From contig VXWI01000113.1 in the NCBI GenBank assembly GCA_009835985.1, positions 172 to 64,171 on the forward strand: a stretch of 64,000 bases of DNA. The letters are read 5' to 3'. Below the pieces are notes generated by a model. The model ran no database searches. It saw only the letters and a program-made list of their open reading frames with translations, and was not told the DNA's origin. The position numbers and the translations under genes were made by a program. This document shows, piece after piece, positions 1 to 64,000 of the stretch (position 1 is the stretch's first letter; every line of letters begins with the position of its first letter). Origin of the DNA: Acidobacteriota bacterium. Lineage in GTDB: Bacteria > Acidobacteriota > Vicinamibacteria > Marinacidobacterales > Marinacidobacteraceae.

Positions 1-1995
1 GAACCAGTTGCGCAGCAGGAGCTGCACCCGCATGAAGTTCGTCGGCGGGCGGCTGCGGCTGTGCCAACTGTCGGTCAGCCGCACCATGGCCGTCGGGATC
101 TTCCGCATCTTGAGCGCCTTGTAGTACTGCTCCGTCTGCTCCATCGGGGTGCGGAGGTCCTTCTCCCCGGTCATCAACATCGTGGGCGTCGTGACGTTGC
201 CGACGTACATGAGCGTCGAACGGCGCAGATGCTCTTCCGGGTCGTCCCAGGGCAGCTTCTCGAAGTTCCGGTACCAGCTCGCCCCGTCCGTCGTGCCCAC
301 GAAGCTGAACCAGTTCGTCACCGGCGCCTTCGAGACCGCGGCGGTGAAGCGGTCCGTGTTCCCCACGATCCAGGAGGTGAGCACGCCGCCTCCGCTGCCC
401 CCATAGACGAACAGGTTCCGCTCGTCGATGTAGCCGCGCGCGATGACCTCGTCCACGCCGGCCATCAGGTCGTCGAGGTCCCTCCCGGGGTAGGCGTTCT
501 TGATCTCGTTGCCGAAGGAGCTGCCGTAGCCGCTGCTGCCGCGGGGGTTCGTGTAGAGGAGCACGTAGCCGTTCGCCGCGTGGTCCTGGTTCTTGAAGTC
601 GAACCCGCTGTTGTACATGGCGTGCGGTCCACCGTGGATGCGGAGGATCAGCGGGTACTTGCGCGACGGATCGAAGTCGGGCGGTTTCACGATCCAGCCC
701 TGGATGTCGAGCCCGTCGGGAGACTTGTACCAAATCTCCTCGACCTCCCCGAGGGTGACCTCGGCGAGTATCGACGCGTTCGTCACGTGGAGGGTCGCCA
801 CGCTGTCCGGTGAATCCACGTCAAAGGCGACCAGGTTCCCGGGGGTGTGGTACGCGCTGACCACGCCCACCGCGGTGCCGTCGCCGCTCACCGTGGACAC
901 CGAGAGCATGTGGTTTCCGGAGCTGACCGGGCGGACCTCTCCGTCGAGCGGCGCCAGGTAGAGGTTGTTCGTCCCCCGGAGCTGCGCGTTGAAGTAGACG
1001 CCGCTTCCGTCAGCCGCCCAGCCCACGATTCCCGGACGGCGACCCATCTCGGTGGCGATGACCCGCGGGTTCCCCCCGTCGGCGTCCATGACGTAGAGGC
1101 CTTCCTCCCGGTAGGTGTCCGTGGTGTGGTCCATGCCGGTATAGGCGATCAGGCCGCCGTCCGGCGAGGGCACCGGCCCCGAGTCCGGACCGGTGCGGCT
1201 CGTCAGGGTGGTGATCCGGCCGGTGGCCACCTCGACCCGATAGATCTCCGACTCGCGCCAGGCGTGCTCGGCATCCGGAGTCCTCAGGGACGTGAAGACG
1301 ATCCCCGACCCGTCGCCGACAAAACGCGGCCCGTCGTGGTGGTAGTCGCCGCTGGTGAGCTGGCGCGGGGTGCCCCCGTCGGCGCTCACGACGAAGATGT
1401 GCCGGAAGCCCCGCGGGTAGTACCCCACTCCGTCGCGCCGGTAGTTCAGCCGGGTGACGATCCGTGGCGGGCCCGTCCACTCCGCGCCTTCGGGCGCCTT
1501 CGGCATGTCGATCGCCCACGCCGGGTCGGGCCCCGGGTCCACCACTGCACGGAACGCGATGGAGCCGCTGTCGGGAGCCCAGACGATCTGGGAGGGCGGG
1601 CTGTCGAGCCGCGTCACCTGGCTCTCGGCGCCCTCGGCGTCCATCCAGCGCACGAAGATCTGGCCGTCCCGAAGGAACGCGACACGGGTGCCGTCCGGCG
1701 ACCAGCGCGGACTCCCGCCGTCAGTGAGGAAGCGGTTCTTCGAGCCGTCGGCGCCGATGAGCCAGAGTTCCGTCTTCAGACGGTCCTTCATGGCGTCTAC
1801 GAAGCTGCGCTCGTAGACCACGTTGTCACCGTCCGGTGAGATCTGCGGGCTCTGCGCCGTCTCCCAGGAGAGGTAGTCGACGAGCGCGAGCGGGCGCATC
1901 CCCTCCTGGGCGAATGCCGCCGTGGAAACGACGAGCGACAGGGCCACCGCGACGGCCCCACCGCGACACAAACCATTCAAAGTACGAATCCGCAT
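1..1995 (-). CDS. Secreted S9-family serine peptidase (beta-propeller plus prolyl-oligopeptidase/acylaminoacyl-peptidase type catalytic domain); C-terminal end runs off the window
   Basis: Absent from the ORF track because no stop lies in the window. Own translation from reverse-strand ATG 1995-1993 gives MRIRTLNGLCRGGAVAVALSLVVSTAAFAQE (signal peptide). Propeller-type repeats follow (RWSPDGTRVAF, PSPDGGLIAY). The nucleophile elbow is NLFVYGGSGGGVLTSWIVG (about 361-420). The tail is TGEKDLRTPMEQTEQYYKALKMRKIPTAMVRL...LLLRNWF, ending in frame at base 1. Confidence 0.85.
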   Translation of the reverse strand, partial: MRIRTLNGLCRGGAVAVALSLVVSTAAFAQEGMRPLALVDYLSWETAQSPQISPDGDNVVYERSFVDAMKDRLKTELWLIGADGSKNRFLTDGGSPRWSPDGTRVAFLRDGQIFVRWMDAEGAESQVTRLDSPPSQIVWAPDSGSIAFRAVVDPGPDPAWAIDMPKAPEGAEWTGPPRIVTRLNYRRDGVGYYPRGFRHIFVVSADGGTPRQLTSGDYHHDGPRFVGDGSGIVFTSLRTPDAEHAWRESEIYRVEVATGRITTLTSRTGPDSGPVPSPDGGLIAYTGMDHTTDTYREEGLYVMDADGGNPRVIATEMGRRPGIVGWAADGSGVYFNAQLRGTNNLYLAPLDGEVRPVSSGNHMLSVSTVSGDGTAVGVVSAYHTPGNLVAFDVDSPDSVATLHVTNASILAEVTLGEVEEIWYKSPDGLDIQGWIVKPPDFDPSRKYPLILRIHGGPHAMYNSGFDFKNQDHAANGYVLLYTNPRGSSGYGSSFGNEIKNAYPGRDLDDLMAGVDEVIARGYIDERNLFVYGGSGGGVLTSWIVGNTDRFTAAVSKAPVTNWFSFVGTTDGASWYRNFEKLPWDDPEEHLRRSTLMYVGNVTTPTMLMTGEKDLRTPMEQTEQYYKALKMRKIPTAMVRLTDSWHSRSRPPTNFMRVQLLLRNWF

Positions 1996-2200
1996 CCGGA
2001 CACCTCCGCTGCTACGGCGCCGACCGACCGGCGCGTGGGCAGGCGAGTTTACGGGAGTCAGCGCCCCGATGCCGGGTCGCCCCCGGGCTCGCGCCGGCCG
2101 GCTTTCCGAAACCCGGTTTAGTATCGAGAGCGTACGGCGATGCGGCGCGTCGAATCTCCACGCCGGAGTTCGTCCCCGGGGGTCGCCGGAAAAGGAGCCC

Positions 2201-3319
2201 ATGATGCACTGGACAACCGCGGACGGTCCCGTCTCAACAAGACGCACCCTGTCGCTGCCGGCGCTGGTTTTCGCCCTCGCCGCGGCGTTCGGCTGTGCCC
2301 AACCGGCAGTCGAGCCGGCACCGGAAACCGTCTATCCGGGAGCGTCGTGGGAGCGGATCTCGGATCCCGCTTCCGCCGGATTCTCGGCCGAGGCCCTCGA
2401 CGCGATCCACCCGTACGTGGAGGGGATCAACACCACCGCGGTGATGGCCGCGGTGGGCGGGCGCGTCCTCTTCGAGCACGGACCCGTGGATGAGATCAGC
2501 TATCTCGCCTCGGTGCGGAAGAGCATCCTCGCCATGCTCTACGGCCGCTACGTGGAGGACGGGACGATCGATCTCGAGCTCACGGTGGCGGATCTGGGCA
2601 TGGACGATGTCCAGGGACTCCTGCCGATCGAGAAACAGGCGCGGGTGCTGGATCTCGTCACGGCGCGCTCCGGGGTCTATCACCCGGCCTCGAACTCGGG
2701 CGACAACCTCGCGGACGCCCCGCCGCGCGGCTCGCAGGAGCCCGGCACCTACTACCTGTACAGCAACTGGGACTTCAACGCGGCGGGCGCGGTCTTCGAG
2801 CAGCTCACCGAGCGCAACATCTACGACGCGCTCGGAACCGACCTCGCGCTCCCGCTCGGATTCGAGGACTGGCACCGGTGGATCCACCGCAAGTCGGGAG
2901 ACGCGACCAGGTCGCGCAACCTCGCCTACCACATGAACCTCTCGACCCGCGACATGACCCGGATCGGCTACCTGATGCTGCGGGGCGGCATGTGGAGGGA
3001 GGAACGCGTGCTGCCGGATGGATGGGCCGAACGGATCTCGGGCCTGGTCACGCCGTCGGAGGAGATGAACCCGGAAAGCCGGCGGGGAGGCGACTTCGGC
3101 TACGGGTACATGTGGTGGATATGGGACGGCCCGGCGGTGCCGGAGGCGTTCCGCGGCGCCTACACCGGACGCGGAGCCTGGGGCCAGTACATCACCGTCA
3201 TTCCGTCGCTCGACATGGTCGTCGCGCACAAGACCGTGCCCGAGGTCGCCACGCCGTGGGACGACTACATGGGGATCCTCGACCGGCTGGTCGCCGCTCA
3301 TTGCGGCCCCGACTGCTGA
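2201..3319 (+). CDS. Serine hydrolase, beta-lactamase/transpeptidase-like family, secreted
   Basis: Frame of track ORF 1922-3319. AAGGAG lies 5 nt before ATG 2201. Signal-like N-terminus is TLSLPALVFALAAAFGCAQP. S-x-x-K motif is SVRKSILAMLYG. The YLYSNWDFN block is typical of class-C-like beta-lactamase-fold hydrolases. Confidence 0.8.
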   Translation: MMHWTTADGPVSTRRTLSLPALVFALAAAFGCAQPAVEPAPETVYPGASWERISDPASAGFSAEALDAIHPYVEGINTTAVMAAVGGRVLFEHGPVDEISYLASVRKSILAMLYGRYVEDGTIDLELTVADLGMDDVQGLLPIEKQARVLDLVTARSGVYHPASNSGDNLADAPPRGSQEPGTYYLYSNWDFNAAGAVFEQLTERNIYDALGTDLALPLGFEDWHRWIHRKSGDATRSRNLAYHMNLSTRDMTRIGYLMLRGGMWREERVLPDGWAERISGLVTPSEEMNPESRRGGDFGYGYMWWIWDGPAVPEAFRGAYTGRGAWGQYITVIPSLDMVVAHKTVPEVATPWDDYMGILDRLVAAHCGPDC

Positions 3320-3346
3320 CGGCAGCGCAGGCCATGACGGCCGCGG

Positions 3347-4516
3347 TCACCACGTCTGGGCCTCGTCCGAATAGAGCTTGAGCGGCAACCGGTACGAGAT
3401 CCCGGTGTCTTCCAGGGTCGCGTGCTCGACCAGTTCGGCGAAGCGGTTGGCGCGGGTCAGGTAGGTCCGGCCCGCCAGCCGGTCGAACAGCCCGCTGATG
3501 CGGCGCTGGAGACGCATCGCGAAGAGCATCCCCGCGGTGTGCTGACGCGGGAACTTCAGCTTGTCGGCGAGTTCATGACCGATGAGGGCCCGCGAGACCC
3601 GCAAACCGTAATTCGCCAGGGCCGCGCGTTCGCCCGGTTCGGAAAGCCCAATCACGACCGGCGCCACATTGAGCAGCGAGTTGGCCATGACAATCGCGGA
3701 CTCGCCCGGCTCCGGTTCGCAGGCGCCGCCGATCCGGCACATCTCGAGGGCGCCGGCTTCATCGCGAAACAGGATGGCGTCCGGCACCCCGAGCAGGACC
3801 GCGGTGTACCGCCAGATGTGCATGTATCCGGCGCGTCCCTCCGGAGTCAGCCTGGCTCCCAGACGCTCCACGTCGTCGAGAAGCATTGCCGAGAAGACAC
3901 CGGAGGCGAGAGCCAGGTGGGCACTGCTCAGCGGTACGCCGTACACCGACTCGTCCCACTCGCCCGATTCCCGAATCAGCCGCCGCACCTGCGCGTGCAC
4001 GAAGCGGATCCGGACGGTGTACTTCCAGCCGTCCGCCTCTCGCTCGAGGCCGCCCGGAAAGGTGACTTCGACGAGCTGCCGGATGTTGTGTTTCAACCTC
4101 CGGACCGCGTGATCGATCAACCGGCCGGTGGTGAAGAACGACAGGCTGATCAACGTCGAAAACCCCCGAACGAGCCCTCCGGCGAGGAGGCCCAGAACGA
4201 AAAGATCGGGGTCGGCCTGGAATGCCGCACAGCCCGCGTTCATCGCACTCCGATCAAGCCACGGAGGGGGCGCCGCAGTCCGCTCGAAGAACTCCCTCAG
4301 AGCGTCGGGCGCCGCGGCGAGCCCGCCATCGTCCTGTTCCATCCCGGCATCCAGCAGTCGATGGATCGCGGCATCGCCGTGACCCGCGAGGGAAGCGACG
4401 GCGGCGTCGGCCAACGGGTCACCCATGGTGGCGTGCCGCACGTACCGATGGGCAAGCTTCGGATTCATTCTTGCCGCCCGTTCGAGGCCCGGGTGGTAGG
4501 CAGTGGGAACGCGCAT
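3347..4516 (-). CDS. DUF2236 / MpaB-family (rubber-oxygenase-like) putative haem oxygenase
   Basis: 389-aa track ORF. Recognised by overall resemblance to DUF2236 proteins (RIRFVHAQVRRLI block, helical composition). An alternative start is MNPKLAH at 4468. Confidence 0.65.
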   Translation of the reverse strand: MRVPTAYHPGLERAARMNPKLAHRYVRHATMGDPLADAAVASLAGHGDAAIHRLLDAGMEQDDGGLAAAPDALREFFERTAAPPPWLDRSAMNAGCAAFQADPDLFVLGLLAGGLVRGFSTLISLSFFTTGRLIDHAVRRLKHNIRQLVEVTFPGGLEREADGWKYTVRIRFVHAQVRRLIRESGEWDESVYGVPLSSAHLALASGVFSAMLLDDVERLGARLTPEGRAGYMHIWRYTAVLLGVPDAILFRDEAGALEMCRIGGACEPEPGESAIVMANSLLNVAPVVIGLSEPGERAALANYGLRVSRALIGHELADKLKFPRQHTAGMLFAMRLQRRISGLFDRLAGRTYLTRANRFAELVEHATLEDTGISYRLPLKLYSDEAQTW

Positions 4517-4520
4517 TGGG

Positions 4521-4572
4521 TTGTCAAATGTGACACTCCGAGTATATCTCCGTGAATTGCAGGAGTGTTACA
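4521..4572. promoter_or_regulatory. AT-rich promoter-like island flanked by an 11-bp inverted repeat
   Basis: TGTGACACTCC (4529-4539) and GGAGTGTTACA (4562-4572) are reverse complements with 1 mismatch and a 22-nt spacer. The plus strand reads TTGTCA (4521-4526)-16 nt-TATATC (4543-4548). The minus strand reads TATACT (complement of 4541-4546) about 25 nt upstream of the DUF2236 ATG. Confidence 0.3.
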
Positions 4573-4709
4573 GCCACCAATCGGGCTCGGCAGCCCCTAT
4601 GAGCCTCCGGAGGCGCCGGACCTCCGTCCGGCCGCCGGCGCCGAGTCAGCGGAACGCTGCGTGGAGCGGTTGCTGGTTTCCCGGAATGACGGAACCGGGC
4701 GAACCCGCC

Positions 4710-5987
4710 TCAGGTCACCGGATTCCGGCGGCGGAAGCGGGGTTGTTCGTACTCCCCACTCGCCAGGACCTCGCGCAGCGCTTCGACGGCGTCCCAGACG
4801 TCCGCATACCGCACGTAGAGCGGGGCGAACCCGAAGCGGAGGAGATCCGGTTCCCGGAAATCCCCCACGACGCCCCGGGCGATGAGGCCCTGCATGACCG
4901 GGTAGCCGTCGGGATGCCGGAGCGACACCTGGCTTCCCCGCTCGCGCGCGTGCCGCGGGCTCGCCGCTTCCACCCCAAACTCTCCGAGACGTTCGCCGGT
5001 GAGGCGGAGCAAGAGATCCCCAAGGGCCTCGCTCTTCGCCTGGAGCGCCGCCAGATCAACGCCCTCGAAGGTCCGGAGCCCCTCTTCGAGCGCGACCATG
5101 GACAGGACTCCCGGAGTCCCGCTCAGGAACCGCCGCATCCCGGCCGCCGGCCGGTAGCGCGTCTCGAACTCGAACGGGCTGCGGTGCCCCATCCACCCGG
5201 ACAGCGGCGTGTCGAGGGACTGCTGGAGATGCCGGGCCACGTAGAGAAAACCGGGCGCCCCGGGACCGCCGTTCAGATACTTGTAGCCGCAGCCGACCGC
5301 GAACTCGACCCCGTCCTCGTTCAGGTGCAGCGGGAAGGCCCCGGCGCTGTGGCTCAGGTCCCAGACGATGGGAATCCCCGCGTCCCGCGCGACCGCGGTC
5401 AGCCGGCGAAGATCGTGCTTCCGGCCAGTCCGGAAGTCCACCTGGGTCAGCGTTGCGACCGCCACCTCGGGTCCGAGCGCGGACTCGAAATCGTCCGGCG
5501 GCACGACACGAAGTTCGGCGCCGCTCTCCCGGAGCAGATCCACGAGTCCCTCGGCCATGTAGAGATCGGTGGGGAAGTTCGTGTCTTCGGCCAGCACCAA
5601 CCGCCGCGAGCCGGGACGCCGCAGGAGGGCGGCGAGCAGCTTGAAGAGATTGAGGGACACCGAGTCGGCGGCGATCACCTCGTCCTCCGCTGCGCCGAGC
5701 AGCGGCGCGATCCGCGCCCCCACCCGCTCGGGCAGCCGGAACCAGCCGTGGAGGTTCCAGGAGGCGACGAGGTCGCGGCCCCACTCGTCGGCGAGCAGCG
5801 ACCCGATCCGCGTCCGCATTCCCGCGGACGCTGGTCCGAGCGAGTTCCCGTCGAGGTAGATCACGCCCTCGGGGAGCTCGAACCGGTCGCGGAACGAGGC
5901 CAGCGGATCGTTCCGGTCCCGCTCGAGAACGTCCTCACGGCGAAGCGGTCCGGCCACGCTCGCTGCCGCCGGCCGGTCTCCGTGCAT
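4710..5987 (-). CDS. kynU: Kynureninase
   Basis: Track ORF 4710-6146, trimmed to ATG 5987 (MHGDRPAAAS...). Motifs: VIYLDGNSLGP, EDTNFPTDLYMAEG, WDLSHSAGA, CGYKYLNGGPGAPGFLYV. About 425 aa, the usual kynureninase size. Confidence 0.9.
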   Translation of the reverse strand: MHGDRPAAASVAGPLRREDVLERDRNDPLASFRDRFELPEGVIYLDGNSLGPASAGMRTRIGSLLADEWGRDLVASWNLHGWFRLPERVGARIAPLLGAAEDEVIAADSVSLNLFKLLAALLRRPGSRRLVLAEDTNFPTDLYMAEGLVDLLRESGAELRVVPPDDFESALGPEVAVATLTQVDFRTGRKHDLRRLTAVARDAGIPIVWDLSHSAGAFPLHLNEDGVEFAVGCGYKYLNGGPGAPGFLYVARHLQQSLDTPLSGWMGHRSPFEFETRYRPAAGMRRFLSGTPGVLSMVALEEGLRTFEGVDLAALQAKSEALGDLLLRLTGERLGEFGVEAASPRHARERGSQVSLRHPDGYPVMQGLIARGVVGDFREPDLLRFGFAPLYVRYADVWDAVEALREVLASGEYEQPRFRRRNPVT

Positions 5988-6061
5988 GCGAGGGATTATT
6001 CCGTTTGGCGCCCCTCCCGCACTACATTGCTCCTTCCAGCACTTGCAGTGCCCAGACCCCG

Positions 6062-9000
6062 GTGAGCTTTCCCCTTTCCCGCTTCGACCCCGCCGTCGCC
6101 GGCTGGTTCCGGGAGCGTTTCGAGGCGCCCACCGAACCCCAGGCAAGTGGCTGGCCCGCCATCGCCGGCGGTGAGGACGTGCTGATCACGGCTCCCACCG
6201 GATCGGGGAAGACGCTCGCGGCGTTCCTGTTTGCCGTGGACCGGCTGATCCGGGAAGCGCGGCAAGGCCCGCTTCCCGATGAGACGCGGGTCGTCTACGT
6301 TTCGCCGCTGAAGGCGCTCAGCGCGGACATCCGCCGAAACCTCAAGGTCCCGCTGACCGAAATCGCCGCCCGCGCCATGGGCGACGCCGACTCCTTCCCC
6401 GCCGTTCGCGCCGAACTGCGCACCGGCGACACCCCGGCCGCGGACCGGGCCCGGATGACCCGGAAGCCGCCCCACATCCTGGTCACCACCCCGGAATCGC
6501 TCTACCTGCTGCTCACCGCCGGCCGCGGTCGCGAGCTCCTCCGCACCGCGGACACCGTGATCGTCGACGAGATCCACGCGCTCGCGCGCGACAAGCGGGG
6601 CAGCCACCTGGCGCTCTCTCTCGAGCGCCTCGACCGGCTCGCCGGCCGGCCGCTCCAGCGCATCGGGCTGTCAGCCACGGTGCGGCCGCTGCCCGACGTC
6701 GCCCGCTTCCTCAGTCCGCGGACCCCGGAGGGGCCGGTGGTGGTTCCCGTCGGGCACCGGCGGGAGATGGACCTGGCGGTGGAGGTCCCGGATTCCGAGT
6801 TCGGGGCGGTGGCGACCCACGAGATCATGGAAGACATCCGGGACCGGATCGCCGCACTCATCGAAGCGCACGACACCACCCTCGTCTTCGTCAACACCCG
6901 GCGCATGGCGGAGCGGCTGACCCACGTGCTGGGGGAGCGCCTGCCGGAAGATGCGGTGCTGGCGCATCACGGGAGCCTCGCAAGGGAGGTCCGGCTGGAG
7001 GCCGAGCGGCGGCTCCAGGAAGGCGACGTCCGGGCCATTGTCGCCACCGCGTCGCTCGAACTGGGGATCGACATCGGCTCGGTGGACCTGGTGTGCCAGC
7101 TCGGCTCGCCGCGTTCCATCGCGGTCGCGCTCCAGCGGGTGGGCCGCTCCGGCCACTGGCTCGGCGCCATCCCCAAGGGACGCTTCTTTCCGACGACCCG
7201 CGACGAGCTCGTCGAGTGCGCGGCGCTGATGGCCGCGGTGAACGCCGGCGATCTCGACCGGATCCGCATCCCCGAAGCGCCTCTCGACATCCTGGCGCAA
7301 CAACTCGTCGCCGAGGCCGGCGCGACTCCGGAAGAACGGCATGACCTCGACGACCTGTTCGGTTTCGCTCGCCGCGCCGATCCCTACCGGAACCTCGGCC
7401 GCGCCGCCTTCGACGCGGTGATCGGCGTGCTCTCCGACGGCGTGGCGACCGGGCGGGGACGCCGCGGCGCCTTCCTGCACCGGGACGCCGTTTCCGGCAC
7501 GGTGCGAGCCCGCCGGAACGCGCGGCTCGCGGCCATTCAGAACGGCGGCGCGATTCCGGAGACGGCGCAGTACCAAGTGGTCGCCGAACCCGATGAACGG
7601 GTGGTGGGCCAGCTCGACGAGGACTTCGCCATCGAGAGCTACGCGGGCGACGTGTTCCTGCTGGGCACGACCTCCTGGCGGATCCGGCGCATCACCCAGG
7701 GACAGGTGCGGGTCGAAGACGCCGAGGGCGCGGCGCCCACGATCCCCTTCTGGCGGGGGGAGGCGCCGGGGCGCACCGCGGAGTTGAGCGTCAGGGTGGC
7801 GGAGCTCCGCGAAGCGGTGGACCGGGATCCGGCCGAGGCGCGGATCGGGTTGCAGCGCGATTCGCGCCTCGACCAGGCCGGTACGGACCAGGTGCTCCGC
7901 TACCTCGCCGCCGGCAGGGCCGCGCTCGGCGCCATGCCGAGCCAGCGGACGGTGGTCGCCGAGCGGTTCTTCGACGACTCCGGCGGCATGCAGCTCGTCA
8001 TCCACGCTCCGTTCGGCAGCCGGATCAACCGGGCGTGGGGGCTCGCGCTGCGCAAGCGCTTCTGCCGCTCGTTCAACCTCGAACTCCAGGCGGCGGCGAC
8101 CGACGACGGCATCGTCATCTCGCTCACCGACCTGCACTCCTTCCCGCTCGAATCGGTCTTCTCCTTCCTGAATCCCGAGAACCTGGAGCACGTGCTCACC
8201 CAGGCGGTCCTCGGGGTTCCGCTCTTCGGGGCCCGCTGGCGCTGGACCGCCTCACGGGCGCTGGCCGTGCCCCGCCGCCGGCACGGCCAGCGCGTCCCCC
8301 CTCCGATCCAGCGGATGCTCACCGACGACCTGCTCGCCGCGGTGTTCCCGGACCAGGCCGCCTGCGCCGAGAACCTCGCCGGCGAAGTCCGGATCCCCAA
8401 GCACCCGCTGGTGGACGAGGCGATCCGCGACTCCCTCCACGAGGCGCTGGACAGCGACGGCCTCCGTGCCCTTATCGAAGGCATCCGCGACGGGAGGGTG
8501 CGCACGGTGGCCGTGGACACCCCCGAGGCCTCTCCCTTCGCGGCCGAGATCCTGAACGCCAACCCCTTCGCTTTCCTCGACCCGGCGCCGCTCGAAGAGC
8601 GCCGCTCGCGCGCCGTGCGGATGCGGCGGTCGCTCCCGCCCGAGCTGGACACCGAGGCCGTCCTCGACCCCGAGGCGATCGCGCAGGCTGCCGCGGAAGC
8701 GACGCCGCTGGTTCGCGACGCGGACGAACTCCACGACGCGCTCCTCACGCTCGGAGTGGCCCGGGAGACACCGGAGTGGCGTGGGTTCTTCGAGGAACTC
8801 GAGGCCGGCAACCGCGCCGTCGCGATTGTCGCGGGAGACGCGCCGTTCTGGCTGGCCGCCGAGCGGCTGGCAGTTGTTCGTTCCGTCTGGCCCGAGGTTT
8901 CGCTCCCGCCCGGGATTCCGGTTCCGGGGCCCGGCGACGCGCCGGACACCCGGGCGGAAGCGGTGGCCGCCATTCTGCGGGGGGTGATGGATTGCTCCGG

Positions 9001-10288
9001 TCCGGTGAGCGTCCAGGCGCTCGCCGCCCGACTCGCGCTCCCCGAGGCCCGGATCGAGGCGGCGCTCGCGCTCCTCGAAGCCGAAGGCCTCGTGCTCCAG
9101 GGGCGGTTTCGCCGTTCGCCCGCCAGCGACGGTCCCTCCGAGTGGTGCCACCGCCGGGTGCTGGCCCGCATCCACCGGCTCACCCTTGCCCGGCTCCGCC
9201 GCGAGTCGGCGCCGGTCAGCGCCGCCGCCTTTCTCGAGTTCCTCGCCCGGTGGCAGCACCTGACCGCGGAAAGCCGTCTCCACGGGCCCCGCGGCGTCCG
9301 GGAGGTCATCGCCCAGCTCCAGGGACTCGAAGCGCCGGCCGCGGCCTGGGAGTCCCAGATCCTGCCGCCGAGAATCGCCGGCTACCGGCGCGACTGGCTG
9401 GACGAGAACTGTCTCTCGGGCGAGGTGGTCTGGGGCCGGACATCCATTCCGGAGTCGGCTCCGGGGAGGGGCCCGGCGCGTCCGACCCGGGCCGCGCCGA
9501 TCGGCCTACTCCTCAGGAGCGACGTCGGCCGCTGGCTCCGACCCCGAGGTGAGCACTCGGAAGCCCTCTCCCCCGCGGCCGGCAAGGTCCTCGGGCTGCT
9601 GGAACGCGGCGGCGCGCAGTTCTTCGCCGAACTCCAGGAGCGTTCCGGGTTGCTGCCCGCCGCGCTCGAGGATGCGCTCTGGGAGCTGACCGCCGGCGGC
9701 CGGGTCACCGCGGACGGTTTCGACAACCTGCGCGCCCTCATGGACCCGCGCCGGCGAAGCGCCTACGGACGCTACCGCCGGCGCAAGGCTCGCTATTCAC
9801 CCGGCCGTTGGGCGCTCCTCGCGGCGCCCGCCAGGGACGAGGAAGAACCGGCGGACCACGAGGGGGTGGCGCGCCAGCTCCTCCAGCGCTGGGGCGTGGT
9901 GTTCCGCGAACTCCTGAAGCGGGAGCGGACGCCGTCGCGCTGGAGGGACCTGCAGCTCGTCCTGCGGCGGCTGGAAATGCGCGGCGAAGTGGTGGGCGGG
10001 CAGTTCGTCTCCACCTTCCCCGGAGAACAGTTCGCATTGCCCGAAGCGGTCGCTCCGCTCCGCCGGGCGGGCCGGAACGGCTCCGGCGCAGGGGTGCAGG
10101 TGAAGATCGGGGCCGCCGATCCGCTGAATCTGTCGGGAATCCTGGTTCCGGGCCCGCGCATTCCGGTCACCTCGTCCGAGAACCTGATTCTGGGAGATGG
10201 CGGGCTCTCGTCCGCGGGGCAAGGTCCCATCCGGCCCGCCTTCGAACCGCGGCGGGCGAGCGGGGAGGCGGGGGCGCCTCCGGCGTGA
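6062..10288 (+). CDS. lhr: Lhr-family large ATP-dependent DEAD/DEAH-box helicase (full length with long C-terminal extension)
   Basis: Track ORF 6005-10288. The N-terminus LSRFDPAVAGWFRERFEAPTEPQ...APTGSGKTLAAFL matches the Lhr N-terminus. Walker A is TGSGKT and motif II is VDEIHAL. The C-terminal region of about 900 aa is as in Lhr. Start is either GTG 6062 or TTG 6005. Confidence 0.9.
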   Translation: MSFPLSRFDPAVAGWFRERFEAPTEPQASGWPAIAGGEDVLITAPTGSGKTLAAFLFAVDRLIREARQGPLPDETRVVYVSPLKALSADIRRNLKVPLTEIAARAMGDADSFPAVRAELRTGDTPAADRARMTRKPPHILVTTPESLYLLLTAGRGRELLRTADTVIVDEIHALARDKRGSHLALSLERLDRLAGRPLQRIGLSATVRPLPDVARFLSPRTPEGPVVVPVGHRREMDLAVEVPDSEFGAVATHEIMEDIRDRIAALIEAHDTTLVFVNTRRMAERLTHVLGERLPEDAVLAHHGSLAREVRLEAERRLQEGDVRAIVATASLELGIDIGSVDLVCQLGSPRSIAVALQRVGRSGHWLGAIPKGRFFPTTRDELVECAALMAAVNAGDLDRIRIPEAPLDILAQQLVAEAGATPEERHDLDDLFGFARRADPYRNLGRAAFDAVIGVLSDGVATGRGRRGAFLHRDAVSGTVRARRNARLAAIQNGGAIPETAQYQVVAEPDERVVGQLDEDFAIESYAGDVFLLGTTSWRIRRITQGQVRVEDAEGAAPTIPFWRGEAPGRTAELSVRVAELREAVDRDPAEARIGLQRDSRLDQAGTDQVLRYLAAGRAALGAMPSQRTVVAERFFDDSGGMQLVIHAPFGSRINRAWGLALRKRFCRSFNLELQAAATDDGIVISLTDLHSFPLESVFSFLNPENLEHVLTQAVLGVPLFGARWRWTASRALAVPRRRHGQRVPPPIQRMLTDDLLAAVFPDQAACAENLAGEVRIPKHPLVDEAIRDSLHEALDSDGLRALIEGIRDGRVRTVAVDTPEASPFAAEILNANPFAFLDPAPLEERRSRAVRMRRSLPPELDTEAVLDPEAIAQAAAEATPLVRDADELHDALLTLGVARETPEWRGFFEELEAGNRAVAIVAGDAPFWLAAERLAVVRSVWPEVSLPPGIPVPGPGDAPDTRAEAVAAILRGVMDCSGPVSVQALAARLALPEARIEAALALLEAEGLVLQGRFRRSPASDGPSEWCHRRVLARIHRLTLARLRRESAPVSAAAFLEFLARWQHLTAESRLHGPRGVREVIAQLQGLEAPAAAWESQILPPRIAGYRRDWLDENCLSGEVVWGRTSIPESAPGRGPARPTRAAPIGLLLRSDVGRWLRPRGEHSEALSPAAGKVLGLLERGGAQFFAELQERSGLLPAALEDALWELTAGGRVTADGFDNLRALMDPRRRSAYGRYRRRKARYSPGRWALLAAPARDEEEPADHEGVARQLLQRWGVVFRELLKRERTPSRWRDLQLVLRRLEMRGEVVGGQFVSTFPGEQFALPEAVAPLRRAGRNGSGAGVQVKIGAADPLNLSGILVPGPRIPVTSSENLILGDGGLSSAGQGPIRPAFEPRRASGEAGAPPA

Positions 10289-11565
10289 GTCTCGCGGCAC
10301 CCGGGCAGCGGAGCCGCTCCCGGACGGACGCCAGCGCGGCAGAACCACCTCTCGCGAACACCGCGCGGCGCGCCTTCCGCGAGCGCTTCGGCCGCGCTCC
10401 CGACGGGGTCGCCTTCGCTCCGGGACGGGTGAACCTCATCGGGGAGCACGTGGACTACTGCGGCCTTCCTGTCCTTCCGGCCGCCCTGTCCCACGGGGTC
10501 GCGCTCGCCTTTGCGGCCCGCCGCGACGAACGGGTCCGGTGCCGGACGACCGAACCGGGATTCGACGAAGTCGATTTCATCCTCGGCGAAACGCCGGCGG
10601 CGGCGGGATTCGGGCGCTATCTGGCGGCCGCGGCGGCTGGACTCGACGCGGGCCGTTGGACGCCGGCCTCCCGCGCCGGGTTCGACGGAGCGATCGCTTC
10701 CGACCTCCCCGTCGCCGCCGGTCTTTCCTCGTCCTCCGCGGTGGTGATCGCCGGAGCCTTCGCGCTGCTCGGGGTCCGCGGCGGCCTCACGCCGGGCGAG
10801 GCGCTTCCACCCGAGGATGCGATGCGTCTGGCGCTCGATCTCGCCGAAGCGGAGCACGGCGTGGCGATCCAGGGTGGGGCCATGGACCAGTCCGTCTGCC
10901 TGGGCGCCGTCCCCGGACACGCGCTGCACATCGCCTTCGAGCCCCCGTGCTGGACTCCGGTTCCGGTGGACTCCTCCCGCTTCCGCTTCCTCGTCGCCCA
11001 TAGCGGCCGACGTGCCGACAAGGGAGGGGCGGCAGGCGCCATCTTCGACGAGCGCGTCCGGCAAACGCGGGAAGCGCTATACCTCGCCAGGGCGTTCCTG
11101 CCCCACGCGGACAGTTACCCGGCACTCGTCGCCCACCACCCCCTTCCGGAGCTTCTCCAGGCGGCGGACCGCCTGCCGGCGCCGCTGGCGGGACGGTTCC
11201 GCCACGTCGTTACCGAAGCGGGGCGCACCGCCGCCGCCGCGAAGCACCTCCGAGACGGCGACGCCCCGGCATTCGGCAAGACGCTGGACGCCTCCCACGA
11301 GAGTCTGCGGCGCGACTACGAGGTAAGCACCCCGGATCTCGATGAGCTCGTCGAGGCCGCGCGGAGCGCGGGCGCGCTCGGCGCCCGCCTCACCGGCGCC
11401 GGACTCGGCGGCTCCGTGGTGATCCTCGCCTCGCCGGACCGGGAGCCGGCGATTCGGTCCGCGCTCTCCGAGCGCTACTACCTCCCCCGCGGGATCCGCG
11501 AGCCCGCCGACACCCACCTCCTCGACACGGCGCCCTCGGGGCCGGCGCTCCTCGTCGCTTCCTGA
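10285..11565 (+). CDS. galK: Galactokinase-like GHMP kinase
   Basis: Frame of track ORF 9808-11565. Galactokinase signature is GRVNLIGEHVDYCGLPVLP. GHMP motif is PVAAGLSSSSAVVIAG. C-terminal motif is LTGAGLGGSVVILA. GTG 10285 overlaps the lhr TGA (GTGA). The start is uncertain. Confidence 0.8.
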   Translation: MSLAAPGQRSRSRTDASAAEPPLANTARRAFRERFGRAPDGVAFAPGRVNLIGEHVDYCGLPVLPAALSHGVALAFAARRDERVRCRTTEPGFDEVDFILGETPAAAGFGRYLAAAAAGLDAGRWTPASRAGFDGAIASDLPVAAGLSSSSAVVIAGAFALLGVRGGLTPGEALPPEDAMRLALDLAEAEHGVAIQGGAMDQSVCLGAVPGHALHIAFEPPCWTPVPVDSSRFRFLVAHSGRRADKGGAAGAIFDERVRQTREALYLARAFLPHADSYPALVAHHPLPELLQAADRLPAPLAGRFRHVVTEAGRTAAAAKHLRDGDAPAFGKTLDASHESLRRDYEVSTPDLDELVEAARSAGALGARLTGAGLGGSVVILASPDREPAIRSALSERYYLPRGIREPADTHLLDTAPSGPALLVAS

Positions 11566-11569
11566 TCGA

Positions 11570-14500
11570 TCAGGAAGCGGGAATACGCCGTGCCAGCGTT
11601 CCGGTTACGTCGCTCGCAAGGCTGTAGAGAACCGGCACCAAGAACAACGTGACCAGAGTCGCGAAGGCGACTCCGAAAGCCAGGGACACCGCCATCGGAA
11701 TCAGGAGGGCGGCCTGATAGCTGCGCTCCGCCAACAATGGGGTTACGCCGGCGCAGGTGGTCACCGACGTGAGGATGACGGCCCGGAAACGGGCCGGTCC
11801 GGACTGAAGCGCCGCCTCCCGGGCCGAAAGCCCCCGCGCCCGGCGCCGATTCGTGAAGTCGAGCATCACCAGTGCATCGTTCACCACGATCCCGATGAGC
11901 GGCACCATCCCGAAGAGACTCATCGAATCGAGATTGATTCCCATGATGAGATGTCCGAACACGGCGCCGGCGAGTCCGAACGGGATCGCGGCCAGGATGA
12001 GGAAGGGCTGGGTCCACGAACCGAGCGGGATCGCGAGTAGCACGAAGATGAGCATCACGGCCAGGAGCCCGCTACGCGCCAGGGCTGCCTGGCTCTCCTC
12101 CGCCTCGCCCGCCATCCCGGCAACCCTGAAGTCAACTCCCGGGAACCGCTCGCGGAGCCCGGGCAGCACTTGATCGCGGGCCGTGGCGATGACCGCATCC
12201 GGAGTGGCCACCCGCCCGTCCACGCTGACCAAAACGGTGACCGCCCGCAGCGAGTCCACCCGGCGGATGACCGACTGTCCGGCGGCAGGGGAGACCTCGG
12301 CGATGTCACCCAGGGGGTTTAGCCGCCCGTCGGGACTGCGCACGAGCATGTCGGCCACTCCCAACGCCCCACCCGAATCGGCGCGCGGGGAGCGCAGCAA
12401 CACCCGAACTTCGTCGCGGCCCCGCTGTAGCCGCGCGACCTCCTCGCCGTGAAACGCCTGGCGGAGTTGGCGGCCCACGGCGCCTGCGGTGAGCCCGGTG
12501 CCCGATTCCCCGGGCGGGACGCGGGCCACGAGGCCCGGAGCGGCACCCTCGAAGTCGTCGGAAACGGACGTCACTCCCGGAACCTCGCGGAGTCCCGACT
12601 GGAGGGCCTCGGAGGCAGCCAGGAGGCCTTCGAAATCGGGACCCCGAACCCGGAGCGATACGTCCGCCGCCTGACCAAACGCATCGCTGATCACGGACAC
12701 CCGGGCGTCCACCGGTGCCGATCGAATCCGGTCCCGGACCCGATCCGCGACCGAGCGCGTCGAGATTCCCGCGCGGTCCTCCTGAGGGCTGAGCCGCCAG
12801 ACGATCTGTCCGACCGACGCGCCCAACTCCGCGGACTGTCCGCCGAAGGACTCCCCGACTCCGATCGGAATCCGCTGCCCCACGAGAACCACCCGGTGCC
12901 GCTCGACGTCCACTCCCGACTCGGCGCGAATCTCCTCGCGCACCTCATCCACCGTGGCGTCGAGCGAAGCGACCACCGCACGGGTGGCGTCCGACGTCGC
13001 TTCCGCCGGTAGCTTGACCTGGACGAACGCGATGTTGTTGTCCATGGGCGAGCCGGTCACGACCTGCACGAAACCCCCGGCGGTGAGCCCGAACGCGAGG
13101 CAGAGCGCGAAGACGCCGAGCGCCAGAGTCGCCAGCCGGTTGTCGAGCGCCCACTCGAGCGCAGGTCGGTAGACCGTCTCCACGGTCCAGTCGAAACCCG
13201 ACTGGACCGCGCCCCGGACCCGTGCAAGACGGCGGCTCGGACGCACGGACAACCCGCCGTGCGCCAGGTGATGCGGCAGGATCCAGGCGGCCTCGATCAG
13301 CGAGAACGCCAGGATGGGAATCACCATCCGCGGCACGTCGCCGATCAGCTCGCCGTAAACGCCCGGGATCCCGAGGAGCGGGGCAAAGGCGGCCATCGTG
13401 GTCAGAACCCCGAAGGCCGCCGGAAAAAGCACCCTCCGGGTTCCACGAATGGCTGATTCCTCCCGGCTCTCCCCACCGTCGTCCATCCGTCGCTGGACGT
13501 TCTCGCCCACCACGATCGCATCGTCCACCACGATGCCGAGGGCCACGATGAATCCGAACATGCTGAGCAGGTTCACGGTGATCCCGAGTCCGGGCATCAA
13601 AAGAAAAGCGCCGAAGAACGTGAACGGCAAACCGGCCGCCGTCCAGACTGCGAGGCGGGTCGAAAGCGTGAAGAAGAGCACCAGGAAGATGAGTCCGAGA
13701 CCGGACAGCCCGTTCCGGACCATGAGGTCCAGACGACCCTGGAAGTCCTCGGATGCGAAGTACCAGGGGGTGACCCGGATCCCGTCAGGAAGCTGCGTCG
13801 CCCGGATGACCTCCCGCGCTCCCGCCGTGGTGTCCGCCAGCCGGCCGCCGTCTTCCAACAGAACGCTCAGAAACACTGCCGGCTCGCCATTCATCCAGGC
13901 TTCACGATCCGATGCGGCGAAACCGTCGGTGACGGTAGCAACGTCCCCCAGACGCACCACGCCGCCGTCCGCCGCCGTGATCACCGGAATCCGACTGAAA
14001 TCCTCGGCGGTCGTTGCGGCGCCCTCGGTACGCAGCGTGAGTTCATGGGCTCCGCTGCGCGCGGTGCCCGCGGGGATGTCCGCGGAGCCCAGCCGGACCG
14101 CGTCTCGGACGCCGTCGAAGGTCAACCCGAACCGCGTCAGGTTCCGCTCGGGGATCTCGATGGTCAGTTCCTGATCCCAGCCCGTGAGCCGCTCCACGGC
14201 GGCCACCCCGGGTACCGCCACCACTGCGTCGTGGACGCGCCGGGCCGCCTGGTGGAGATCTCGGTCGCTCACCGCCCCGTGTACCGCGATCCGGAAGATC
14301 TCCCGGTACCGGGCGATCTCGGAAACCACGGGATCCTCCGCCTCCGCCGGAAGCGAGGTGAGGGATCCCACGCGTTCGCGCACCGTGTCCCCGAGGCGGC
14401 GAATGTCCGCCCCTGCTTCGAGTACCAGCGTGAGCGCGCCGGCGTCGTCTGCTGCGAACCCGGTCATCTCCCGCACGCCCTCGATGCCCCGCAGCGCTTC

Positions 14501-14740
14501 CTCCAGTGGAAGCAGCACCCGGGCCTCGACGACTCCGGCCTCCGCCCCCGGTACCACCACGCGCACCACAACGGCGGGAGAGGAGGTTTCCGGCAGGAGT
14601 TCGTGCGGAATCCCGCCGAGGGCCAGGTAGCCCCCCAGCGAAACGCCGAAGAAAACCAGATTCGCGGCGACCCGGTTCCGGACGAACCAGGCGATCACAC
14701 CCGTGGAGCGGCGCTCCTGGTCAGGGAGTTCTCCGTCCAT
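11570..14740 (-). CDS. RND efflux transporter permease (AcrB/HAE family)
   Basis: Track ORF 11570-15367, trimmed to ATG 14740 (MDGELPDQERRSTGVIAWFVRNRVAANLVF...). The extra 209 N-terminal codons overlap the adaptor gene and are Arg/Gly-rich. About 1056 aa with 12-TM RND architecture (VVDDAIVVGENV, VVNDALVMLDF). Confidence 0.9.
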   Translation of the reverse strand: MDGELPDQERRSTGVIAWFVRNRVAANLVFFGVSLGGYLALGGIPHELLPETSSPAVVVRVVVPGAEAGVVEARVLLPLEEALRGIEGVREMTGFAADDAGALTLVLEAGADIRRLGDTVRERVGSLTSLPAEAEDPVVSEIARYREIFRIAVHGAVSDRDLHQAARRVHDAVVAVPGVAAVERLTGWDQELTIEIPERNLTRFGLTFDGVRDAVRLGSADIPAGTARSGAHELTLRTEGAATTAEDFSRIPVITAADGGVVRLGDVATVTDGFAASDREAWMNGEPAVFLSVLLEDGGRLADTTAGAREVIRATQLPDGIRVTPWYFASEDFQGRLDLMVRNGLSGLGLIFLVLFFTLSTRLAVWTAAGLPFTFFGAFLLMPGLGITVNLLSMFGFIVALGIVVDDAIVVGENVQRRMDDGGESREESAIRGTRRVLFPAAFGVLTTMAAFAPLLGIPGVYGELIGDVPRMVIPILAFSLIEAAWILPHHLAHGGLSVRPSRRLARVRGAVQSGFDWTVETVYRPALEWALDNRLATLALGVFALCLAFGLTAGGFVQVVTGSPMDNNIAFVQVKLPAEATSDATRAVVASLDATVDEVREEIRAESGVDVERHRVVLVGQRIPIGVGESFGGQSAELGASVGQIVWRLSPQEDRAGISTRSVADRVRDRIRSAPVDARVSVISDAFGQAADVSLRVRGPDFEGLLAASEALQSGLREVPGVTSVSDDFEGAAPGLVARVPPGESGTGLTAGAVGRQLRQAFHGEEVARLQRGRDEVRVLLRSPRADSGGALGVADMLVRSPDGRLNPLGDIAEVSPAAGQSVIRRVDSLRAVTVLVSVDGRVATPDAVIATARDQVLPGLRERFPGVDFRVAGMAGEAEESQAALARSGLLAVMLIFVLLAIPLGSWTQPFLILAAIPFGLAGAVFGHLIMGINLDSMSLFGMVPLIGIVVNDALVMLDFTNRRRARGLSAREAALQSGPARFRAVILTSVTTCAGVTPLLAERSYQAALLIPMAVSLAFGVAFATLVTLFLVPVLYSLASDVTGTLARRIPAS

Positions 14741-14781
14741 CCCGCCCGTGCCGCTCAGGAAATCCCGGTCACATCGCCTCG

Positions 14782-15990
14782 TCAGGGAACCGCCGTCTCC
14801 GAAGAACCGGCGATCCGCACCCGCATCCCCTCCGCGACCATGGAGGGCGGAGAGACCACGAGCCGCTCCCCGGCTGCCAGACCGGAACGAACCAGGACCG
14901 CGGTTTCGCCGGCCGGCCAGAAGGCGTCCACCTCGCGAACCCGAATGCGGTCCTCGGCGTCCACGACGAGGACGGTGCCGTCGGCGCGGAACGCGCTCAC
15001 CGGGACGGTGGCCACATCGGGGAACTCCCTTCCCTCGATCTCGACCTCCACGAACATCCCGGCCACGAGCGGCGGCCTGCCATCCGGCGTCGTCTGGTAG
15101 GGCCTCGGCACTTCGATCACAGCCGGAATGAAACGCGTCCCCGGATCCATCTCGCCCTCCATCCGGGTGAGGCGTCCCTCCCAGGCCCAACGGACCTCGG
15201 CGTCCGGCGGCCCGAGGATCGCGGTCACGCGCGCCGGGGACGCTCCCGCAGCGCCTCCCGGGAACGGGAGGTCCAGCAGCGAGAGCGCCGCGTCCGGGAG
15301 CGAAACCCGGACCTCGAACACGTCGAGCGAGAACAGCTCCAACAAGCGGTGCCCCGGGGTGACCCACTCGCCGACCTCGGCACCCCGAGCGGCGACCAGA
15401 CCGGAGTGCGGCGCCCGCACCTCCGTGTTTCCCAGGTCCGCTTCCGCGGTTTCAAGGGCCGCCCGGGCGGCGGCGGCGCCCTCCTCCGCGGCCGCCAGCT
15501 GCGGCACCCCGAGCGCCAGCGGATCCGGCGCGGTTCCGGTCCGTTCCCACTCGGTTCGGGCCATTTCCGCGGCCGCCCGCTCCCGGAGCAGGCGAAGTTC
15601 CGCCTCCGCGAGACGGCTTCGCGCTTCCGCCACCGCCTGGGCGTAGCGGGTCTGCCGGATTCGAAAGAGCGGGGATCCCTCGGCCACCTGCGTCCCGACC
15701 CGGAGCGCACTGGCGGCCCAGACGACCTCGCCGGCGATCTGGGCAGCGACCGCGGTGCGACGTGCGGGCCGCGCGGTACCGTCCACGGTGACAACGACCC
15801 GCTCCGTGCCGAGCTGCACGCGCTGAACCCGAACCTCGGAGAGCGCGGGCTCGAACTCCTGGGCCTCGGGCTCCGGGCCCAGCGCCACCAGGAGCGCGAC
15901 GACGGCGAACGACGCCAACAGGATCGGCACGAACAGGAAACGCCGCATCACCGCCGGCCAGCGGAGAACCAGGCTGCCAAGCATCCCCAC
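14782..15990 (-). CDS. RND efflux periplasmic adaptor (membrane fusion protein, HlyD/AcrA family)
   Basis: 402-aa track ORF directly upstream (41-nt gap) of the RND permease. It has an N-terminal TM anchor, a coiled-coil hairpin region (YAQAVAEARSRLAEAELRLLRERAAAE) and beta-barrel blocks. The start may be MRRFLF at 15948. Confidence 0.85.
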   Translation of the reverse strand: MGMLGSLVLRWPAVMRRFLFVPILLASFAVVALLVALGPEPEAQEFEPALSEVRVQRVQLGTERVVVTVDGTARPARRTAVAAQIAGEVVWAASALRVGTQVAEGSPLFRIRQTRYAQAVAEARSRLAEAELRLLRERAAAEMARTEWERTGTAPDPLALGVPQLAAAEEGAAAARAALETAEADLGNTEVRAPHSGLVAARGAEVGEWVTPGHRLLELFSLDVFEVRVSLPDAALSLLDLPFPGGAAGASPARVTAILGPPDAEVRWAWEGRLTRMEGEMDPGTRFIPAVIEVPRPYQTTPDGRPPLVAGMFVEVEIEGREFPDVATVPVSAFRADGTVLVVDAEDRIRVREVDAFWPAGETAVLVRSGLAAGERLVVSPPSMVAEGMRVRIAGSSETAVP

Positions 15991-16139
15991 ATCGTGAAAA
16001 CAGAGTGTACGGCGAACCGGGCTTCCACCGACCCGTCACGCGGACATCGAGCCGGAGCGCTACCGGGGGCCCACCCGCGAACGACCTACACTGCCACGAA
16101 CACGCATGCCGCCCAACCACCGTGCCGGGGATTAGTCCG

Positions 16140-16976
16140 GTGCGTTTGTGGGCGCTCTCGGATCTCCACATCTCGCACCCGCCGAACCGGAAGGCACTGG
16201 ACGACCTGCCGGCGCACCCCGAAGACTGGCTGATCCTCGCGGGAGACCTGACCGACGGCGAGCAGGGGCTCGACTGGCTGCTCGACGCGCTGACCCCCAG
16301 GTTCCGCCGCCTGGTCTGGACTCCGGGCAATCATGAACTCTGGACCGTCCCCGGGAGGGACCCGGGATTCCGGGGCGTGGCGCTCTACGAGCGGCTCGTC
16401 GCCATTGCCCGCTCCCACGGCGCCCTGACCCCCGAAGATCCCTATCCCGTTGTCGAACACCGGGACGGAAGGATCCTCATCGCACCGCTGTTCCTGCTCT
16501 ACGACTACAGCTTCCGGCCGCCGCACGTTCCGCGCCGCGAGGTCGTGCGCTGGGCGCGCGAAACCGGGGCGGTCTGCTCCGACGAGTATCTCCTCCACCC
16601 TGACCCGTTCCCCGACCGGGAATCGTGGTGCAGAGCGCGGTGCGAGTCGGCTGCCGCCCGGCTCGCTGCGTGTCCGCCGGACATCCCCAAAGTGCTGATC
16701 AATCACTTCCCGCTGGAGGAGGAGCACGCGGTGCTGCCGCGGGTCCCCCGCTTCACCCCCTGGTGCGGGACCCGGCGGACGCGCGGGTGGCACCGGCGGT
16801 TCGGCGCCTGCGCGGTGGTGTACGGGCACCTCCACATCCGAAAGACCGATTGGCTCGACGGCGTGCCCTTTCATGAGGTCTCTCTCGGTTATCCGCGGCA
16901 GTGGGATCACACCCGGGGAATCGGCGCCTACTTGCGGGAAGTGACGCTGGCGTCGGCGGGCGCCTTCTCCCGATGA
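16140..16976 (+). CDS. Metallophosphoesterase (calcineurin-like)
   Basis: Frame of track ORF 16005-16976. Motifs: LWALSDLH, LILAGDL, TPGNHE, VYGHLH. The GTG 16140 start is chosen by motif position and is uncertain. Confidence 0.75.
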   Translation: MRLWALSDLHISHPPNRKALDDLPAHPEDWLILAGDLTDGEQGLDWLLDALTPRFRRLVWTPGNHELWTVPGRDPGFRGVALYERLVAIARSHGALTPEDPYPVVEHRDGRILIAPLFLLYDYSFRPPHVPRREVVRWARETGAVCSDEYLLHPDPFPDRESWCRARCESAAARLAACPPDIPKVLINHFPLEEEHAVLPRVPRFTPWCGTRRTRGWHRRFGACAVVYGHLHIRKTDWLDGVPFHEVSLGYPRQWDHTRGIGAYLREVTLASAGAFSR

Positions 16977-17713
16977 CGACCCACCCCGGCCCGTGGTGGA
17001 ACTCGTGGCACAAAGGCGAAGGCGCGCTCATCCTGCATGTGGACCTCCGCCCCGATGACGGACGGGAGAGGCGGGCCCTGTCCTTCCTCGATGACGAGGA
17101 ACGGCGGCGCTGGGACGGTTTCGTGGTGAAGGGCGCCCGGCGCCGGTTCTCGCTCTGCCGCGCGGCGCTTCGGATCAATCTCTGTGAACGCCTCGGGTGC
17201 GCCAACGACGCACTCTCCTTCGGCTACCTCGAGCACGGGAAACCCTTCGCGAAGGTGAACGGGACGCCGTCACCCCTCAGCTTCAACGTCAGCCACAGCG
17301 GGTCGAACGGCCTGATCGCATTCGCCGAACACGACGGCTTGGGAGTGGATCTGGAGGAACGCGCTCCGGACCGGAACTTCGACGGCATCGGCAGCAGCGT
17401 CTACGGCCCGGCCGAGCAGCGCGTCCTCACGGCGGCAAGGGGACGACGGAAGGCGGATCTGTTCTACCGGCTGTGGAGCCTGAAAGAGGCGCTGATCAAG
17501 GCGCTCGGAACGGGTTTCGCCCTGAATCCGTCACGCTTCGAGGTCCCCCCGGCCATGCTCGGCGGAGCTCGGTCCTCGGTGTTCCGCTTCCCGCACGCGC
17601 CCTCCGATCGCTGGTGGTTGATGGACCTCGGGGAACCCCGGTTCGCCGCCGCGCTGGCCTACCGGCTGCCTTCCCGGGACACCGACTCCCACCTCCACGT
17701 CAGCGCGAACTGA
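16973..17713 (+). CDS. 4-prime-phosphopantetheinyl transferase, Sfp type
   Basis: Frame of track ORF 16901-17713. ATG 16973 overlaps the upstream TGA (ATGA). Motifs: FNVSHSG, GVDLEE, WSLKEALIKALGTG (the W-x-x-KE-x-x-x-K PPTase signature). Confidence 0.8.
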   Translation: MTTHPGPWWNSWHKGEGALILHVDLRPDDGRERRALSFLDDEERRRWDGFVVKGARRRFSLCRAALRINLCERLGCANDALSFGYLEHGKPFAKVNGTPSPLSFNVSHSGSNGLIAFAEHDGLGVDLEERAPDRNFDGIGSSVYGPAEQRVLTAARGRRKADLFYRLWSLKEALIKALGTGFALNPSRFEVPPAMLGGARSSVFRFPHAPSDRWWLMDLGEPRFAAALAYRLPSRDTDSHLHVSAN

Positions 17714-18617
17714 AGCCGCTCCGGTCGAGAAACTCCACCGTCCGCCGGGCGCATTCCTCGGGCGCTTCGAGCTGGGCCAGGTGGGTCGTCCCCGCCACGG
17801 TCCGAAAGTCCACCGACGCCACTCCGGTCAGGTCGCACGGCGGGACAAAGTAGTGAGGGAGATCGGGGTCGGCGCCAACCACGCGGACCGGCAGCGGCAA
17901 GGCATCCGGAGCCACCAGGGGTGCGAAATCGGGTATCGAGGCGAGGATCCGGGCCTCGTACTCGGGTGGGCACCGGAGTTCCCAGCCTCCTTCCACTGCC
18001 TTCCGGAGCGTCGTCCGCGCCATCAGCCGCAGTGCCTTCGGACCAAGGCGCGCCATTGCCGGCTGGGCCGCCATAAGTTCGACGAACTCCTCCGGGCTCT
18101 GAAACCGGAAGGCGCGGTTCCGGGTTCGCACGGCCGCCTGCCGGCAGGCCAGGCGCGAGGCCCGCGCGGCGCCTGCCCCCTGAGAGAGCGCCGGCTCAAA
18201 AAGAACCAAGGCCGCATACGAGGCTTCGAGGGAAGGCGACAGGAGGGCCGCCAGGCAGGAAACCGAGTGGAAGACGCCGGCCCGGGGTCGCATCCCGAAA
18301 GCCCGGTCCACCGCCTGTCCAACGGCCTCGAGGTCGCGGCAGAAGGTCGGGACGGTGTGCCGCGCGATAGCGCCGGGCGGGTTCGCGCCGTGATTCCGCA
18401 GGTCGAACACGACGACATCGAAGTCATCGAGGAAGAGCGACCAGAACGGGTAGTAGAGGTCGATCGCGAGCCCGTTGCCGTGGCTCAGCAGCAGCCGCGG
18501 TCCGTTCGGATTCCCGTACCGCCGTACCGGTATCGTGACCTCATCGTCCAGCCGGACCTCGACGATCACGGCCGGCGGCGGGGGCCCTGAACTACGGGGA
18601 TCCGTCCCGGGCTTCAC
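17700..18617 (-). CDS. Alpha/beta-fold hydrolase
   Basis: 305-aa track ORF. LLLSHGNG near the N-terminus and VVVFDLRNHG are typical of the alpha/beta hydrolase fold. The nucleophile elbow is atypical (FHSVS). It converges on and overlaps the PPTase 3-prime end by 14 nt. Confidence 0.65.
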   Translation of the reverse strand: MKPGTDPRSSGPPPPAVIVEVRLDDEVTIPVRRYGNPNGPRLLLSHGNGLAIDLYYPFWSLFLDDFDVVVFDLRNHGANPPGAIARHTVPTFCRDLEAVGQAVDRAFGMRPRAGVFHSVSCLAALLSPSLEASYAALVLFEPALSQGAGAARASRLACRQAAVRTRNRAFRFQSPEEFVELMAAQPAMARLGPKALRLMARTTLRKAVEGGWELRCPPEYEARILASIPDFAPLVAPDALPLPVRVVGADPDLPHYFVPPCDLTGVASVDFRTVAGTTHLAQLEAPEECARRTVEFLDRSGFSSR

Positions 18618-18634
18618 GTTCCGGCCAGGACGGC

Positions 18635-18664
18635 CCGGGGGGCGGAAGGTGGGTCCGCCCCCGG
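18635..18664 (-). terminator. GC-rich hairpin downstream of the PQQ dehydrogenase gene
   Basis: CCGGGGGGCGGA / TCCGCCCCCGG arms (about 11 bp, one bulged G) with a 7-nt loop. It lies between the stop at 18679 and the next gene. There is no U-tract. Confidence 0.3.
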
Positions 18665-18678
18665 TTCACCGCCGGCGG

Positions 18679-20751
18679 TCAGTTCCCGTCTGCCTCCGGC
18701 AGCGCGAGCGCCACGTAGGACTCCGGCACCCGGCCCCGTCGGCCCGTCTGGACCAGGATGTACTGCCGTCCCTCGTGCTTGTACGTCATCATGCCGTACA
18801 TCCCGATCGCGGGCAGCTGGATGCTGCCGACCTTCTCGCCGGTCAGCTTGTCGTGGGCGTTCAGGACCGGCGGGCCGGCCATCCCCTCGGTGGTGAGGAG
18901 GAGGTCGCCGCTCACCATCAGGATCGCCCGGCCCTGACCGCCCACGTTCGACAGATCCACGCCCTCGAGGGCCGGATGGTTCTTGATGCGGTCGTTGGGT
19001 TCGCCGATCGGGACCCACCAGAGGTGCTCGCCGGTGTTCATGTCGATCGCGGTGACCCGGCTGTAAGGCGGCTTGTAGATGGGCAGCCCGTCAGGACCGG
19101 GAATTCCGATCGCGCGGTAGTTGACCCAGTCGGCGATCGTCTCGCCGATGGTGGTGCACTTCCCGCTCGGCGAGGTGCAGTCGTGGTCCGGCTGGTCGGC
19201 GTCCACGCCGGGCTGCACGATGCGGCCCGAGCAGTTGGGACCCGAAGACTGGTAGAGGATCCCGGTCCCGGGGTCGAGGGCGGCCGGGTGGGTGATGTTG
19301 ACCGCGGAGTGGACGCCGCAGGCGATCCACCCCTTGTTTTCGTTGTATCCCTTGGGAATGGGTGGCATGTAGGGGCCGCCCACCGTGTACTCGGAGACGA
19401 TCTCCATGGCCTTCTGCCTCAGTTCCGGGGTGTAGTCGATCAGGTTGTCCTCGCTGAGGTCGAGCATCTCGACCGGGGCCGGCACCGTCGGGACCGGCTG
19501 GGTGGGCGACAGCTTCTCGCCGGGCACGATGGACTGGGGGACCTCGACCTCTTCGATGGGCCACACCGGCTCGCCGGTCTCCCGGTTGAAGGCGAACGTG
19601 TACCCCTGCTTGGTGGTCTGGATGGCCATTGGCACCTTCTCGCCGTTCACCTCCACATCCACCAGGATCGGGACATTCGGGAGATCGTGGTTCCAGATGG
19701 GGTGGTGCGTGGTCTGGAAGTGCCAGACCCGCTCGCCGGTCTGGGCATTGAGCGCGATCACGCTGGTCCCGAACAGGTTGTCTCCCGGCCGGAACCCGCC
19801 ATAGAAGTCGATCGTCGGCGCGTTGGTAGGGATGTACACGATGTCCCGTTCGAGGTCAGCCGACAGCGGAGCCCACGACGAGACGTCGCCGGTCCACTTC
19901 CAGGCATCGTTCTCCCAGGTACTGGCGGCGAAGTCATCCTCGGAGCGTGGGGTCACGTTGAACTTCCACTTGAAGTCGCCGGTGCGCGCGTCGAACGCGA
20001 GGATGTCGCCGGGGACGTTCTCGATCCGCGTCTGGTGGTATCCCTGCGCGGCGGAGTTCCCCACCACGATGGTCCCGTTCACCACGATCGGGGGCGAGGA
20101 ATTCGTGATGTACCCCACGGTCGGGGCCAACCCCTCGTAGGGGTCGTAGTTGTAGCCGAAGTGGGCGAGGAGGTCCACGACGCCGGTCTTCGGGAATCCG
20201 GGGATGTCCACCGGCGCGCCGAAGCCCTCGATGTGCTCCCCGGTCTCGCCGTCGAACGCGTGCAGGAAGAACGCCGGGGAGACCACGTAGATGACGAGCC
20301 GCCCGTCGATCTCGGCGTAGGCAACGCCCTTGCCATAGCTCGAGCGCATGGACTCCTCGAAACGCCGGGTGTCCGGCTCCGCGTAGGTCCACAGCGTCTC
20401 CCCCGTTTCGGGGTCCATCGACACCACCGTGCGCCGGTAGCCCACCACCGTGTAGAGCCTGCCGTTGATGTAGCTCGGGGTGGACTTCGAGAGGTAGCTC
20501 GGCTTCGGCCCGTAGTTGTCGCCGCGCCACATCCAGGCGACCTCGAGGTCGCCAAAGTTGTCGGCGTTGACGTCTTTGAGCGGGGACGAGCGGGTGCCCC
20601 AGGCATCGCCGCTCTGGTACCGCCATTCGCCTGCGGGCATGTCGCGGTTCTGGGCCGCGAGCGGCGCGGCGAACAGCAGCGCGGCGACCAGAGCTCCCGC
20701 GATCCGGATCGGGCGTTTCGCGGGCGCGCAAAGAGGATTCAGTCGGGTCAT
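18679..20751 (-). CDS. PQQ-dependent dehydrogenase (quinoprotein beta-propeller, glucose/alcohol dehydrogenase-like), secreted
   Basis: Track ORF 18679-20802, trimmed to ATG 20751, which is preceded by GGGAGG. Signal peptide is IAGALVAALLFAAPLAAQ. Recurrent W-containing propeller repeats include ETGETLWTY, RTGDFKWKF, QTGERVWHF, ETGEPVWPI and NTGEHLWWV. Confidence 0.8.
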   Translation of the reverse strand: MTRLNPLCAPAKRPIRIAGALVAALLFAAPLAAQNRDMPAGEWRYQSGDAWGTRSSPLKDVNADNFGDLEVAWMWRGDNYGPKPSYLSKSTPSYINGRLYTVVGYRRTVVSMDPETGETLWTYAEPDTRRFEESMRSSYGKGVAYAEIDGRLVIYVVSPAFFLHAFDGETGEHIEGFGAPVDIPGFPKTGVVDLLAHFGYNYDPYEGLAPTVGYITNSSPPIVVNGTIVVGNSAAQGYHQTRIENVPGDILAFDARTGDFKWKFNVTPRSEDDFAASTWENDAWKWTGDVSSWAPLSADLERDIVYIPTNAPTIDFYGGFRPGDNLFGTSVIALNAQTGERVWHFQTTHHPIWNHDLPNVPILVDVEVNGEKVPMAIQTTKQGYTFAFNRETGEPVWPIEEVEVPQSIVPGEKLSPTQPVPTVPAPVEMLDLSEDNLIDYTPELRQKAMEIVSEYTVGGPYMPPIPKGYNENKGWIACGVHSAVNITHPAALDPGTGILYQSSGPNCSGRIVQPGVDADQPDHDCTSPSGKCTTIGETIADWVNYRAIGIPGPDGLPIYKPPYSRVTAIDMNTGEHLWWVPIGEPNDRIKNHPALEGVDLSNVGGQGRAILMVSGDLLLTTEGMAGPPVLNAHDKLTGEKVGSIQLPAIGMYGMMTYKHEGRQYILVQTGRRGRVPESYVALALPEADGN

Positions 20752-20831
20752 CCGGAACCTCCCATGATCTTGAGAAACGGGAATCGTAAGCGTTTTGGCC
20801 AACGTTTGGGGCAGGTCGAGGGTTCCGTCGG

Positions 20832-22916
20832 TTACCGGAGTACATCCAGCAGATTGGAATGGTCATCGGTCCACAGGAACCGGTCGGCCGGTTCGGCGGC
20901 CTCCCCCGTCCAGGGCTCCGCCCTCCCGAGCAGGCTCGGGTCGGTGATGAGGTCGGTGTTCAGGCTGAGCACCACCCAGGTCGCGGTGTAGTGGAACAGA
21001 TCGGGGTCCGGATCGCTGACCGTGAGCAACGACAGCAGGTCCAGGCGGAGGCCCTGGGCGCGGATCACCGGGGCGAGATCCACGTGGCGGTTCGAGATGT
21101 GGACCGCGATCGTGCCGCCCGGGGCCAGTCGGCTCTGGTAGAGATCGAACGCTTCGGCGGTGAGCAGGTGGACCGGGATCGCGTCGCCGGCGAAGGCGTC
21201 CAGCACGATCACGTCGAACTCCGCCTCTCCGGCGCCTGCTTCCCGGAGCAGGCTCAGCCGGCCGTCACCCAGCACGACCTCCACCTCCGCCGGCGCGTCG
21301 TCGAGGAAGGTGAAGTACTCGCGCGCCGCCTGCACGACCTGCGGGTCGAGCTCGTAGAAGCGGAACAGGTCTCCGCGCCGCCCGTGGACGACGATAGACC
21401 CGGTCCCGAGCCCGACGACAGCGACCCGGAGGGGCCGCACCAACCGACGGTTGGGGTGCCGGTTCAGGACCGCCTCGATACCGGTGCCCTCGTAGTAATA
21501 GAGGGTGGGCTCGCGGCGGCGCCCGGGCGCGAACCACTGGGACCCGTGGGCGATTCCCCCGTGCCACATGTCGCGCCGCCAGTCCGGCGTGCCCGGGTAG
21601 GCCTCCATGACGCGCACAACCCCGAAGAAGTTCCGGGTTGCGGTCAGCGGACGCCGATGTTCGAGCGCGCTGATGGCGATGGCGACCCCGAGGGTCGCCG
21701 CGGGGATGGCCTTCCGGGCGAGCGACCGGAAGGCGTCCCGGGGCGGCGTGGCCACGGCGAAGGCGACCACCACGGCGAGCACCAGGGCGAGCGGATACTC
21801 CCAGACGTTGGGGAAGAGCAGTGGACTGCCGATGGACGCGAAAAGCCCCCCGAGGGCGCCTCCGGCCGTCATGGACAGGTAGAAACCGGTGAGGCGCGTC
21901 GGAGCGGGTTTCCGCCGGACGATCTCCCCGTGGGTGATCCAGCACCCGGCGAACAGGAACCCGAGCGCCGCGACCGCGTGGGCGAGCAGGGCGCGCTCGA
22001 GGCCGTAGGTGATGTCCTGGAACCAGACGTAGAAGCACGCCGCCACCGAAACCAGCAGCAGCGGCACGAGGAACCGCCTCGGATACGGATCGCCGCCGCG
22101 GAACGCGAGGATGAACGTGAGCAGGTACAGGGCCAACGGGGCGATCCACAGGAACGGAACCGCTGCCACGTCGCGGGTGAGATGGGTCGTGACCGCGACC
22201 AGCGCCAGCGAGCCGACCGCGGCGAGCAGAAAGGCCGGGACATGGAAGTCACCGAGCCTGGACCCGGCCGGCGGGCCGGCGCGCCCGGCGTCGCCGGCCC
22301 GGGCCCGGACGGAAGCGACGCCCGCCAGGAAAGTCAGTGCGGCGAAGGCCACGAACCCCGCAGACCACAGCCGCCCCTGGGCGCCCAGTCCGAGCAGCGG
22401 CTCGAGCAACAGCGGATAGGCCGCGAGGCCGATCAACGACCCGGCATTCGAAAGGGCATACAGCCGGTAGACGCCGGTCGCCGCCGGGTCGTCGGCTGCC
22501 GAAGGACCCGCGCGGGCCACCCACGCCGACACCAGCGGCGTGGTGGCCGCGAGCGCGAAGAAGCCCGGCCCCAGCGTGACCAGGAGCGTGAGAAGGATCC
22601 ACCCGGCGGGCGCTTCCCCGCCGTCCGGCGCCCAGCCGGTTCCGGGAAGCGGCGGCAGGCTGGCCAGCGCGGCCAGCGCGAGGAGGACGCCGTGGACCGC
22701 CAGCTGGACGCGCGGGGCGAGGCGCGTCACCAGCAGGTGCGCATAGAGATATCCGCCGAGCAGCACCGCCTGGAAGAAGAAGAGCGCGACGGCCCACACC
22801 ATCGGGGCCCCGCCGTACCAGGGCAGCAGGCTGCGCGCGGCGAGTGGCTGGACCACGAACAGGAGCGACGCCGCGAGGAAGACCGCGGCACCGGAGAGCC
22901 ATAGTCGGCGGGGCAT
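20832..22916 (-). CDS. Fused polytopic membrane domain / spermidine-synthase-like methyltransferase-fold protein
   Basis: Track ORF 20832-23186, trimmed to ATG 22916 (MPRRLWLSGAAVFLAASLLF...). About 450 aa form many TM helices. The C-terminal domain then has VAVVGLGTGS...FYELDPQVV...DVIVLDAFAGDAIPVHLLTAEAF...LAPGGTIAVHISN (the aminopropyltransferase/SAM-fold pattern). Confidence 0.8.
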   Translation of the reverse strand: MPRRLWLSGAAVFLAASLLFVVQPLAARSLLPWYGGAPMVWAVALFFFQAVLLGGYLYAHLLVTRLAPRVQLAVHGVLLALAALASLPPLPGTGWAPDGGEAPAGWILLTLLVTLGPGFFALAATTPLVSAWVARAGPSAADDPAATGVYRLYALSNAGSLIGLAAYPLLLEPLLGLGAQGRLWSAGFVAFAALTFLAGVASVRARAGDAGRAGPPAGSRLGDFHVPAFLLAAVGSLALVAVTTHLTRDVAAVPFLWIAPLALYLLTFILAFRGGDPYPRRFLVPLLLVSVAACFYVWFQDITYGLERALLAHAVAALGFLFAGCWITHGEIVRRKPAPTRLTGFYLSMTAGGALGGLFASIGSPLLFPNVWEYPLALVLAVVVAFAVATPPRDAFRSLARKAIPAATLGVAIAISALEHRRPLTATRNFFGVVRVMEAYPGTPDWRRDMWHGGIAHGSQWFAPGRRREPTLYYYEGTGIEAVLNRHPNRRLVRPLRVAVVGLGTGSIVVHGRRGDLFRFYELDPQVVQAAREYFTFLDDAPAEVEVVLGDGRLSLLREAGAGEAEFDVIVLDAFAGDAIPVHLLTAEAFDLYQSRLAPGGTIAVHISNRHVDLAPVIRAQGLRLDLLSLLTVSDPDPDLFHYTATWVVLSLNTDLITDPSLLGRAEPWTGEAAEPADRFLWTDDHSNLLDVLR

Positions 22917-22944
22917 AACGTCGGGGTTACGATACGGCCTCGTT

Positions 22945-23523
22945 ATGAAGAAGCGCCGAACACCGCCCTCCCGAGCCGGCAACCCCGCAACTCCAACCAC
23001 AACCGCCAAGCCCGCCGCCGCCCGGAAGGGATGGGGCGCCGCTCCGATCCTCGCGATCGGCCTGCTCGTGGCGGGCGCGGCCGTCTTCTTCGTCGCCGCC
23101 TTCGAGGACACGACGGTGGAGAGCGGCCTGCAGCCGGCTTCGGACCTGTCCGCCGACGCGTACGACCTCGGAAACCAGGCGGCCAAGCCGTTTCCCTACT
23201 ACGACTCGGTGGAGGAGGCGCGTCCCTTCCCGGTGACGCTCCCTCCCAACACCTACGAGAACGAGACGCTGCAGACGGCGTACGCCATCGCCAAGGGGAT
23301 CCCCGAAGTGCTCGTCCAGTTGCCCTGTCTGTGTGGCTGCCACGGCGCCTCCGAAGATCACGGGAGCCTGCTCGACTGCTACGTGGACAACCACGCCGCC
23401 ACTTGAAGCACCTGTCTCCAGGAGGTCCTCCTGGCCAAGGAAATGCACGATGACGGCGCGAGTCCCGACGAGATCCGCGAGGCGATCTACGAGCACGAGT
23501 TCACCGACATCCCGCTGAGGTAG
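22945..23523 (+). CDS. PCYCGC/CYCXC-motif family membrane-anchored protein, predicted selenoprotein (TGA 23404-23406 read as Sec, U-S-T-C motif)
   Basis: Track ORF 22945-23406 ends at TGA after ...LPCLCGCHGASEDHGSLLDCYVDNHAAT. The same frame continues as STCLQEVLLAKEMHDDGASPDEIREAIYEHEFTDIPLR to TAG 23521-23523. A SECIS-like hairpin lies 11 nt after the TGA. The N-terminus has a K/R-rich stretch plus one TM helix. Confidence 0.7.
23418..23434 (+). promoter_or_regulatory. Candidate bacterial SECIS minihelix
   Basis: CCAGGAG-GUC-CUCCUGG is a perfect 7-bp stem (or 6 bp with a GGUCC loop). It starts exactly 11 nt after UGA 23404-23406, and the apical loop contains GGUC. Confidence 0.6.
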
Positions 23524-23592
23524 CGGCACCGCGGAAACCCGGACGCCGCCCCGCCCGTAGGTCCGCGGTTTCGCCTCCCTGCGGTCGGCGAC

Positions 23593-23616
23593 GCCGGCCG
23601 GAGGCCGGCGCTCCGA
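23593..23616. repeat. 24-nt GC-hairpin repeat, copy 1 (GCCGGCCGGAGGCCGGCGCTCCGA)
   Basis: Identical 24-mer to 33353-33376. It contains a 7-bp all-GC stem GCCGGCC/GGCCGGC with a GGA loop. It lies in the convergent intergenic region between the selenoprotein gene and sorB. GGCGCTCCG is repeated again at 23620-23628. Confidence 0.6.
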
Positions 23617-23630
23617 GTTGGCGCTCCGGG

Positions 23631-24035
23631 CTAAGGCTCCCGCCAGTACAGGGGGTTTGGGCGGTAGCGCGGGAACGCCCAGGGGAGGACCTTCGTTTCC
23701 GCGTCCGCCGACGTCCCGGGTCCGGGCGACGGGGAACTCTCCCGGGGGCCGTGCTCTTCCTCGAGGTAGTCCAGGATCCTCTCGTGGGTCTCGGGCTCGA
23801 GCGGCGGCATGCCCATCCCGATCATCATGTCGAGCACCCCTTCCCACTCTTCACGGGGAAGGTTCAGCGCCCTGATGTAGCTGTCGTCGTGGCAGTAGAG
23901 ACAGTTCTCGTCGATGAGGGCCCGGCCGTCGTTCTCCTGCCAGGCGGTGAGCGCCGGGATGCCGCGTTCCTCCCCGCCCGCCGCTGCGGCCACCGGCAGC
24001 AACGCGATCACAGAACCAAGTAGCAGACGTTTCAT
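23631..24035 (-). CDS. sorB: Monohaem cytochrome c, SorB-like partner of sulfite dehydrogenase
   Basis: Track ORF 23631-24071, trimmed to ATG 24035 (MKRLLLGSVIALLPVAAAAG signal). It has a single CLYCH haem-binding motif. The start lies 1 nt after the sorA-like stop. Confidence 0.7.
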   Translation of the reverse strand: MKRLLLGSVIALLPVAAAAGGEERGIPALTAWQENDGRALIDENCLYCHDDSYIRALNLPREEWEGVLDMMIGMGMPPLEPETHERILDYLEEEHGPRESSPSPGPGTSADAETKVLPWAFPRYRPNPLYWREP

Positions 24036-24036
24036 C

Positions 24037-25245
24037 TCAGAGTGCGGTGACCGCGATCCGGTGCATTGCATTGTTCAGGTAGCCGCGCGGGTTCCAACCC
24101 GGGACGACCATGGGCTGCTGGCGTCCCCGGTGGTCCGTCGCGCGCGCCCAGAGTTCATAGTGGCCGGGAATGTCGAAGGCGATGGACCCCTCGAACCGTT
24201 GCCACGCGAACGGGTTCTCGGGCTCCTCGAGCTGACACGGGAGCCAGGTGGCCCCGAAGTCGGCGCTCAGGTGCATCGCGTTCACCGGCCCGTCGCCGGC
24301 CCACGCCCAGCCCCGGACCGCGAGCGGCCCTCCGCCGACGTGGCGGACGCCCGTCTCGGGACGGGTGATGATGGACTTCACCGGCATGGGGCCGATGATC
24401 TCCATGTCCTCCTCGGGCACGTCGGTTCCGGGAGCGACCGGATACCGCGGCACCCGGTAGGAATAGCCCATCATCTTGGGGCCGTCGTGGACCTGGTCCC
24501 GGACCCAGAGGCGGCTCAGCCACTTCCCGCTCGCCGAGGCGGGGAACCCCGGGGCGACGATCCGTAGCGGAAAGCCATGGTGCGGAGGCAGAGGTTCGCC
24601 GTTCATGTCCCAGGCAAGGAGAGTCGACTCGTCCATGGCCTTGGACAGCGGGACGCCCCGGGAAATCGCGACGTCGTCGGGATTCCCGCTCAGGTGCGGA
24701 TCCTCGCCGTAGTAGGCGACGTAGACGGCAGTGTCGAGCACGCCGGCCGCATCGAGCACGTCGCGGAGGCGGACACCGGTGTAACGCGCGCAGCCGACGG
24801 CGCCGAGCCACCACTGGTTGCCCGACGCCCCCGGCTGGAAGGCCGCTCTCCCGTTTCCCGCACATTCGAGCACGAGGGCGCGGCTCACGTTCTCGAAGCG
24901 CGCCTTGAGATCGTCAAGCGAGAGATTCAGGGCGTTTCCCACCTCGCCGTCGACGCGGAGCGACCAGCCCTCGAGGGTTCCGGAGAGGGCCCGCTCGGGC
25001 ACCCCGCCGTTGTTCCGGACGAAGTGCTTGTCGTTGGGCGTGTAGCGGGGATCGAGGTCGGCAACCAGAGTCTCGGCGTTCACCGGCCGTTCGCTCAGAA
25101 TCCGCAGGCCGCTCTTTCCGAAGACGGCTCCCCCGCCCTGCCCGGCGGCGCGCTCGAGAGCCAGCGCGCTCGCGCCGGCGGCAACGGGAACGGCGCCGAG
25201 AAACCGCCGTCGCGACAGCGGGGGAACAGGCCTCATGGGCCGCAA
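24037..25245 (-). CDS. sorA: Molybdopterin-dependent sulfite dehydrogenase/oxidase-family catalytic subunit (SorA-like), Tat-exported
   Basis: 402-aa track ORF. Twin-arginine signal is LSRRRFLGAVPVAAGASALA. The conserved Mo-ligand cysteine block is LVLECAGNGRAAF. HGFPLRIVAPG and a C-terminal dimerisation domain are also present. Confidence 0.85.
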   Translation of the reverse strand: MRPMRPVPPLSRRRFLGAVPVAAGASALALERAAGQGGGAVFGKSGLRILSERPVNAETLVADLDPRYTPNDKHFVRNNGGVPERALSGTLEGWSLRVDGEVGNALNLSLDDLKARFENVSRALVLECAGNGRAAFQPGASGNQWWLGAVGCARYTGVRLRDVLDAAGVLDTAVYVAYYGEDPHLSGNPDDVAISRGVPLSKAMDESTLLAWDMNGEPLPPHHGFPLRIVAPGFPASASGKWLSRLWVRDQVHDGPKMMGYSYRVPRYPVAPGTDVPEEDMEIIGPMPVKSIITRPETGVRHVGGGPLAVRGWAWAGDGPVNAMHLSADFGATWLPCQLEEPENPFAWQRFEGSIAFDIPGHYELWARATDHRGRQQPMVVPGWNPRGYLNNAMHRIAVTAL

Positions 25246-25303
25246 ATGCTAGCCGAAATCCAACTGTGCACGGGCTCTCGGTTGACGGATGGTGGAGCTC
25301 AGA

Positions 25304-25333
25304 TTGGCATGAATAGAGCGCATTTGCTATACT
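25304..25333 (+). promoter_or_regulatory. Sigma-70-like promoter with extended -10
   Basis: TTGGCA (25304-25309), 18-nt spacer, TGcTATACT (25325-25333). It sits in an AT-rich patch of the 300-nt intergenic region upstream of the DUF1572-rlpA pair. Confidence 0.35.
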
Positions 25334-25546
25334 CGCCTTCAAGCATCGTACGAAGGTGCCGGATTTCAGCTCCGGCGCCGTCTATCCTTCCCGCCTGCCT
25401 TTCCCAGGCGGCGTCACCGCGAACCGGTGACGGACAGGCTTCCCGAACGACGGAACCCGAGGGTTTCGCTCTCGGGTCCAGAATCCCCGGCGGACCAAAG
25501 TTCGCGCCAGCGTCCCGCCTCCACGGTTTGAAGACACCTCTCTCCC

Positions 25547-26110
25547 ATGAACGAACGACCGAACGGCCTCGGTTCGGCGCCGCACCACCCGGCGGGAGAG
25601 CTGTATCTGGAGCACGCGCGCTTCGAGTTCGGTCGGTTGCGGCGGTTGGCCGAGGCGGCGATCGGGCAGACGCCGGATCACGCGGCGCTCCATCGCCGGC
25701 TCTCGGCAGGCAGCAACTCGATCGCCATCCTGATGCGGCACCTGGCCGGCAACATCCGGTCCCGTTGGGCCGGGTTCCTGACCACGGACGGCGAAAAGCC
25801 CGACCGGAATCGCGAATCTGAATTCGACCCCTGCGACCGGCTGTCGCGGGATGAACTGCTCGCGGAGTGGCGCGACGCGTTCGCACTGCTCGAAGCGAAC
25901 CTGGCCAGGCTCGGTCCCGCCGACCTCGGCCGCACGATCCGGATCCGCGGAGAGGCGTTCCTGGTGCAGGAAGCCATCGAGCGGCAGGTGCTCCACCTCG
26001 CCTACCACACGGGCCAGATCGTTCTGTTGGCCAAGGCCTTCACCCCCGAGTGGCAGTCGCTGTCCATTCCGCGGGGTGTGGACCCCAACACGAGGCGTTA
26101 CAAGCGATGA
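25547..26110 (+). CDS. DUF1572 / DinB-like four-helix-bundle protein
   Basis: 187-aa track ORF. Blocks SNSIAILMRHLAGNIRSRWAGFLTTDGEKPDRNRESEF and IRIRGEAFLVQEAIERQVLHLAYHTGQIVLLAK match the DUF1572 pattern. Confidence 0.85.
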   Translation: MNERPNGLGSAPHHPAGELYLEHARFEFGRLRRLAEAAIGQTPDHAALHRRLSAGSNSIAILMRHLAGNIRSRWAGFLTTDGEKPDRNRESEFDPCDRLSRDELLAEWRDAFALLEANLARLGPADLGRTIRIRGEAFLVQEAIERQVLHLAYHTGQIVLLAKAFTPEWQSLSIPRGVDPNTRRYKR

Positions 26111-26757
26111 GACTTCCGGACTTCAGAAGGCAGGATCCGGCGCGATGGGTGCGGCCCGGATTGCTCGCGATCCTCGCAATGCTCGCTGGCGGGTGCGCCA
26201 GCACCAACCGGCCGGCGGCAACACCACCGGACCTCGCCACGGTCGGTGAAGCATCCTGGTACGGCATCGAGGAGCGGGGCCGGCCCACCGCGAGCGGCGA
26301 GCCGATGGACCCCGGCGCGCTGACCGCCGCCCACCGCACCCTGCCCTTCGGCACCATCGTGGAAGTCACGAACCTTGCGACCGGCGCCACCGTCCAGGTC
26401 CGGATCAACGACCGCGGCCCCTTCGTCCACCCTCGGGTGATCGATCTCTCCCACGAGGCGGCGCGCCGTCTCGGCATGGTCCGGGAGGGCGTGGCGCAGG
26501 TGAGGCTGACGGTGACGAACATTCCGCCGCGGATCCCCTTCACCGTACAGGTGGCGGCTTTTGGCCGCCGCCAGACGGCCGAGGAGTTCTCCAGAAGACT
26601 CCGCGCCAACGGGTACTCGGGGGTCGAGGTTACCGCGGGTGACGGGGTTCACCGGGTCCGTGTCGGGCGTTTCCTGAAACGGTCGGACGCCGAGCTGACC
26701 GCCCGGGCGCTCAGGGGCAACGGTTATGAGGCTCTCGTGGTCCAGGTTCGACTCTAG
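26107..26757 (+). CDS. rlpA: Septal-ring lytic transglycosylase RlpA-family lipoprotein (DPBB plus SPOR domains)
   Basis: Frame of track ORF 25867-26757. ATG 26107 overlaps the upstream TGA (ATGA). Lipoprotein-like LAMLAGGCAS. DPBB block is GEASWYG...TASGEPMDPGALTAAHRTLPFGTIVEVTNLATGATVQVRINDRGPF. The C-terminal SPOR-like repeat is FTVQVAAFGRRQTAEEF. Confidence 0.85.
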   Translation: MRLPDFRRQDPARWVRPGLLAILAMLAGGCASTNRPAATPPDLATVGEASWYGIEERGRPTASGEPMDPGALTAAHRTLPFGTIVEVTNLATGATVQVRINDRGPFVHPRVIDLSHEAARRLGMVREGVAQVRLTVTNIPPRIPFTVQVAAFGRRQTAEEFSRRLRANGYSGVEVTAGDGVHRVRVGRFLKRSDAELTARALRGNGYEALVVQVRL

Positions 26758-26796
26758 GCTGCCGGGGCCGGTCTCCGGGCTACTGCCTTCAAGCGG

Positions 26797-27372
26797 CTAG
26801 TCCGCCGGGGCGATGAGCACCTCGATTCCCTCCTCGGCGACTGTGTCGTCGCTCGTTTCAATGCGAGCGCGCACCAGCCAGCGGAACCGGCCCTCGAAGG
26901 AGCGATAGGAGAAACGCGCATCCTCGGGGACCGGGAGCTGCGATGCGGTCTCCCAGCGGCCCTCGCCCGGAAGGGACTCGCTCCGGCAGAGTTCCTGATC
27001 CGCGGAGAACACCTCGCGGTTCGTTCCGTCCGCACCACGCTGCTCGGCGGTCAGCGTGATCCGGGCGTCCTTGATCTCGACCGGCCGCCTTGTCACGATG
27101 CGGACCGCGCAGTGGATCACCCCTCCCGGCACGGCGGCCTCGCTGAGACCAAGGTCACAGACCGAGAAGGGGTGCCGGCTGAGGAACCAGGCGGTCGCGC
27201 CCGCCGAGCGAATGAGGAGCAGGGCCACCACGACGCCACCGAGCAGCCACGGCAGCGTCCACCCGTAGAAGTTCCCGAGGTGGACGAAGAACAGCGCGCC
27301 CAGGACGGTGCCGGAGAGCGAGAGCAGCGAACGCCGCTTGTCACGGGCGATGAGCGAAGTCCAGACGAGCAT
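26797..27372 (-). CDS. Hypothetical membrane protein (two N-terminal TM helices plus a beta-rich, possibly arrestin/Spo0M-like, domain)
   Basis: 191-aa track ORF with non-shadow composition. TM segments are LLSLSGTVLGALFFVHL and LPWLLGGVVVALLLI. No confident family assignment. Confidence 0.55.
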   Translation of the reverse strand: MLVWTSLIARDKRRSLLSLSGTVLGALFFVHLGNFYGWTLPWLLGGVVVALLLIRSAGATAWFLSRHPFSVCDLGLSEAAVPGGVIHCAVRIVTRRPVEIKDARITLTAEQRGADGTNREVFSADQELCRSESLPGEGRWETASQLPVPEDARFSYRSFEGRFRWLVRARIETSDDTVAEEGIEVLIAPAD

Positions 27373-27459
27373 GGGTGCCGATCAGCAGCCGGGGAGAATG
27401 CGCCGGCAGCCGCGACGGGGGCTTTCGATTCTAGGGGAGGCCGGGATCACCAGCCCCGG

Positions 27460-28287
27460 CTGCTCGTCGTGGGGCACCTGACCGAAGATCGGACCCCCGA
27501 CGGACCACGGCTCGGCGGCGCGGCTGCCTTCGCGGGACTCGTGGCGCACCGCTTCGGCGTCCCGGCCGCGATCCTGACCGCCGTGGACGCGGCGTTTCCG
27601 TATCTCGAGGCGCTGGACGGAATCACGCTGGACCGGATCCGCTCGCGGAATCGCACCCGGTTCCGCAACCGGTATCGGTCGCACGGATCACGGCAGCAAA
27701 CCATCGAGAGTCGCGCCGCGGTCATCCCGCAGTCGGAGATCCGGCGGGCCGTGGCCGGGCTTCCTCCCGGATCCGCGGTGCTGTACGCCCCGGTCGCCGA
27801 TGAACTCGGAGGAACGGGTGCCCTGCCCCGGCCGCGGGGCCCGGGCGCTCTCGCGGGAGCGGCGCCCCAGGGCCTGATCCGGCGCTGGGACGCCGCGGGC
27901 CGTGTTTCGACCCACTGGTCAGCCCTGGCACTCGGAAGACTGGCCGGCCTCGACTTCCTGTCGCTCTCCGAGACGGAATTCCCCGAAGGCGGAGGACTTG
28001 ACGCCCCCCTCGTCGCCGTGACCCGAGGACGCCACGGGGCCGTGCTCCGTCGCGCGGGGCTCCCGGCGACCGAGATTCCCCCGGTGCCGGGCATCGAGGT
28101 GGACCCCACCGGAGCAGGCGATGTATTTGCCGCCGCCCTCTTCATCGGGCTGTGGGCCGGCGCGCCGGCCGAAGACGCCACCCGGTTGGCCGCCGCAGCG
28201 GCGGCGATCAGCGTCGAGTCACCCGGGACCGAGGGCGTCCCGACGCTCGAGGAAGCGAACGCCCGTCTCAGCGCCTTCAGCGCGTGA
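27460..28287 (+). CDS. PfkB-family carbohydrate/nucleoside kinase (start codon unresolved)
   Basis: Frame of track ORF 27112-28287, whose 5-prime part is antisense to the previous gene. RLLVVGHLTEDR is the N-terminal strand. DPTGAGDVFAAALFIGL is the PfkB anion-hole/catalytic motif. Only CTG 27460 or GTG 27469 are available as starts after 27372. Confidence 0.7.
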   Translation: MLVVGHLTEDRTPDGPRLGGAAAFAGLVAHRFGVPAAILTAVDAAFPYLEALDGITLDRIRSRNRTRFRNRYRSHGSRQQTIESRAAVIPQSEIRRAVAGLPPGSAVLYAPVADELGGTGALPRPRGPGALAGAAPQGLIRRWDAAGRVSTHWSALALGRLAGLDFLSLSETEFPEGGGLDAPLVAVTRGRHGAVLRRAGLPATEIPPVPGIEVDPTGAGDVFAAALFIGLWAGAPAEDATRLAAAAAAISVESPGTEGVPTLEEANARLSAFSA

Positions 28288-28912
28288 GCAGCGGGATGGC
28301 GTCCGGGCTCACCCGGGCGCCGGTGACCCGCCAGGCCCAGATCCCCCGCCGCTCGAACAGGATGTCGGCCCAGAGGGGATCCTCGTCGGGTGGGTCCCGC
28401 TCCACGCCGAGGCGCACGGCGAAGTCGTTCCACCCCTCGTACTCGGCGCTCACCGATACCCCGCCGGCTCCTTCCACCGCCTCGCCGGACTCGCCGCCGA
28501 GGTCCAGGAAGGCGGACCAACCCTTGGCGACCGTCGGGCCGTCACGGAGAGCCCGATCCACTCCCTCGGGGGTCGCGAACTGATCGATCATCGCCTCCCC
28601 GACCGCCACCGCGAGCTGAGTCCCCAGATCGGGCTCCGGCTCCGGGGCCTCGGCTCCTCCGTCTCCCGAAGCGGCGTTCTCCCGATTCTGGGCTCGGCGG
28701 GATGCCCCCACAGTGCGGCGCAGCTCGCTCTTCAGGTTGTCGCGAACCGCTTCGAAGTCCACGAAGTCGTGGAGGGTTTCCGCGTCTCCGGCGGCCACCG
28801 CCTCGCGGATCTGCCACGCCGCGAAGTAGGGCCCGAGATAGATGCTGGCGCCCAGCGCCAGGAACGCCGCCCAGGCGAAGACGAAGAACAGATAAAGACG
28901 CCTGCGGGTCAC
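28277..28912 (-). CDS. DUF2939-like membrane-anchored protein
   Basis: This is the C-terminal 211 codons of track ORF 28277-30187, from GTG 28912 (VTRRRLYLFFVFAWAAFLALGASIYL). YFAAWQIREAVAAGDAETLHDFVDFEAVRDNLKSEL resembles the DUF2939 signature. The upstream part of the ORF is antisense to the PhyH gene. Confidence 0.65.
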   Translation of the reverse strand: MTRRRLYLFFVFAWAAFLALGASIYLGPYFAAWQIREAVAAGDAETLHDFVDFEAVRDNLKSELRRTVGASRRAQNRENAASGDGGAEAPEPEPDLGTQLAVAVGEAMIDQFATPEGVDRALRDGPTVAKGWSAFLDLGGESGEAVEGAGGVSVSAEYEGWNDFAVRLGVERDPPDEDPLWADILFERRGIWAWRVTGARVSPDAIPLLTR

Positions 28913-29032
28913 TTGGACAATACTAACGGCCGGGAATCTCCGGGGTTCCTTCACACCCCGAGTCCCTCGAGAACTGTGGGAAAACTCGTCGCTCCGCCGG
29001 TCGAGACGGCCGCGTCCACGATCCACTTCCCG

Positions 29033-29941
29033 ATGGACGGGCAGTCCTTCGAAGGCCTCACCGAGGCGCACTTGCACCACGCCCTCACGCCGCGCGAACT
29101 GGCGGCCTTTCAGCGCGACGGTTATCTCGTCGTTCCCCAGGCGCTCGACCCGGAGACCCTGATCCGTCTTCTCGAGGCGGTGGACCGCCTCGACGACCAG
29201 GAGCGGCGACGCCTGGGTCTGGCTCCCGGCGACATGATGTCCCGCTTTTCGGTCATCCGCTTCGACCCGGCCTTTCTCGGTCTCGTCGCCTGGCGCCGGA
29301 CGTTCCCCAAGGTCTGGGACATCCTCGGCTGGAACATCCAGCTCTACATATCGCATCTCGTGGTGTACCCACCCGAGACCTGGGGCGGGCAGCAGTGCCG
29401 GGCGCCGGTCTGGCACCAGGACAGCGGCCGGCCGGTCCTCGAACTGGAACGCCCCGCGCCGCGGCTGTCGGTCAAGGTCGGGTACTGGCTCACCGACACC
29501 TGCGGGCCCGACCGCGGCGCCATGGAGGTGATTCCCGGGAGCCATCGGCTTGACGCCCCGCCGGCCGAGTGCGACGACCCGGACTGGGACGGCCGGCTCC
29601 TGCTCGAAGCCTCCCCCGGGGACGCGGTGATCTTCGATCGGAGGCTCTGGCATCGTCACGGGAGGAACACCTCCGAGGTGGTGCGCAAGGCGCTCTTCTT
29701 CGGCTACAGCTACCGCTGGCTGCGGGCGCTCGACTACACGGCCATGCCGGCGGCGCTGCTCGATCGCTGCGATCCGGTGCTCCGCCAGCTCCTCGGGGAC
29801 GGCCTGACGGAGGTCGGCTGGTATCAGCCGCAACCCGAAGACGTCCCCCTTCGCTCCTGGCTCGCCGCGCGGATCGGGGACGAGGGTCTGTGGGAACCGC
29901 CGTCCTCGCAGCCGCAGCAGAAACTGGGCTCCGGAGCATGA
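29033..29941 (+). CDS. Phytanoyl-CoA dioxygenase (PhyH) family Fe(II)/2-oxoglutarate oxygenase
   Basis: Frame of track ORF 28121-29941, trimmed to ATG 29033 ([14 protein letters not shown]...). [19 protein letters not shown] (the H-x-D facial triad start), MEVIPGSH and [16 protein letters not shown] are typical PhyH blocks. Confidence 0.8.
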
Positions 29942-30384
29942 ACCGCCTGCGCGCCGTGACCACCGGCGTTCTCGGATCGGCGCTCGTTCTCGCCTCGGCC
30001 GGCCTGGCCTCCCAGGATCGGACCGGGCCCGCCTCGGCGCCACCAACCGTGAGCGAACTGCGCGAGCGGGCCCGGGACATCCTCGCCGGGGTCCAGGAGC
30101 GCGAGGTTCCCCTGTCCACGGCGCGCCGCCAGATCGAACAGCTCCTCCGCGACCTGAAGGCGGTGGGCGAGGCGGAAGGCTGGACACCGGTGAACCGCCG
30201 CCTGGAAATGACCATCGCCCGGCCGGAGGACCTTCGTCCGACGCTCACCGAGGAGTGCCCGCTCTTCTTCGAGGAGGAGCTCATCCAGCTCTGCCCCCTC
30301 GACCAGTCGCGTTCGGAAATCTGGGGCAACCAGGTGCTGGTCTGCGAATTCGCGTGCGCCCCGGAGTCAGATCCGGCCCGGTGA
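29938..30384 (+). CDS. Hypothetical secreted protein with C-terminal four-cysteine region
   Basis: Frame of track ORF 29569-30384. ATG 29938 overlaps the PhyH TGA (ATGA). Signal peptide is [26 protein letters not shown]. The C-terminus is [35 protein letters not shown]. No family recognised. Confidence 0.55.
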
Positions 30385-31952
30385 CTTCGCGGCGCGGGCG
30401 CTCACGCCGCAACCTGCGGCCCGTCTACCTGCCGGCGGACGCCCCCGAGGCCGGGACCCGGGCCGGTCTGCCGGGCAAAGCGCCGTTCACCCGGGGGATC
30501 CGGGCCGCCGGCTATCGCGAGCGGCTCTGGACCATGCGCCAGTACGCGGGCTACGCCACCGCCGCCGAGTCCAACCGCCGCTACCGGCACCTGCTGGAGA
30601 GTGGACAGACGGGTCTTTCGGTCGCCTTCGACCTGCCGACCCAGATCGGCTACGACTCGGACCACGCGCTGGCTGCCGGCGAAGTGGGCCGGGTCGGGGT
30701 CGCCATCGATTCGCTGGAGGACATGGAAACGCTGTTCCGCGGGATCGCCCTCGACAGCGTTTCCACCTCCATGACGATCAACGCCACCGCACCGATCCTG
30801 GTCGCTCTCTACGTGGCGGCGGCGCGCGGTCAGGGGGTCGCGCCGGAGAGCATCGCGGGAACGGTCCAGAACGACATCCTGAAGGAGTACGCGGCACGCG
30901 GGACCTGGATCTATCCGCCCGAGCCCTCCATGCGGCTCGCGACCGACCTCATCGAGTGGTGCCGGCGCGAGCTGCCGCGGTTCCAGCCGGTGAGCGTCAG
31001 CGGCTACCACATGCGCGAGGCGGGTTGCACCGCGGCCCAGGAGGTGGGGTTCACGCTGGCGAACGGCCTCGCCTACGTCGAGTGGACCGTCGCGCGCGGG
31101 CTGCCGGTGGACGAGGTGGCGACCCGCGTCTCCTTCTTCTTCAACGCCCATCGGGATTTTCTCGAGGAAGTGGCCAAGTTCCGTGCCGCCCGCCGCCTGT
31201 GGGCGCAGCTGCTGCGGGACCGCTTCGGCTCCGAGAGCCCGAGGGCCCGGATGCTGCGGTTCCACACCCAGACCGCGGGATCCACCCTCACCGCGCTCGA
31301 CCCCCAGGTGAACGTGGTCCGCACCACCCTGGAAGCGCTTGCGGCGGTGCTCGGGGGGACGCAGTCGCTCCACACGAACGCGCTCGACGAGGCGCTCGGG
31401 CTGCCGACCGAGGAGACCGCCGAACTCGCGCTCCGCACCCAGCAGGTGATCGCCTTCGAGAGCGGGGTGGCGGCCACCGCGGACCCCCTCGGAGGTTCGT
31501 GGGCCATCGAGGCGCTCACCGACCGGATCGAGGGGGAAGCGCTGGAGTGGATCGAGCGGGTGGACCGGCTCGGCGGCGCCGTGGAGGCCATCCGGTCGGG
31601 GTTCGTGCAGGCCCGCATCCAGGAGGCGGCCTACGCCTACCAGCAGGACGTGGAGGCCGGCGACGAGGTCGTCGTGGGGGTGAACCGGTTCCGGCGGGAG
31701 GGAGGTCAGAGCCGCGTCGAGCCGTTCGAACTCGACGCGGAAACAGAAGCGGCCCAGGTGGAGCGGGTCCGCGCGCTGCGCGCCCGGCGCGATGGAGCGC
31801 AGGCGGCCGAGGCGCTGGACGCGGTGGGCCGGGTGGCGGCGGGCGGCGGAAACCTGATGCCGGCCATCCTGGGCGCCGTTTCCGCGTTGGTCACCGTCGG
31901 GGAGATCAGCGACGCGCTGCGGGCGGTCTTCGGCGAACATCGGGGACGCTGA
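30381..31952 (+). CDS. Methylmalonyl-CoA mutase-family large (substrate-binding TIM-barrel) subunit, without a fused B12-binding domain
   Basis: Frame of track ORF 30255-31952. GTG 30381 overlaps the upstream TGA (GTGA). Blocks [60 protein letters not shown] and [17 protein letters not shown] are diagnostic. It ends after about 523 aa, before any DxHxxG cobalamin domain. Confidence 0.9.
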
Positions 31953-31957
31953 TCCGG

Positions 31958-32587
31958 GTGCCCGGATCGCGCTCGGACCCACTCCGCGCGGCACTCGCGG
32001 CCGACGGGTATCCGGAGTTCCGGCAGCGGCTCCGGGAGAGCGGCTGCACGCGCTGCGCGTTGGCGGCAGGCAGGACCCGCATCGTGGTGGACCGCGGGAA
32101 TCCGGAGGCGAAGATCCTCGCGATCGGCGAGGCGCCCGGGGCGCAGGAGGACGCCCGGGGCGTCGCGTTCTGCGGCCGCGCGGGAAAGATGCTGGACGAC
32201 CTCTTCGCGGCCGAGGGTCTCTCCACCGACGAACACCTGCTGATCGTGAACGTGGTCAAGTGCCGGCCGCCCGGCAACCGGGCGCCGCACCGGGAAGAGG
32301 CGGCCCGCTGCCGTCCCTTCCTCGAGCGGCAGCTCGCCCTTTCCCCGGCCCGCAGGATCGCGCTGATGGGAGCGACGGCGCTCCGGCACTTCGCCCCCGA
32401 GCGGGCGAAGAGACCCCTCGGCGCCCAGGTGGGCCGCTTCTTCGCGCTTCCCGACTGGCCGGACCGTGAGTTCGTGACCCTCTACCACCCGGCGGCGATC
32501 CTCTACAACCGCTCGCTCGAACCGGCGGCGCGGGAACACGTCCGGGCGCTGGCCGCGCGGGTCGGAGTCAGTGATATATCTCAATGA
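31958..32587 (+). CDS. Uracil-DNA glycosylase, family 4 (Fe-S type)
   Basis: Frame of track ORF 30956-32587, from GTG 31958. Motifs: CTRCALA, ILAIGEAPGAQED, AFCGRAGKMLD, VNVVKCRPPGNRAP, EEAARCRPFL, TLYHPAAILYN. Confidence 0.85.
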   Translation: MPGSRSDPLRAALAADGYPEFRQRLRESGCTRCALAAGRTRIVVDRGNPEAKILAIGEAPGAQEDARGVAFCGRAGKMLDDLFAAEGLSTDEHLLIVNVVKCRPPGNRAPHREEAARCRPFLERQLALSPARRIALMGATALRHFAPERAKRPLGAQVGRFFALPDWPDREFVTLYHPAAILYNRSLEPAAREHVRALAARVGVSDISQ

Positions 32588-32595
32588 GATATACT
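32575..32595 (+). promoter_or_regulatory. Candidate vapBC operator/promoter: 9-bp perfect inverted repeat overlapping a -10-like TATACT
   Basis: TATATCTCA-A-TGAGATATA (32575-32593). TATACT is at 32590-32595, 16 nt before the vapB ATG. This is an AT-rich island that also contains the UDG stop codon (32585-32587). Confidence 0.4.
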
Positions 32596-32611
32596 CTGGT
32601 GCCGACAGACC

Positions 32612-32860
32612 ATGGCGGAAACCGCGAAGCTTTTCTGGTCCGGGCGTTCGCAGGCGGTGCGCCTGCCGAAATCGTTCCGGATGGAAGGGAACGAAGTACG
32701 GATTCGCCGGCAGGGACGCCAGGTGCTCCTCGAGCCCATCGCCGAGGATTGGGCGTGGCTGGACGCGATCGCCGGCAAGTTCTCCGACGACTTCTTCGCC
32801 GAGGGACGCCGGCAGCCGGACCAACAGGAACGACCTGAACTCGATGCGTTGTTCCGGTGA
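32612..32860 (+). CDS. vapB: Type II antitoxin VapB (AbrB/MazE/SpoVT-fold)
   Basis: 82-aa track ORF. AKLFWSGRSQAVRLPKSFRMEGNEVRIRRQGRQVLLEP is the swapped-hairpin AbrB-type DNA-binding pattern. It lies immediately upstream of a PIN toxin with overlapping stop/start. Confidence 0.85.
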   Translation: MAETAKLFWSGRSQAVRLPKSFRMEGNEVRIRRQGRQVLLEPIAEDWAWLDAIAGKFSDDFFAEGRRQPDQQERPELDALFR

Positions 32861-33273
32861 TGCGGTACCTGCTGGACACCAACGCCTGCATCGCCCTGCT
32901 CAACCGCAGCGATCCCCAGTTGGAGCGCCGAGCCCGCCGACACGCCGTGCCGGACGTCGGGCTGTCCTCCCTGGTCGCATTCGAGCTGTACTACGGAGCA
33001 TTCAAGAGCCGTCGCGCCGGGGACAACGTCGCCCGGTTGGACTCCGTGGGACTGGAGGTCGTCCCGTTCGACGCCTCGGACGCACGTTCGGCAGGCGCTG
33101 TCCGGGCTGAACTGGAACGTAGCGGACTCCCGATCGGCCCCTACGACATCCTGATCGCCGGCCAGGCGCGCGTTCGTGGGTTGGTGCTCGTGACCGCCAA
33201 CGTTCGAGAGTTCGAGCGCGTCAACGGCCTGGTATGCGAGGACTGGTCCGGCCGTCGGGCTGCCGCGACGTAA
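32857..33273 (+). CDS. vapC: Type II toxin VapC (PIN-domain ribonuclease)
   Basis: 138-aa track ORF. MRYLLDTNACIALL carries the first acidic PIN residue. ELYYGA, YDILIAGQA and LVTANVREFERV follow. The start is GTG 32857 or ATG 32860, overlapping the vapB TGA. Confidence 0.9.
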   Translation: MMRYLLDTNACIALLNRSDPQLERRARRHAVPDVGLSSLVAFELYYGAFKSRRAGDNVARLDSVGLEVVPFDASDARSAGAVRAELERSGLPIGPYDILIAGQARVRGLVLVTANVREFERVNGLVCEDWSGRRAAAT

Positions 33274-33330
33274 CCGCGCAGCTGGCTTGGGAACGCGCGC
33301 CGTCCAGGGCATGGGTGGAGTTACGACGTG

Positions 33331-33349
33331 CGCGGTGCCGAGCACCGCG
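33331..33349. terminator. GC hairpin between convergent vapC and rnhB
   Basis: CGCGGTGC-CGA-GCACCGCG, an 8-9 bp stem. The 24-nt repeat hairpin follows immediately. Confidence 0.35.
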
Positions 33350-33352
33350 CGT

Positions 33353-33376
33353 GCCGGCCGGAGGCCGGCGCTCCGA
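33353..33376. repeat. 24-nt GC-hairpin repeat, copy 2 (GCCGGCCGGAGGCCGGCGCTCCGA)
   Basis: Identical to 23593-23616. It again lies in a convergent intergenic region. Confidence 0.6.
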
Positions 33377-33381
33377 ACCCT

Positions 33382-34068
33382 CTAGAACAGCTTCGGGGCG
33401 CCGCGGAGTTCGCGGATCACGTCCCAGTTCCAGCTCCGGCGGGTCTCGGGCGGCAGTTTCCCCGTGCGGTCGTGGTAGGCGCGGAGGAACCGCTCGGTGG
33501 CGGCGTTGACGTAACCGCCGCCCCGCACCTCCCCGTACTCGGGCACGTACGGCTCCATCAGCCTTTCGAGCAGGGCGTCCCGGCGATCCTTGGCGATCAC
33601 GCTCGCCGCCGCCACCGCGACATGGTGCGATTCGCCGTCGTCCACCGCTTCGAGATGCGGATAACGCTCGCGGAGAGCCTCGAAGAGCCGCTCGCCGTCC
33701 GCCACCACCCGGTGCACCGGACCCGCCTCCCGCAGAATCTCGTCGGCGGCGCGCCGTTCCAGGACGTTCAGATCGCCGGCCTCGGCGTAGCGGTCCACTT
33801 CGCCGGCATCCAGCACCCGCACCACGATCCGCTCGGCCAACCGCTCGATGTGCGAAGTCAGCGCCCGGCGGTGCGTGCGCGCCGCATCGCCGGCGCCGAA
33901 CTGTTTGGAGTCGCGCACTCCCAGCCGGGTCAGGGCGCCGGCCTTCAGCGGGTCGAGCGCCACCCCCGCGACCACCATCGGTCCGAACGCCGCGCCCCGA
34001 CCCGCTTCGTCGAGGCCGAGAACCCAGCGGCCCGAGGCGGGCTCCGTGCCGCTCCTGCGCTCCGCCAT
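33382..34068 (-). CDS. rnhB: Ribonuclease HII
   Basis: Track ORF 33382-34098, trimmed to ATG 34068 (MAERRSG...). Motifs: VLGLDEAGRGAAFGPMVVAGV, VRDSKQF, VADGE, AAASVIAKDRRD. Confidence 0.85.
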   Translation of the reverse strand: MAERRSGTEPASGRWVLGLDEAGRGAAFGPMVVAGVALDPLKAGALTRLGVRDSKQFGAGDAARTHRRALTSHIERLAERIVVRVLDAGEVDRYAEAGDLNVLERRAADEILREAGPVHRVVADGERLFEALRERYPHLEAVDDGESHHVAVAAASVIAKDRRDALLERLMEPYVPEYGEVRGGGYVNAATERFLRAYHDRTGKLPPETRRSWNWDVIRELRGAPKLF

Positions 34069-34148
34069 TGGATTCGTGTGGTGTCCCGGAAAACGCACTA
34101 GCCTACCGCCGCGTCCGGACGCCGCCGGAATAGAGTTCCGTACGTAGC

Positions 34149-35609
34149 ATGAAGAATGAACGCGGCAAGGGCCGATACAACGTAGTCGTCATTGGAGCGG
34201 GCACGGCGGGTCTCGTAACGGCCGCCGGCACCGCGGGGCTCGGGGGGCGCGTTGCACTGGTGGAGGCCGCCAAAATGGGTGGCGACTGCCTGAACTACGG
34301 ATGCGTGCCTTCGAAGGCGCTCGTTTCCACCTCGAAACTGATCCAGAGCATCCGCGACGCGGAAGCCCACGGACTCGATGCGATGGAGCCGCGTTTCCGT
34401 TTCCAGCGCGTCTTCGAGCACATGCGCGAGCGGCGCGCCCGGATCGCTCCGAACGACTCGGTGGAGCGGTTCGAGGGTCTCGGGGTGGACGTCTTCGAAG
34501 CGCGCGCCCGGTTCGTCAGCCCCCACGCGGTCGAACTCGACGACGGAACGCGTCTCGAGGGCGCCCACTTCGTGATCGCCACCGGAACCCGGCCGTTCGT
34601 CCCGCCCATCCCGGGGATCGACGAGGCGCCCTACTTCACCAACGAGACGTTCTTCGACGAGCAGGAGACGCCTCCCGAATCGCTGATCGTGCTCGGGGGC
34701 GGCCCCATCGGCTGCGAGATGGGCCAGGTCATGAACCGCCTTGGGGTGCGGGTCACGATCCTCACGGACGTCAGCCGGCTCCTGCCCCGGGACGACGCCG
34801 AGGCCTCGGCGGTTGTCGAAGAAGCCTTCGCGGACGAGGGGATCGAGACGGTCACCGACTGCCGCGTCGAGGCATTCCGGCGGGCGTCGAACGGCGACAT
34901 CACCGCGGAGGTGGGCTGTAACGGCGCCACGCGCGCAGTCACCGCTTCGCGACTCCTGGTGGCCACCGGAAGGTCGCCGAACGTGCGGGACCTCGGTCTC
35001 GAAGCGGCCGGCGTGGAATACGACGTGCGCGGCGGCGTGCCGGTGGACGGCGCGCTCCGCACGAACGTCGGCCACATCTACGCGTGCGGGGACGTCGCCG
35101 GGCCCTACCGGTTCACCCACACCGCCGACTACCAGGCGCGGCTGGTGGTGCGGAACATCCTCCTGCCGCCTCCCCTGCCCCGGGCGAAGGCGGACTACCG
35201 CTACGTCCCCTGGGTGACGTACGTGGACCCGGAGGTCGCCCACTTCGGGCTCCGGGAAGAGGACGCGGAGGCGAAAAACGTCCCGGTGGACGTCCACCGG
35301 CACCGCAACGACGATCTCGACCGCGCGATCACCGAGGCGGCGACCCGTGGCTTCGTGAAGGTCCTCACCCGGAAGGGAAAGGACGAGATCCTGGGCGCCA
35401 CCGTCTGCGCTCCCCGCGCGGGTGAGATCCTTCACGAGATCATGGTCGCCGCGAAGCACGGGGTCGGACTGGCGTCGCTGTCCTCGACCATTCACGGTTA
35501 TCCGACCTGGGCCCAGGCGGCGCAGCGGGTGGCCGACGCCTACCAGCGCACCCGGCTGACCCCCCGGGCGAAGGCGATCTTCGAGTGGCTCTACCGGAAA
35601 CGGCGATGA
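34149..35609 (+). CDS. FAD-dependent pyridine nucleotide-disulfide oxidoreductase (dihydrolipoamide dehydrogenase/mercuric-reductase-like class I)
   Basis: 486-aa track ORF. GxGxxG motif is VVVIGAGTAG. The redox disulfide is GGDCLNYGCVPSKAL. The second dinucleotide fold is LIVLGGGPIGCEMGQ. The C-terminal interface domain contains HGYPT. Confidence 0.85.
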   Translation: MKNERGKGRYNVVVIGAGTAGLVTAAGTAGLGGRVALVEAAKMGGDCLNYGCVPSKALVSTSKLIQSIRDAEAHGLDAMEPRFRFQRVFEHMRERRARIAPNDSVERFEGLGVDVFEARARFVSPHAVELDDGTRLEGAHFVIATGTRPFVPPIPGIDEAPYFTNETFFDEQETPPESLIVLGGGPIGCEMGQVMNRLGVRVTILTDVSRLLPRDDAEASAVVEEAFADEGIETVTDCRVEAFRRASNGDITAEVGCNGATRAVTASRLLVATGRSPNVRDLGLEAAGVEYDVRGGVPVDGALRTNVGHIYACGDVAGPYRFTHTADYQARLVVRNILLPPPLPRAKADYRYVPWVTYVDPEVAHFGLREEDAEAKNVPVDVHRHRNDDLDRAITEAATRGFVKVLTRKGKDEILGATVCAPRAGEILHEIMVAAKHGVGLASLSSTIHGYPTWAQAAQRVADAYQRTRLTPRAKAIFEWLYRKRR

Positions 35610-36286
35610 GCAGGAACCTCAAGCTCGGCGCGCTCCTCGTCCTGATCGTCGCGCTCGTGGTGATCTTCCCGATCGGGGACTGGATCGAGGCGGGCGCCGC
35701 GTGGGCGCAGGGTCAGGGAACCACGGGACTGCTGGTCTTCGCGGCGCTCTACGCCGTCGCCACCGTGTTCGCGGTCCCGGGGTCGGCGCTCACCCTGATC
35801 GCGGGCGGCGCCTTCGGGTTCGGCGCCGGCACCGCCGCGGTCTGGCTCGGTGCGACGGCCGGACTGGCGCTCGCTTTCCTCGCCGCCCGGCGGCTCGCCC
35901 GTGAGCGGGTGGCCGGCTGGCTCGCCGGGAAACCCTCCTTCGCCGCGGTGGACCGCGCGGTGGCGGCGGAGGGCTGGAAGATCGTCTTCCTCACCCGGCT
36001 CACCCCGGTCTTCCCGTTCACGGTGCTGAACTACGCGTACGGTCTCACCGGGGTCTCGTTCGTGGGCTACCTGTTGGCCTCGGCCACCGGGATCCTCCCG
36101 GGCACGCTTCTCTACATCTATCTCGGGAGCAGCGTCGCCCGCGCCGTCTCCGGCGAATCGGATCCGCTCGAAGCCGGGTTGCGGATCGTCGGGCTCGCCG
36201 CGTTCGTGCTGGTCACGATCCTGATCACCCGGATCGCCCGGAAGGCGCTCCGCGAGGCCGGCGTGGAGTCCGGAGGTTCCGCCTGA
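35606..36286 (+). CDS. TVP38/TMEM64 (DedA-related, SNARE-associated) family membrane protein
   Basis: Frame of track ORF 35585-36286. ATG 35606 overlaps the upstream TGA (ATGA). Family-typical blocks are FAALYAVATVFAVPGSALTLIAGGAFG and RLTPVFPFTVLNYAYGLTGVSF. Confidence 0.85.
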   Translation: MSRNLKLGALLVLIVALVVIFPIGDWIEAGAAWAQGQGTTGLLVFAALYAVATVFAVPGSALTLIAGGAFGFGAGTAAVWLGATAGLALAFLAARRLARERVAGWLAGKPSFAAVDRAVAAEGWKIVFLTRLTPVFPFTVLNYAYGLTGVSFVGYLLASATGILPGTLLYIYLGSSVARAVSGESDPLEAGLRIVGLAAFVLVTILITRIARKALREAGVESGGSA

Positions 36287-39012
36287 TCCTCCGCCACCGG
36301 TTCCTGGTCGCCACCGCGGCGCTGCTGCTGGTCAACTCGGGGTACCTGCTGGCCGCGCGGGGAGCGAACCTCTTCCACTCCGCGCAGATCCTCCTGCACC
36401 CGGTGCTCGGCATCGCCGCGCTCAAGCTGATGCTCTGGGGGTGGAAGAAGGTCGGCCCCGCGCTGCGCAGCGATCCGTTGCGGCGCTGGTTCTGGATCTC
36501 GGGGTCGCTCCTGGCACTCACCGGGGTGGGGCTCGCGGTCGTCGGATCGACCCCGGGCGCGCGCCCGCTGCTCTACGCCCACCTCGCCGCGGCCGCCGGG
36601 TTCGCCGGCCTTCTCGCCCGGCGGCGGATGCTGCTCGCGCCGCTGCTGCTGGCCGTCGCCATCCCGGCCGGGGCCCTCCTGAAACCGCTGCTCCCCGCGC
36701 CCGGAGCGCTCCTGAACGCCGGGCTGCCGCCGGCGACCATGTCCGGCGAGGCGATGGGCGGAGCGGACGGACCCTTCTTCCCGTCGGCGGCCGAAACCCG
36801 TCACGGAGGACTCATCCCCGAGGAGTTCTTCCTCGGCAGCGACGCGTGCGGCCGCTGCCACGGCGACATCACCCACCAGTGGAGCGAGTCGGCGCATCGT
36901 TTCGCCTCCTTCAACAACCCCTGGTACCGCCGCTCCATCGAGTACATGCAGGAGGTCGTCGGCGTCACCCCCTCGAAGTGGTGCGCCGGCTGTCACGACC
37001 ACGCGGTGCTCTTCAGCGGGCTCATGGACCGGCCGATCGCCGAGATCGTGGACCGTCCATCGGCGAGCGCCGGACTCGGCTGCGTTTCCTGCCACGCGAT
37101 CACCCGGGTGAAGGACACGATGGGGAACGCCGGGTTCGTCATCGAGTACCCCGAGATGCACGACCTCGCCACCTCAGAGGATCCGCTGCTCCGGACGCTG
37201 CACGACCTCGTCATCCACCTCGACCCCGAACCCCACCGCCAGGCGTTCCTGAAGCCGCTCCACACCGGCGACAGCTCGGCGTTCTGCTCGACGTGCCACA
37301 AGGTGCACCTCGACCAGCCGGTGAACGACTACCGCTGGCTGCGGGGTTTCAACAGCTACGACAACTGGCAGGCGAGCGGGGTCTCCGGCGAGGGCGCCCG
37401 CTCCTTCTACTACCCGGAGTCGCCGAGGACCTGCGCGGACTGCCACATGCCGCCGGTCGCCGGCGAGGATCCGGCGGCCGAGGGCGGCCTGATCCGCTCC
37501 CATCGCTTCGCCACCGCCAACACCGCGCTTCCCACCCACTTCGGTCTGGACGAGCAGCTCCAGGCGGTCCGCGACTTCCTCCGCGCCGGACAGGTGACCG
37601 TGGACATCTTCGGCCTCGTCCGTGACGATGCCGGCGAAGCCCACGACGAAGCGCAACCGGCCGGTGGCCCCGACCCGCTGGCGCTGGCATCCACCTTCGC
37701 GGTCGGGGAAGAGGCGGCCGCACCCACCACCCGCTACGCCGGCGCCGGTCCGATCGGCGAACTGAGCGCCCCGCTCGACGAGACGGTTCCCGCACTGGCG
37801 CCGGGCGAATCGGTACGCGTGGACGTCGTGGTGCGCACCCGCAACGTGGGCCACTTCTTCCCGAGCGGCACCATCGACGCCCAGGAGGTCTGGCTCGAGT
37901 TCCAGGCCCGGGACGCCGCCGGCCGCCCCTTCTTCTGGAGCGGCTTCACCGGCGACGCGGGCGACGAGACCGACGCCCCGGTGGACGGCTCCGCGCACTT
38001 CTTCCGCTCACTGTTGCTCGACGCCCGCGGCAACCCGATCAACAAGCGGAACGCGTGGGCGGCGCGCAGCGTCCTCTACGTCTCCCCGATCCCTCCGGGC
38101 GCCGCCCATACGGTGCGCTACCGGCTGCAGGTTCCGGAGGACGTCGAGGGACCGGTGACCCTGACCGCGCGCCTGAACTACCGGAAGTTCGACTGGTGGC
38201 ACACCCAGTGGACGTTCCGGGGACAGCTCGACGAGACCGGCGAGGTCGCTTCGGGCTACGACGACCGGGAGGTCCGGCTCGCGGATGACGTCACGGCGCC
38301 CAACGTCCCGATCGTGGAGATGGCCACGGCTTCGGTCCAGTTGCCGGTGGCCGGCGAGGCCACTCCCCCGTCCGAGGCCGCACCCGGCGGCCTCGCCCGC
38401 GCCCTGCGCTTCAACGACTACGGCATCGGGATGCTGCTCGCGGGGGACCTCCGCGCCGCCGAAGCCGCCTTCTCCACGGTGGCGCGTCTAGCCCCCGAGT
38501 TCGCGGACGCACCGGTGAACCTCGCCCGGGTCCGGCTCCAGGAAGGAGATCCCGAAGGCGCCCGGGAGGCGGCCGAAGCGGCCCTCGAACTCGCCCCGGA
38601 CCTCCCCCGCGCGCTCTTCTTCCGGGCGATGGCGCTGAAGGCGCTCGGCCGCTACGACGAGGCGCTCGCCGACCTCCACGCGGTGCAGGAGGTCTATCCG
38701 CGCGACCGGGTGGTGAACAACCAGGTCGGACGCCTGCTGTTCCTGAAGCGCGATTTCGCCGAAGCCGTCACCGTGCTCGAAGAGACGCTCCACATCGATC
38801 CCGAGGACCTCGAGGCCCACTACAACCTGATGCTCGCTTCCCAGGGGCTCCGGGATCCGGAGCGCGCGGCCCGCCACCGCGAGCTCTACCTGCGCTTCAA
38901 GGCCGACGAGTCCTCGCAGTTCGTGACCGGGGACTACCGGCGCGCCCATCCCGACGACAACAACATGCGACTGCCGATCCACGAGCACAGGAACGGGCTC
39001 GCGGAGCGCTGA
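36283..39012 (+). CDS. Membrane-anchored pentahaem cytochrome c with C-terminal TPR repeats (N-terminus unresolved)
   Basis: Track ORF 36403-39012. It has five CxxCH motifs (CGRCH, CAGCH, CVSCH, CSTCH, CADCH) and TPR-like repeats after about residue 650. The frame is open, hydrophobic and helix-like from 36283 (LILRHRFLVATAALLLVNSGYLLAA...) but has no ATG/GTG/TTG before 36403. Confidence 0.75.
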   Translation: MILRHRFLVATAALLLVNSGYLLAARGANLFHSAQILLHPVLGIAALKLMLWGWKKVGPALRSDPLRRWFWISGSLLALTGVGLAVVGSTPGARPLLYAHLAAAAGFAGLLARRRMLLAPLLLAVAIPAGALLKPLLPAPGALLNAGLPPATMSGEAMGGADGPFFPSAAETRHGGLIPEEFFLGSDACGRCHGDITHQWSESAHRFASFNNPWYRRSIEYMQEVVGVTPSKWCAGCHDHAVLFSGLMDRPIAEIVDRPSASAGLGCVSCHAITRVKDTMGNAGFVIEYPEMHDLATSEDPLLRTLHDLVIHLDPEPHRQAFLKPLHTGDSSAFCSTCHKVHLDQPVNDYRWLRGFNSYDNWQASGVSGEGARSFYYPESPRTCADCHMPPVAGEDPAAEGGLIRSHRFATANTALPTHFGLDEQLQAVRDFLRAGQVTVDIFGLVRDDAGEAHDEAQPAGGPDPLALASTFAVGEEAAAPTTRYAGAGPIGELSAPLDETVPALAPGESVRVDVVVRTRNVGHFFPSGTIDAQEVWLEFQARDAAGRPFFWSGFTGDAGDETDAPVDGSAHFFRSLLLDARGNPINKRNAWAARSVLYVSPIPPGAAHTVRYRLQVPEDVEGPVTLTARLNYRKFDWWHTQWTFRGQLDETGEVASGYDDREVRLADDVTAPNVPIVEMATASVQLPVAGEATPPSEAAPGGLARALRFNDYGIGMLLAGDLRAAEAAFSTVARLAPEFADAPVNLARVRLQEGDPEGAREAAEAALELAPDLPRALFFRAMALKALGRYDEALADLHAVQEVYPRDRVVNNQVGRLLFLKRDFAEAVTVLEETLHIDPEDLEAHYNLMLASQGLRDPERAARHRELYLRFKADESSQFVTGDYRRAHPDDNNMRLPIHEHRNGLAER

Positions 39013-39025
39013 CGGCCGCGGTCGC

Positions 39026-40669
39026 TCACCCGGAGTCCGCCACCGGCCGCGGCGTCCGGCGCGCCAGGCGCTCCGGTGAAGCAGTCTCCGTCATCAGGGA
39101 AACGTCGAGTTCCCGCACGAACTTGGACATCAGGAAGAACACCTGTTCGACCGTGTTCGTCAAGGCGATGACCCGGCTCCGAGTCGGGCCGTCGGCCTGC
39201 ATGACGGCCGTCCCGTACTTCCGGCGCATCGACCGCATCACTTCGCTGCGGTCGCCGGCCAGCTCCCTGGCGAGCGCCCAGGCTTCCCGGTCGCGGCTCC
39301 GCATCGCATGGATCAGGGATTGGAAGACGGCATCCGTTCCCTCGCAGAGATTCGCTCGCAGATTGCCCAGGTCCGACCGGTCCGGAAGCTCGCGCAGCGC
39401 TTCGCAGAGGACGCCGACCTGCTCCTCGAGCCAGCCGAGCAGCTTCAGGCGGGTGAGCATCGAGTCGTGGTCGTCCACCGTGCTCACGCCGTGGCGGATC
39501 AACAGGTCGGTCTGAAATCTCTCGATTTCCGTCAACAGGCTCTGGAGTCCACGACGCAGCCCGGCGAGATCGGAACCGGACCGGACAGCTTCGAAGTAGC
39601 GCGGCAGGTTCGCGAACACGCGCCGCTGCTCGAGATCCACGAGCGACAGCGCCGAACCGGCATCTTCCAGTGCGCCGTCGTGCAGGAACGCGGTCTGTTC
39701 CAGTTCTTCCGTCGCGGTCGCGGGCCAGAGCCTCGCGAACACCCGCTCCACCGGTCCGACGACGGCGAGCAGTGCCACAGCGCCGAGCAGGTTCACGAGC
39801 AGGAGCACGATTGCCATCTGCTGGCCGAGCCCCTGATCGAGCGAGAGCGCGAGCGCCTTGACCAGGGGCACTCCGAGCTCCAGTTCCAGGAACAGCGCCG
39901 GGACCCCGACCAGGCAGATCAACACGTTCAGACCCACCTGGCACATCGCAACCTGGCGGGATCGGCCGGCCAGGTTCATGGACAGGAGGTACAGGATCAG
40001 GGCCGATCCGAAGGTGACCCCGTAGAGGAGCATGATGGTCTGGTCCACGGTGAGGACGCCAAGCTTCGCCATGCTGATGCCCAGCACGCAGACCGCCGCC
40101 CCCGACTGCACGATGGCGGTCAGCAACGCCGCCACCAGGAACGTGAGCAGAAGCGAACCCACGCTCCACTGCATCATCTCGCTGAACCACGGGTGCTCGC
40201 CGAGCGGCGCCGCCGCCGCGACCAGCATGCCGAGGCCGAGAAAGATCATCCCCACTCCGAAGACGGATGCCGCGACCCGCCGGTAGTCCCCCGCGACCCG
40301 CTCGCTGGCAATGACCAGGCCCGCTGCCCCCACGACGTAGAGCGCGGCCAGGCGGATGTCGAAGGTCTGCATTAACACGAGCTACGTCACTCCGACGTTC
40401 CCGCCGAGGACGATCGCGAGCGCCCCGCGGGTGGAAACCAGCCGCGACCTCGCCATGCTGACCACGATGAAGGTCAACGCCGACATGCTCTGGGTGGTGA
40501 CGCCGGCGAGCGCGCCAATGCCGAACGCGGCGAGGCGGCTCTTTGTCCAGCGCCTGGCGATGAGGCGCAGGCGCCGGCTGGCGAGCGCCTTGAGGTTTTC
40601 CGTCAGGAGCCACATCCCGACGAAGAAGAGTCCGACGCCGCCGATCATTCCACCGAACAGATCGAACAT
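39026..40669 (-). pseudogene. Na/Pi-cotransporter (PNaS) family protein with PhoU-like C-terminal domain, interrupted by an in-frame TAG (40382-40384)
   Basis: The last 95 codons of track ORF 40382-41284 (MFDLFGGMIGGVGLFFVGMWLL...VLGGNVGVT*) and track ORF 39026-40378 are in the same frame. They are separated only by TAG plus one codon: ...GGNVGVT-TAG-L-V-L-M-Q-T-F-D-I... Together they form a normal-length protein of about 547 residues. Confidence 0.7.
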
Positions 40670-41190
40670 GCGGGCGGGCTCCTGACCGGGAACGGAAAGC
40701 GGATGACAGCGAAAGTCGACCGGCAGGAACTGGCGCGGCAGCTGTCGCGATCGACCGAGAGTACAGCCGCCTGTTGCGACAGGAGCGTTCGTTGTTGCGG
40801 AAGGCTTCGCGACTCCGGTGGCGTACGGTCGCTCGCGGCGGTCCCGAGACCCGGGAATCGTCGCTTCCGGGGCTTTCTGATTCCGCGACTTCCATGAGCC
40901 CCACACGAACACGAAACAGGTTTTCCGACCGATAAGATTCCGGCTGATGTGTAACGGATTGGCGCGACCTGGCGCGTGTGGACAGACCACGAGCCCGGAA
41001 CGCATCCGGGCGGGATCTCGGCCGCGCCGAGGGGGCACGCCGGCGTTCGCCGTACCGGGAAAGGAGCGCCAGTCGTTCAGGGCCCTGGCAACGGCCGACA
41101 AGTACGTACGGGCCGTTCGGGAGACCTTGCAAGAGTGGCACTCGAAGGAAGACGAGACCGCGTGGCGTGACCTCTGATTCGGGTGGGGTC

Positions 41191-42867
41191 GTGATCGCAC
41201 AACGACCGCTCCGCCTCGGGGCGGGCGCCGGAGCGCTGCTCTTCGTGGCCGCCCTGATCGCGCCAGCCAGCGCCCAGGAGGCACGTTTCGTGGACGTGAC
41301 CGAAGCCGCCGGCATCGACTTCGTCCACGAGAACGGGGCCTTCGGCGAGAAGTACCTTCCGGAGACGATGGGCAGCGGGGTCGCCTTCTTCGACGCCGAC
41401 GGCGACGGCGACCAGGACCTGCTCTTCGTGAACAGCCGCCGGTGGCCGGGACACCGGACCGAGCCGGAGCCGACCGCGGCGCTCTACCTGAACCGCGGCG
41501 ACGGGACCTTCGAGGACAGGACGGCCGGGTCGGGGCTGGACGTCCCCCTCTACGGCCTGGGCGCGGCCCTCGCCGACTACGACGCCGACGGCGACCAGGA
41601 CCTCTATCTCACCGTCCTCGGACCGAACCGCCTGCTCGAGAACACCGGCCGCGGGGTGTTCCGGGAGGCGCCCCACGCCGCGTCGGTTGCGGACCCCGGC
41701 TTTTCGAGCGTCGCCACCTGGCTCGACGCCGACGGCGACGGGGACCTCGATCTCTTCTTGCTGAACTACGTGGAGTGGTCCATCGAGGAAGACATCTACT
41801 GCGCCCTCGACGGCGTGAACAAGAGCTACTGCACGCCGGAGTCCTACAACGGGGCGAGCGCCGTCCTCTACCGGAACGACGGCGCCGAGGGGTTCACCGA
41901 CGTCACGCGGGAGGCGGGACTCTTCAACCCCCGGGGGAAGGGCCTCGGGGTTGCGGTCCTCGACTTCGATGACGACGGGCTCTTCGACCTCGCGGTGGCG
42001 AACGACACCCAGCCCAACTACCTCTACCGCAATCTCGGGGGCGGGCGGTTCGAGGACGCCGGGGTGCTCTCCGGGATCGCCTTCGCGGAGAACGGGGCGG
42101 CCCGGGGCGCCATGGGCATCGACGCCTCCGACTACGACGGCGACGGCATGCCCGACCTCGTCATCGGGAACTTCTCGAACGAGATGGTCTCGCTCTACCA
42201 CAACGAGGGCGTCGGTTTCTTCATCGACCAGGCGCCGGTCTCGGAGATCGGCCGCAACAGCCTGCTCACCCTGGCGTTCGGGGCTTTCTTCTTCGACTAC
42301 GACCTCGACGGACGCCAGGACATCTTCGTCGCGAACGGCCACGTCGAGAACGACATCGCCGCGGTCCAGCAGCGGGTGAGCTACCGCCAGGCCCCCCATC
42401 TCTTCCGGAACCGGGGGGACGGCGGCTTCGACGAAGTGACCACCGCCTCGCCGGACCTCGCCCGACCCATGGTGGCCCGGGGAGCGGCCTTCGGCGACAT
42501 CGACGGCGACGGCGATCCGGACCTCGCGGTCAGCGGGAACGGCGGTCCGGCGCGACTCTTCCGGAACGACGGCGGCGAGCGGAACGGCTGGGTGGGCTTC
42601 CGGCTCCGGGGAGGAAATTCGAACCGGGACGGAATCGGTGCGAAGATCATCCTCGCCATCGAGGATGCCGGCATGACCCGCAGCGAGACCCGCGTCGTGA
42701 AGAGCGCCACCGGGTACGCCTCGCAGAACCAGCTCGAGGTGGTCTTCGGCCTGGGCGCCGCCGGGCGGGCGGTGTCCGCCGAGGTGCGCTGGCCTTCGGG
42801 CGCCCGGAGCGAGGTCGAGGCCCCGGAGGCGCGCCGCATCCACGTCGTGGAGGAGCCGCCCGCGTGA
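41191..42867 (+). CDS. CRTAC1-family protein (FG-GAP/VCBS beta-propeller repeats plus ASPIC/UnbV C-terminal domain), secreted
   Basis: Frame of track ORF 40978-42867, from GTG 41191 (signal LLFVAALIAPASAQE). Repeated FFDADGDGDQDLLFVN, DYDADGDQDLYL, LDADGDGDLDLFLLNY, DYDGDGMPDLVIGNF and GDIDGDGDPDLAVS. The UnbV-like end is GIGAKIIL...TGYASQNQLEVVFGLG. Confidence 0.85.
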   Translation: MIAQRPLRLGAGAGALLFVAALIAPASAQEARFVDVTEAAGIDFVHENGAFGEKYLPETMGSGVAFFDADGDGDQDLLFVNSRRWPGHRTEPEPTAALYLNRGDGTFEDRTAGSGLDVPLYGLGAALADYDADGDQDLYLTVLGPNRLLENTGRGVFREAPHAASVADPGFSSVATWLDADGDGDLDLFLLNYVEWSIEEDIYCALDGVNKSYCTPESYNGASAVLYRNDGAEGFTDVTREAGLFNPRGKGLGVAVLDFDDDGLFDLAVANDTQPNYLYRNLGGGRFEDAGVLSGIAFAENGAARGAMGIDASDYDGDGMPDLVIGNFSNEMVSLYHNEGVGFFIDQAPVSEIGRNSLLTLAFGAFFFDYDLDGRQDIFVANGHVENDIAAVQQRVSYRQAPHLFRNRGDGGFDEVTTASPDLARPMVARGAAFGDIDGDGDPDLAVSGNGGPARLFRNDGGERNGWVGFRLRGGNSNRDGIGAKIILAIEDAGMTRSETRVVKSATGYASQNQLEVVFGLGAAGRAVSAEVRWPSGARSEVEAPEARRIHVVEEPPA

Positions 42868-44879
42868 GGTTCACGCTCGCCCTGGCCGGCGCGGCCGCCC
42901 TGGCGGTGCTCGGACTGTTCGCCACCACGCTCGGTTCGCCTCCGGTCGCCGCGGCCGCCGTTCAGGCCGCGCAACCGCTCCCCCCGCCCCTGTCCGAACA
43001 GCCGTCCATGATGGTCGGGTCGGCCGAGTGCCTGACCTGCCACGAGCAGGCCCATGACGACTGGACCTCCTCCCGCCATTCCAAGATGGTGCAGCCGGCC
43101 GTCCCCGGCCAGGTGCTCGGGGACTTCTCGCAGGAGGTCCTCAGGCTCCGCGGCGAGGAGTACCGGATTCGCCGGACCGGCTCCCGGTACTTCATCACCG
43201 AGCCGTTCTTCACCGGCGAACCCGTCGAGCACCGGGTGGACTACACGCTCGGGAACCGCCGCATCCAGCACTACCTGACGACGCTCGAGGACGGCCGGGT
43301 CATCGTGCTGCCGCCGACCTGGGACGTGCTGCGGCGGGAGTGGTTCCACAACCTCGAGATCGCCGCCCCCGACCAGGCGGAGGGCATCGTCCCGGTCCAG
43401 CTCTGGAACAAGAACTGTTTCGGCTGTCACGTGAGCGACCAGATCAAGGGCTTCCGGCCCGGGGAAAATCGCTACGACACCACCTGGCTCGACTTCGGCA
43501 CCACCTGCGAGCGCTGCCACGGACCGGGCAGCCGGCACGTGGACAAGTACATGAACCTCGAGTTCTACGGCGACGATCCCGCGAGCTACATCGTGCAGCA
43601 GACCCGGCTGGACCACGAGACGAACTCGATGGTCTGCGCCCAGTGCCACTCGTTCCGGGACCAGATGGCCTTCGGGTTCGCCGCCGGCGACAACTACTTC
43701 GACCATTTCTTCCCGATCCTCGAGTACACCCAGGAGCCTTCCGAGGACCCCACCTGGTACCCGGACGGGAAGACCCGCCGGTTCTCCACCAACACCCTCG
43801 GCATCTGGCAGAGCGAGTGTTTCGTGGAGGGGGGCGCCACCTGCACGGGTTGCCACATCGATCCCCACCGTCCCGACATCGAGAGGAACGAACAGCTCCT
43901 GCCGACGAACAACGGGCTCTGCACGGGCTGTCACGAGGCGATCGGCGCCGATCTCGCGGCGCACACCTTCCACCCCGCCCAGAGCGAAGGCAGTTCGTGC
44001 GTCGAGTGCCACATGCCGCGCAGCGTCACGAGCATCCGGGCGAAGATGCGCGACCACAGCATCTCGATCCCGTCCCCCCGGAACACTGCCCGATACGGAG
44101 TGCCCAACGCCTGCAACGAATGCCACACCGCCGAGAGTCCCGAATGGGCGACCGAACGGATGGACGAGTGGTGGGGCGAGACGCCGCGCCGGCGGAAGAT
44201 CGAACGGCGCGCCGACGCCTACACCGGCGCGCGCCAACTGAACCGGGAGGCGCTCGATCATCTGCTCGCCATGTCGGCCGACGAAGGCGAGGGCCCCATC
44301 AACCGGGCGAACGCCGCCGGACATCTCGGCCGCTACCTGGCGGACCCGGCGACCCGGGAGCCGGCAACCCGCGCTCTGCTCGCCGCCTCGGGGGATGCCC
44401 ATCCCCTGGTGCGGGCGGTCGCTTCCCTGAAACTGGGGGAGACCGGGAACACCGGGTCCGCCGAGATCCGGGACACCCTCGTCGCCCGCGTCCAGGACGA
44501 ACGCCGTTCGGTGCGGATGAACGCGGCCATCTCGCTTCTCAACCTCGGCATCCGCACCCTTCCGGGAGAAGCCGACAAGAGCTTCGAACTGGCGAAGCGC
44601 CTGCACGCGATCCGGGGCAACTTTTTCGCCGACGACGCGCCCCAACAGCTCAACATCGGACGCCTGCACGTGCTTGACGGCAACTCCGCGGCAGCCAGCC
44701 GGGCGTTCGAGCAGAGCTACAACCTGGACTCCAGCCAGCCCGGAATCCGCTTCTTCATGGCGGTGACCCGCCTCTCGCAGCAACGGATCCCGGAAGCGCG
44801 GGACCTGCTGCGCTCCGTTCCCGCGGAAGACCCCTTCGCCCAGGAAGCACAGAACCTGCTCCGCCAACTCGAACCCTGA
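42864..44879 (+). CDS. Octahaem cytochrome c with C-terminal HEAT/TPR-like repeats, secreted
   Basis: 671-aa track ORF. GTG 42864 overlaps the CRTAC1 TGA (GTGA). It has a signal peptide and eight CxxCH motifs (CLTCH, CFGCH, CERCH, CAQCH, CTGCH, CTGCH, CVECH, CNECH). The C-terminus is helical-repeat. Confidence 0.85.
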   Translation: MRFTLALAGAAALAVLGLFATTLGSPPVAAAAVQAAQPLPPPLSEQPSMMVGSAECLTCHEQAHDDWTSSRHSKMVQPAVPGQVLGDFSQEVLRLRGEEYRIRRTGSRYFITEPFFTGEPVEHRVDYTLGNRRIQHYLTTLEDGRVIVLPPTWDVLRREWFHNLEIAAPDQAEGIVPVQLWNKNCFGCHVSDQIKGFRPGENRYDTTWLDFGTTCERCHGPGSRHVDKYMNLEFYGDDPASYIVQQTRLDHETNSMVCAQCHSFRDQMAFGFAAGDNYFDHFFPILEYTQEPSEDPTWYPDGKTRRFSTNTLGIWQSECFVEGGATCTGCHIDPHRPDIERNEQLLPTNNGLCTGCHEAIGADLAAHTFHPAQSEGSSCVECHMPRSVTSIRAKMRDHSISIPSPRNTARYGVPNACNECHTAESPEWATERMDEWWGETPRRRKIERRADAYTGARQLNREALDHLLAMSADEGEGPINRANAAGHLGRYLADPATREPATRALLAASGDAHPLVRAVASLKLGETGNTGSAEIRDTLVARVQDERRSVRMNAAISLLNLGIRTLPGEADKSFELAKRLHAIRGNFFADDAPQQLNIGRLHVLDGNSAAASRAFEQSYNLDSSQPGIRFFMAVTRLSQQRIPEARDLLRSVPAEDPFAQEAQNLLRQLEP

Positions 44880-44903
44880 GGTGGGGACAAAAAGTCAGCC
44901 AAC

Positions 44904-45710
44904 ATGAATCCCAAGGCAACGCTGTTCGCGGCAGCCGTCGTCCTGGCGGCGGGCTTCGGCCCGGCCGAACCCGCCGCCGCCCAGGAACGCCAAGGTTTTC
45001 GCTTGGGGATCGCCGTTCCCCTCGAGCGCGCCGGAGTCACGTACGAAAAAGCCGTCGACAACACCGATCCGGAGACCCTGGTGCCGGCGCCGCGCCGCGG
45101 TCAGGTGTTCGAGGACGAGGGGTCCGCCAGCGGTCCGCTGGCCGGATTGGCGCTGCTGGCCGGCTACCGCTGGGCGCTGGGTGGCGGAACGTTTTTCGGC
45201 GCCGAAGCGGATCTCGCATTCCACCGCGGCGTGCTCGAAGCGCAGCTCGAAGGCTCGGGAACCTCCCCGTCCCGGAGGCAGCTCGGCGAAGTGTGGCCCG
45301 ACGACTGGTCCTTCGAGAAGCGGCACAGCTACGGGGTGACGGTGCACTTCGGCGGCAGCCCCGGCGGACTGGATTCCCGCGACGAAAGCGTCTATCTCCT
45401 TGCCGGCGTGCACCGGGTCGCCGCCCAGGTGACGGTCAACTGGCTTGGGTGTCTTTCACCGGTCCCCTGCGCGCCGGACCAGTTCGCGTCGGGCGCCGAC
45501 GCCCGCGATCTGGACTTCCTCGCCTGGACCGTGGGCGTGGGTTTCGAAAAGCACCTCGGAGAACGCATCGCCCTCCGTGCCGAGGGCCGCTATCGGACCT
45601 ACACCGAAGAAAGCTGGGTCGCCGACTTCCCCGAGGTGCGGGTCACCGTTCCGACCGGCGCCCGGGGCCGGGGGCCGGGCCTGACGCTGACGCTGGTCTT
45701 CGAACCGTAG
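44904..45710 (+). CDS. Putative outer-membrane beta-barrel protein
   Basis: 268-aa track ORF. Signal peptide is ATLFAAAVVLAAGFGPAEPAAAQE. Alternating hydrophobic beta-strand pattern (LALLAGYRW, FFGAEADLAF, YLLAGV, LAWTVGVGFEKHL, IALRAEGRYRTY). The C-terminus is not the canonical aromatic residue, so confidence is moderate. Confidence 0.5.
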   Translation: MNPKATLFAAAVVLAAGFGPAEPAAAQERQGFRLGIAVPLERAGVTYEKAVDNTDPETLVPAPRRGQVFEDEGSASGPLAGLALLAGYRWALGGGTFFGAEADLAFHRGVLEAQLEGSGTSPSRRQLGEVWPDDWSFEKRHSYGVTVHFGGSPGGLDSRDESVYLLAGVHRVAAQVTVNWLGCLSPVPCAPDQFASGADARDLDFLAWTVGVGFEKHLGERIALRAEGRYRTYTEESWVADFPEVRVTVPTGARGRGPGLTLTLVFEP

Positions 45711-45730
45711 GCCGCGGGGCCGCGTCCAGG

Positions 45731-46228
45731 TCAGCCGATCGCGGCCTGGAGGTGCATGTTGCCGAAGTGGATCGTCAGCACCGGCTTCCCGGCGAAGTCG
45801 CCGTAACCCGCGGTGATGTCGATCAGCATGTGATCGGCGGTCCCCATCTGATCGGAGAAGCGGGAGTCGAGCCTTGTGATCTTGGCCATGTCGGGCATCT
45901 CGCCCCGCGGGATGCGGCCCTCGTGGAGCGCCATGGTCCAGGAACCGTCGTCGCCCTGGATGACCCCGATGGTGTATTCGCCGGCGGCGATGGTCACGTC
46001 GCCCGCCATCACGTCGGCGGAAACGTTCAGGCGCGGCCCGCGCGGACTCACGAACGTGCCCGCCTCCACGGCGGCGACGTGGTCCATGTTGGCGTCGGTG
46101 GAGTTGTAGGAGACGGAGACGTCCACCTCGCCGATCGTGGTGGAAACCGTCTTGTTGAAGTGCGGATGGGCGAAGGCCAGCGCCGCAACGGCGAGCGCAG
46201 CGAGCGTAAGGGAAGCGATGCGGGTCAT
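45731..46228 (-). CDS. Small secreted protein, DUF2911-like
   Basis: Track ORF 45731-46414, trimmed to ATG 46228, which is preceded by GGAGAA. Signal peptide is MTRIASLTLAALAVAALAFA. The AGEYTIGVIQGDDGSWTMALHEG pattern resembles DUF2911. The assignment is tentative. Confidence 0.5.
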   Translation of the reverse strand: MTRIASLTLAALAVAALAFAHPHFNKTVSTTIGEVDVSVSYNSTDANMDHVAAVEAGTFVSPRGPRLNVSADVMAGDVTIAAGEYTIGVIQGDDGSWTMALHEGRIPRGEMPDMAKITRLDSRFSDQMGTADHMLIDITAGYGDFAGKPVLTIHFGNMHLQAAIG

Positions 46229-46292
46229 GGATCGTTCTCCGTAGAGGAAGTTTGGCGCCGCTGATCGCGGCGGTGGCTGAACGGCGGGAATT

Positions 46293-47516
46293 CTAGGCCA
46301 CTCCACTGAGGACCGGCGGGGAGGTCTCCCGGCGCCACTCGCGCGCCACCTCGAGCACGCGGTCGATGTCGGCCTCGTCGTTGTGGATGAAACAGGAAAA
46401 GCGCAGGACCGCACGGCGCACCGACATGACCACGTCGGCGGCCTTCAGGCGCTCCCACAGATCGGCCAGTCCCGGATCCTTCACGGTCCGTTCGCCCTGG
46501 CGGCCGAGCGTGCCGACGGTAACGATGTGGGAGAGCCACGGGCCCGGAGTTCCCCCGGTCAACGGCAGGCCGAGCTCCGCCAGCCCATCGGCGAGCCGGC
46601 GCGCCAGCCCCAGGCTCCGCTCCTCGATGGCCTCCGCTCCGAAGGACTCGAGCAGCTCCAGGGCCCGGTCGGCGGCGACCGCGCCCAGGTAGTTGTAGTT
46701 GCCGAGATCGAAACGGCGGGCCCCCGGCGCATACGGGATGTCCGCGTCGGGCAGCGCGGTCTCGGAGGCTTTGAAGAGCACCCCGTGACGGCCGAGCGCG
46801 GCGGGCTTGAGCGCCTCCGCGACACCCCGGCGGCAATACAGGAAGCCGGTGCCATAAAACGCCGAGAGCGACTTCTGGGTCGCAACCGCCAGCACGTCGG
46901 CGCCGATCCGGTCCACGTGGGTGCGAAGCACGCCCACCGACTGGGCCGCATCCACCACCAGACAGGCTCCGTGCAGGTCCCGCGCCTCCTTGAGCGGCGC
47001 GAGATCGGCGGCGAAGCCGGGCGAATACGACACGGCCGCGGCGGCAATGACCCGGGTCCGCGGTCCGACCGCTTCCGCCATACGGGTTGACGGCAGGCGC
47101 CCGCCGTCGGCCGGCACCGCCTTCAGACGCACACCTCGCCGGAGCGCCAGGTTCCGCCACGGCAGCACGTTCGCGGGGTGCTCCAGGTCCGGGCAATAGA
47201 CCACCTCGTCCCCATCCCGCCAGTCGAGGGCGGTCAGGAAGAGGTTCATTCCGTCGGTGACGTTGCGCGTCCAGGCCACCTCGTCCGGGTCCGCCCCGAT
47301 CCAGCGGGCGAAGCGGGCGCGGCCCCGCTCCACGGTGTCGAAGAGCACATCCTTGTTGGGTCCCCCCTCCATCGCGCCATCGAGGTACCAGTCGCATACT
47401 TCACGCACGGGGCGGGCGAGCAGGCTGCGCACCGCCACGTTCAGGTAAGGCCGGACGGGAGCACCCGGATAGAGCTCCCGGGCGGCCAGGATGGGCTGCA
47501 GTTCAGGATGTGACAA
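46293..47516 (-). CDS. Aminotransferase class V-fold PLP-dependent enzyme
   Basis: 407-aa track ORF. LVVDAAQSVG and the candidate PLP-lysine block ADVLAVATQKSLSAFYGTGFLY are typical of class V (cysteine desulfurase/kynureninase-like) enzymes. Confidence 0.8.
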   Translation of the reverse strand: MSHPELQPILAARELYPGAPVRPYLNVAVRSLLARPVREVCDWYLDGAMEGGPNKDVLFDTVERGRARFARWIGADPDEVAWTRNVTDGMNLFLTALDWRDGDEVVYCPDLEHPANVLPWRNLALRRGVRLKAVPADGGRLPSTRMAEAVGPRTRVIAAAAVSYSPGFAADLAPLKEARDLHGACLVVDAAQSVGVLRTHVDRIGADVLAVATQKSLSAFYGTGFLYCRRGVAEALKPAALGRHGVLFKASETALPDADIPYAPGARRFDLGNYNYLGAVAADRALELLESFGAEAIEERSLGLARRLADGLAELGLPLTGGTPGPWLSHIVTVGTLGRQGERTVKDPGLADLWERLKAADVVMSVRRAVLRFSCFIHNDEADIDRVLEVAREWRRETSPPVLSGVA

Positions 47517-48798
47517 CGCCGGGTTCCTCCTTTTCTCGTTGGGTTACGACCATCGTCCCCACGAGGTCACCCATGATGTTGGCGGTGGTGGTGGGCATGT
47601 CCACCAGGCGATAGATCCCGGCCACCAGCACGCCGATTTCCACCGGCAGGCCGAAGGCGCGAAGCAGCAGGAACTGGTTCACCAGCCCGCCGTTGGGCAC
47701 TCCCGGGGCCGCGGCCGAAAAGACGGTTCCCAGGGCGATCAACACCAGCAGTTCCCCAACCCCGAACGACACCCCGACGGCCTGCGCGGTGAACAGGACG
47801 ATCCCGGAGAGCAGAACCGAACTCCCGTCCTTGTTGAACTGGGCGCCGAGCGGCAGGGTGAGGGCATAGGTCGAACGGGGCAAACCCATCTTCTCGGCGG
47901 CGTTGAGCGAGGCGCCGAGACTCGCGAGACTGCTGCAGGTGGATACGGTGGTCGTCCACACGGTTGCCGTTCGCCGTACGAACGACAGCGGCGAAGTCGC
48001 CGCCAGGAAGCGCAGGGCGGCGAAATACAGAGCGAAGATCGCGACGTCCGCGATCCAGACGGCCGCAATATATACGCCGAGCGGACCGAAAATCGAGCTT
48101 CCGTATTCGCCCACGCTGGCCGCGGCAAGTGCCGCGACTCCGACTGGTCCGAACCACAGTACGCCGGAGACGAGTTGGCGCAGCAGGGCGGTCCCCGAGG
48201 CGAAGAACCGGGTGACGTCGGCGCGCCGTTCGCGGTCGAGACCCCAGGTGGCGAAACCCACCATCAGGCCGAGCACCACCACCGCCGTAACCCGCTCGTC
48301 CACGAAGACCCCGAGGGCGTTGTCGGGGACGAGGGTGAACAGGAAGTCGTGGAATCCGGGCGCCGCGACGGGCGCGGCTTCGCTGGTTCCCGCGGCGGCT
48401 GCGAGGCCGGCTCCGGGACGAAGCAGGCCGACGACCGCCAGCGCGAGCAGCTGAGCGGCCACGGTGGTCAGAGCAAAGAAGGTTCCGATCCGGAGGAGCA
48501 GCCGGCTCACCCCACCCGAGGCCGCCGACGAGGCGAGCGCCGTAATGAGATTGAAAAAGACCAGCGGCACCGCGACCAGGGTCAGTAGCCGGATGAAGAT
48601 GTCGCCGAGGAACGAGGCCCGCGTGGCGTTCTCGCCAAGCGCGATCCCGGCGGCCACCCCGATCCCCATCCCGATCAGCATCAGGTTGCCGAGCGAGGGG
48701 AGGCGACGGCGGGCGTCGGTCACGGGCGGCACGGTATCAGTGGACCCCCGACAGGGAAACCGGCGCTCTCCCGTATCATCGGCCCCGCTCAAATCCAT
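47503..48798 (-). CDS. Dicarboxylate/amino acid:cation symporter (DAACS/GltP-DctA family)
   Basis: 431-aa track ORF. Hairpin/motif blocks are SSLASLGASL, LPLGAQFNKDGSSVLL and YRLVDMPTTTANIMGDLV. The start is uncertain (48798 or an internal GTG/ATG). The 3-prime end overlaps the aminotransferase start by 14 nt. Confidence 0.85.
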   Translation of the reverse strand: MDLSGADDTGERRFPCRGSTDTVPPVTDARRRLPSLGNLMLIGMGIGVAAGIALGENATRASFLGDIFIRLLTLVAVPLVFFNLITALASSAASGGVSRLLLRIGTFFALTTVAAQLLALAVVGLLRPGAGLAAAAGTSEAAPVAAPGFHDFLFTLVPDNALGVFVDERVTAVVVLGLMVGFATWGLDRERRADVTRFFASGTALLRQLVSGVLWFGPVGVAALAAASVGEYGSSIFGPLGVYIAAVWIADVAIFALYFAALRFLAATSPLSFVRRTATVWTTTVSTCSSLASLGASLNAAEKMGLPRSTYALTLPLGAQFNKDGSSVLLSGIVLFTAQAVGVSFGVGELLVLIALGTVFSAAAPGVPNGGLVNQFLLLRAFGLPVEIGVLVAGIYRLVDMPTTTANIMGDLVGTMVVTQREKEEPGVVTS

Positions 48799-48811
48799 AA
48801 GGAGTCAGGCC

Positions 48812-51229
48812 ATGCGTCTTTCCGCCGCCCGCGTTTCCCGGCTACTGCTCGCCAGCGCTCTTCTCGCCTCCGTGGCCTCGGCCCAGGACGAGACCCGCCA
48901 GGTGAACGGTCTGACGGCCTCCGTCGAGGTTCTCACCGACCGCTGGGGACTCGACCACATCTACGCCGACAGCGAGGACGACCTGTTCTTCGTCCAGGGC
49001 TACCGCGCCGCCGAGAGCCGCCTGTTCCAGTTCGAGATGTGGCGGCGGCAGGCGACCGGGACCGTGGCGGCCATCCTGGGCCCGTCCGAGCTGCAGCGGG
49101 ACATCGGCACCCGCCTCCACATGTTCCGCAAGGACATGGGCGAGGAGATGCGGTGGTACCACCCGCGCGGCGACAAGATCATCCCGGCCTTCGTGCGCGG
49201 CATCAACGCGGCGGTGGAACGCGCCCGGCAGAACCCGGATTCCCTGCCCCTCGAGTTCCGGCTGCTCGGCATCCTCCCCGAGCCCTGGACCGAGGAAGTG
49301 GTGATCTCCCGCCACCAGGGACTGCTGTCGAACGTGAACCAGGAACTCAACTACGGGATGGCGGTGGCCGCGGTGGGGGCCGCAACGCTCATGGAGATCG
49401 ACTGGTTCCGGCCGGGCGTGCCCCAACTCGAACTCGACCCGGCGATCGACGGATCGCTGCTCAAGCCCGAGATCCTGGACATCTATCGCGCCTTCCGCGG
49501 TCCGGTGATCTTCACGCCGGATCAGATTGCCGCCGAGTACCGCAACCCGGACGCCGAACGACTGGCGCTGCTCAACGAGATCCCCTCGGAGCTGAACATG
49601 GTGGATCTCGGAGAACACATCGGCTCCAACAACTGGGTGGCGCACGGGGAGCGGACCTGGACCGGGCTGCCGCTCATCGTGAACGATCCCCACCGCACCA
49701 TCGTCGCGCCTTCGCTCCGCTACTTCGTGCATCTGAAGGCGCCGGGCTGGGACGTCATCGGCGGCGGCGAGCCGGTGCTCCCGGGCCTGTCCATCGGACA
49801 CAACGAGAAAGGCGGCTGGGGCCTGACCGTCTTCGGCCAGGACAACGAGGACCTGATGGTCTACGACACGAATCCCGACAACCCGGACGAGTACCGCTAC
49901 CTCGGTGAATGGGAGTCCATGACCGTCCGCACCGAGACCATCGAGGTCAAGGGCGCGGCGGACCATCAGGCGACGCTCAAGTACACCCGGCACGGCCCCG
50001 TGGTCTACGAGGACACCGCGAACAACAAGGCGTACGCACTCCAGGCCGCCTGGCTCGAGATCGGCAACTCCCCCTACCTCGCCAGCCTCCGGATGGACCA
50101 GGCCCAGACGTGGGAGGAATTCGTCGAGGCCTGCAACTACAGCGGCATCCCGGCGGAGAACATGATCTGGGGGGACGTCGACGGCAACATCGGCTACCAG
50201 GCGGTCGGGGTTTCGCCCATCCGGAACGCGAACTGGAGCGGACTCGTCCCCGTCCCCGGGGACGGCCGCTACGAGTGGCAGGGATACCTGCCGATCAAGG
50301 CGCTGCCCGCCGTGAAGAACCCCGAAAAGGGCTTCTGGGGCACCGCGAACAACCTGATGGCGCCCGCCGTGGCCTCCCACTATCCCCATCCCGAGGCCCT
50401 GCACTTCACCTGGGGCGACGAAATGCGCGGCCTGCGGGTGGACGAACTGATGCGGAACGGCCAGCGCCACACCGTCCAGGACATGATGGCCTACCAGCAC
50501 GACGAGCTCAGCGTGGTCGCGCGGAACCTGGTGCCGCTGCTGATGCAGGCGGAGCCGCCGCAGAGCGCGGCGAAGGACGCCCTGGCCGACTGGGACTTCG
50601 TGATGGACGAGGACTCGGTCGCGGCCACGATCTATCTCCACTTCGAGCGGCGGGTTTCCGAGGCGATGCGCGAGCTCTTCATTCCCGAGGCCGCCCGCGG
50701 ACTGGTCCGGGGGGTGAACAAGAAGCGCATGCTCGACCACCTGATGGCGCCCCTCGGCCAGTTCGGGGACGACCCGATCACGGCGCGCGACGCGCTGCTC
50801 GTGAAGGCGCTCGCCGACGGAGTCCAGGACGTGACGGAGCGGCTCGGGGCCGACATGGCGAACTGGCACTACGGCCAGAACGCCATGAAGCACGTTCACA
50901 TCACCCACTACATGGCGCAGGCGGTAAACGAGGAGACCCGGCAGCTTCTCGAGGTCGGCCCCTATCCGCGGGGCGGCTACGAGTCCACGGTGAACAACAC
51001 CGGGGGCAGCGACAACCAGCGTTCCGGAGGAAGCTTCCGCGTCATCCTGGACCCGTCGAACTGGGACAACTCGATCGCGACGAGCGCCCCCGGACAATCC
51101 GGCGACCCGATGAACCCGCACTACCGCGACCTCTTCGAGCTCTGGGTCCGCGACCAGTATTTCCCCCTGGCCTATACCCGGGCCAAGGTGGAGTCGGTGA
51201 CCGAACACCGCCTGCTGCTCGAGCCATAG
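48812..51229 (+). CDS. Penicillin acylase-family Ntn hydrolase (penicillin/AHL-acylase-like), secreted
   Basis: Frame of track ORF 48464-51229, trimmed to ATG 48812, which is preceded by AAGGAG. Signal peptide is LLLASALLASVASAQ. RWGLDHIYA and DLFFVQGYRAAESRLFQFEMWRR belong to the alpha-subunit. GSNNWVAHGERT carries the beta-subunit N-terminal Ser nucleophile. Confidence 0.9.
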   Translation: MRLSAARVSRLLLASALLASVASAQDETRQVNGLTASVEVLTDRWGLDHIYADSEDDLFFVQGYRAAESRLFQFEMWRRQATGTVAAILGPSELQRDIGTRLHMFRKDMGEEMRWYHPRGDKIIPAFVRGINAAVERARQNPDSLPLEFRLLGILPEPWTEEVVISRHQGLLSNVNQELNYGMAVAAVGAATLMEIDWFRPGVPQLELDPAIDGSLLKPEILDIYRAFRGPVIFTPDQIAAEYRNPDAERLALLNEIPSELNMVDLGEHIGSNNWVAHGERTWTGLPLIVNDPHRTIVAPSLRYFVHLKAPGWDVIGGGEPVLPGLSIGHNEKGGWGLTVFGQDNEDLMVYDTNPDNPDEYRYLGEWESMTVRTETIEVKGAADHQATLKYTRHGPVVYEDTANNKAYALQAAWLEIGNSPYLASLRMDQAQTWEEFVEACNYSGIPAENMIWGDVDGNIGYQAVGVSPIRNANWSGLVPVPGDGRYEWQGYLPIKALPAVKNPEKGFWGTANNLMAPAVASHYPHPEALHFTWGDEMRGLRVDELMRNGQRHTVQDMMAYQHDELSVVARNLVPLLMQAEPPQSAAKDALADWDFVMDEDSVAATIYLHFERRVSEAMRELFIPEAARGLVRGVNKKRMLDHLMAPLGQFGDDPITARDALLVKALADGVQDVTERLGADMANWHYGQNAMKHVHITHYMAQAVNEETRQLLEVGPYPRGGYESTVNNTGGSDNQRSGGSFRVILDPSNWDNSIATSAPGQSGDPMNPHYRDLFELWVRDQYFPLAYTRAKVESVTEHRLLLEP

Positions 51230-51236
51230 GGGTGTA

Positions 51237-51258
51237 GAGGCCGGAATCAAGCGGCCTC
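51237..51258. terminator. Hairpin between convergent acylase and vapC genes
   Basis: GAGGCCG-GAATCAAG-CGGCCTC, a 7-bp stem. Confidence 0.3.
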
Positions 51259-51276
51259 ACGGACGACGCCGGGATG

Positions 51277-51675
51277 TCACACGGCAGGTTCCGAGCTGTA
51301 CCGCTGGATGAAGCCCAATCGCTCCATACGCGCGAAGTCGTGGTCGAGGGACCACAGCAGCGCCCCGTGTTCCGCCGCGATGGCGGCGATCAGCAGGTCA
51401 CCGAGTCCGAACCGGTGACCTTGGGCGGCCGCGACCCGAACCCAGCGATCCATGCGCTCCCAGGTCGCATCGCCTGGCCGTAGCACGGGGAGTCCCGACA
51501 GGGCCCGACGCAGCCGGGGCTCCTGGGCGCGTGACACCCCGCTCAGGAGTTCGACGCGCACCGGGATCGGCAGGGCGATCTGGTCGTCGTCCAGCAGTTG
51601 GTCGAGCAGCCGGCTCTCCGCCGTGTCGCGGTTGCGCAGCGCCGCCACCCACACCGAGGTGCCGGCGCAAATCAT
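51277..51675 (-). CDS. vapC: Type II toxin VapC (PIN-domain ribonuclease), second copy
   Basis: 132-aa track ORF. The N-terminus MICAGTSVWVAALRN resembles the PIN (DTSVW-type) N-terminus, although the usual acidic residue before TSVW is Gly here. VELLSG, GDLLIAAIA and LWSLDHDF follow. The ATG overlaps the antitoxin stop (ATGA). Confidence 0.8.
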   Translation of the reverse strand: MICAGTSVWVAALRNRDTAESRLLDQLLDDDQIALPIPVRVELLSGVSRAQEPRLRRALSGLPVLRPGDATWERMDRWVRVAAAQGHRFGLGDLLIAAIAAEHGALLWSLDHDFARMERLGFIQRYSSEPAV

Positions 51676-51872
51676 CGCCGCGGACGACGCCGCGATTTCG
51701 GGACATCCACGTCGAGGGTGACGGCTCCGAGCAGTCCTCTCAGCTCTTCGATTCGCTTTCGCCGGATGAGTTCGCGGAGGGACTGAACGACCGTATCGGT
51801 CTTCGATTTGAAGCCGAGCAGCCGCTGGGCTTCATCAAGCAGTTCTACGGGGAGATCGAGCGTGGTTCGCAT
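51672..51872 (-). CDS. vapB: Type II antitoxin, VapB/DUF2191 (ribbon-helix-helix) type
   Basis: This is the last 66 codons of track ORF 51672-52934 (MRTTLDLPVELLDEAQRLLGFKSKTDTVVQSLRELIRRKRIEEL...). ATG 51872 is confirmed in sequence. The rest of that ORF is a shadow of the oligopeptidase B gene. Confidence 0.75.
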   Translation of the reverse strand: MRTTLDLPVELLDEAQRLLGFKSKTDTVVQSLRELIRRKRIEELRGLLGAVTLDVDVPKSRRRPRR

Positions 51873-51994
51873 ACGATGACTATATCTTTTTATGCTCAGA
51901 GACACATCATAGTAGTCGAATCTATATGCATCAACAGTACTTGCGAGAAGCCAGGAGTTGTGCCTCCACCTCCCCCGGCTAGCCTTCGCGCCGC

Positions 51995-54088
51995 ATGACC
52001 GCCAGCAGGGCTTCGCTTCCCGGGCCGCCGCGCGCGCCCCGCCGCCCCGTCTCCTACGAGAAGTTCGGGCGGCGGTGGACGGATCCCTGGGCCTGGATCC
52101 GGGACCGCGACGACCCCAAGGTGCTGGGGCATCTGGAGGCGGAAAACGCGTGGACCGAGCGGTGTCTCGCCCCCTGGTCCGGCATTCGCGACGCGGTGCT
52201 CGGGGAGATGAAGTCCCGCATCGTCCCGGACACCGCCTCTCCGCCGGTCCGGCACGGCCCCTTCCTCTATTCCTCGCGCTATCGCCACGGCGAGGAGTAC
52301 CCGGTGTTCTGCCGCCGCCGGGCTGGATCGGAAGGCCGCCGGGCGGGCCGGGAAGAGACCCTGCTGGACGGGAACCAACTGGCCCGCGAGGCGCACGGAG
52401 AAGCGGCCGACGGCTACTTCTCGCTCGGGGCCGTCGAGATCTGCCCGGAGCACCGGATCCTCGCGTTCGCCACCGACACCGTGGGACGGCGTATCCACGA
52501 GATCCGTTTCCGGGACACCCGGACGGGCGGGGAACTGGCGGACCGGATTCCCGGCGCCGCGCCCAACCTCGTCTGGAGCCGCGCCGGCGACGCAGTCGTC
52601 TATACCCGCCTCGATCCCGAGACGCTGCGTTGGGACCGCGTGATGCTCCACCGCCTCGGCGAACCAGCCGACCAGGACATCCTGCTCTACGAGGAGACCG
52701 ACGAGACCTTCTGGGTCGCGGCCCACGAGAGCCGTTCGCGTGAGTTCGTGCTGCTCCACTGCGAACAGACGGATCGCGCCGAGGCCTGGGCGATCCCGAG
52801 CGGCGATCCGGCGGCCGGCCCGCGCCGGATCGTTCCGCGCGGCGATCCGCACGAGTTCCAACTCGATCACTTCCGCGGCCGCTTCCTGATCCGGACGAAC
52901 CGCAGCGCTCCCGATTTCCGGCTGGTGGCCGCACCCGAGGAGAACCCCGCGGACGAGGCCACCTGGGAGGACCTCGTTCCCGCCCGAAAGGACGTCCATC
53001 TCGAAAGCTTCGAGCTCTTCGACACCCATCTGGCGCTGTTCGAGCGCCGGGCCGGGCGCCAGGAACTCCGCCTGCTCGATTGGAACGGAGGCCTGAGCCG
53101 GCGCGTGCCGCTGCCGGGCCCGGTGCGGGCGCTCGACGAGGAGGACAACCCGGAACCCGGCGCGGGCGCAGTGCGCGTCGTGGTCAGCACCCCGAAGACT
53201 CCGCCCACCACCCTTGCCGTCTCGCTCGAGACCGGCCGCCGCCGGACGCTGAAGCGGGAAGAGGTGCCCGGATTCCGCTCCGCCGACTACCGGGTCCGCT
53301 GTCTCTCGGCGCGGGCGGAGGACGGGACCCGGATTCCGATTTCGCTGGTCCACCACCGCGAGCATCCTCCGTCGCCGTCGTCGCCCCTGCTGCTCTACGG
53401 CTACGGCGCCTACGGCATTTCCATGGATCCCGCCTTCTCCCGGGCGCGCCCCAGCCTGCTCGACCGCGGGTTCGCCTTCGCGGTCGCGCACATCCGGGGC
53501 GGCCAGGAACTCGGGCGGGCCTGGTACGAAGCGGGCCGGCAGGAGCGGAAGACGAACACCTTCCACGACTTCATCGCCTGCGCGCGCCATCTCCGAAGGC
53601 GCCGGATGTGCGATCCGGACCGGATGTTCGCGATGGGGGGAAGCGCCGGAGGCCTCCTCATGGGAGCGGTCCTCAACGAGGAACCCGGACTCTTCGCCGG
53701 GATGGTGGCGATCGTCCCCTTCGTGGACGTGCTGAACACGATGCTCGACCCGGAGATTCCGCTCACCACCGCCGAGTACGACGAGTGGGGCGATCCCAAC
53801 CGGAAGGAGTTCTTCGAACTGCTGGCGAGCTACGCACCCTGCGAGAACGTCCCCGAAGCTCCCCTGCCCCACGTGCTGGTCACCAGCGGACTGCACGATT
53901 CCCAGGTGCAGTTCTGGGAACCCACCAAGTGGGTGCAGCGCCTGCGGGAACAAAACACCGACCCGGACGCGCGGATCCTCCTGCGCACGAACCTCGACGC
54001 CGGCCACGGAGGCCGCTCCGGGCGCTACCGGGGCCTCGAGGAGACCGCGGAGATTTACGCGTTCCTCATCGGACTGAGCGGGAAGTAG
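51995..54088 (+). CDS. ptrB: Oligopeptidase B / prolyl-oligopeptidase family S9A serine protease
   Basis: 697-aa track ORF. The N-terminal block is WTDPWAWIRDRDDPKVLGHLEAENAW. The catalytic domain has MGGSAGGLLMGAVLN (Ser), VTSGLHDSQV (Asp) and LDAGHGG (His). Confidence 0.85.
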   Translation: MTASRASLPGPPRAPRRPVSYEKFGRRWTDPWAWIRDRDDPKVLGHLEAENAWTERCLAPWSGIRDAVLGEMKSRIVPDTASPPVRHGPFLYSSRYRHGEEYPVFCRRRAGSEGRRAGREETLLDGNQLAREAHGEAADGYFSLGAVEICPEHRILAFATDTVGRRIHEIRFRDTRTGGELADRIPGAAPNLVWSRAGDAVVYTRLDPETLRWDRVMLHRLGEPADQDILLYEETDETFWVAAHESRSREFVLLHCEQTDRAEAWAIPSGDPAAGPRRIVPRGDPHEFQLDHFRGRFLIRTNRSAPDFRLVAAPEENPADEATWEDLVPARKDVHLESFELFDTHLALFERRAGRQELRLLDWNGGLSRRVPLPGPVRALDEEDNPEPGAGAVRVVVSTPKTPPTTLAVSLETGRRRTLKREEVPGFRSADYRVRCLSARAEDGTRIPISLVHHREHPPSPSSPLLLYGYGAYGISMDPAFSRARPSLLDRGFAFAVAHIRGGQELGRAWYEAGRQERKTNTFHDFIACARHLRRRRMCDPDRMFAMGGSAGGLLMGAVLNEEPGLFAGMVAIVPFVDVLNTMLDPEIPLTTAEYDEWGDPNRKEFFELLASYAPCENVPEAPLPHVLVTSGLHDSQVQFWEPTKWVQRLREQNTDPDARILLRTNLDAGHGGRSGRYRGLEETAEIYAFLIGLSGK

Positions 54089-54113
54089 CGGCCGCGGGAT
54101 CGGCGTCCCCGGC

Positions 54114-55511
54114 TCAGACGGACGTCGTCTTCCAGCCGCCGCGGCGGAAGACCAGCGTGCTGACCACCGCGGACAGCGAATAGGCGAGCGCCACCGCCCA
54201 GAACACCCCGTCCACGCCGAGGGCGGTGCGGGAGAGCATCCACGCAACCGGGATTTCGAAGAGCCAGAAGCAGAAGAGGTCGATCCAGGTCGGCGTGCGG
54301 GTGTCCCCCGCCCCGTTGAACGCCTGCCGGGTGACCATCCCGAGGGCGTAGAAGACGTAGCCGTAGCTGACCACGCGGAGCGCGGTGGCGGCGATCCCGA
54401 GCACCTCCGGGTCGTCGGTGAAGATCCGGGCGATGTCCGGCGCGAACGCCACGAAGGCGCCCGTGACCAGGGCCATGAAGCCCATGTTCCAGGCGCTCGT
54501 GATCCACACCGCGCGCTCGGCGCGGTCGGGCTTCCCGGCCCCGAGGTTCTGGCCCACGAGCGTCGACGCCGCATTCGAGAGCCCCCAGCACGGGAGGATC
54601 ACGAAGAGCGCCACCCGGATGGCGATGACCCAGCCGGCGACCGCGATGGTGCCGAAGCTCGCGATGATGCGGATCAGGAGGATCCACGGCAGCATGTCGG
54701 CGAGCATCTGCGCGATCCCGCCGACGGACACGCGGCAGAGGTTTTGGAGCACCCCCCACTGGGTCCGGATGTCCTCGCGCCGGATCCGGAGCCGCGACCC
54801 GTGGGTGAGGATCCAGAACTGGTAGAGGACGCCGGTTCCCCGTCCGATCGTCGTCGCCACCGCGGCTCCCGGAAGCCCGAGTTCCGGGAACGGCCCGAGT
54901 CCGAAGATCAGGCAGGGATCGAGGACGATGTTGATGCCGTTCGAGAGCCACAGCGCCCGCATCGCGGCCTGGGCGTCTCCCGCCCCCCGCAGGATCGCGT
55001 TGTTCAGGAACAGCAGGATGATGGTGGCCATCCCGGCATACATGATCCGCGCGTGGGGCGTGCCGACGGCGACCGTCTCGGCGTCCGCCCCCATGAGGCC
55101 CAGCACCTGGGGCGCGAAGACCACCCCGAGCGCTCCGAGCGCCACCGACACCACGAGCCCGAGTCCGATCGCCTGGACTCCCGTGCGCGCCGCTCCCCGC
55201 CGGTCCCCTTCCCCGACGCGGCGCGAAACCACCGCGGTCACCGCGAACGAAAACCCGATGGCGATCGCGTACACCAGATCGAGCGCGGTCTCGGTGATCC
55301 CGGCGGACGCGAGCGATGCGGCTCCCAGACGCGCGATGAAGAACGCGTCCACCACCGCGAAAATGGACTCGCCCACCATTTCGAGCGCCATCGGCACCGC
55401 GAGCACGAACACCGTGGGGGTGAGCGGGCCCGTAGTCAGGTCGCGGTCGGAACCGCGCAGCGCTTCGACGACGAGCGCGAGCACGCGTCGCGTCCTCGAG
55501 CCAAGAGGCAT
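54114..55511 (-). CDS. MATE-family multidrug/toxin efflux transporter
   Basis: 465-aa track ORF with 12-TM organisation. MATE-like blocks are VFVLAVPMALEMVGESIFAVVDAFFIARLG and ASTLVGQNLGAGKPDRA. Confidence 0.9.
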   Translation of the reverse strand: MPLGSRTRRVLALVVEALRGSDRDLTTGPLTPTVFVLAVPMALEMVGESIFAVVDAFFIARLGAASLASAGITETALDLVYAIAIGFSFAVTAVVSRRVGEGDRRGAARTGVQAIGLGLVVSVALGALGVVFAPQVLGLMGADAETVAVGTPHARIMYAGMATIILLFLNNAILRGAGDAQAAMRALWLSNGINIVLDPCLIFGLGPFPELGLPGAAVATTIGRGTGVLYQFWILTHGSRLRIRREDIRTQWGVLQNLCRVSVGGIAQMLADMLPWILLIRIIASFGTIAVAGWVIAIRVALFVILPCWGLSNAASTLVGQNLGAGKPDRAERAVWITSAWNMGFMALVTGAFVAFAPDIARIFTDDPEVLGIAATALRVVSYGYVFYALGMVTRQAFNGAGDTRTPTWIDLFCFWLFEIPVAWMLSRTALGVDGVFWAVALAYSLSAVVSTLVFRRGGWKTTSV

Positions 55512-55597
55512 GGTGACGTGGGGAGCCGGGCGGCCTAGCTAGCGCCGTCCGTACAGGCGGCCGTATGGCAGGAGGGGCGCACGCTTCGGATCCCGGA

Positions 55598-56419
55598 TCA
55601 GGCCGGTGGAATCAGCGCGACGACCCTTACCGGGGCGCCGGTCCCAGCCTCGATCTTCATGGGGAGGGCGATCAACAGGAATCCGGTCGCCGGCACTTCC
55701 GAAAGGTCCCCGACGTTCTCCAGGTTGGGAATCCCGGCCGCGCCGCCGACCTGGTGCGCGATGAAGTCGGTGGAAGGACCGTAGTCCACACTGGCGGTAT
55801 CGATGCCCACGAGCCCCACGTCCCGCTCGACCAGGAGCCGCATCGCGTCTTCGGCGACTCCCGGGAAGTGCAGATTGTCGGCGCGCCCCGGCTCGTCGTC
55901 ACCGAGATAGGAGAGCGCATCCGGCCAACGGGTCGCCCAGCCGGTCCGGAACAGGACGGCGGTGCCCGGCGCGATGATCCCGTGTTCCGCCTCCCAGTTC
56001 CGGATGTCGTCCGCACTCGCCTGGTAGTCCGCGTCCGCCGCCGCCTGGGCGCTCACGTCCACGACCACCCCGGGAGCGATCAGCCGGCTGAGGGGAATCT
56101 CGCCGACGAGATCGGCGTCCTCGTAGAAGTGGTACGGCGCGTCGAGGTGCGTTCCGCCGTGCTCGGCGGTGGCGAACTCCTTGGTCGAGTAGAAGTAACC
56201 GGCCGGGGTCACTCCCTCGGCCAGCGTGTCGAGCTGAAAGCCCTTCGTGTCCGTGGGCCAATACAGCGTGTTCTCGCCGTACTCGTGGCTGAGATCCACC
56301 ATCGTCCAGCCGGCGACGGTCTCGGGGCCGGGTAGCGGCGGCGCCTCTGCCGGAGCCCCACAAGATGCGGCCCCCAAGGCGGTGATGACAATGGCGGCGG
56401 GGAAGAATCGGGCTACCAT
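55598..56419 (-). CDS. Cyclase-family protein (kynurenine formamidase/arylformamidase-like), with signal peptide
   Basis: Track ORF 55598-56620, trimmed to ATG 56419 (MVARFFPAAIVITALGAASCG...). The metal motif EHGGTHLDAPYHF matches HxGTHxDxPxH, and GIDTASVD is also present. Confidence 0.8.
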   Translation of the reverse strand: MVARFFPAAIVITALGAASCGAPAEAPPLPGPETVAGWTMVDLSHEYGENTLYWPTDTKGFQLDTLAEGVTPAGYFYSTKEFATAEHGGTHLDAPYHFYEDADLVGEIPLSRLIAPGVVVDVSAQAAADADYQASADDIRNWEAEHGIIAPGTAVLFRTGWATRWPDALSYLGDDEPGRADNLHFPGVAEDAMRLLVERDVGLVGIDTASVDYGPSTDFIAHQVGGAAGIPNLENVGDLSEVPATGFLLIALPMKIEAGTGAPVRVVALIPPA

Positions 56420-56509
56420 GAAAAACCTGCCTTGCAGACGAAATGCTAGTGTGGTGTCCCGGGAATGGTGCGAGTCACCGAGACCGGCGAGGCGCCCGGC
56501 TGACAAGGC

Positions 56510-56550
56510 GCGAATCAGGAGGAATACCGAGTGTATTCCGACTGATTCGC
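56510..56550 (+). promoter_or_regulatory. 41-nt hairpin / near-perfect palindrome with symmetric tandem G-A mismatches
   Basis: GCGAATCAG-GA-GGAATAC-CGAGT-GTATTCC-GA-CTGATTCGC. That is 9-bp plus 7-bp helices separated by a 2x2 GA/GA internal loop, with a 5-nt apical loop. It lies in the divergent intergenic region 43 nt upstream of ATG 56593 and is relatively AT-rich. Confidence 0.5.
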
Positions 56551-56592
56551 AACGCCGAGCGCAGCGTTCAGCCGGGATGCATCGCCGTTCGA

Positions 56593-57045
56593 ATGCCGCA
56601 CGATTTTCGGGACACCGCACTAGCCAAAGAGGGCCTGTCCGGAGTTCTCGCGGCGTCCCTGGTGGTTGTGGCGGCGGCAGCGCTTCTCATACCCGGTGAA
56701 TCCGCGGGTCTCGTGGCTGCCGCCGCAGCAAGCCTCGCAATTGTCGCGGTGTGGTGTGCTGGCACTGTCGGCCGTCCGCAGCCCGGGATGGCGAAGCGAC
56801 CGAACCTTCTCCGCCGGGCGGTCACCGTCGGGTTCGGCCTGTCGCTGACCGCCGGTGCGCTGCTGGCGGCGGGGCTCGCGGACGGCCCGGGTTTGTTCGG
56901 CCTGCCGCGGTCGCTCTGGGGACTGCTGCTCGGGGTGTGGCTGATCCCCCTCGTCCTGACGAGCCTCGGTTTCGCGGCCACCTTCGCCCCGCCGACCCCG
57001 GCGGAAATGCAGCGGCTGCGCGCCCGATCGCGGGAAGGCCCTTGA
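56593..57045 (+). CDS. Small polytopic membrane protein, translationally coupled to the SSS transporter
   Basis: Track ORF 56443-57045, trimmed to ATG 56593 (MPHDFRDTALAKEGLSGVLAASLVVVAAAALL...). About four hydrophobic helices. No family recognised. Confidence 0.5.
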   Translation: MPHDFRDTALAKEGLSGVLAASLVVVAAAALLIPGESAGLVAAAAASLAIVAVWCAGTVGRPQPGMAKRPNLLRRAVTVGFGLSLTAGALLAAGLADGPGLFGLPRSLWGLLLGVWLIPLVLTSLGFAATFAPPTPAEMQRLRARSREGP

Positions 57046-58487
57046 TTCCGGCGCTCCTGCTCCTCCTGACCCTGGCGATCGGGATCGCCGCGGTCCGGAA
57101 GACGCGGGATTCCTCGGACTTCTTCGTCGCCGGACGACGTCTGGGCTCGCTCCGCGCCGGGCTCGCGGTGGCCGCCTCGGCCTTCAGTGGCTTCGTGTTC
57201 CTCGGCGGGCCGGGGCTGACCGCCGAGGTCGGCTTCGGTTCGCTGTTCATCGTGGTTCCCGCCGGGTTCACCGCCGCGCTGCTCTGCCGCACCGTGGGGC
57301 GGCGGCTGGTGCTGATCGCCGAGGCGAGTGGCGCCGAGACCCTTCCTGAGTCCATCGCCTTCCGCTTCGGGAGCCGCGCGCCGGCGGCCCTGGCGGCGGT
57401 CGCGATCCTGGCCGGGAGCGTCATCTACCTGGGAGTCCAGCTCGCGGCGCTCGCCCGGGCCGCCCATTTCGCTTTCCCGGACCTGAGCCTGACGACCGCT
57501 CTCGCGCTCGGTCTGGCGGTGGTGCTCGCCTATTCGCTCGCCGGCGGAATGGTGGCCTCGGTGAACACCGACGTGCTCCAGGCGGTCGTGATGGTGGGTG
57601 CGGCGACGGCGGCGTTCTTCTGGGTCATGACGGAAGTCGGCGGTCCGGCGGGCGTCGCCGGGAGCGCGCCCGCCCGGGGACTCGACACCGGCGGATTCCT
57701 CGAGCCGCTGGGCGTCCTCGACCCGGCAACCGGGCTCGGATTCCTGCTGCTCTTCTCGATCGGCACCCTCGGGCAACCCCATATGCTCCACAAGTTCCTG
57801 ATGCTGAAGAGCCCGGAGGCGCTCCGCTATCTGCCGGCGGTCATCGGCGGCGCCCAGGGGCTCAGCATCCTCGTCTGGATGGGCCTCGGGACCGGCGCGC
57901 TGCTGTTGCTCGGCGGCGCGCCGGGGAGCGCCTCCGGACATCCGGACGAAGCGGCGCTCGCGATCCTCGGCCTGCCCGGGACCCCCGAACTGCTGGCCGG
58001 CCTCGTCGTGGCGGCGGTGCTCGCCGCCATCATGTCCACGAGCGACGCCTTCCTGAACCTCGGGGCGGCCGCCCTCTGCCGGGACCTGCCGCGGGCATGC
58101 GGTCGGGAACGGTTCCCGAGCCTGGCCGCCGCCCGCCTCGCGGCCCTCATCGTGGGGCTCGCGGCGCTGGGGATCGCCGCCTGGCATCTCGCGGAAGGGG
58201 GCCTCATCGCGCGGCTCGGGACGCTCGGGTTCGGCGCGTTCGGCGCGTCGCTCGCACCCACGCTGCTGCTCGGGCTCGCCTGGCGGCGAATCAGCGCGCG
58301 GACCGCGACCCTCGCCATGGCCGCGGGACTCGGTTCGCTGATCGCGCTGGAGAGCCTGCTCCCGGGATTCCCGGTGCCCACGGCGCTGCTCGCCATGGCG
58401 GCGGGCTTCCTCGTGCTGCTCGCCGCCGGTCTCTTCTCCCGGCCCGAGCCGGTCCCCGAGCCCGTCCGGCTCGCGATGACGCTGTGA
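57042..58487 (+). CDS. Sodium:solute symporter (SSS) family transporter
   Basis: Frame of track ORF 56751-58487. TTG 57042 overlaps the upstream TGA (TTGA). DFFVAGRRLGSLRAGLAVAASAFSGFVFLGGPG is the SSS N-terminal signature. About 13 TM helices. Confidence 0.85.
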   Translation: MIPALLLLLTLAIGIAAVRKTRDSSDFFVAGRRLGSLRAGLAVAASAFSGFVFLGGPGLTAEVGFGSLFIVVPAGFTAALLCRTVGRRLVLIAEASGAETLPESIAFRFGSRAPAALAAVAILAGSVIYLGVQLAALARAAHFAFPDLSLTTALALGLAVVLAYSLAGGMVASVNTDVLQAVVMVGAATAAFFWVMTEVGGPAGVAGSAPARGLDTGGFLEPLGVLDPATGLGFLLLFSIGTLGQPHMLHKFLMLKSPEALRYLPAVIGGAQGLSILVWMGLGTGALLLLGGAPGSASGHPDEAALAILGLPGTPELLAGLVVAAVLAAIMSTSDAFLNLGAAALCRDLPRACGRERFPSLAAARLAALIVGLAALGIAAWHLAEGGLIARLGTLGFGAFGASLAPTLLLGLAWRRISARTATLAMAAGLGSLIALESLLPGFPVPTALLAMAAGFLVLLAAGLFSRPEPVPEPVRLAMTL

Positions 58488-59545
58488 CCGGCGGAGCGGG
58501 CGGGCGGCTGCGCATCGCGCTGATCACCGGCGGCTCCACTCCGGAGCGCGACGTCGCGCTGGCGGGCGCCGGCGAGGTCCTTCGCGCCCTGCGGGTGGCG
58601 GGGCACGAAGTGACCGCGGTGGATACCGTGCACGGCGCCCTGGGACCCGAGCAGGAAGGTCAGTTCCTCGCGCTCCGGGTGGGCCGCAAACCGCCCGCCG
58701 ACCAGGAACTGGCGCTGGCGCGCGACCGCGAGGACGTGCCGGGACTCCTTCGCCTGAAACCGGTCAGCGGGGCCGACGTAGCCTTCCTCGTGCTCCACGG
58801 GCTCGACGGCGAGGGCGGGCTGCTGCAGGCGGTCCTCGAACTCGGAGGCCTTCCCTATACCGGCAGCGGGGTCCTGGCGAGCGCCCTGGCCATGGAGAAG
58901 GCCTCGGCCAAGCGTGTCCTGCAGGGCGCCGGGATTCCCACCCCGCGCTTCGAGTTGCTGGACACCGAGACCCCGGAGGACCGGCAGGCGGAGATCGAGG
59001 CCCTCGGCGCCCCCGTGGTCGTCAAGCCGTCCCGGGTGGGTTCCTCGGTAGGGCTCCGGATCGCCTACGACTTCGACGACGTCTGCTCCGCCGTCGCCGA
59101 GGCCCGCTGGCACGATCGTTGCGTTTTGGTGGAAGAAATGCTCCCCGGACGCGAATTCACCGTCGGCGTCGTCGGCGAGTCCGACGGCGTGGGCCTCGAG
59201 CCGTTGGGCGTCGGGGAGATCGTGACCCGCTCCGGACTCTTCGACTACCACGCCAAGTACACCCCGGGCGTCGCCGAGGAGATCTTTCCGGCCGACATCC
59301 CGGAGTCACTGGCGCGGAGCCTGCGCGACCTGACCGTGGAGACCCACCGGGCGCTCGGTCTCAGGGATTTTTCCCGGGTGGACTTCCGACTCGACGCGAA
59401 CGGCGATCCCTCCGTGCTGGAGGCCAACACGCTCCCGGGGATGACCACCCGCAGCCTGCTGCCGCAGTCGGCGGCGGTGATGGGGATCAGCTTTCCGGTG
59501 CTCTGCGACCGGATCGCCAGACTCGCCGCGACAAGGAGGACGTGA
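58484..59545 (+). CDS. ddl: D-alanine--D-alanine ligase (ATP-grasp)
   Basis: Frame of track ORF 58097-59545. GTG 58484 overlaps the SSS TGA (GTGA). Motifs: RIALITGGSTPERDVAL, VAFLVLHGLDGEGGLLQAVLELGGLPYTGSGVLASALAMEKASAKRVL, VVVKPSRVGSSVG, EANTLPGMT. Confidence 0.85.
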   Translation: MTGGAGGRLRIALITGGSTPERDVALAGAGEVLRALRVAGHEVTAVDTVHGALGPEQEGQFLALRVGRKPPADQELALARDREDVPGLLRLKPVSGADVAFLVLHGLDGEGGLLQAVLELGGLPYTGSGVLASALAMEKASAKRVLQGAGIPTPRFELLDTETPEDRQAEIEALGAPVVVKPSRVGSSVGLRIAYDFDDVCSAVAEARWHDRCVLVEEMLPGREFTVGVVGESDGVGLEPLGVGEIVTRSGLFDYHAKYTPGVAEEIFPADIPESLARSLRDLTVETHRALGLRDFSRVDFRLDANGDPSVLEANTLPGMTTRSLLPQSAAVMGISFPVLCDRIARLAATRRT

Positions 59546-59546
59546 G

Positions 59547-60212
59547 ATGACGACGCTTGGGATTCCCCGGCGCCTGGTGCTGGTCACCGGTGGCGCCCTG
59601 ACGCTCGCTCTGGCGGCCTGCTCACAGGCCGTGCTGGTGCGGCCGGCCCCCTCGTACGAGGCGTTCGCGTTCGAGGCGTCGTTGCCGGCGGCGGCGGCGG
59701 TCTTCGTGGACGCCGACCAGCTCTTCCGGGAGGTCCGCATGACTCCCGATCCAGTGGACGGAGACTCCCTGTGCGACGAAGTCACCTATCCGGTGGACGC
59801 ACGCGAAGCGCTCGAGGTCTCGGTCGTCGGCACCCTGGAACGGCTGGTGGCCGACATCGTACCGACCGCCGCGCCGCTGGACCGGCAGGCGATGGAGGCG
59901 CGCGGCCTCGACGCCGTGCTCGTGGTCCGCGCCGACACGTTCAACGTAGGCCTGACAAGCGGGGCTTTCCTGAGCTTCGAGGCGGGCGCCGAACTCACGC
60001 TCTCGGTCTCGGCGTTCACCGGCGACGGCCTGCAACTACGCGACGTGGTGTTCGGCAACGCGGTCCAGACCGAGAGCGGCATCACCTGCGGCAACGGCTC
60101 CGAGGCTCTCGGCGCCGCGGTTGAAATCGCCATTGAGAACGCGATGACCGAGCTCGGCGAGCTGATCGCGAACTCCCCCGAGCTGCGACGCTCGCTGGGC
60201 GCCGAAGGCTGA
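59547..60212 (+). CDS. Hypothetical lipoprotein
   Basis: 221-aa track ORF starting 1 nt after the ddl stop. Canonical lipobox LTLALAAC. No family recognised. Confidence 0.55.
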   Translation: MTTLGIPRRLVLVTGGALTLALAACSQAVLVRPAPSYEAFAFEASLPAAAAVFVDADQLFREVRMTPDPVDGDSLCDEVTYPVDAREALEVSVVGTLERLVADIVPTAAPLDRQAMEARGLDAVLVVRADTFNVGLTSGAFLSFEAGAELTLSVSAFTGDGLQLRDVVFGNAVQTESGITCGNGSEALGAAVEIAIENAMTELGELIANSPELRRSLGAEG

Positions 60213-60270
60213 TCCGGCCGGCGCGGGAACGCGCGACGCCCCGGGGAGGGTCGGGGGCCAGAATAGGGCC

Positions 60271-61986
60271 ATGACGACATGCCCTCCCGGCGGCGCGGCG
60301 CTCGCCGCCGTCCTGCTCGCCGCCTTCGCGGCGTGCGCCGCCCCACCCGAACGAGAACCGGCGGACCTCGTCGTGCGAGGGGGCGCAATCCACACCGCGG
60401 ACGCCCGGAACCCGGTCGCGGAGGCCCTGGCGGTACGGGAAGGCCGGTTCGTTCTCGTCGGGGACGCGCGCGAGGCGGAGCGCTGGATCGGCGAAGCCAC
60501 GGACGTGATCGAACTCGACGGCCGAGCGGTCATTCCGGGACTGATCGACGGACATGTGCACCTGGAGTCGGGGCTCTCCCTGATCCGCGGGGTGGACCTG
60601 ACCGGCATCGCGGACCGGGATGAATGGATGCGCCGCATCGCCGCCCGGGCCGCCGAACTGGGTCCGGGGGCGTGGATCGTGGGCGGACGCTGGGACCACA
60701 CCCTGTCCGGCGGCGAGTTCCCCTCCCTCGAGGAGCTCGATCCCGTGACCCCCGAGAATCCGGTGGTGCTGTCCGACATCGACGGACACACCGCCTGGGC
60801 CAACAGCCTCGCACTCGAGATCGCCGGCGTGGACGCCAACACCCCGGATCCCCCGGGTGGCCGCATCCTCCGCTACGCGTCGGGCGACCCCACCGGAATC
60901 CTCCTGGAGACCGCTGGCGGGCTGGTCGAGGCGCATGTCCCTCCGCTCAGCGGGGACGAGGAGCGCGAGATCATGCGCCAGACGTTCCGGGCCGCCGCCG
61001 GGCTCGGACTCACCGGAGTCCACACGATGGCGGGGCTGGACCGGATTCCGGCCTACGTCGGCTTCGCCGAGGCCGGCGAGTTGCCGCTTCGGGTCTGGTA
61101 CGGCGCTTTCGGCGCCGAGGACCGGGTCGACGAGCTGGCCGGGGCGCGCGATGACGCTCGGAGCGTGTTGGCCACCGTCACCGCGGAGCGGGGTCCGACG
61201 TTCGAGGTCGGCTACGGAAAGTTGATGGCCGACGGGGTGCTGTCAGCCCGGACGGCGGCCCTGCTCGCTCCGTACGCCGACGCTCCCGACGAGTCGGGGT
61301 TCATGGTGACCGAATTCGACGATCTCGCCGCCGCGGTGACCCGGATCCACGCGGCCGGCTTCCCGGTGGCGATCCACGCGATCGGCGACCGCGCGGTGCG
61401 GGTATCCCTCGACGCCTTCGAGCGCGCCGCCGGCCAGGGGCCGCGTCCGGAGCTCGCCGACCGCATCGAGCACATCGAGGTGCTGGACCCGGGCGACGCC
61501 CCGCGATTCGGGGAGCTCGGAGTGCTCGCCTCCTTCAATCCGCACCACTGCATCACCGGGATCGACGTCTACAACACCGACCGTCTGGGAGAGGCCCGGG
61601 CGGCCTGGTCCTTCGCCTGGGGAGCGGCGCGGGACGCGGGGGCCACCCTGGTGTTCGGAAGCGACTGGGCCACCGCGCCGCTCGACCCGCTGCGCCAGCT
61701 CTACGCCGCGACGGTGCGCGAAAAACCCGCCGGCGGGCCGCCGGGCGGGTGGCATCCGGAGCAGCGGGTCCCCTGGCCGGAAGCGCTGACCGCCTACACG
61801 CTCGCGCCCGCGTCCGCCGCTGGCTGGGACCGCGAGATCGGCTCGATCGAGTTGGGGAAGTGGGCCGATTTCGTGGTGCTGAGCGGTCCGGTCCCGGACC
61901 CGCCGGACCGTTCGATTCTCGACCTGCGGGTGGAATCCACCTGGCTGGGCGGGGCGCCCACGTATCAGGCGGCACCGGAGCGCTGA
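60271..61986 (+). CDS. Amidohydrolase-family metallohydrolase (amidohydrolase 3 type), exported
   Basis: 571-aa track ORF. The N-terminal metal motif is VIPGLIDGHVHLESG. AIHAIGDRAV, IEHIEVL and GSDWATAP follow. The N-terminus is signal/lipobox-like (LLAAFAAC). Confidence 0.85.
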   Translation: MTTCPPGGAALAAVLLAAFAACAAPPEREPADLVVRGGAIHTADARNPVAEALAVREGRFVLVGDAREAERWIGEATDVIELDGRAVIPGLIDGHVHLESGLSLIRGVDLTGIADRDEWMRRIAARAAELGPGAWIVGGRWDHTLSGGEFPSLEELDPVTPENPVVLSDIDGHTAWANSLALEIAGVDANTPDPPGGRILRYASGDPTGILLETAGGLVEAHVPPLSGDEEREIMRQTFRAAAGLGLTGVHTMAGLDRIPAYVGFAEAGELPLRVWYGAFGAEDRVDELAGARDDARSVLATVTAERGPTFEVGYGKLMADGVLSARTAALLAPYADAPDESGFMVTEFDDLAAAVTRIHAAGFPVAIHAIGDRAVRVSLDAFERAAGQGPRPELADRIEHIEVLDPGDAPRFGELGVLASFNPHHCITGIDVYNTDRLGEARAAWSFAWGAARDAGATLVFGSDWATAPLDPLRQLYAATVREKPAGGPPGGWHPEQRVPWPEALTAYTLAPASAAGWDREIGSIELGKWADFVVLSGPVPDPPDRSILDLRVESTWLGGAPTYQAAPER

Positions 61987-62004
61987 GCCGGTACGCTTTT
62001 TCCG

Positions 62005-62868
62005 ATGAGCGGAGTCCCAGAGTCCATCGTCTCCGCCGCCTGGCTCCGCGGGCGGCTCGCGGCCCGCGACTCCCGGCTCGTCGTGGTGGATGTCCGTTCG
62101 GACCTCAACGACCCGGACTGGGGGGGCGCCCGGTATCTCGAAGGGCACCTCCCGGGCGCCGTGTTCGCGGATACCGACCGCGACCTCTCCGCGCCGAAGA
62201 CCGGGACCAACGGGCGCCACCCGCTCCCCACGGTGGAGCGCATGGCCGAGGTCTTCGGGCGCCTCGGGATCGGGCCGGACAGCGTGGTCGTCGCCTACGA
62301 CCATGCCTCGGGACTGTTCGCGGCGCGGCTGTGGTGGATGCTGCGCCATCTCGGACACGCCGAGGCCGCCGTGCTGGACGGCGGGATGGATGCCTGGGAG
62401 GTGGCCGGAGGGTCGCTTGTCCCGGGAGAGGAAACCCGCGCGCCCCGACGTTTCGTCCCGAGGCCGGAGGCCGCGATGGCGATCGGCCTGGCCGAAGTCG
62501 AGGCCGGTCTCGCGAGCCGCGCGCACGTGCTTGTGGACGCCCGGGAACCGGTCCGCTGGCGCGGCGAGCACGAACCCATCGACCCGGTGGCCGGACGGAT
62601 CCCGGGGGCCCGCAACCACCTCTGGAAGGAGAGCCTCGGGCCGGACGGCCGCTTCCGCTCGCCGGAAGACCTGCGCGCGAGGCTCGGTGGCCTCACCGCG
62701 GACCGGGCCGGACGCCGCGTCGTGTGCTACTGCGGCTCCGGCCTGAGCGCCGCGCACAACGCACTCGCGCTGGAACTCGCGAGCATCGAGGACGTGGCGG
62801 TGTACTCGGGGTCCTGGTCCGAGTGGTGCGCCGACCCGCGCCGTCCGGTGGAACGGGGAACGCCGTAG
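62005..62868 (+). CDS. sseA: 3-mercaptopyruvate/thiosulfate sulfurtransferase (tandem rhodanese domains)
   Basis: 287-aa track ORF. YLEGHLPGAVF lies in domain 1. The active-site loop is VCYCGSGLSAAH, followed by VYSGSWSEW. Confidence 0.85.
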   Translation: MSGVPESIVSAAWLRGRLAARDSRLVVVDVRSDLNDPDWGGARYLEGHLPGAVFADTDRDLSAPKTGTNGRHPLPTVERMAEVFGRLGIGPDSVVVAYDHASGLFAARLWWMLRHLGHAEAAVLDGGMDAWEVAGGSLVPGEETRAPRRFVPRPEAAMAIGLAEVEAGLASRAHVLVDAREPVRWRGEHEPIDPVAGRIPGARNHLWKESLGPDGRFRSPEDLRARLGGLTADRAGRRVVCYCGSGLSAAHNALALELASIEDVAVYSGSWSEWCADPRRPVERGTP

Positions 62869-62940
62869 CGGCTCCCGCCGGCGTCCACCGTCCGGAGGGA
62901 CGAAACACCGATCCGCCGTTCGGACCGAGTGTCTCGAAGG

Positions 62941-63213
62941 CTAGACGGTCCGGACGTCGACTCCCCGTTCGGTGGTCTCGATCGGGGCCGGACGCGGAAT
63001 CCCGTCAGGCCACTCCGCCGGTTCCGGCCAGTTCTCCGACAGGAAACGAAACGCACGCTCTGCCCGGCGGGTCGTGATCGTCTTGCCGCGGCAGAGCCGG
63101 GCCACGGTTTCCCCGCTCCCGGTCGCATATCGCGAAACGGTGGACACGCTCCGGCCCGTGTGTTCGGCGAAGAGGCCGCATAGCCTGACGAGCTGCCGTG
63201 CCGTGTCATCCAT
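62941..63213 (-). CDS. Small hypothetical protein, prophage/mobile-element-associated type
   Basis: Track ORF 62941-63336, trimmed to ATG 63213 (MDDTARQLVRLCGLFAEHTGRSVSTVSRYATGSGETVARLCRGKTITTRRAERAFRFLSENWPEPAEWPDGIPRP...). From memory it resembles small proteins found beside phage-type regulators. It is divergent from a CI-like repressor. Confidence 0.4.
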   Translation of the reverse strand: MDDTARQLVRLCGLFAEHTGRSVSTVSRYATGSGETVARLCRGKTITTRRAERAFRFLSENWPEPAEWPDGIPRPAPIETTERGVDVRTV

Positions 63214-63357
63214 GGCACGCAAGCATGCCACAGAGGGCACAAAAGCGGCAAGTGGAATCCGGTCGAAAGACCGATCGTCCGTGAGCCGCGCCCGGTCACC
63301 AACCGAGTGGATGCCGACCGTTCGCGACCCCGACACACGACGGAGACTTGGTGTAAT

Positions 63358-64000
63358 GTGACGGATGTGACACTCAACGGAATAGAGAGATTAAGGAACG
63401 CATTTCGCGAGTTGGTGGACGCGGAGGGACTTCGGCCGCTCGCCGCGAGAACGGGGATCCCGGTGGGTCAGATCCGGAGCCTGCTCGACGGGCGGGCGGT
63501 CCGCGTCACGACCATCCAGTCCATGACGGAGGTGCTCGGCGTGCGGCTCATGATCGGCCCCGGAACGGGCGATCTGGCGTCGCACCCCCCGTATCCGGAG
63601 GACGGCCCGGCCGCCCTCCGGGCGCCGGCGAGCGTGACACCGTCAGCGGTGTTTCCGGAGAACTACGGCCGCGCCTTCGCGACGCCGGTCAGCGATGGAG
63701 TCGCCATCGTGAAGGGAATGGCCGATCGGTTGGCAACGGCAGCGCAGTCGTTGCTACAGGTGGTCGCCCGCCCGGAACTCGCGCCAGACGCCGTAGCCCC
63801 GGAGGCCGCGCCGGTCGAGGACCGGCTGGTGATGATCCCTTTCGCCGCCGGAATCCGGGTCGGCGACCCCCACGGGGAACCCGTCTTCCGTGAGACGGCG
63901 GAACTGGCGCTGGGGGTGGCGCGGCAAGCGCTTCCGTCCTGGGCGCGGCCGGATCGCCTGGTATGCATGCGGGCCACTGACGACGCCATGGACGTCACGG
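63358..64000 (+). CDS. CI/LexA-like repressor (N-terminal HTH-like region plus S24-peptidase-like C-terminal domain), partial; runs off the window
   Basis: Not in the ORF track (no stop in the window). Own translation from GTG 63358 gives VTDVTLNGIERLRNAFRELVDAEGLRPLAARTGIPVGQIRSLLDGRAVRVTTIQSMTEVLGVRLMIGP...LVMIPFAAGIRVGDPHGEPVF...RLVCMRATDDAMDVT. The last block aligns by eye with the GDSM-containing strand of S24 repressors. Confidence 0.5.
   Translation, partial: MTDVTLNGIERLRNAFRELVDAEGLRPLAARTGIPVGQIRSLLDGRAVRVTTIQSMTEVLGVRLMIGPGTGDLASHPPYPEDGPAALRAPASVTPSAVFPENYGRAFATPVSDGVAIVKGMADRLATAAQSLLQVVARPELAPDAVAPEAAPVEDRLVMIPFAAGIRVGDPHGEPVFRETAELALGVARQALPSWARPDRLVCMRATDDAMDVT

Follow-up and report, generated by a model that had tools for sequence, protein, structure and literature searches.

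A predicted UGA-encoded selenocysteine in a membrane-anchored CYCXC-family protein of sponge-associated Acidobacteriota

The forward strand of the window, i.e. the whole 64-kb stretch of DNA analysed here, carries a gene whose frame runs from ATG 22945 to an in-frame TGA (23404-23406; ...DCYVDNHAAT*) and stays open beyond it, which raises the question of whether this TGA ends the protein or encodes selenocysteine (Sec). Translation of the window agrees with the original prediction that the ORF track closes the protein at the TGA and that 38 further sense codons (STCLQEVLLAKEMHDDGASPDEIREAIYEHEFTDIPLR; 23407-23520) follow in frame before TAG 23521-23523. The most probable reading (about 0.9) is that this UGA is recoded as Sec in a membrane-anchored protein of the CYCXC family, by means of a SECIS hairpin located in the coding region (23418-23434). 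The complete coding sequence of the predicted selenoprotein would then span positions 22945-23523 and specify 192 aa including Sec154, on the basis of translation and of the family models NF041379 and PF13798.

The window DNA has a GC content of ~70% and many of its ORFs show extensions longer than 38 codons. A 38-codon extension is unremarkable on its own, and its chance origin was estimated at ~50%. What makes this tail more than chance is its coding-type composition (GC2/GC3 = 0.34/0.89), which confirms the protein-like character attributed to it at the outset, together with a match of the isolated tail to the CYCXC family model NF041379 at positions 60-88 (E = 1.7e-4), its recurrence in 26 genomes and a pN/pS of 0.35. 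Indeed, the tail value (0.345) is comparable to that of the upstream domain (0.37) and to that of the tail of the Cys-containing forms. The tail, which is absent from public annotations, is thus coding and under purifying selection.

Family membership was assessed with NF041379 'CYCXC family (seleno)protein' (OS_HP4, PF13798), a profile of 90 positions with a curated cutoff of 90 bits, the readthrough product being scored with Cys in place of U. This 192-aa product reaches 99.1 bits, its residues 96-184 covering profile positions 2-88 of 90, and scores 43 bits against PF13798, whereas the 153-aa truncation falls below the NF041379 cutoff with 60.7 bits and covers positions 2-57 only. With truncation at the TGA, the partner Cys, which is conserved, is lost along with ~30 profile positions. 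The family signature is present as a PCLCGC motif (residues 127-132; 23323-23340, forward strand), of which P127, C128, C130 and C132 do not vary in alignment A1; H139, C145 and H150 are likewise invariant there. By profile score and signature, the window gene is assigned to the CYCXC/OS_HP4/PCYCGC family (NF041379, PF13798), and the NCBI family label proposed at the outset proved appropriate. The conserved block proposed with it was right in part: its H-x3-C-x2-C element is found, but not its C-L-E ending, since the Cys homologues read H-A-S-T-C-x-x-C-[ML]-[KQ]-E.

The locus was compared with its counterparts in 42 related genomes. Codon 154 is TGA in 26 of these loci and in the window, which makes 27 TGA forms, and is TGT or TGC in all of the 16 others, in keeping with the expectation that the TGA occupies the place of a conserved Cys. 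Each of the 27 TGA forms, whose proteins share 54-95% identity, has exactly 38 conserved open codons after the TGA, and the Sec forms are monophyletic. In full-length homologues, the residue aligned with the TGA is the first Cys of H-x3-C-x2-C / T-C-x-x-C, and reading UGA as Sec creates, as anticipated, a U-S-T-C motif (UxxC; 23404-23415, forward strand) within H150-x3-U154-x2-C157. The full-length Cys-containing relatives measure 183-203 aa and run 38-39 residues past the TGA position, in a stretch alignable to the window tail, which corresponds well to the extension of about 40 aa foreseen for homologues. At the level of aligned codons and residues, a Sec/Cys correspondence at position 154 is therefore well established.

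TGA is also the ordinary stop of 31 of the 47 coding-like ORFs of the window, where it is the commonest stop codon, so recoding of UGA must be local. A blind scan of ~0.9 Mb recovered almost exclusively the codon-154 TGA and found no other recoded-TGA candidate in the window. Two same-frame pairs of ORFs (42864-44879 / 44904-45710 and 60271-61986 / 62005-62868) were considered as recoded-TGA genes and rejected, each pair consisting of two separate, complete genes.

A local signal is present immediately downstream. The search suggested for a SECIS element after the TGA led to a 7-bp hairpin, CCAGGAG-GUC-CUCCUGG (23418-23434, forward strand), with arms at 23418-23424 and 23428-23434 and a GUC loop at 23425-23427. 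Published bSECIS criteria comprise an apical loop of 3-9 nt with a G in its first two positions, a stem of 4-16 bp, a UGA-to-loop distance of 16-37 nt and an MFE of at most -7.5 kcal/mol (PMC13188914); with a 3-nt GUC loop, a 7-bp stem, a spacing of 18 nt and -10.4 kcal/mol, the hairpin lies within all four. Its sequence is identical in 24 of the 27 TGA forms. One of the remaining loci (L017) shows a compensatory G-C to A-U change, at the price of a Leu-to-Phe replacement, and the two others (L020 and L036) have one pair opened in each; the G-U of the loop is kept in all 27 sequences. The hairpin was looked for in all Cys forms and is absent from them. Synonymous divergence (pS) is 0.016 in the hairpin codons versus 0.46-0.48 in the flanking codons and 0.72 in the same codons of the Cys forms, a suppression matched by only 28 of 200,000 permutations (p ~1.4e-4). 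Pair covariation is weak, with one compensatory pair and an equal score reached in 25 of 500 shuffles, because the stem is almost invariant; for the same reason, the argument for the hairpin rests on the suppression of synonymous sites. The hairpin is thereby shown to be selected at the RNA level. Family cutoff, alignment with Cys, length of the homologues and SECIS hairpin all support the selenocysteine interpretation, and Sec insertion at UGA 23404-23406 is accordingly the outcome to which the sequence comparisons point. The recoding signal would be the hairpin itself, with the GU of its apical loop placed 22-23 nt from the U of the UGA, a geometry that would match the one used by SelB with Sec-tRNA(Sec) in Escherichia coli fdhF.

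The machinery for Sec decoding was searched in the 64-kb window and in 42 neighbourhoods of ~20 kb. No selA, selB or selD gene was detected there by tblastn with E. coli SelA/B/D, nor any tRNA-Sec (selC) by ARAGORN. As it covers the surroundings of the CYCXC gene, this result only shows that the Sec machinery is unlinked to it. A scan with Rfam gathering thresholds, run on the window and on four loci, gave zero matches, even for the tRNAs found by ARAGORN, and was given no weight. An ARAGORN 'tRNA-???' at locus L020, of 95 nt and with a 4-nt anticodon, was examined as a possible tRNA-Sec or allo-tRNA and discarded as a false positive, as its sequence is GC-rich and coding-like and has no Rfam support.

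Other explanations of the TGA have to be weighed against these observations. The TGA could be a genuine stop, the 153-aa protein being functional and the 38 downstream codons a non-coding relic of a longer Cys-type gene. Every public gene call does close at 153-162 aa, true stops in this genome are most often TGA, and the failure to find Sec machinery in the window or the 42 neighbourhoods would fit. Nevertheless, a relic would be expected to gather stops, frameshifts and non-synonymous changes, whereas the 27 genomes keep exactly 38 codons with a pN/pS of 0.35, as in the Cys forms; moreover, the product would be devoid of the conserved partner Cys and would fall below the family cutoff, and a hairpin with frozen synonymous sites would be left unexplained. 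This makes a true stop very improbable. A slightly larger, though still slim, chance is given to readthrough of the UGA without Sec, by a SelC*-type tRNA-Cys(UCA), by an acidobacterial allo-tRNA suppressor or by a near-cognate tRNA (Trp), with the hairpin as a generic stimulator. SelC* tRNA-Cys with opal anticodons do exist in some anaerobes and suppressor-like allo-tRNAs in Acidobacteria (Mukai et al., PMC5389517), and the outcome of the machinery search would fit here too. However, the groups reported to host SelC* tRNAs are Firmicutes, Thermodesulfobacteria, Nitrospirae and Proteobacteria, not Acidobacteria, and the nonsense anticodon given for the allo-tRNA corresponds to UAA (PMC5389517). 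A global suppressor would also come at a high cost with TGA as the stop of 31 of 47 genes, the hairpin closely fits the SelB-type SECIS geometry, including all four bSECIS criteria, and this catalogued selenoprotein family is listed with its U at exactly the UxxC motif.

The hairpin contains AGGAGG (23420-23425), a perfect Shine-Dalgarno sequence that could in principle allow the tail to be translated apart as a small peptide. The nearest start is ATG 23443, located 17 nt past this sequence, the product would have only 26 aa, and the tail is contiguous with the domain in the Cys homologues. Furthermore, at locus L017 the Shine-Dalgarno sequence is weakened to AGGAAG while the compensatory change restores pairing, a pattern that indicates selection for the helix and not for ribosome binding. 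Internal initiation or reinitiation was ruled out on these grounds and retains a barely perceptible probability. Finally, a single base change would convert TGC or TGT into TGA, but a sequencing or assembly error is effectively refuted by the identical TGA in six independent assemblies of the same protein, and by its presence in 26 other species-level genomes, among them long-read closed chromosomes.

With recoding of the UGA as Sec retained as the preferred reading, the 192-aa product would begin with a cytoplasmic K/R-rich N-terminus and one transmembrane helix, followed by an acidic linker and then by a helical domain of ~100 aa that faces the periplasm. Indeed, a single transmembrane anchor is predicted at residues 35-53 (ILAIGLLVAGAAVFFVAAF; 23047-23103, forward strand; N-in / C-out) from a Kyte-Doolittle 19-residue maximum of 2.7, with eight K/R and no D/E before it (residues 1-33) and one K/R and eight D/E after it; the AF2 model of the Cys homologue P0043 also has a helix at residues 33-55. 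The topology signals expected from the K/R-rich N-terminus and the single helix are thus present in the protein sequence. The helical domain would carry the invariant residues C128-x-C130-x-C132, H139, C145, H150, U154 and C157. The Cys homologue was modelled by AF2 with a pLDDT of 90-98 in the domain; there, the Sec-equivalent Cys157 stands directly before helix 158-172 and Cys160 lies in the first turn of this helix. A CxxC with its first residue at a helix N-cap and its partner one turn further is a classic redox-active arrangement, which also occurs in metal-binding sites, and redox selenoproteins typically have Sec in place of the first Cys. From this position in the model of the Sec-equivalent residue at the N-cap and of its partner Cys one turn later, U154/C157 may act as a redox centre of the selenylsulfide type, perhaps with the help of a metal, on the outward side of the membrane.

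The genomic context of the gene is partly conserved. A fused MFS/spermidine-synthase family membrane protein of 694 aa (20832-22916, reverse strand; NF037959, 61.3 bits vs a cutoff of 40) is encoded divergently, with the 28 nt between start codons that had been noted initially. This gene is adjacent and divergent in 26 of the 27 Sec forms and in 8 of 15 Cys forms, even at ~40% identity. On the other side, the gene had been described as converging on sorAB sulfite dehydrogenase genes. It does converge on genes for a CxxCH cytochrome and a molybdoenzyme, but the sorA identification was too precise. The former is a small c-type cytochrome with a CLYCH haem motif (23631-24071, reverse strand), a putative SorB-like partner recognised from its ORF and CxxCH motif, for which profile searches gave no family match. 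The latter is a molybdopterin oxidoreductase of the sulfite oxidase family (24037-25245, reverse strand; PF00174, PF03404), which is called SorA-like and not certified SorA because it scores 215.7 bits against NF052245 (SorA), the equivalog cutoff of which is 600. Cytochrome and SorA-like genes travel together across loci, and a SorA-like gene is found at most 1.5 kb downstream in 18 of the 27 Sec forms and in 6 of 15 Cys forms. The CYCXC gene may be functionally linked to these neighbours. Tentatively, the CYCXC selenoprotein and the divergent MFS/spermidine-synthase protein could form a conserved two-gene envelope module, often accompanied by a periplasmic SorAB-like sulfite dehydrogenase, in which the UxxC centre would serve one of the enzymes as its partner in redox chemistry or metal handling and in which the switch from Cys to Sec would have occurred once, in a marine sponge-associated clade; such a scenario is possible, though rather doubtful. 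If true, it would give a first clue to what the uncharacterised PF13798 family does, to which published work assigns no function, and the conservation of the fused MFS/spermidine-synthase and SorAB-like neighbours is in any case a lead on the function of CYCXC proteins.

Every public gene call obtained for a TGA form stops at this codon and, since the codon most likely encodes Sec, is 39 residues too short. In the window genome and in 26 related species-level genomes, the calls thereby lose the Sec residue and its partner Cys, and the TGA forms stand in the protein database as truncated proteins, the one that is named being a 'hypothetical protein'. The present result is a correction of annotation and brings neither a new mechanism nor a new family. 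UxxC selenoproteins of this family are already in the literature; what is new is its clade of members in sponge-symbiont Acidobacteriota. A monophyletic clade of Vicinamibacteria / 'Ca. Marinacidobacterium' genomes predicted to use Sec with an E. coli-like SECIS is documented, which implies that these sponge symbionts decode Sec, and the clean contrast between Sec and Cys sister clades could serve the study of Cys-to-Sec transitions.

Compared with known systems, the recoding signal is closest to the SECIS of E. coli fdhF, the archetypal bacterial SelB-binding hairpin. Both are hairpins of the coding region located directly 3' of the UGA, and their spacing is nearly equal, the apical GGUC occupying nt 21-24 here and nt 22-25 in fdhF. 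The window hairpin differs by its perfect 7-bp stem, its 3-nt loop and the absence of a bulged U, and its sequence is otherwise unrelated, the stem doubling as codons for L-Q-E-V-L-L. By analogy, the protein may work like an envelope thiol-disulfide oxidoreductase of the DsbA/CcmG/CcmH type, with which it shares a membrane tether, a predicted periplasm-facing orientation and a U/C-x-x-C at a helix N-terminus. It is unlike them in having no thioredoxin fold and no significant sequence or structural match. Indeed, a sequence profile search of the PDB found no relative in the domain, its sole match, to a designed coiled coil, falling in the N-terminal region, and Foldseek of the AF2 domain model against the PDB gave no significant match, the best relevant one being the N-terminal domain of CcmH (E = 8.4, probability 0.09); membership of the thioredoxin/CcmH families was rejected on these grounds. 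Invariant in the window protein are also four additional Cys and two His, and these suggest that it may bind metal as well. The ZAS-type H-x3-C-x2-C is a zinc/redox-switch motif of anti-sigma factors, to which H150-x3-U154-x2-C157 is similar in spacing only, the window protein having an extracytoplasmic topology and a different context; membership was not retained, as a Pfam scan at E <= 1 gave only PF13798 and three weak N-terminal matches.

The closest relationship is with the CYCXC (OS_HP4, PF13798) family itself, which is catalogued in reviews as a one-Sec selenoprotein family with a UxxC motif, under the name 'hypothetical protein OS_HP4', credited to the study of the Olavius algarvensis symbionts by Zhang & Gladyshev 2007 (PMC9312934, PMC13188914). 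The window protein is alike in its full-profile HMM pass, its PC-x-CGC signature and its single predicted Sec in UxxC. The PCYCGC protein of Parageobacillus is a lipoprotein (PMC13068155), whereas the window protein is predicted to be anchored by an N-terminal transmembrane helix. The source that gave the family its name is a deltaproteobacterial worm symbiont, whereas the window gene comes from Acidobacteriota, in the Vicinamibacteria / 'Ca. Marinacidobacterium' lineage of sponge-associated MAGs.

The CYCXC gene opens at ATG 22945 (+) and runs for 153 codons (ending in SLLDCYVDNHAAT) to TGA 23404-23406, beyond which 38 sense codons (STCLQEVLLAKEMHDDGASPDEIREAIYEHEFTDIPLR) follow in the same frame up to TAG 23521-23523, as the original prediction had described. 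Because the DNA has 69.8% GC and many ORFs of the window carry longer open extensions, an extension of 38 codons is unremarkable by itself. Its GC2/GC3 of 0.34/0.89 is typical of the real genes in the window, in line with the protein-like composition proposed for it, and the tail alone matches positions 60-88 of the curated family model NF041379. If the TGA is read as Cys, the product of 192 aa scores 99.1 bits against this NCBIfam model (OS_HP4_CYCXC, "CYCXC family (seleno)protein"; curated cutoff 90), covering profile positions 2-88 of 90, and matches Pfam PF13798 (PCYCGC) with 43 bits; the annotated 153-aa product scores 60.7 bits, over positions 2-57 only, and falls below the cutoff. The gene, as a new member, and its whole clade belong to a catalogued selenoprotein family with a curated "(seleno)protein" model. 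OS_HP4 is attributed by reviews (PMC9312934, PMC13188914) to the Olavius algarvensis symbiont study; the attribution rests on these reviews, since the main text of the 2007 paper tabulates OS_HP1-3 and does not name OS_HP4. Six independent assemblies of this organism contain the identical gene and all call it as 153 aa, among them ENA scaffold_220 (sample SAMN12347681, from which the window derives) and NCBI MAG GCA_009839885.1; a sequencing error is thereby excluded as the cause of the TGA.

A protein search retrieved 74 relatives in two groups: (i) close relatives (57-93% identity) of 143-189 aa, mostly 151-163 aa, with a query coverage of 80% or less, and (ii) distant relatives (approximately 40-48% identity) of 183-203 aa, with a query coverage of up to 99%. 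In the protein alignment, the called proteins of the close relatives all end at ...HAAT and the full-length proteins continue as H-A-S-T-C-x-x-C-[ML]-K-E-A...E-I-R-[ED]-A-I...[FY]-S-x-[VI]-x-I-G-N. The tail of the window follows the same pattern, so that the TGA aligns with the first Cys of the CxxC in H-x3-C-x2-C, the conserved position at which it had been placed, and the expected extension of about 40 aa is indeed found in the full-length homologues. A scan of the relatives' DNA, with one genome per species, gave 42 loci, 41 of which are Acidobacteriota MAGs, mostly labelled Vicinamibacteria, "Ca. Marinacidobacterium" or "Ca. Marinacidobacterales", the exception being a cyanobacterial MAG. 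The aligned codon is TGA in the window and in 26 loci, each time followed by exactly 38 open codons, and TGT or TGC in 15 acidobacterial loci and in the cyanobacterial one. A neighbour-joining tree built on the domain groups the TGA forms into one clade, with the acidobacterial Cys forms as its sister group, which fits one Cys/Sec switch. Several Sec-form genomes have isolate names that presumably originate from sponge-symbiont MAG studies, the titles naming no hosts, and others are titled "Ca. Marinacidobacterium" or Vicinamibacteria MAGs; the Cys-form clade includes MAG names suggesting soil surveys (MFD, SMAG) and also "Ca. Marinacidobacterales". Sec use is reported to be enriched in marine microbes, with which a Sec/Cys habitat split, read from record titles alone, would fit.

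Directly 3' of the TGA lies a hairpin, CCAGGAG-GUC-CUCCUGG (+), with arms at 23418-23424 and 23428-23434 and a loop at 23425-23427. It agrees with all of the four bacterial SECIS criteria published in PMC13188914: the apical loop has 3 nt (3-9 nt), the stem 7 bp (4-16 bp), the UGA-loop distance is 18 nt (16-37 nt) and the MFE is -10.4 kcal/mol (-7.5 kcal/mol or lower); the loop begins with G then U, where a G is expected within the first two positions, as a rule with G or U after it. Of the 27 TGA forms, 24 share the identical hairpin sequence. Among the others, both sides of one pair have changed in L017, from G-C to A-U, which keeps the pairing at the price of a Leu-to-Phe replacement, and L020 and L036 each have one terminal pair opened. 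All 16 Cys forms lack a comparable helix at the corresponding codons. Formal covariation is weak (one compensatory pair; an equal score in 25 of 500 shuffles) because the stem hardly varies. The main support for selection on the hairpin, and a strong one, is the suppression of synonymous change: in pooled pairwise Nei-Gojobori estimates, pS is 0.016 over the six hairpin codons of the Sec forms, 0.46-0.48 in their flanking codons and 0.72 at the same six codons of the Cys forms, and when the per-codon third-position variability is permuted, any 6-codon window so invariant arises in only 28 of 200,000 permutations. Both strands of approximately 0.9 Mb were scanned blindly for a TGA flanked on each side by coding-like sequence and combined with a SECIS-type hairpin. 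Of the 27 TGA-form sequences, 21 gave the CYCXC site; the only other matches were two in L019, one of them the ordinary stop of the MFS/spermidine-synthase gene.

If the TGA were a genuine stop, the tail would be a relic. This is contradicted by the frozen hairpin and by the 38-codon frame, which stays open under purifying selection in 27 genomes. Indeed, pN/pS of the tail (same estimates) is 0.345 in the Sec forms and 0.362 in the Cys forms, and 0.372 in the 45 codons upstream of the Sec forms, the last of these values being raised a little by an indel of one codon in four sequences. The closeness of the two tail values indicates that the tail of the Sec forms is translated and constrained just as in proteins to whose polypeptide it certainly belongs. 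Alternatively, the UGA could be read by something other than Sec-tRNA, such as a SelC*-type tRNA-Cys or an allo-tRNA suppressor (PMC5389517). This reading is disfavoured: the hairpin has SelB-type geometry, and a general opal suppressor would be costly where most genes end in TGA. TGA is the ordinary stop of 31 of the 47 coding-like ORFs of the window, so UGA keeps its meaning as a stop in the genome at large, and recoding needs a local signal. The 5' arm also holds a perfect Shine-Dalgarno AGGAGG (23420-23425), paired to CCUCCU. An internal initiation role for it is ruled out, as a start codon at a suitable distance is lacking (the nearest, ATG 23443, would give a product of 26 aa) and as L017 weakens the Shine-Dalgarno yet restores the base pair; it might influence ribosome pausing at the recoding site. 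Taken together, the alignment with Cys, the constrained tail and the SECIS-type hairpin support the Sec reading that had been proposed.

No selA, selB, selD or tRNA-Sec gene was found within the 64-kb window or the 42 fetched neighbourhoods by tblastn with E. coli SelA/B/D and by ARAGORN. An Rfam gathering-threshold scan of the window, L013, L019, L020 and L027 gave no match, even where ARAGORN gave tRNAs, and is uninformative on tRNA-Sec. ARAGORN predicted ordinary tRNA genes in L013 (Ser), L019 (Thr) and L027 (Gly), and in L020 (13365-13459, -) a 95-nt "tRNA-???" with a 4-nt anticodon cgcg, at approximately 3 kb from the CYCXC gene. PMC5389517 describes acidobacterial allo-tRNAs with GCG anticodons; the L020 call is probably a false positive in GC-rich, coding-like sequence without Rfam support.

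Two further TGA codons of the window were rejected as recoding sites. A multihaem cytochrome c gene with HEAT/TPR repeats (42864-44879, +) stops at TGA, and 8 codons further an outer-membrane beta-barrel gene (44904-45710, +) begins in the same frame; these are two separate complete genes. Likewise, the amidohydrolase gene (60271-61986, +) is separate from the double-rhodanese sulfurtransferase gene that follows its TGA in the same frame (62005-62868, +). With the rhodanese and a SorA-like gene, sulfur metabolism is a theme of the window. In the Pfam annotation of the source contig, 32612-33273 (+) encodes a pair of MazE antitoxin and PIN-domain toxin, of 82 aa and 137-138 aa.

The CYCXC gene is divergent from a fused MFS/spermidine-synthase gene (NF037959, 61 bits, cutoff 40), whose ATG lies at 22914-22916 (-); the 28 nt between the start codons (22917-22944) match the predicted spacing. 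With so short a gap, the promoters are located within the coding sequence of the partner gene, unless the leaders of the mRNAs are very short. A -10-like hexamer, TACGAT, ends 11 nt upstream of the CYCXC start codon. Downstream, in convergent orientation, are a small CxxCH cytochrome gene and a molybdoenzyme gene (PF00174, PF03404); the convergence claimed for sorAB holds, the molybdoenzyme being SorA-like only, since its 216 bits against the SorA model fall short of the equivalog cutoff of 600 bits. The MFS/spermidine-synthase gene is adjacent and divergent in 26/27 Sec forms and 8/15 Cys forms, and the SorA-like pair lies within 1.5 kb downstream in 18/27 and 6/15, respectively. The pairing with the MFS/spermidine-synthase gene persists at approximately 40% identity and is suggestive without being obligatory. 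A PQQ-dependent dehydrogenase gene (18679-20802, -; PF01011, 503 bits) is present upstream of the MFS/spermidine-synthase gene; such a gene lies within 5 kb upstream in 26/27 Sec-clade loci and near none of the Cys-form loci.

The protein has 8 K/R and not one acidic residue in positions 1-33, a single hydrophobic helix at residues 35-53, and 8 D/E and 1 K/R in the 37 residues after this helix, a distribution which, by the positive-inside rule, places the C-terminal domain outside the cytoplasmic membrane, as anticipated. In the AlphaFold2 model of a full-length Cys homologue (P0043), a disordered linker joins a TM helix to a small helical domain (pLDDT 90-98), in which the PCLCGC segment is a loop, the Sec-equivalent Cys157 directly precedes helix 158-172 and Cys160 lies in its first turn. 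No solved structure resembling the domain was found by sequence (PDB) or fold (Foldseek against PDB), and no function is assigned to PF13798 in the literature. The invariant residues (the three Cys of CxCxC, H139, C145, H150, U154 and C157) provide eight potential ligands, making a metal-assisted redox centre plausible; the best inference is that U154 and C157 would form a periplasm-facing selenylsulfide redox centre. The CYCXC finding as a whole corrects the annotation of the gene, provides evidence for Sec decoding by sponge-associated Acidobacteriota and offers a synteny lead on an uncharacterised family. The helix-N-terminal arrangement of Cys157/Cys160 is that of redox-active CxxC centres, and is also shown by metal sites. 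Finally, the mechanism is predicted to be conventional bacterial SECIS-dependent recoding. Counted from the U of the Sec-UGA on the real sequence of E. coli fdhF, the apical GGUC lies at nt 22-25; the GGUC of the window lies at nt 21-24.
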